From Octopus sinensis (Eukaryota): DNA of 23,417 bases. The position numbers were made by a program, and so were the translations under genes. The stretch is taken from the NCBI RefSeq assembly GCF_006345805.1, contig NW_021836616.1, positions 1-23,417 on the forward strand. Direction: 5' to 3'. Shown piece by piece: positions 1 through 23,417 of this stretch (the first letter of the stretch is position 1; each line of letters starts with the position of its first letter). The notes beneath the pieces are model-generated. The model was given only the letters and a program-made list of their open reading frames with translations, searched no databases and was not told the origin of the DNA.

Positions 1-135
1 AACAGCAATAGCAACACGAAAACAATAATAACAGCAACGAAAAGAGTAGCAAGAACAACAGCAACAGTAAAAACAGGGAAAACAAAACGAAGATGCAAAC
101 ACGAAAAATAATTTGCAAACTAAAGCATGCAAACA
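1..135 (+). repeat. Degenerate (AAC/AGC)n low-complexity tract
   Basis: Run of aacagcaatagcaacacgaaaacaataataacagcaacg-type triplets. Confidence 0.7.
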
Positions 136-141
136 ACAGCA

Positions 142-235
142 GTGATGATGATGATTATGATGATGTTGAGGATGATGATGATGAGGAGGAGGAGGAGGAT
201 GATGCTCATCATCATCATATCATCATCATCGTCAG
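142..235. repeat. (GAT/GAG)n tract switching to its complement (CAT)n
   Basis: gatgatgatg...gaggaggag gatgatg ct catcatc atcat. Confidence 0.8.
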
Positions 236-332
236 CAGTAAAGAAAAATGAGAACACAAGCGTGAACAATAGCCAAAAATGAACAACAAAGCCAAACATA
301 AATTTTTAAAACGCACGCTGCAATAACGATAA

Positions 333-339
333 CATCATC

Positions 340-370
<31 letters not shown>

Positions 371-765
371 TCAGCATCATCATCATCATTATCATCGTCA
401 TCATCATCGTCATTATCATCGTCGTCGTCGTCGTCATCGTCATCATCATCAGCAGCAGCATCATCATCATCATCATCGTCGTCGTCATCATCATCATCAT
501 CAGCAGCATCATCATCATCATCATCATCATCATCGTCATCATCATCGTCATCGTCATTATCATCGTCGTCGTCGTCATCATCGTCATCATCATCATCGTC
601 ATCATCATCATCGTCATCGTCATCATCGTCATCATCATCATCGTCATCATTATCATCATCATCATCATCATCATCATTATCATCATCATCGTCGTCGTCA
701 TCATCGTCATCATCATCATCAACATCATCGTCATCATCATTGTCATCATCATTACCATCATTATT
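333..765 (+). repeat. (CAT/CGT)n trinucleotide microsatellite; source of the spurious poly-Asp and poly-Met ORFs
   Basis: About 430 bp of catcatcatcgtcatc with cag interruptions. Confidence 0.95.
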
Positions 766-880
766 GAAAATATACATACATATGAATACATACACACACA
801 CAAACACAGATATGAATTCATGCATATATGCATATATTTATTTATATATATATATACATGTATATATACATATATGTATG
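766..880. repeat. (TA)/(CA) compound microsatellite
   Basis: tatacatacatatgaatacatacacacacaca...tatatatatata. Confidence 0.8.
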
Positions 881-1623
881 TTTTTAACCATTACTGTCTT
901 CAAAAAAGTTTTTTTTCGTTTCATGTTCGTCTCTGTCGCGTTTGCATTCTTTCCTTCTACCAAGCGATCTAATGCCTACGGCTTAGTTCTCCTTGGGGCT
1001 GGCCGATTCAGAGCAGATCTCAGAATTAAACGGCCGAAATTTGCAATGATTAATCGATTTCTGACTGAAGAATGAAGGCTTTGAATGACCCGTCTGTTTT
1101 TATGTTCGTCCCTTCGTGTATTTCACGTTATTTTTATTTATATATGTAAAGTTTTATTATATATATATATATAAAGGGAGAGTTTACGAAAAAAACAAAA
1201 GGCGAAGATAGGTGGTGTACAAAACAAACAGATGAATTAGTATAACGCGCTCAAGAATAGAAAAAGTATTTTACGTTTCGAGCCTACGCCCTTCTACAGA
1301 AAGGTACACAGAAAAATCAAGGAGAGAAACAAGGTGAGAGAAAATGTGTATAGTGGCTAACGATCTATCATGGCGACTAGTGCCGGACAGAAGGATCAAA
1401 CATTTATATACATATATACATTTACAGGATTTATATATATAGGATTTATATATATGCATATGTAAATTTGTGTGTGTGTAGGTGTACGTGTATGAGTGTG
1501 TGTGCCTGTGTCACGAAGGTAACATATGTGCTAATAACTAAACATTCGATACATTATGCTCTTTGCAAACAGTTGTCAACAGGTGTAAGACAGTAGCTCT
1601 TAACTTTTGCTGTTGCTATTGTA

Positions 1624-1644
1624 ATTGTTGTTATTGTTATCCAT

Positions 1645-1679
<35 letters not shown>

Positions 1680-1689
1680 ATTATTATTA

Positions 1690-1781
<92 letters not shown>

Positions 1782-1817
1782 TATTATTATTATTATCGTT
1801 ATTATTAATATCATTAC

Positions 1818-1865
<48 letters not shown>

Positions 1866-1968
1866 ACTTATTACTATTATTACTATTATTACTATTATTA
1901 TTATTATCATTATTATTATTATACTACTCATTATTATTATTATTATTATATTATTAATTTTTATTATT
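1624..1968 (+). repeat. (TAT/AAT)n microsatellite
   Basis: Continuous tattattat with tac/cat interruptions. Confidence 0.95.
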
Positions 1969-2444
1969 GAGTGAGCGAGCAGAGCATGCCATCAAAGTGA
2001 CACAGGGGTAAAATATACGAAGCCCAGTATACCCATCATGACTACCCGTCTGATAAGGGTACACCAGGCACATGCATCACAACCATATGTGCGCGACATG
2101 GTGATCTCATATCAAGATAAACAGCACATGACCTTGCAGGTGGAGCCCAGTTAGAATTTTCTTCAGATCGAGTAGCCCATCCTGCTCAAAAGGTCCCGAA
2201 TAAGGGTTGTTTAAGGACGTTGAACGAAACACCCATGTTTCAGAGGTGAATTATTCAAACCCCAAGAATCCTTCTCAACACATGGCTAAATGCTCCCCAC
2301 TACTTCTGCTCGTGATCAGAGATGCACATATCGTCAGCCACTAAGGGACATGCTCAACTGGTTAAGGTCAAACAACTGACAAGCAAATCTGGTGGTATTG
2401 AGCAGAATATTTGCTGTAGCCCATCTTTTATACCAAGACAAAAC
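1969..2444 (-). mobile_element. Interspersed repeat (probable non-autonomous retroelement) embedded in (TAT)n on both sides
   Basis: 476-bp complex-sequence island with sharp borders in an ATT microsatellite. The minus strand ends ...ctcactc followed by (AAT)n, like a tail. It resembles from memory a common octopus repeat (not verified). Confidence 0.6.
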
Positions 2445-2833
2445 ATTATTATTACTATTATTATCATTATTATTATTATCATTATTATTATTTATTATTA
2501 TTATTACTATTATTACTATTATTATCATTATATATTATCATTATTAATTATTATTATTTTATTATTATATTACTATTATTACTATTTTATTATTATTATT
2601 ATTAATTATTATCATCATCATTATTATTATTATTATTACTATATTTTATTATTATCATCATCATCATTATTATTATTATTATCATTAACATTATTATTAT
2701 TATCATTATATTATTATTATTATTATTATTATTACTATTATTACTATTATTATATTATTTTATTATTATTATTAATTATTATTATTATATTATCATTATA
2801 TTATTATTATTATTACTATTACTATATTATTAC

Positions 2834-2865
<32 letters not shown>

Positions 2866-3011
2866 TATTATTATTATTATCATTACTATTATATTATTTA
2901 TTATTATTATTATTATTAATATTATTATTATTACTATTATTACTATTATTATTATTATTCTTATTATTATTATCATTACTATTATTATTATTTTATTATT
3001 ATTATTATTAT

Positions 3012-3042
<31 letters not shown>

Positions 3043-3191
3043 ATTATTATTATTATTATATTATTAATATTATTATTATTACTATTATTTTTATTAGTAT
3101 TATATATTATTATTATTATTATATATTATCATCATTACTATTATTATTATTTTATTATTAGTATTATTATATTATTATTATTATTATATAT

Positions 3192-3222
<31 letters not shown>

Positions 3223-3350
3223 ATTACTATTATTACTATTATTTTTATTACTATTATTATATTATTATTATTATTTTATTATTATTATATTATTATTATT
3301 ACTATTATTGTTGTTGTTGTTGTTGTTGCTGTTGTTGTCGTTGTTGGTGT
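2445..3350 (+). repeat. (TAT)n microsatellite ending in (GTT)n
   Basis: About 860 bp of tattattat, then gttgttgtt at 3310-3350. Confidence 0.95.
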
Positions 3351-3590
3351 TTTAGGTTGTAAGAGTTGTCAATGGCGGGAAATCGTCATTGATTCATGTA
3401 TTGGACCCCGCAAGAACGCAGGAACACCGTTGAAAGCTCGTAAATCATAAAATAAGAACTGTGTGGTTGTGGTGGGGGTGGGTGGGAGTATCTAGCAGAT
3501 GAAGTAGTAGTAGCTGGAGTAGTAGTAGTAGGAGTAGGAGTAACAGCAGCGGTTTTTGAATTATATATACACTCGTAACAATGGATGCAG

Positions 3591-3804
3591 TATTCTTATA
3601 TTCTTTTATTCTTTTGCTTGGTTCAGTCATTTGACTGCGGCCACGCTGGAGCACCGGCTTTATAGTCGAACAAATCGAACCCAGGACTTATTCTTTGTAA
3701 GCCTAGTACTTATTCTATCGGTCTCTATTGCCAAACCACTAAGTTTCGTGGATATTCTAACGTCGGTTGTCAAGCGATGGTGGGTGGGGGGAAACACAGA
3801 CACA
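3591..3804 (-). mobile_element. 3' half of a tRNA-derived SINE (octopus-type) with AAAGAAT-like tail
   Basis: Minus strand reads tgtgtctgtgtttcccccc...ccatcgcttgacaaccgacg...gaccgatagaataagtactaggcttacaaagaataagtcctggg...ctccagcgtggccgcagtcaaatgactgaacc then aagcaaaagaataaaagaata. Matches the recalled 3' half of an abundant octopus SINE. Confidence 0.7.
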
Positions 3805-4298
3805 TTAATATATATATATATATATATATATACAAATTGAGATAGGGGTTGTAAATGCAACCCTCCATGGGATAACATATATCCAATATACTGCTAGTGA
3901 AGTACCCAACAAGGTTAATACATAAATGTTAAGGATTACGATGCAATCAATTCATTAACTGTATTACATGGGCAAAGGTAAAATGATTTACCACAAATTA
4001 CTAATACAAAATAAGAAAATGGAGAAATACATCTAAATCAAGTATCAATTACCAGATAATACTCAATCACATACTTTATTAAACCACCACATAAGAAACT
4101 ATAGGGTTAAACATATATATATATATATATGTATATATACGGTAGAAAATATTTTAGTGGGGGAACACACGTGGTTGGATATATTCAGAAAGAGAAGAGA
4201 TGAAAAGACAGATTTGTTTCAAGTGATTAAGGAGCATATTAGAGTCATAATAATAAGGATATATAATTTTGTACAAAATAAGATTTTGTTCATTCAAC

Positions 4299-4402
4299 AT
4301 ACGACGGGATTCTTTCAGTTTCCGTCTACCAAATCAACTCACAAGCTTGTCCAAGTTATCACGGTGTGGGACTGAACTCAGAACCACGTGGTTGGGAAGC
4401 AT
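4299..4402 (-). mobile_element. 5' part of a tRNA-derived SINE, lacking the A-box end and with an apparent internal deletion
   Basis: Minus strand: gcttcccaaccacgtggttctgagttcagtcccacaccgtgataacttggacaagcttgtgagttgatttggtagacggaaactgaaagaatcccgtcgt. GAGTTCAGTCC is B-box-like. Confidence 0.7.
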
Positions 4403-4405
4403 ATA

Positions 4406-4407
<2 letters not shown>

Positions 4408-4438
<31 letters not shown>

Positions 4439-4622
4439 TATCTGCATCTTGATGCATATATCTTAGGATGTATATGTATGTATATACACACACCACATCA
4501 TACAAATACACACATATACGTACCTCTAGATCAATATATAGTTGTGTGTTTATATCTGTGTGTGTGCATGGGAATGTATGCGTGTATAAATATATATATA
4601 TATATATATGCATATATATGTA
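4408..4622. repeat. (GT)/(TA) compound microsatellite region
   Basis: gtgtgtgtgt... and tatatatata runs. Confidence 0.8.
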
Positions 4623-5161
4623 CAGGACGTCACTAACGGTGCAAATACCATGGAATTCGTAACAACAAGAAAATATGAAAATCAGGACAAGTACACAGAG
4701 GGAAAGACCCTTCATCAGTTGTCTGCTGTCTATCTACTCCTCATTTCGAGCATTCAACGACAATATGAGTCTTCAAAGACAGTTGGTCCCATGAATTCTA
4801 AAATATAATTTAAGATGTATGGTGGGTCAAAATTCAGAACAAAAAATGACAGTGTAGAAATACAATGAAACCGAACCAAAACAAACATGTAGTGTCATTA
4901 GACCAGCTGCACAAAGACATAGAATTTAATGTGCAGCTGAGGATTGCTCTGCAGTTAAATTGATGTTATGGTTGCATTGTTCAATTAAATGGAGTTGCAT
5001 GAAACGATCGTACTGCATTACCTCTGGATATCCTTGCTGCTTATTCTGATTCAAATCGACTTATTTTGAAATTGCATGGATAATACCGTACTAAACTCTG
5101 GTGCCTCAACTTAAGCACCATATTCATCTGAATCAATATGTCAGACCAGTAACAGTAATGT

Positions 5162-5400
5162 GGAGGCACATGGCCTAGTGGTTAGAGCAGCTAATTCGCG
5201 GTCGAGGGATCGCGGGTTCAGATCTCAGACCGGGCGATGTGTGTGTTTATGAGCGAAACACCTAAGCTCCACGCGGCTCCGGCGGAAGGTAATGGCGAAC
5301 TTCTGCTCACTCTTTCGCCACAACTTTCTCTCACTCTAACCTCCTGCATCTTGCCGGTCCGTCGCAGGTGGGGAACCTATACGCCAAGGAAACCGGGAAA
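5162..5400 (+). mobile_element. tRNA-derived SINE, 3'-truncated at the tandem array
   Basis: A box TGGCCTAGTGG (5171-5181), B-box-like GGTTCAGATCT (5215-5225), then a body sequence that stops at ...ggaaaccgggaaa with no tail. Confidence 0.8.
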
Positions 5401-8400
5401 CTGTCATCGTTCTATTCGTGTCATCATCATTGCTATATTTATAATCGATTTCGTTTGTAACTGTCATCGTTATCATCGTGTCATCATTCTATTCGTTGTC
5501 ATCATCATTGCTATATTTATAATCGATTTCGTGGTAACTGTCATCGTTATCATCGCTGTCATCGTTCTATTCGTTGTCATCATCATTGCTATATTTATAA
5601 TCGATTTCGTTGTAACTGTCATCGTTATCATCGCTGTCATCATTCTATTCGTTGTCATCATCATTGCTATATTTATAATCGATTTCGTTGTTACTGTCAT
5701 CGTTATCATCGCTGTCATCATTCTATTCGTTGTCATAATCATTGCTATATTTATAATCGATTTCGTTGTAATTGTCATCGTTATCATCGCTGTCATCATT
5801 CTATTCGTTGTCATCATCATTGCTATATTATAATCGATTTCGTTGTTACTGTCATCGTTATCATCGCTGTCATCATTCTATTCGTTTCATCATCATTGCT
5901 ATATTTATAATCGATTTCGTTGTAACTGTCATCGTTATCATCGCGTCATCGTTCTATTCGTTGTCATCATCATTGCTATATTTATAATCGATTTCGTTGT
6001 AACGTCATCGTTATCATCGCTGTCATCATTCTATTCGTTGTCATCATCATGCTATATTTATAATCGATTTCGTTGTAACTGTCATCGTTATCATCGCTGT
6101 CATCGTTCTATTCGTTGTCATCATCATTGCTATATTTATAATCGATTTCGTTGTAACTGTCATCGTTATCATCGCTGTCATCATTCTATTCGTTGTCATC
6201 ATCATTGCTATATTATAATCGATTTCGTGTAACTGTCATCGTTATCATCGCTGTCATCGTTCTATTCGTTGTCATCATCATTGCTATATTTATAATCGAT
6301 TTCGTTGTAACTGTCATCGTTATCATCGCTGTCATCATTCTATTCGTTGTCATCATCATTGCTATATTTATAATCGATTTCGTTGTAACTGTCATCGTTA
6401 TCATCGCTGTCATCGTTCTATTCGTTGTCATCATCATTGCTATATTTATAATCGATTTCGTTGTAACTGTCATCGTTATCATCGCTGTCATCATTCTATT
6501 CGTTGTCATCATCATTGCTATATTTATAATCGATTTCGTTGTAACTGTCATCGTTATCATCGCTGTCATCGTTCTATTCGTTGTCATCATCATTGCTATA
6601 TTTATAATCGATTTCGTTGTAACTGTCATCGTTATCATCGCTGTCATCATTCTATTCGTTGTCATCATCATTGCTATATTTATAATCGATTTCGTTGTAA
6701 CTGTCATCGTTATCATCGCTGTCATCATTCTATTCGTTTTCATCATCATTGCTATATTATAATCGATTTCGTTGTAACTGTCATCGTTATCATCGCTGTC
6801 ATCATTCTATTCGTTGTCATCATCATTGCTATATTTATAATCGATTTCGTTGTAACTGTCATCGTTATCATCGCTGTCATCATTCTATTCGTTGTCATCA
6901 TCATTGCTATTTATAATCGATTTCGTTGTAACTGTCATCGTTATCATCGCTGTCATCATTCTATCGTTGTCATCATCATTGCTATATTTATAATCGATTT
7001 CGTTGTAACTGTCATCGTATCATCGCTGTCATCATTCTATTCGTTGTCATCATCATTGCTATATTTATAATCGATTTCGTTGTAACTGTCATCGTTATCA
7101 TCGCTGTCATCATTCTATTCGTTGTCATCATCATTGCTATATTATAATCGATTTCGTTGTAACTGTCATCGTTATCATCGCTGTCATCGTTCTATTCGTT
7201 GTCATCATCATTGCTATATTTATAATCGATTTCGTTGTAACTGTCATCGTTATCATCGCTGTCATCATTCTATTCGTTGTCATCATCATTGCTATATTTA
7301 TAATCGATTTCGTTGTAACTGTCATCGTTATCATCGCTGTCATCGTTCTATTCGTTGTCATCATCATTGCTATATTTATAATCGATTTCGTTGTAACTGT
7401 CATTCGTTATCATCGCTGTCATCATTCTATTCGTTGTCATCATCATTGCTATATTATAATCGATTTCGTTGTAACTGTCATCGTTATCATCGCTGTCATC
7501 ATTCTATTCGTTGTCATCATCATTGCTATATTTATAATCGATTTCGTTGTAACTGTCATCGTTATCATCGCTGTCATCATTCTATTCGTTGTCATCATCA
7601 TTGATATTTATAATCGATTTCGTTGTAACTGTCATCGTTATCATCGCTGTCATCGTTCTATTCGTTGTCATCATCATTGCTATATTTATAATCGATTTCG
7701 TTGTAACTGTCATCGTTATCATCGCTGTCATCGTTCTATTCGTTGTCATCATCATTGCTAATATTATAATCGATTTCGTTGTAACTGTCATCGTATCATC
7801 GCTGTCATCATTCTATTCGTTGTCATCATCATTGCTATATTTATAATCGATTTCGTTGTAACTGTCATCGTTATCATCGCTGTCATCATTCTATTCGTTG
7901 TCATCATCATTGCTATATTTATAATCGATTTCGTTGTAACTGTCATCGTTATCATCGCTGTCATCATTCTATTCGTTGTCATCATCATTGCTATATTTAT
8001 AATCGATTTCGTTGTAACTGTCATCGTTATCATCGCTGTCATCATTCTATTCGTTGTCATCATCATGCTATATTATAATCGATTTCTTTGTTGTTGTAAC
8101 TGTCATCGTTATCATCGCTGTCATCATTCTATTCGTTGTCATCATCATTGCTATATTTATAATCGATTTCGTTGTAACTGTCATCGTATCATCGCTGTCA
8201 TCGTCTATTCGTTGTCATCATCATTGCTATATTTATAATCGATTTCGTTGTAACTGTCATCGTTATCATCGCTGTCATCGTTCTATTCGTTGTCATCATC
8301 ATTGCTATATTTATAATCGATTTCGTTGTAACTGTCATCGTTATCATCGCTGTCATCATTCTATTCGTTGTCATCATCATTGCTATATTTATAATCGATT

Positions 8401-11400
8401 TCGTTGTAACTGTCATCGTTATCATCGCTGTCATCATTCTATTCGTTGTCATCATCATTGCTATATTTATAATCGATTTCGTTGTAACTGTCATCGTTAT
8501 CATCGCTGTCATCATTCTATTCGTTGTCATCATCATTGCTATATTTATAATCGATTTCGTTGTTACTGTCATCGTTATCATCGCTGGTCATCATTCTATT
8601 CGTTGTCATCATCATTGCTATATTTATAATCGATTTCGTTGTTACTGTCATCGTTATCATCGCTGTCATCATTCTATTCGTTGTCATCATCATTGCTATA
8701 TTATAATCGATTTCGTTGTAACTGTCATCGTTATCATCGCTGTCATCATTCTATTCGTTGTCATCATCATTGCTATATTTATAATCGATTTCGTTGTACT
8801 GTCATCGTTATCATCGCTGTCATCATTCTATTCGTTGTCATCATCATTGCTATATTTATAATCGATTTCGTTGTAACTGTCATCGTTATCATCGCTGTCA
8901 TCGTTCTATTCGTTGTCATCATATTGCTATATTTATAATCGATTTTCGTTGGTACTGTCATCGTTATCATCGCTGTCATCGTTCTATTCGTTGTCATCAT
9001 CATTGCTATATTTATAATCGATTCGTCGTTGTAACTGTCATCGTTATCATCGCTGTCATCGTTCTATTCGTGTCATCATCATTGCTATATTTATAATCGA
9101 TTTCGTTGTAACTGTCATCGTTATCATCGCTGTCATCATTCTATTCGTTGTCATCATCATTGCTATATTATAATCGATTTCGTTGTACTGTCATCGTTAT
9201 CATCGCTGTCATCATTCTATTCGTTGTCATCATCATTGCTATATTTATAATCGATTTCGTTGTAACTGTCATCGTTATCATCGCTGTCATCATTCTATTC
9301 GTTGTCATCATCATTGCTATATTTATAATCGATTTCGTTGTAACTGTCATCGTTATCACCGCTGTCATCGTTCTATTCGTTGTCATCATCATTGCTATAT
9401 TTATAATCGATTTCGTTGTTACTGTCATCGTTATCATCGCTGTCATCATTCTATTCGTTGTCATCATCATTGCTATATTTATAATCGATTTCGTTGTAAC
9501 TGTCATCGTTATCACCGCTGTCATCATTCTATTCGTTGTCATCATCATTGCTATATTTATAATCGATTTCGTTGTAACTGTCATCGTTATCACCGCTGTC
9601 ATTCTATTCGTTGTCATCATCATTGCTATATTTATAATCGATTTCGTTGTAACTGTCATCGTTATCATCGCTGTCATCATTCTATTCGTTGTCATCATCA
9701 TTGCTATATTTATAATCGATTTCGTTGTAACTGTCATCGTTATCATCGCTGTCATCATTCTATTCGTTGTCATCATCATTGCTATATTATAATCGATTTC
9801 GTTGTAACTGTCATCGTTATCATCGCTGTCATCGTTCTATTCGTTGTCATCATCATTGCTATATTTAATCGATTTCGTTGTAACTGTCGTCGTTATCATC
9901 GCTGTCATCGTTCTATTCGTTGTCATCATCATTGCTATTTATAATCGATTTCGTTGTTACTGTCATCGTTATCATCGCTGTCATCATTCTATTCGTTGTC
10001 ATCATCATTGCTATATTTATAATCGATTTCGTTGTAACTGTCATCGTTATCATCGCTGTCATCGTTCTATTCGTTGTCATCATCATTGCTATATTTATAA
10101 TCGATTTCGTTGTAACTGTCATCGTTATCATCGCTGTCATCATTCTATTCGTTGTCATCATCATTGCTATATTTATAATCGATTTCGTTGTTACTGTCAT
10201 CGTTATCATCGCTGTCATCATTCTATTCGTTGTCATCATCATTGCTATATTTATAATAGATTTCGTTGTTATGTCATCGTTATCATCGCTGTCATCATTC
10301 TATTCGTTGTCATTATCATTGCTATATTTATAATCGATTTCGTTGTTACTGTCATCGTTATCATCGCTGTCATCATTCTATTCGTTGTTCATTATCATTG
10401 CTATATTATAATCGATTTCGTTGTTACTGTCATCGTTATCATCGCTGTCATCATTCTATTCGTTGTCATCATCATTGCTATATTTATAATCGATTTCGTT
10501 GTTACTGTCATCGTTATCATCGCTGTCATCAATATTCGTTGTCATTATCATTGCTATATTTATAATCGATTTCGTTGTTACTGTCATCGTTATCATCGCT
10601 GTCATCATTCTATTCGTTGTCATCATCATTGCTATATTTATAATCGATTTCGTTGTTACTGTCATCGTTATCATCGCTGTCATCATTCTATTCGTTGTCA
10701 TCATCATTGCTATATTTATAATCGATTTCGTTGTTACTGTCATCGTTATCATCGCTGTCATCATTCTATTCGTTGTCATCATCATTGCTATATTTATAAT
10801 CGATTTCGTTGTTACTGTCATCGTTATCATCGCTGTCATCATTCTATTCGTTGTCATTATCATTGCTATATTTATAATCGATTTCGTTGTACTGTCATCG
10901 TTATCATCGCTGTCATCATTCTATTCGTTGTCATTATCATTGCTATATTTATATCGATTTCGTTGTTACTGTCATCGTTATCATCGCTGTCATCATTCTA
11001 TTCGTTGTCATCATCATTGCTATATTTATAATCGATTTCGTTGTTACTGTCATCGTTATCATCGCTGTCATCATTCTATTCGTTGTCATTATCATTGCTA
11101 TATTTATAATCGATTTCGTTGTTACTGTCATCGTTATCATCGCTGTCATCATTCTATTCGTTGTCATTATCATTGCTATATTTATAATCGATTTCGTTGT
11201 AACTGTCATCGTTATCATCGCTGTCATCATTCTATTCGTTGTCATCATCATTGCTATATTTATAATCGATTTCGTTGTAACTGTCATCGTTATCATCGCT
11301 GTCATCATTCTATTCGTTGTCATCATCATTGCTATATTTATAATCGATTTCGTTGTTACTGTCATCGTTATCATCGCTGTCATCATTCTATTCGTTGTCA

Positions 11401-14400
11401 TCATCATTGCTATATTTATAATCGATTTCGTTGTTGTAACTGTCATCGTTATCATCGCTGTCATCATTCTATTCGTTGTCATCATCATTGCTATATTTAT
11501 AATCGATTTCGTTGTAACTGTCATCGTTATCATCGCTGTCATCATTCTATTCGTTGTCATCATCATTGCTATATTTATAATCGATTTCGTTGTAACTGTC
11601 ATCGTTATCATCGCTGTCATCATTCTATTCGTTGTCATCATCATTGCTATATTTATAATCGATTTCGTTGTTACTGTCATCGTTATCATCGCTGTCATCA
11701 TTCTATTCGTTGTCATCATCATTGCTATATTTATAATCGATTTCGTTGTAACTGTCATCGTTATCATCGCTGTCATCATTCTATTCGTTGTCATCATCAT
11801 GCTATATTTATAATCGATTTCGTTGTAACTGTCATCGTTATCATCGCTGTCATCATTCTATTCGTTGTCATCATCATTGCTATATTTATAATCGATTTCG
11901 TTGTAACTGTCATCGTTATCATCGCTGTCATCGTTCTATTCGTTGTCATCATCATTGCTATATTTATAATCGATTTCGTTGTTACTGTCATCGTTATCAT
12001 CGCTGTCATCGTTCTATTCGTTGTCATCATCATTGCTATATTTATAATCGATTTCGTTGTAACTGTCATCGTTATCATCGCTGTCATCGTTCTATTCGTT
12101 GTCATCATCATTGCTATATTTATAATCGATTCGTTGTAACTGTCATCGTTATCATCGCTGTCATCATTCTATTCGTTGTCATCATCATTGCTATATTTAT
12201 AATCGATTTCGTTGTTACTGTCATCGTTATCATCGCTGTCATCATTTATTCGTTGTCATCATCATTGCTATATTTATAATCGATTTCGTTGTTAACTGTC
12301 ATCGTTATCATCGCTGTCATCATTCTATTCGTTGTCATCATCATTGCTATATTATAATCGATTTCGTTGTAACTGTCATCGTTATCACCGCTGTCATCGT
12401 TCTATTCGTTGTCATCATCATTGCTATATTATAATCGATTTCGTTGTTACTGTCATCGTTATCATCGCTGTCATCATTCTATTCGTTGTCATCATCATTG
12501 CTATATTTATAATCGATTTCGTTGTAACTGTCATCGTTATCACCGCTGTCATCATTCTATTCGTTGTCATCATCATTGCTATATTTATAATCGATTTCGT
12601 TGTAACTGTCATCGTTATCACCGCTGTCATCGTTCTATTCGTTGTCATCATCATTGCTATTTTTATAATCGATTTCGTTGTAACTGTCATCGTTATCATC
12701 GCTGTCATCATTCTATTCGTTGTCATCATCATTGCTATATTTATAATCGATTTCGTTGTAACTGTCATCGTTATCATCGCTGTCATCATTCTATTCGTTG
12801 TCATCATCATTGCTATATTTATAATCGATTTCGTTGTAACTGTCATCGTTATCATCGCTGTCATCGTTCTATTCGTTGTCATCATCATTGCTATATTTAT
12901 AATCGATTTCGTTGTAACTGTCGTCGTTATCATCGCTGTCATCGTTCTATTCGTTGTCATCATCATTGCTATATTTATAATCGATTTCGTTGTAACTGTC
13001 ATCGTTATCATCGCTGTCATCATTCTATTCGTTGTCATCATCATTTTCTATTTGTGTTTCATCATCTTGGCTATTTTTTTTATCATCGATTTCGTTGTTG
13101 TAACTGTCATCGTTATCATCGCTGTCATCGTTCTATTCGTTGTCATCATCATTGCTATATTTATAATCGATTTCGTGTTCGTTGTAACTGTCATCGTTAT
13201 CATCGCTGTCATCATTCTATTCGTTGTCATCATCATTGCTATATTTATAATCGATTTCGTTGTTACTGTCATCGTTATCATCGCTGTCATCATTCTATTC
13301 GTTGTCATCATCATTGCTATATTTATAATCGATTTCGTTGTTACTGTCATCGTTATCATCGCTGTCATCATTCTATTCGTTGTCATTATCATTGCTATAT
13401 TTATAATCGATTTCGTTGTTACTGTCATCGTTATCATCGCTGTCATCATTCTATTCGTGTCATTATCATTGCTATATTTATAATCGATTTCGTTGTTACT
13501 GTCATCGTTATCATCGCTGTCATCATTCTATTCGTTGTCATCATCATTGCTATATTTATAATCGATTTCGTTGTTACTGTCATCGTTATCATCGCTGTCA
13601 TCATTCTATTCGTTGTCATTATCATTGCTATATTTATAATCGATTTCGTTTTACTGTCATCGTTATCATCATCGCTGTCATCATTCTATTCGTTGTCATC
13701 ATCATTGCTATATTTATAATCGATTTCGTTGTTACTGTCATCGTTATCATCGCTGTCATCATTCTATTCGTTGTCATTATCATTGCTATATTTATAATCG
13801 ATTTCGTTGTAACTGTCATCGTTATCATCGCTGTCATCATTCTATTCGTTGTCACCATCATTGCTATATTTATAATCGATTTCGTTGTAACTGTCATCGT
13901 TATCATCGCTGTCATCGTTCTATTCGTTGTCATCATCATTGCTATATTTATAATCGATTTCGTTGTACTGTCATCGTTATCATCATCGCTGTCATCGTTC
14001 TATTCGTTGTCATCATCATTGCTATATTTATAATCGATTTCGTTGTTACTGTCATCGTTATCATCGCTGTCATCATTCTATTCGTTGTCATCATCATTGC
14101 TTATATTTATAATCGATTTCGTTGTTACTGTCATCGTTATCATCGCTGTCATCATTCTATTCGTTGTCATTATCATTGCTATATTTATAATCGATTTCGT
14201 TGTTACTGTCATCGTTATCATCGCTGTCATCATTCATTCGTTGTCATCATCATTGCTATATTTTTAATCGATTTCGTTGTAACTGTCATCGTTATCATCG
14301 CTGTCATCATTCTATTCGTTGTCATCATCATTGCTATATTTATAATCGATTTCGTGTTTTTCATGTCATCGTTATCATCGCTGTCATCATTCTATTCGTT

Positions 14401-15889
14401 GTCATTATCATTGCTATATTTATAATCGATTTCGTTGTTACTGTCTCCGTTATCATCGCTGTCATCATCATCTATTCGTTGTCATTATCATTGCTATATT
14501 TATAATCGATTTCGTTGTTACTGTCATCGTTATCATCGCTGTCATCATTCTATTCGTTGTCATCATCATTGCTATATTTATAATCGATTTCGTTGTAACT
14601 GTCATCGTTATCATCGCTGTCATCATTCTATTCGTTGTCATCATCATTGCTATATTATAATCGATTTCGTTGTTACTGTCATCGTTATCATCGCTGTCAT
14701 CATTCTATTCGTTGTCATCATCATTGCTATATTTATAATCGATTTCGTTGTAACTGTCATCGTTATCATCGCTGTCATCATTCTATTCGTTGTCATCATC
14801 ATTGCTATATTTATAATCGATTTCGTTGTTACTGTCATCGTTATCATCGCTGTCATCATTCTATTCGTTGTCATTATCATTGCTATATTTATAATCGATT
14901 TCGTTGTTACTTGTCATCGTTATCATCGCTGTCATCATTCTATTCGTTGTCATTATCATTGCTATATTTATAATCGATTTCGTTGTTACTGTCATCGTTA
15001 TCATCGCTGTCATCATTCTATTCGTTGTCATCATCATTGCTATATTTATAATCGATTTCGTTGTAACTGTCATCGTTATCATCGCTGTCATCGTTCTATT
15101 CGTTGTCATCATCATTGCTATATTTATAATCGATTTCGTTGTTACTGTCATCGTTATCATCGCTGTCATCATTCTATTCGTTGTCATTATCATTGCTATA
15201 TTTATAATCGATTTCGTTGTTACTGTCATCGTTATCATCGCTGTCATCATTCTATTCGTTGTCATTATCATTGCTATATTTATAATCGATTTCGTTGTTA
15301 CTGTCATCGTTATCATCGCTGTCATCATTCTATTCGTTGTCATCATCATTGCTATATTTATAATCGATTTCGTTGTTACTGTCATCGTTATCACATCGCT
15401 GTCATCATTCTATTCGTTGTCATATCATTGCTATATTTATAATCGATTTCGTTGTTACTGTCATCGTTATCATCGCTGTCATCATTCTATTCGTTGTCAT
15501 CATCATTGCTATATTTATAATCGATTTCGTTGTTACTGTCATCGTTATCATCGCTGTCATCATTCTATTCGTTGTCATTATCATTGCTATATTTATAATC
15601 GATTTCGTTGTTACTGTCATCGTTATCATCGCTGTCATCATTCTATTCGTTGTCATTATCATTGCTATATTTATAATCGATTTCGTTGTTACTACTGTCA
15701 TCGTTTCATCGCTGTCATCATTCTATTCGTTGTCATTATCATTGCTATATTTATAATCGATTTCGTTGTAACTGTCATCGTTATCATCGCTGTCATCATT
15801 CTATTCGTTGTCATCATCATTGCTATATTTATAATCGATTTCGTTGTTACTGTCATCGTCATCATCGCTGTCATCATTCTATTCGTTGT
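5401..15889. repeat. Tandem array (satellite/minisatellite) of a 78-bp monomer, ~135 copies. Consensus gctatatttataatcgatttcgttgtaactgtcatcgttatcatcgctgtcatcattctattcgttgtcatcatcatt
   Basis: Monomer counted as 78 nt, matching the 26-aa period in the ORF track. Span 10,489 bp / 78 = ~134.5. One ClaI site (ATCGAT) in nearly every unit. Confidence 0.98.
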
Positions 15890-16040
15890 TGTCGCTGTCA
15901 TTGCTTTTGCCGTTATCATCGTTATCATCGCTTTCATCGTTATCATCATTTTGTCGTTGTTATCACCCTCCCCATATTGGTCGTTTTCACTATCATCGTT
16001 GCCGTCATCGTTATTCCTCATCATAGCCAGAGTCGTCATC
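15890..16040 (+). repeat. Aperiodic cryptic triplet repeat (ATC/GTT/GTC) continuing from the array end
   Basis: gttgtcgctgtcattgcttttgccgttatcatcgttatcatcgctttcatcg: same triplet vocabulary as the monomer, without the 78-bp period. Confidence 0.75.
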
Positions 16041-16440
16041 AATCTCTCAGCCTCCAAGTCCTATTCAATTTACGCAACGCTATGCCAATGCCCCGCTTGA
16101 AAACGTAATCAACAACATGGATTTGTTTAAGTCACTTACGTAATGAGGTAACCGGACTCCACAGCTCGTCCATCTTAAGTGTTTTATAGCACTGCATTAA
16201 TGATCTAATGGAGACCATTTGGAAACAATGACCGCCCTGGTCAAGTGTCGCTGGCTCCTACTAACGCAGCAATTATTCAACACAAATGAACATTAAACTT
16301 GACTTTTAATTTCCAAATTCGTTCACTCAATTAATAAAGAGGTCTCGTTTAATGTGCACGGCAATTAACTGATCTGCTTTCTTGCTAAATTGCAAGTGAT
16401 TATAGCTGAACTTAAGGATGGCTAGATTGCCAGAGACATG

Positions 16441-16492
16441 AAAGATAGATAGATAGGTAGACAGACAGACAGAAAGATAGATAGATAGATAT

Positions 16493-16524
<32 letters not shown>

Positions 16525-16548
16525 ACAGACAGAAAGACAGGCAAATAA

Positions 16549-16633
<85 letters not shown>

Positions 16634-16676
16634 GGGGATAGATAGATAGACAGAAAGACAAACAAACAAATAGATG

Positions 16677-16730
<54 letters not shown>

Positions 16731-16910
16731 GGGGATAGATAGAAAGACAGAAAGACAAACAGACAAATAGATGGATTAACAGACAGAAAGACAGACAAAT
16801 AGATAGATAGGTTGATAGATACATAGATAGACAGATAGAAAGACGAATAGATAGATAGATGAGAGAGGGTAAGAGAGAGAGAGGGAGGAGGGAGAGGGAG
16901 AAGGAGAGAT
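16441..16910 (+). repeat. (GATA/GACA)n tetranucleotide microsatellite followed by a GA-rich tract
   Basis: agatagatagat... with gacagacagaaa interruptions. Confidence 0.95.
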
Positions 16911-17090
16911 ATGGTCGAAGGAGGGATATGTCAAATATGGTCGCCCCGAAGCTGAAGTTGTATTAATGACGTGTAGGCAAGTTCCTTCGACAGAATCGGT
17001 CATATGTTATTGGTAGAAAAACTCAGTAGAGGAATGTCCGCCATAAAAACTCTCAGTAAACGCGAGCGCGTGTATATAGATACAATTCCC

Positions 17091-17145
17091 CTCACACACA
17101 CACACACACACACGCACTCACACACACAACACACAACACACACTG
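17091..17145 (+). repeat. (CA)n microsatellite
   Basis: cacacacacacacacacacac. Confidence 0.9.
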
Positions 17146-17328
17146 GCACTCAGGCATATACATAGTATCATTTCTTGATTCAGATAGCATAATTGAAAAA
17201 AAAAAAAAAAGATTTCCTTAAATTAAAAATTAATTATTGGACGTCTTTGAGATTTGTGTTAATTCGCTTTGTGTTTGTTAAGCTTCTTTTAAATATAATC
17301 TTTAATTTAAAAAGAATACTTTCCTTCC

Positions 17329-17416
<88 letters not shown>
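17329..17416. repeat. (TA)n microsatellite
   Basis: tatatatata run. Confidence 0.95.
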
Positions 17417-17421
<5 letters not shown>

Positions 17422-17499
17422 TTTAATAATGGTGAAAAATATTTTTGAAGAAAAGAAAATGAAAATGAATGCTGTAAGAGATATTTATTTCCATTATAC

Positions 17500-17530
<31 letters not shown>

Positions 17531-17634
17531 TACATACATATACATGCATATATATATATATGTATATATGTATATATGTATCTATGTATATATATATACA
17601 TATATACATATATACATATATACATGTATACATG

Positions 17635-17675
<41 letters not shown>

Positions 17676-17764
17676 TACAATATATGTATATATGTATATG
17701 CATACAACACACATACATATATACATACATATATATATTATATACATACATAATATATATATAT

Positions 17765-17822
<58 letters not shown>

Positions 17823-17896
17823 ATGGAAATAAATATCTCTTTTCAACATTCATTTTTCTTTTTCTTCAAAAATATTATCATCATTATTAAAATCAT
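17417..17896. mobile_element. Inverted-repeat (MITE/foldback-like) structure: ~83-bp arms around a ~310-bp TA/TACA spacer
   Basis: Left arm 17417-17500 is the reverse complement of right arm 17815-17896, including a perfect 23-nt block aagagatatttatttccattata. Confidence 0.6.
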
Positions 17897-17897
17897 T

Positions 17898-17950
17898 AAT
17901 ATTATTATCATTATTATCATTATTATCATTATTATCATTATTATCATTAT
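17898..17950 (+). repeat. (ATTATTATC)n 9-mer repeat
   Basis: attattatcattattatcattattatc... Confidence 0.85.
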
Positions 17951-18275
17951 TTGGAATCTTCCTGACCGATATTACACAATATTTTACAATAAATGTAGTG
18001 ACATCAATAAAAAAACATGTCAGAAGTTTAGAATCCTGCTTCGTCTATGGAATGTTATAACCTCGTGTCTTCTCTATATTTCTTTCTTCCTTTCTTTCTT
18101 TTGTGAGTCTGATGTCTTAGTAGGGGTCGCATTGTATATGACTAGTGTTAGACAAGCAATAGAGAACGAGAAAGGGGGAGAGAGAAAGAGGGAGAGAGAT
18201 AGGTTGGGAGAGAGAAAGAGGGGGAGTGAAGAGAAAGAGAAAGACAAAGGGAAGAAAAATCCGTCCCCTGTACAG

Positions 18276-18395
18276 AACTAATATCTATTCATCGACCCCG
18301 AAAATATGATGAGCTATATTGAAATCGTCAGGATTTGAACTCATAACACAGAGAACAGGGACGAATTCCCTAAGGTAATTTTATTCAGCCTATGA
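18276..18395 (-). mobile_element. Degenerate fragment of the SINE family at 19503-20101
   Basis: Minus strand gagttcaaatcctgacgatttcaatatagctcatcatattttcggggtcgatgaatagatattagtt aligns by eye to gagttcaaattccgccgaggtcgactttgcctttcatcctttcggggtcgataaattaagtaccagtt at 19575 onward. Confidence 0.7.
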
Positions 18396-18939
18396 TAAGA
18401 GGCATTCCAAAACTGGCCAACCCTTCTTAAAAAGAAAATCTTTGTAGGACTGATTTGTCTTAATTCACTTGCTTTATTCTATATTTGAAGCGCTAGTGTG
18501 TGATGTGAGGGAGATTTGGTTACTATTTCTAGCAGGTCGAAATGACAGATTGGAAATACCCTTACTGGCTCGTAGATATTAAAGAATGTGGGGTGGGTAA
18601 CGATAATGGTAGCATTGCTGACGTTGGTGATGGCGATGGCTGGATAGAAAAACGGCCGTCGGTCTGGTGGAAGATATCTTCAGCAGCTTCTCAGTAACAT
18701 TATCTGAATATGTCTTAAAGGTGATGTCTGGCCCGAGGGCAATATTGTTCCGAATGCTGTGAGAAGAGCACAGCATGTCTCTCACCTCAAAATCTTTCTC
18801 TGTGATAAATTAGGTTGGGTCGGATATTAAAAGCCGGTTGGGGGTGAATGAAGACAAAATATGACAGGCTGAGCGGAAAAGGAATCCAAGATGTACCTTC
18901 GAGTATTGTTCGAGAGGAGGGGTGGGAGAGAAAGAGAGA

Positions 18940-19160
18940 GAGACAAAGTGAGTGTGTGAGAGAGAGAGAGAGAGAGGGAGAGAAAGGAGAGACCGACAGT
19001 AACACAGTGTGTGTGTGTGTGTTCGAAAGCCAGGAGAGAGGGAAAATACACGTGTCCATTTTAGGAGGAATATATTTTGGTATGTATACTTCTGCATATG
19101 TGCATGTATATATTTGCGCGTGTATGTGCAAAAATACTTCCATGTAGGCGCAAATGAGTG

Positions 19161-19202
<42 letters not shown>

Positions 19203-19280
19203 CGCACGCACGCACGCACACACACGCACACATACACATTCATACATGAATGCAACTATGTAATTATACTTGCATACATA

Positions 19281-19316
<36 letters not shown>

Positions 19317-19352
19317 AAAAGAGAGAAAGAGTGAGAGAGAGAGAGAGAGAGA
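18940..19352. repeat. Compound (GA)n, (GT)n, (CA/CGCA)n microsatellite region
   Basis: gagagagag, gtgtgtgt, cacacacac and cacgcacg runs with short spacers. Confidence 0.85.
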
Positions 19353-19502
19353 TCAAGATGGGGGACAGAGCAAGAGAGACATTAAAACGTCTAATGTCAA
19401 ATAAGTCTGCATCAAATCAGTGACGCTACACGGATGATGTAGGTTCGGATCCCACTGGCAGCCTCCAAAATGTTCCATCCAAGGGTATCTACCCCAAAAT
19501 AA

Positions 19503-20101
19503 GGCGGTGAGCTGGCAGAAACGTTAGCACGCCGGGCGAAATGCTTAGCGGTATTTCGTATGTCGTTACGTTGTGAGTTCAAATTCCGCCGAGGTCGACT
19601 TTGCCTTTCATCCTTTCGGGGTCGATAAATTTAGTACCAGTTAAGCACTGGGGTCGATGTAATCGACTTAATACCTATGTCTGTCCTTGTTTGTCCCCTC
19701 TGTGTTTAGCCCCTTGTGGGTAATAAAGAAATAGGTATTTCGTCTGTCGTTACGTTGTGAGTTCAAATTCCGCCGAGGTCGACTTTGCCTTTCATCCTTT
19801 CGGGGTTGATAAATTAAGTACCAGTTAAGCACTGGGGTCGATGTAATCGACTTAATACCTATGTCTGTCCTTGTTTGTCCCCTCTGTGTTTAGCCCCTTG
19901 TGGGCAATAAAGAAATAGGTATTTCGTCTGTCGTTACGTTGTGAGTTCAAATTCCGCCGAGGTCGACTTTGCCTTTCATCCCTTCGGTGTCGATAAATTT
20001 AGTACCAGTTAAGCACTGGGGTCGATGTAATCGACTTAATACCTATGTCTGTCCTTGTTTGTCCCCTCTGTGTTTAGCCCCTTGCGGGTAGTAAAGAAGT
20101 A
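19503..20101 (+). mobile_element. tRNA-derived SINE with a 184-bp body triplicated head-to-tail, flanked by an 18-bp TSD
   Basis: A-box-like TGGCAGAAACG (19513-19523) and B-box-like GAGTTCAAATTCC (19575-19587). Units start at 19550, 19734 and 19918. TSD ggtatctacccc(a/c)aaata at 19484-19501 and 20102-20119 (17/18 identical). Confidence 0.9.
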
Positions 20102-20449
20102 GGTATCTACCCCCAAATACTTCAGGGTATTACTTATAGCTTATTCCGTTTCGAGTTCCACATTCATTTAATGTCTTTTAACGTTTCTGAGCTTTTGTTA
20201 TGTAAACAATATACAATTCTCGCTGGTAAGAACAAAGCTTCTAAAATGGATGGAGAAATTTGAAGGTTTGCTTTATACCAATGGATGAGTGTCTATCATG
20301 TTCACAGGAGAGGTGAATGATATGGGTTCAAGTCCTACCTGCAGCATTTGATTCCTTCTATCTAAGAGTATTTTTAACCCAATTTTCTACACGCTATTAT
20401 TTATACTTACATCTACTTCGAGTTCCACCGTTAAAACCGATGTATAATA

Positions 20450-20524
20450 CACGCACAAACACAAACACACACGTGCGTGCGTATATTTGTGACCGTATGT
20501 ATGTGCGTGTATGTGTATGTGTGC

Positions 20525-20559
<35 letters not shown>

Positions 20560-20681
20560 GTGTGTGGATGTGTGTATGCATGTACGTAATAATAATGATA
20601 ATGATACAAATAGATAGATACACACATGCATACATGCATATATACACATAGTACTTACATATACATATGTATACCTACATA
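20450..20681. repeat. Compound (CA)/(GT)/(TA) microsatellite region
   Basis: acacacgtgcgtgcgt...gtgtgtgtgt...tatacacata. Confidence 0.8.
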
Positions 20682-20699
20682 TATATTCATAAAGTGATG

Positions 20700-20831
20700 T
20701 AAATAAGCCATTTGAATATGGCTAACCCCTAAGGGTGGATGCTACTGTAGTTTTTAGCCCCAGGAAGACATCTCCTCCAGCTGACTATAGACACACTTTC
20801 TGTGCCCTATCACTCTGATATTTATCATTGT
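20700..20831. mobile_element. 132-bp insertion flanked by an 18-bp direct repeat (probable truncated retroelement)
   Basis: tatattcataaagt(g/t)atg at 20682-20699 and 20832-20849 (17/18 identical), enclosing a complex sequence within low-complexity DNA. Confidence 0.6.
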
Positions 20832-21289
20832 TATATTCATAAAGTTATGCATATACATTCATAAATGCATAAATATGCAAATATGCGTGTCTTGTATCCT
20901 CATTGCATATTTACACATTCGGGTTCACTTCTACACGCGCATGCGTACGTGTACCCGTATATACTCAATACACTGAAGCATTGTCCACATACCTTTACAT
21001 ACAAACACCCTACATCTCACCCGTTCCTATCCATTCTTAGAAAACACCCAGAACTCGTACATTAGTGCCGTAATCTTACGCTACCATTATACCCCGATCC
21101 CCTTCAAACCTACCCGCCCGTAGTCATAGCAACCGCCGTGTTACGGGTATTATTTGATCACCTGTTCTTTATTAAGACTATTATAAAATAACAAAGAGGG
21201 TATTGAAGGCCTCTGCGCGTGATGGTACGGGTATCAATTTACTGGGGTATCTTCTCTCACTCCCATTACTAAAAACTACGGCATTGATC

Positions 21290-21404
21290 TCAGTGTGTGT
21301 ACGTGTATGTGGTATGTGTGTGTCTCGGAGTGTGTGTAAGTGTTCTTATGTTTGTGTACGTGTATGTGTCTACGTGTTTTTATAGGCGTTCATATGCATC
21401 TGTT

Positions 21405-21435
<31 letters not shown>

Positions 21436-21722
21436 TTGTGTGGGTGCGTGTGTAAGTGTGTGCGCGTGTGTATGTTTGTATACGAGAGTGCAATGTGTGT
21501 GTGTTTGTGTTTGTGCGTGTTCGTGTGTCTCAGGGTGTGCATATGTGTCTGTGTGTATGCGTGCATGTTTGTGTTTATGTGTGTGTACACACGTATATGT
21601 ACGTGCGTGTGTAAATGTGTGTGCGTATGTGTGTATGAGTACTTGTATGTGTACTTCTATGTGTGTATGTGTGTATGCTTGTGTTTGTGTATGTGCGTGC
21701 GTGTGCGTATGCAAGCCTCTAT
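21290..21722 (+). repeat. Degenerate (GT)n-rich tract
   Basis: gtgtgtacgtgtatgtgg...gtgtgtgtgt. Confidence 0.9.
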
Positions 21723-21751
21723 GTATCTGAATGTGTACTACATTAACTCAC

Positions 21752-22052
21752 GAGCGACTGATGGCCAATTGGTTAAGGGATTCGCCTCGCAATCATGCGG
21801 TCTCAGGTTCTATCTCACTACGTGGCCTCAGAGATATTTTTTTTCTGTGAATAAACGCTTAGTTGACAGGAACAATACTGAAACTGTACCTTTCATTCAA
21901 ACGTCACCGTTTTACATTTATTATTATGCCCGCAGATTATGTTAAATGTTGACACGTCTGTGGAATACTCAGCCACTTATACGCAAATACAATGAACTAG
22001 TAATTCAATTGATCGATCAATTAAATACTCCTCGTGAACACCGACGAAGATC
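21752..22052 (+). mobile_element. Old, diverged tRNA-derived SINE
   Basis: A box TGGCCAATTGG (21762-21772) and B-box-like GGTTCTATCTC (21806-21816). The head resembles the 4299-4402 family. The 3' part (tgtggaatactcagccacttatacg...ttgatcgatcaa...accgacgaag) resembles a recalled octopus SINE end, so the 3' boundary is less certain. Confidence 0.55.
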
Positions 22053-22189
22053 CAGAGCGTACTGGGCCAAATAAATACCGAAAGGTATTCTAATATCCAA
22101 AACCCTGAACCACCGATTTGCTATCTTCTGTTGAAGACAGCAATACAATCACAAACAGAAAGATAGTTATATAAATGGATCTTATAATA

Positions 22190-22329
22190 ATAATAAAAAC
22201 GTATATAATTTGTAGAATAACGACACGCGTTTCGTGGCTATATTTAAGAAATGATTATAGTAGTAGAGAAATCACTTTAATATAAATATAGTCACTCATC
22301 AGGTTAAAAATTATATACGTTTTTATTAT
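22190..22329 (-). ncRNA. Type I hammerhead ribozyme motif; predicted cleavage after GUC, between 22222 and 22221
   Basis: Minus strand: stem I (22-bp distal helix + UAAC) - CUGAUGA (22302-22296) - stem II GUGACUAUAUUUA/UAAAUAUAGCCAC (12 of 13 paired) - GAAA (22233-22230) - C GCGU GUC - GUUA - bulge - distal stem I strand. All conserved core nucleotides are present. Confidence 0.85.
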
Positions 22330-22564
22330 CATATTTTTGCAATTTACTTAATCATTGACATGTTATTGTTATTTTAATTTTAATATTTCTATTATATGTA
22401 ATTTTCTAGATCGTGTAACTTAATTGTTCATTTTGAATTGATAAAAGGTGTTTTTTTTCTAATTTTTTATATATATATTACGTTGTGTGAAATTTGATTT
22501 AGTATTTCTAACTTGATTTTTTTTTCCTTGTAAGTTTGGATTTTATTCCCTCAAATAATAATAA

Positions 22565-22566
22565 TC

Positions 22567-22647
<81 letters not shown>

Positions 22648-23033
22648 CACACTCAACTATGTATGCACATGTATATATACAGATATTTCGTAGGTGTATG
22701 TATATGTAAGTACATACACACACACAAGCATATAGACAGGCAGACGGACAGACAAATAGACAAACAAATAAATAAATATAGACATATACGAAGGCGCACT
22801 TACGTGTGCAAATATTATGTATATATATCTTTATAGACATAATATATTATGTGAGTATGTTTGTACTCTCATATATAGGTATATACATAAATATGGTCTT
22901 TTGTGTAAATATATATCTATCTGTCTATATATATATATATCAAGAATGCATTCACACACAGACCCAATCACACTCACACATAAACACACACACACTCTCA
23001 TATATATATAAACATATTATATATATATTATAT

Positions 23034-23097
<64 letters not shown>

Positions 23098-23225
23098 ATA
23101 TAATATATATATTATATATTATATACATAGATCTATCTACTTTAATAGATTGCTACATACACACATAACACCACATACACACAGACACGTATATATCATT
23201 ATATATATACATATATACACACATG
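22565..23225. repeat. (TA)n-dominated compound microsatellite region with CA/GACA segments
   Basis: Long tatatata runs at 22567-22646 and 23000-23125. Confidence 0.9.
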
Positions 23226-23417
23226 TTACAGTACGGTTACAGATATGTTTTAAAAGAGGCCCTAGAACATCGTTGAAAACACGATCACTTAGAAATCTCC
23301 TTATCGATGTCCAGCGCTGTCTCGTTTAAATAGGTTTGCTTCCACTTAATAGCAATTTTGTGAAGAGGGTGGAGAGACTGCTGATAGAAAAGCCAACAAG
23401 CACTTCATAGCTATTCT

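What the first reader, a model, noticed from the sequence alone, without database searches (positions are those of the whole stretch)
22190..22329. Complete hammerhead ribozyme on the minus strand with very long stems I and II
Seen: the minus strand reads AUAAUAAAAACGUAUAUAAUUU-U-UAAC-CUGAUGA-GUGACUAUAUUUA-UAUU-AAAGUGAUU-(loop)-AAUCAUUU-CU-UAAAUAUAGCCAC-GAAA-C-GCGU-GUC/GUUA-UUCUAC-AAAUUAUAUACGUUUUUAUUAU. The core is canonical: C3U4G5A6U7G8A9, G10.1-C11.1, G12A13A14, A15.1-U16.1, C17. Stem I has 4 proximal bp, an asymmetric bulge, then a perfect 22-bp helix (22190-22211 with 22308-22329). Stem II has 12/13 bp plus an ~8-bp extension. Established: type I hammerheads in animals occur in Penelope-like element (PLE) terminal repeats, retrozymes and satellite transcripts. 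Inference: this is a recent or conserved self-cleaving RNA module, possibly of an undescribed cephalopod retrozyme or PLE-derived family. The stems are long compared with minimal PLE hammerheads.
Basis: partly seen in the sequence, partly recalled or inferred. Interest (0 to 1): 0.9.

Follow-up and report, generated by a model that had tools for sequence, protein, structure and literature searches.

The report
Hammerhead ribozyme in octopus-like retroelement
The window holds a sequence-complete type I hammerhead self-cleaving motif that belongs to a young, multi-copy, non-coding repeat family with Penelope-like insertion habits; its striking 22-bp "stem I" comes from a local inverted duplication and is not a ribozyme feature.

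Summary
A simple hammerhead descriptor finds this one site in the window and none in 1000 shuffles. No Rfam hammerhead model detects it.

It is not a one-off. At least 427 copies of the 5' half of the ribozyme, and about 3,500 copies of the element's 3' part, lie in this 2.72-Gb genome. The element is AT-rich, non-coding and at least 1.6 kb long, with the ribozyme 267 nt from its 3' end.

Copies sit in (TA)n microsatellites, are 5'-truncated, and often form head-to-head inverted pairs. These are the insertion hallmarks of Penelope-like elements (PLEs).

- **Stem I:** the window holds two inverted partial copies whose 26-nt overlap makes the "perfect 22-bp stem I". Family copies have only a 4-bp inner helix I.
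- **Stem II:** the long helix II (13+9 bp) is a real family trait, with one compensatory U-A to C-G change.
- **Helix III:** 2 bp with a palindromic loop, the PLE/newt style that can act as a dimer.

In an unbiased sample, 19 of 20 truncated copies start 2 to 34 nt after the cleavage site and none in the 42 nt before it. This suggests, but does not prove, cleavage in vivo. It is not a tandem retrozyme.

The parts
22190..22329 (-). Whole feature as reported: hammerhead motif plus the two 22-nt outer arms
   Evidence: Sequence read; fold; descriptor hit
22296..22302 (-). Core C3-A9 (CUGAUGA)
   Evidence: CUGANGA is intact in 90 of the 100 listed family copies
22283..22295 (-). Helix II proximal 5' strand, GUGACUAUAUUUA (G10.1 = 22295)
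   Evidence: Family variants are GUGGC (58), GUGAC (21) and GCGAC (12) among 100 copies
22234..22246 (-). Helix II proximal 3' strand, UAAAUAUAGCCAC (C11.1 = 22234). 12 of 13 pairs, with an A.C mismatch at 10.4/11.4
   Evidence: Variants GCCAC and GCCGC listed
22249..22277 (-). Distal helix II extension: AAGUGAUU pairs with AAUCAUUU (8 bp here, 9 bp in the consensus), with a 13-nt loop at 22269-22257
22230..22233 (-). Core G12 A13 A14 A15.1 (GAAA)
22222..22230 (-). Helix III (A15.1-U16.1 and C15.2-G16.2, loop GCGU) and C17 at 22222. Predicted scissile bond is 22222|22221. ACGCGUGU is self-complementary with G.U pairs; the family consensus ACACGUGU is a perfect 8-nt palindrome
   Evidence: Dimer cofold gains about 10 kcal/mol
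22303..22306 (-). Helix I inner 5' strand, UAAC, pairing with GUUA at 22221-22218
22218..22221 (-). Helix I inner 3' strand, GUUA
22186..22311 (-). Fragment of the repeat family (consensus positions q43-168, 98% identity) that carries the hammerhead
   Evidence: BLAST of the 399-bp family consensus against the window
22305..22565 (+). Inverted partner: the 3' part of the same repeat family (q140-399, 95% identity) on the opposite strand.
   Evidence: The same head-to-head arrangement is seen in L010, L011, L015, L028, L061-L091
22567..22647 (.). (AT)n microsatellite abutting the 3' end (q399) of the plus-strand copy. This is the usual insertion context of the family

Best explanation
**Shown.**
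- The feature is a sequence-complete type I hammerhead motif on the sense strand of a young, dispersed, AT-rich, non-coding repeat family.
- The host genome is 2.72 Gb with 30 large scaffolds. Its size and the literature fit Octopus sinensis, but this was not verified.
- The family element is at least 1.6 kb long. The ribozyme's cleavage site lies 267 nt from the 3' end (q132/q133 of my 399-bp consensus).
- Copies end in or next to (TA)n, are 5'-truncated, and frequently occur as head-to-head inverted pairs.
- The window holds one such pair: q140-399 on the plus strand abutting q43-168 on the minus strand. Their 26-nt overlap creates the 'perfect 22-bp stem I'.

**Inferred.**
- The family is a non-autonomous element copied in trans by a Penelope-like RT/GIY-YIG enzyme, whose intact ORFs exist elsewhere in this genome.
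- Transcripts fold into a hammerhead with a 4-bp helix I, a 13+9-bp helix II and a 2-bp helix III. The palindromic ACACGUGU of helix III lets two ribozymes pair into an 8-bp helix III.
- The RNA self-cleaves after C17. The 3' product (q133-399) keeps the RT entry site and is reverse-transcribed at nicked (TA)n sites, often from both DNA strands.
- This would explain three things: most copies lack the ribozyme; truncated copies begin just after q133; and both arms of inverted pairs end there.

If transcribed, the window copy has an intact core. It could cleave at 22222|22221, but the products would stay held together by the accidental 25-bp helix.
For: **Motif and chance.**

**Family size.** Reversed-pattern controls gave 0 in every count.
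- 427 matches to the ribozyme 5' half.
- 211 matches to q84-120.
- 975 matches to q176-212.
- 3549 matches to q247-283.

**Family structure.**
- Consensus and (TA)n flanks.
- The element extends at least 1.2 kb upstream without an ORF.
- Window anatomy.
- Head-to-head pairs: 7 '-+' against 0 '+-' among 100 mapped places, and 13 of 30 loci.

**5' ends.** The sample was chosen only by the 3' region.
- 10 copies reach q1 or beyond.
- 1 copy starts at q92.
- 19 copies start at q135-166.
- None starts at q2-91 or q93-134.
- L067 starts at the G right after the cleavage site.
- Both arms of pairs L061, L064, L071, L075 and L086 end at about q135-158.

**Helix II covariation.**
- GUGGC/GCCAC is a perfect helix.
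- GCGAC pairs with GCCGC at C3:84057667, C5:50892809 and C1:160136077. This is a U-A to C-G change via the GCGAC/GCCAC intermediate seen in L020 and L021.

**Fold energies.** The hammerhead fold is within 3.8 kcal/mol of the MFE. The dimer gains about 10 kcal/mol.

**Relation to other hammerheads here.** The same genome carries a canonical 42-nt PLE-type hammerhead with a nearly identical helix III, ACAYGUGU.

**Candidate partners.** Intact GIY-YIG-containing open frames of 601-883 aa are present.

**Literature.**
- PLE hallmarks and (TA)n targets: PMC8557442.
- PLE hammerhead architecture and dimers: PMC4209133.
- A PLE enzyme nicks and extends both strands at AT-rich sites: PMC11167929.
Against: - No cleavage or expression data exist.
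- No Rfam hammerhead model detects any family copy, even at E<=10. The same tool scores a different hammerhead with a 66-nt loop insert at 31 bits.
- The segment q143-168 is TA/ATT-like. Microhomology with (TA)n targets could therefore cluster 5' ends there without any cleavage.
- A second cluster of 5' ends at q21-43 appears in the ribozyme-selected sample.
- Copy number keeps rising 3' of q176 (975 to 3549), so truncation is not confined to the cleavage site.
- Core conservation among copies (90%) is no better than neutral decay of a young repeat would give.
- The covariation amounts to a single event.
- No autonomous partner was linked. There is no ORF within 1.2 kb and no GIY-YIG hit within 10 kb of 100 copies.
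- For the one PLE studied in vitro, hammerhead cleavage was dispensable and no cleaved RNAs were seen (PMC11167929).
- Ribozyme pairs in cis are rare, so dimer-mode cleavage would need two transcripts.
Confidence: 0.65

Rival explanations
1. Relic motif. The hammerhead was inherited from a PLE terminal repeat but no longer cleaves. The clustering of 5' ends after q133 would then reflect microhomology-mediated joining, or RT stalling in the TA/ATT-like segment q143-168, not RNA cleavage.
For: - q143-168 resembles the (TA)n/(ATT)n targets, and many junctions show TA microhomology.
- 5' ends also cluster at the internal (TA)n before q1 and at q21-43.
- PLE hammerheads have low activity in vitro and were dispensable for PAc (PMC4209133, PMC11167929).
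- The window subfamily carries an A.C mismatch in helix II.
- Rfam is silent.
Against: - Equally TA-rich stretches inside the ribozyme (q64-75, q108-115) and q1-35 hold no 5' ends in the unbiased sample.
- The left edge of the cluster is at q133-135, where the sequence GUUAUUCUAC is not TA-like.
- No ends fall at the base of the far more stable helix II, where a stall would be expected.
- There is a compensatory U-A to C-G change in helix II.
Confidence: 0.25
2. One reading: a metazoan non-LTR retrozyme. Tandem ribozyme-bearing repeats would be cut at both ends into a unit RNA that is circularised and retrotransposed.
For: - Type I hammerhead, low GC, and a unit of a few hundred bp around the ribozyme.
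- One tandem pair 379 bp apart in L007.
- Retrozymes are argued to be non-autonomous PLE derivatives (bioRxiv 10.64898/2026.07.22.740005; PMC7229834).
Against: - Copies are dispersed singles flanked by (TA)n or unique DNA.
- Only 1 of about 60 loci has two ribozymes in tandem.
- The element is at least 1.6 kb long with a single ribozyme.
- Most copies lack the ribozyme altogether (427 against 3549).
- No circularly permuted copies ending at q132 were seen.
Confidence: 0.07
3. The motif lies in the terminal repeat (pLTR) or 3' UTR of an autonomous PLE, and the copies seen are just its 5'-truncated remains.
For: - 5' truncation points are spread over more than 1.2 kb upstream, and the true 5' end was not reached.
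- Intact PLE-size open frames with GIY-YIG are present in the genome.
- Hammerheads sit in the pLTRs of PLEs (PMC4209133, PMC8557442).
Against: - The 1.2 kb upstream is AT-rich and has no open frame longer than 86 aa.
- No PLE-like ORF is seen in any of 60 family loci.
- The nearest GIY-YIG hit to any of 100 mapped copies is 27 kb away.
Confidence: 0.12
4. Chance hammerhead-like pattern inside an AT-rich palindrome, or a foldback/MITE DNA element.
For: - The locus is a long imperfect inverted repeat in AT-rich DNA.
- Rfam finds nothing.
Against: - 0 descriptor hits in 1000 shuffles.
- The same motif recurs in at least 427 copies that lack the outer inverted arms.
- Family copies have no terminal inverted repeats and show 5'-truncation polarity.
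Confidence: 0.02

Closest known systems
PLE-associated minimal type I hammerheads (Cervera & de la Pena 2014, PMC4209133)
   Same: - Type I topology and canonical core.
- Short helix I (4 bp) with an ill-defined loop 1.
- Enlarged helix II and a conserved G10.1-C11.1 pair.
- A very short helix III with a palindromic sequence that permits dimer formation.
- The host element inserts in a PLE-like manner.
   Different: - Helix II is 13+9 bp instead of 7-8 bp.
- There is no unpaired nucleotide between A9 and G10.1.
- No RT/GIY-YIG ORF or pLTR arrangement was found around it.
- Rfam and descriptor-type searches tuned to short helices would miss it.
Canonical 42-nt hammerhead family of the same genome (GUACCUGAAGAGACCCAGAAYGGGUCGAAACAUGUGUCGUAC)
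   Same: - Same genome.
- Same core and the same 4-bp helix I style.
- Nearly identical helix III and loop 3 (ACAUGUGU against ACACGUGU; L046 has ACACGUGU).
- Also resides in short dispersed repeats, with one 431-bp tandem pair.
   Different: - Its helix II is 4 bp with a 4-5-nt loop, and it is detected by RF00163 (up to 48 bits).
- There is no sequence similarity outside the core and helix III.
Metazoan non-LTR retrozymes (Cervera & de la Pena 2020, PMC7229834; Li et al. 2026 preprint)
   Same: - Non-coding, low-GC, non-autonomous elements carrying type I hammerheads.
- Thought to depend on PLEs.
- Invertebrate examples also have a 2-bp helix III with a tetraloop.
   Different: - Retrozymes are tandem arrays of 170-400-bp units giving circular RNAs.
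- This family is dispersed, at least 1.6 kb long, and has one ribozyme per copy.
- Most of its copies lack the ribozyme.
Newt satellite 2 / Schistosoma Sm-alpha hammerheads acting as dimers (own knowledge, and as summarised in PMC4209133 and PMC7229834)
   Same: A weak helix III with a palindromic loop, so two ribozymes can form one extended helix III.
   Different: Those sit in tandem satellite repeats, so partners are in cis. Here partners would mostly have to be separate transcripts.
HDV-like ribozymes at the 5' ends of R2, RTE and L1Tc non-LTR retrotransposons (own knowledge)
   Same: A self-cleaving RNA defines the 5' end of a retrotransposon template.
   Different: - An HDV-like ribozyme cuts at its own 5' edge and stays in the element.
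- This hammerhead cuts at its 3' side. The reverse-transcribed product therefore loses the ribozyme and is dead on arrival.
PLE 'inverted 5'-truncated copy' insertions (PMC8557442) and L1 twin-priming inversions (own knowledge)
   Same: The window's two inverted partial copies with a short overlap at the junction match this architecture. L078, L088 and L066 are clean examples.
   Different: The mechanism for this family is untested.

Membership tests
Hammerhead ribozyme, type I | Conserved core C3 U4 G5 A6 N7 G8 A9, G12 A13 A14, and cleavage triplet N-U-H (here GUC) | tested here: met
   Read directly and found by the descriptor. 90 of 100 copies keep CUGANGA.
Hammerhead ribozyme, type I | Three helices around the core, with the open ends in helix I; G10.1-C11.1 and A15.1-U16.1 pairs | tested here: met
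   Pair table. The hammerhead fold scores -15.2 kcal/mol against an MFE of -19.0.
Hammerhead ribozyme, type I | Match to the curated covariance model (Rfam RF00163 or any other hammerhead model) | tested here: not met
   No hit at gathering score. No hit at E<=10 on 421 nt around the window copy or on the perfect-helix-II copy L081. Positive control L054 scored 31.3 bits.
Hammerhead ribozyme, type I | Site-specific self-cleavage giving 2',3'-cyclic phosphate and 5'-OH ends | not testable with these tools
   Only indirect evidence: 5' ends of truncated genomic copies begin at q133-135 and later, and none in the 42 nt before.
Hammerhead ribozyme, type I | Loop-loop tertiary contacts between helices I and II, needed for fast cleavage at low Mg2+ | not tested
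   The helix I internal loop (AUUUU/UUCUAC) faces a 13-bp helix II rather than a loop. The outer helix I is variable among copies.
PLE-associated min-hammerhead | Short helix III with palindromic 15.2-16.2/loop 3, allowing a dimeric active form | tested here: met
   ACACGUGU is a perfect 8-nt palindrome in the consensus. ACGCGUGU in the window pairs with G.U. Cofold gains about 10 kcal/mol.
PLE-associated min-hammerhead | Helix I of 4-5 bp and an enlarged helix II (7-8 bp) | tested here: met
   Helix I inner is 4 bp. Helix II is larger still, at 13+9 bp.
PLE-associated min-hammerhead | Unpaired nucleotide between A9 and G10.1 | tested here: not met
   CUGAUGA is followed directly by G10.1 in all subfamilies.
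PLE-associated min-hammerhead | Located in the pLTR of an element encoding RT plus GIY-YIG endonuclease | tested here: inconclusive
   No ORF in the 1.2 kb upstream and none in the family loci. No GIY-YIG hit within 10 kb of 100 copies.
Penelope-like insertion architecture | Microsatellite, especially (TA)n, insertion bias | tested here: met
   (TA)n or (ATT)n lies at the ends of most copies. The window copy ends at (AT)n 22567-22647.
Penelope-like insertion architecture | Inverted 5'-truncated copy adjacent to the 5' end; partial tandems | tested here: met
   13 of 30 loci hold head-to-head pairs. 7 '-+' against 0 '+-' close pairs. Partial tandems are seen in L007 and L017.
Metazoan non-LTR retrozyme | Tandem repeats of 170-400 bp, each with a type I hammerhead, so that double cleavage releases a unit RNA | tested here: not met
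   One tandem ribozyme pair in about 60 loci. The element is at least 1.6 kb long with one ribozyme.
Metazoan non-LTR retrozyme | Expression as linear and circular RNAs | not testable with these tools
   No transcriptome data available here.

The most novel reading that the evidence does not exclude
The genome itself may record hammerhead activity. Self-cleaved transcripts (5' end at q133) would be the main templates copied by a Penelope-like enzyme, from both strands of nicked (TA)n sites. That would produce thousands of ribozyme-less, head-to-head 'dead-on-arrival' copies. It would be the first in-genome evidence that a PLE-type hammerhead cleaves in vivo and shapes what gets retrotransposed. 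This question was left open by the in vitro PLE work, where cleavage was dispensable and no cleaved RNAs were detected (PMC11167929).
Probability: 0.4. Interest if true: 0.6.

Novelty: new member of a known kind. Interest (0 to 1): 0.4.

Why it matters
**What is already known.** Hammerheads in animal genomes, their link to Penelope-like elements, and dimer-type helix III are established. Cephalopod genomes are already reported to contain Rfam hammerhead_1 hits (235 in the giant squid, PMC6962438). The kind of object is therefore not new.

**What is worth keeping.**
- This family escapes every Rfam hammerhead model, so covariance-model censuses undercount such ribozymes.
- It shows an unusually long, covarying helix II.
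- The sharp onset of 5'-truncated copies at the predicted cleavage site offers a cheap, testable genomic read-out of whether PLE-type hammerheads act in vivo. That question is currently unresolved.

**A caution for motif hunters.** The most eye-catching feature, the perfect 22-bp stem I, came from how the element inserted and was not selected in the RNA.

Tried and rejected
- **Rfam.** Scans at gathering and at E<=10 on the window, and on a perfect-helix-II copy, gave no hammerhead hit. The only weak hits were snoRNA models matching the CUGAUGA box by chance, and I rejected them.
- **tRNA scan of the window.** None found.
- **Other collections.** Exact-pattern scans of metagenome and viral contigs for the ribozyme 26-mer gave 0 hits, so no cross-species comparison was possible.
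- **More copies.** I did not try another route and used pattern counts instead.
- Two patterns were too long or gapped.
- **Wasted search.** One pattern was mis-specified by one N.
- **Autonomous partner.** ORF listing of all 91 loci found only LINE-type and DNA-transposon-type fragments unrelated to the family. GIY-YIG hits do not co-localise with mapped copies.
- **Shared tail.** I looked for similarity between this family and the canonical hammerhead repeats outside the ribozyme. I found only chance neighbouring insertions.
- **Core conservation as evidence of selection.** Rejected as uninformative. Copies of a young repeat decay neutrally, and 90% intact cores is what about 2-5% divergence predicts.

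Full report
**1. The observation.**

- Helix I inner: UAAC (22306-22303), pairing with GUUA (22221-22218).
- Core: CUGAUGA (22302-22296) and GAAA (22233-22230).
- Helix II: 13 positions with 12 pairs and one A.C mismatch (22295-22283 with 22246-22234). After a small internal loop there is an 8-bp extension and a 13-nt loop.
- Helix III: only A-U and C-G, closing the loop GCGU.
- Cleavage site: C17 is 22222, so the predicted cut is 22222|22221.
- Outer arms: the two 22-nt arms (22329-22308 and 22211-22190) are perfect complements.

RNAfold gives -40.1 kcal/mol, z = -7.7. I wrote a simple hammerhead descriptor requiring helix I of at least 4 bp, helix II of at least 6 bp with at most one mismatch, helix III of at least 2 bp, and CUGANGA/GAAA/UH. 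It finds this one site in the window and none in 1000 dinucleotide shuffles.

**2. Rfam does not see it.**

No family reaches its gathering score in the window. No hammerhead model appears even at E<=10 on 421 nt. The same is true for a sister copy with a perfect helix II (L081). The tool is not blind to long inserts: another hammerhead in this genome with a 66-nt insert in loop II scores 31.3 bits (L054). Membership of 'hammerhead' therefore rests on direct inspection of the defining core and helices, not on the curated model.

**3. It is a repeat family.**

The window is a whole 23.4-kb contig of a 2.72-Gb assembly with 30 chromosome-size scaffolds. It is full of microsatellites and eukaryotic repeats. 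The size fits the published Octopus sinensis assembly (PMC12564688, citing Li et al. 2020). That identification is an inference.

A DNA search of the genome returned copies at 92-98% identity. Aligning 30 loci gave a 399-bp consensus, whose coordinates I call q1-399. C17 is q132.

Exact-pattern counts over the whole genome are below. Reversed-pattern controls gave 0 in every case.

| Region | Matches |
|---|---|
| Ribozyme 5' half | 427 |
| q84-120 (young-subfamily pattern) | 211 |
| q176-212 | 975 |
| q247-283 | 3549 |

Homology continues at least 1.2 kb upstream of q1, through an internal (TA)n, in many loci on different chromosomes and with different truncation points. That upstream part is AT-rich and has no open frame above 86 aa. 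The element is therefore a non-coding repeat of at least 1.6 kb, with the ribozyme near its 3' end. The ribozyme lies on the strand that the 5'-truncation polarity marks as the RNA sense strand.

**4. What the window really holds.**

BLAST of the consensus against the window gives two pieces.
- Plus strand, 22305-22565 = q140-399 at 95% identity. It ends at the (AT)n at 22567-22647.
- Minus strand, 22311-22186 = q43-168 at 98% identity.

These are two partial copies lying head to head.

In ordinary family copies the sequence upstream of UAAC is ...UUGUUCUAGUUUAUUUU. The only outer helix I is then UAGUUU/AAAUUA, which is 6 bp with one G.U pair. Subfamily substitutions break even that.

The long stem I is therefore an accident of insertion. 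The long stem II is a family trait.

**5. Insertion architecture.**

- Copies end at q399 or at the internal TA stretch (q297-318), next to (TA)n or (ATT)n.
- Thirteen of 30 loci chosen by the 3' region contain head-to-head pairs.
- Among 100 mapped places there are seven close '-+' pairs and no '+-' pair.
- L078, L088 and L066 are clean inversions of one part of the element relative to the rest.
- A partial tandem occurs in L007, with ribozymes 379 bp apart.

These are the features described for Penelope-like elements: pseudo-LTR tandems, an inverted 5'-truncated copy at the 5' end, and (TA)n preference (PMC8557442). A purified PLE enzyme nicks and extends both strands of AT-rich targets (PMC11167929).

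The genome has many GIY-YIG hits in open frames of 601-883 aa, including five of 781 aa. Candidate autonomous partners therefore exist. None lies within 10 kb of 100 mapped ribozyme copies, and no PLE-like ORF is in the family loci. I conclude the family is most likely non-autonomous.

**6. The ribozyme's style.**

- Helix I is 4 bp.
- Helix III is 2 bp plus a tetraloop. The 8-nt stretch ACACGUGU is a perfect palindrome, so two ribozymes can form an 8-bp helix III. Cofolding gains about 10 kcal/mol.
- This is the architecture reported for PLE hammerheads and for newt and schistosome repeats (PMC4209133, PMC7229834).
- It lacks the bulged base between A9 and G10.1.
- Its helix II is far longer (13+9 bp against 7-8 bp).

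The same genome carries an abundant canonical 42-nt hammerhead with an almost identical helix III, ACAUGUGU. That suggests common descent.

Helix II varies in a structured way. Among 100 copies the proximal 5' strand is GUGGC in 58, GUGAC in 21 and GCGAC in 12.
- GUGGC pairs perfectly with GCCAC.
- The window's GUGAC subfamily has an A.C mismatch.
- Pairing by coordinates shows GCGAC with GCCGC at three loci. This is a U-A to C-G double change whose C.A intermediate survives in L020 and L021.

That is one compensatory event, so it is modest evidence. A 3' variant GCAGC seems to go with a damaged 5' half (C1:71176156).

**7. Does it cleave in vivo?**

There is no direct evidence. There is a genomic footprint.

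Thirty copies were picked solely by a perfect match to q170-297, so they are unbiased for anything upstream. Their 5' ends fall as follows.

| 5' end | Copies |
|---|---|
| q1 or beyond | 10 |
| q2-91 | 0 |
| q92 | 1 |
| q93-134 | 0 |
| q135-166 | 19 |

- If ends were spread evenly over q93-166, all 19 falling downstream has probability about 1e-7.
- L067 begins at the G immediately after the cleavage site. L063 and L071 begin within two or three bases of it.
- In five inverted pairs both arms end at about q135-158. That is expected if two cDNAs each ran to the 5' end of a cleaved RNA.

Caveats.
- q143-168 is TA/ATT-like, and microhomology with the targets could favour joins there.
- The ribozyme-selected sample has another cluster at q21-43.
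- Copy number keeps rising further 3' (975 to 3549).

Against the microhomology-only view, equally TA-rich stretches inside the ribozyme hold no ends, and none falls at the base of the stable helix II. I put in vivo cleavage at roughly 0.5-0.6.

**8. Comparison and verdict.**

The element works like a PLE-type hammerhead in a non-autonomous PLE-dependent element.

It is not a retrozyme as defined. There are no tandem arrays, there is one ribozyme per copy, and most copies lack the ribozyme.

The kind is known. Cephalopod hammerhead_1 hits have been reported (PMC6962438). I found no paper describing this family or any octopus hammerhead repeat.

I rate it a new member of a known kind, of moderate interest. 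One lead is worth following: the 5'-end step at the cleavage site.

Noticed in passing
window 5401-15889: A 10.5-kb array of a 78-bp unit (about 134 copies, 93-97% matches, with 156- and 234-bp higher-order periods). It has strongly skewed composition (T- and C-rich on the plus strand) and long repeat-encoded open frames on both strands. It takes up almost half of this small unplaced contig.
   Followed up: no
window 19550-20106: Three tandem copies of a 184-bp unit (96% matches). Its start (GTGAGTTCAAATTCCGCCGAGGTCGAC...) looks like the T-arm half of a tRNA, as in tRNA-derived SINEs. ARAGORN calls no tRNA in the window.
   Followed up: partly
L031-L060 (e.g. G000:C13:29988995-29989039; C16:25146363 and 25146794): A separate, abundant canonical type I hammerhead of 42 nt (GTACCTGAAGAGACCCAGAAYGGGTCGAAACATGTGTCGTAC). 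Eight copies score above the Rfam cut-off. It sits at the very 5' edge of a ~180-bp dispersed repeat. One pair is tandem at 431 bp, which is retrozyme-like.
   Followed up: partly
L038, L047, L054 (G000:C5:69975879, C1:96435221, C7:2605576): Variants of the canonical hammerhead with a 60-66-nt insertion in loop II (103-109 nt overall). They are still recognised by RF00163 at 31-34 bits.
   Followed up: no
G000, e.g. C1:207477583, C3:65736423, C6:12733272, C6:12759897, C19:35627265: GIY-YIG endonuclease hits with identical scores inside uninterrupted 781-aa frames (others of 601-883 aa). This suggests a recently active Penelope-like family with intact ORFs. Whether it mobilises the hammerhead repeat is unknown.
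   Followed up: no
Family loci L010, L011, L024 and the window (consensus q41-43); L015, L022, L028 (q21-24): Recurrent 5' end points of ribozyme-bearing copies just upstream of helix I, usually abutting an inverted 3' fragment of the same element. This is a second junction hot spot that the cleavage model does not explain.
   Followed up: partly
L080 upstream region (positions 131-395 and 807-1071 of the 1260-nt extract): The non-coding 5' part of the long element contains an internal ~265-bp duplication at about 70% identity.
   Followed up: no
G000 copies with helix II 3' strand GCAGC (15 or more places, e.g. C1:71176116, C2:26929234, C5:19236173): A sub-lineage whose helix II 3' strand no longer pairs. 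In the one case where both halves are visible it also has a mutated core (CUGAUAA) and a lost G10.1. It may have spread from a ribozyme-dead source copy.
   Followed up: partly
window 333-761, 1671-1968, 2445-3309, 16443-16860, 17329-17822: Very long microsatellites: (CAT)143, (TAT)100, (ATT)292, (AGAT)104 and (AT)250. They make the contig mostly simple or tandem repeat, which probably explains why it is unplaced.
   Followed up: no
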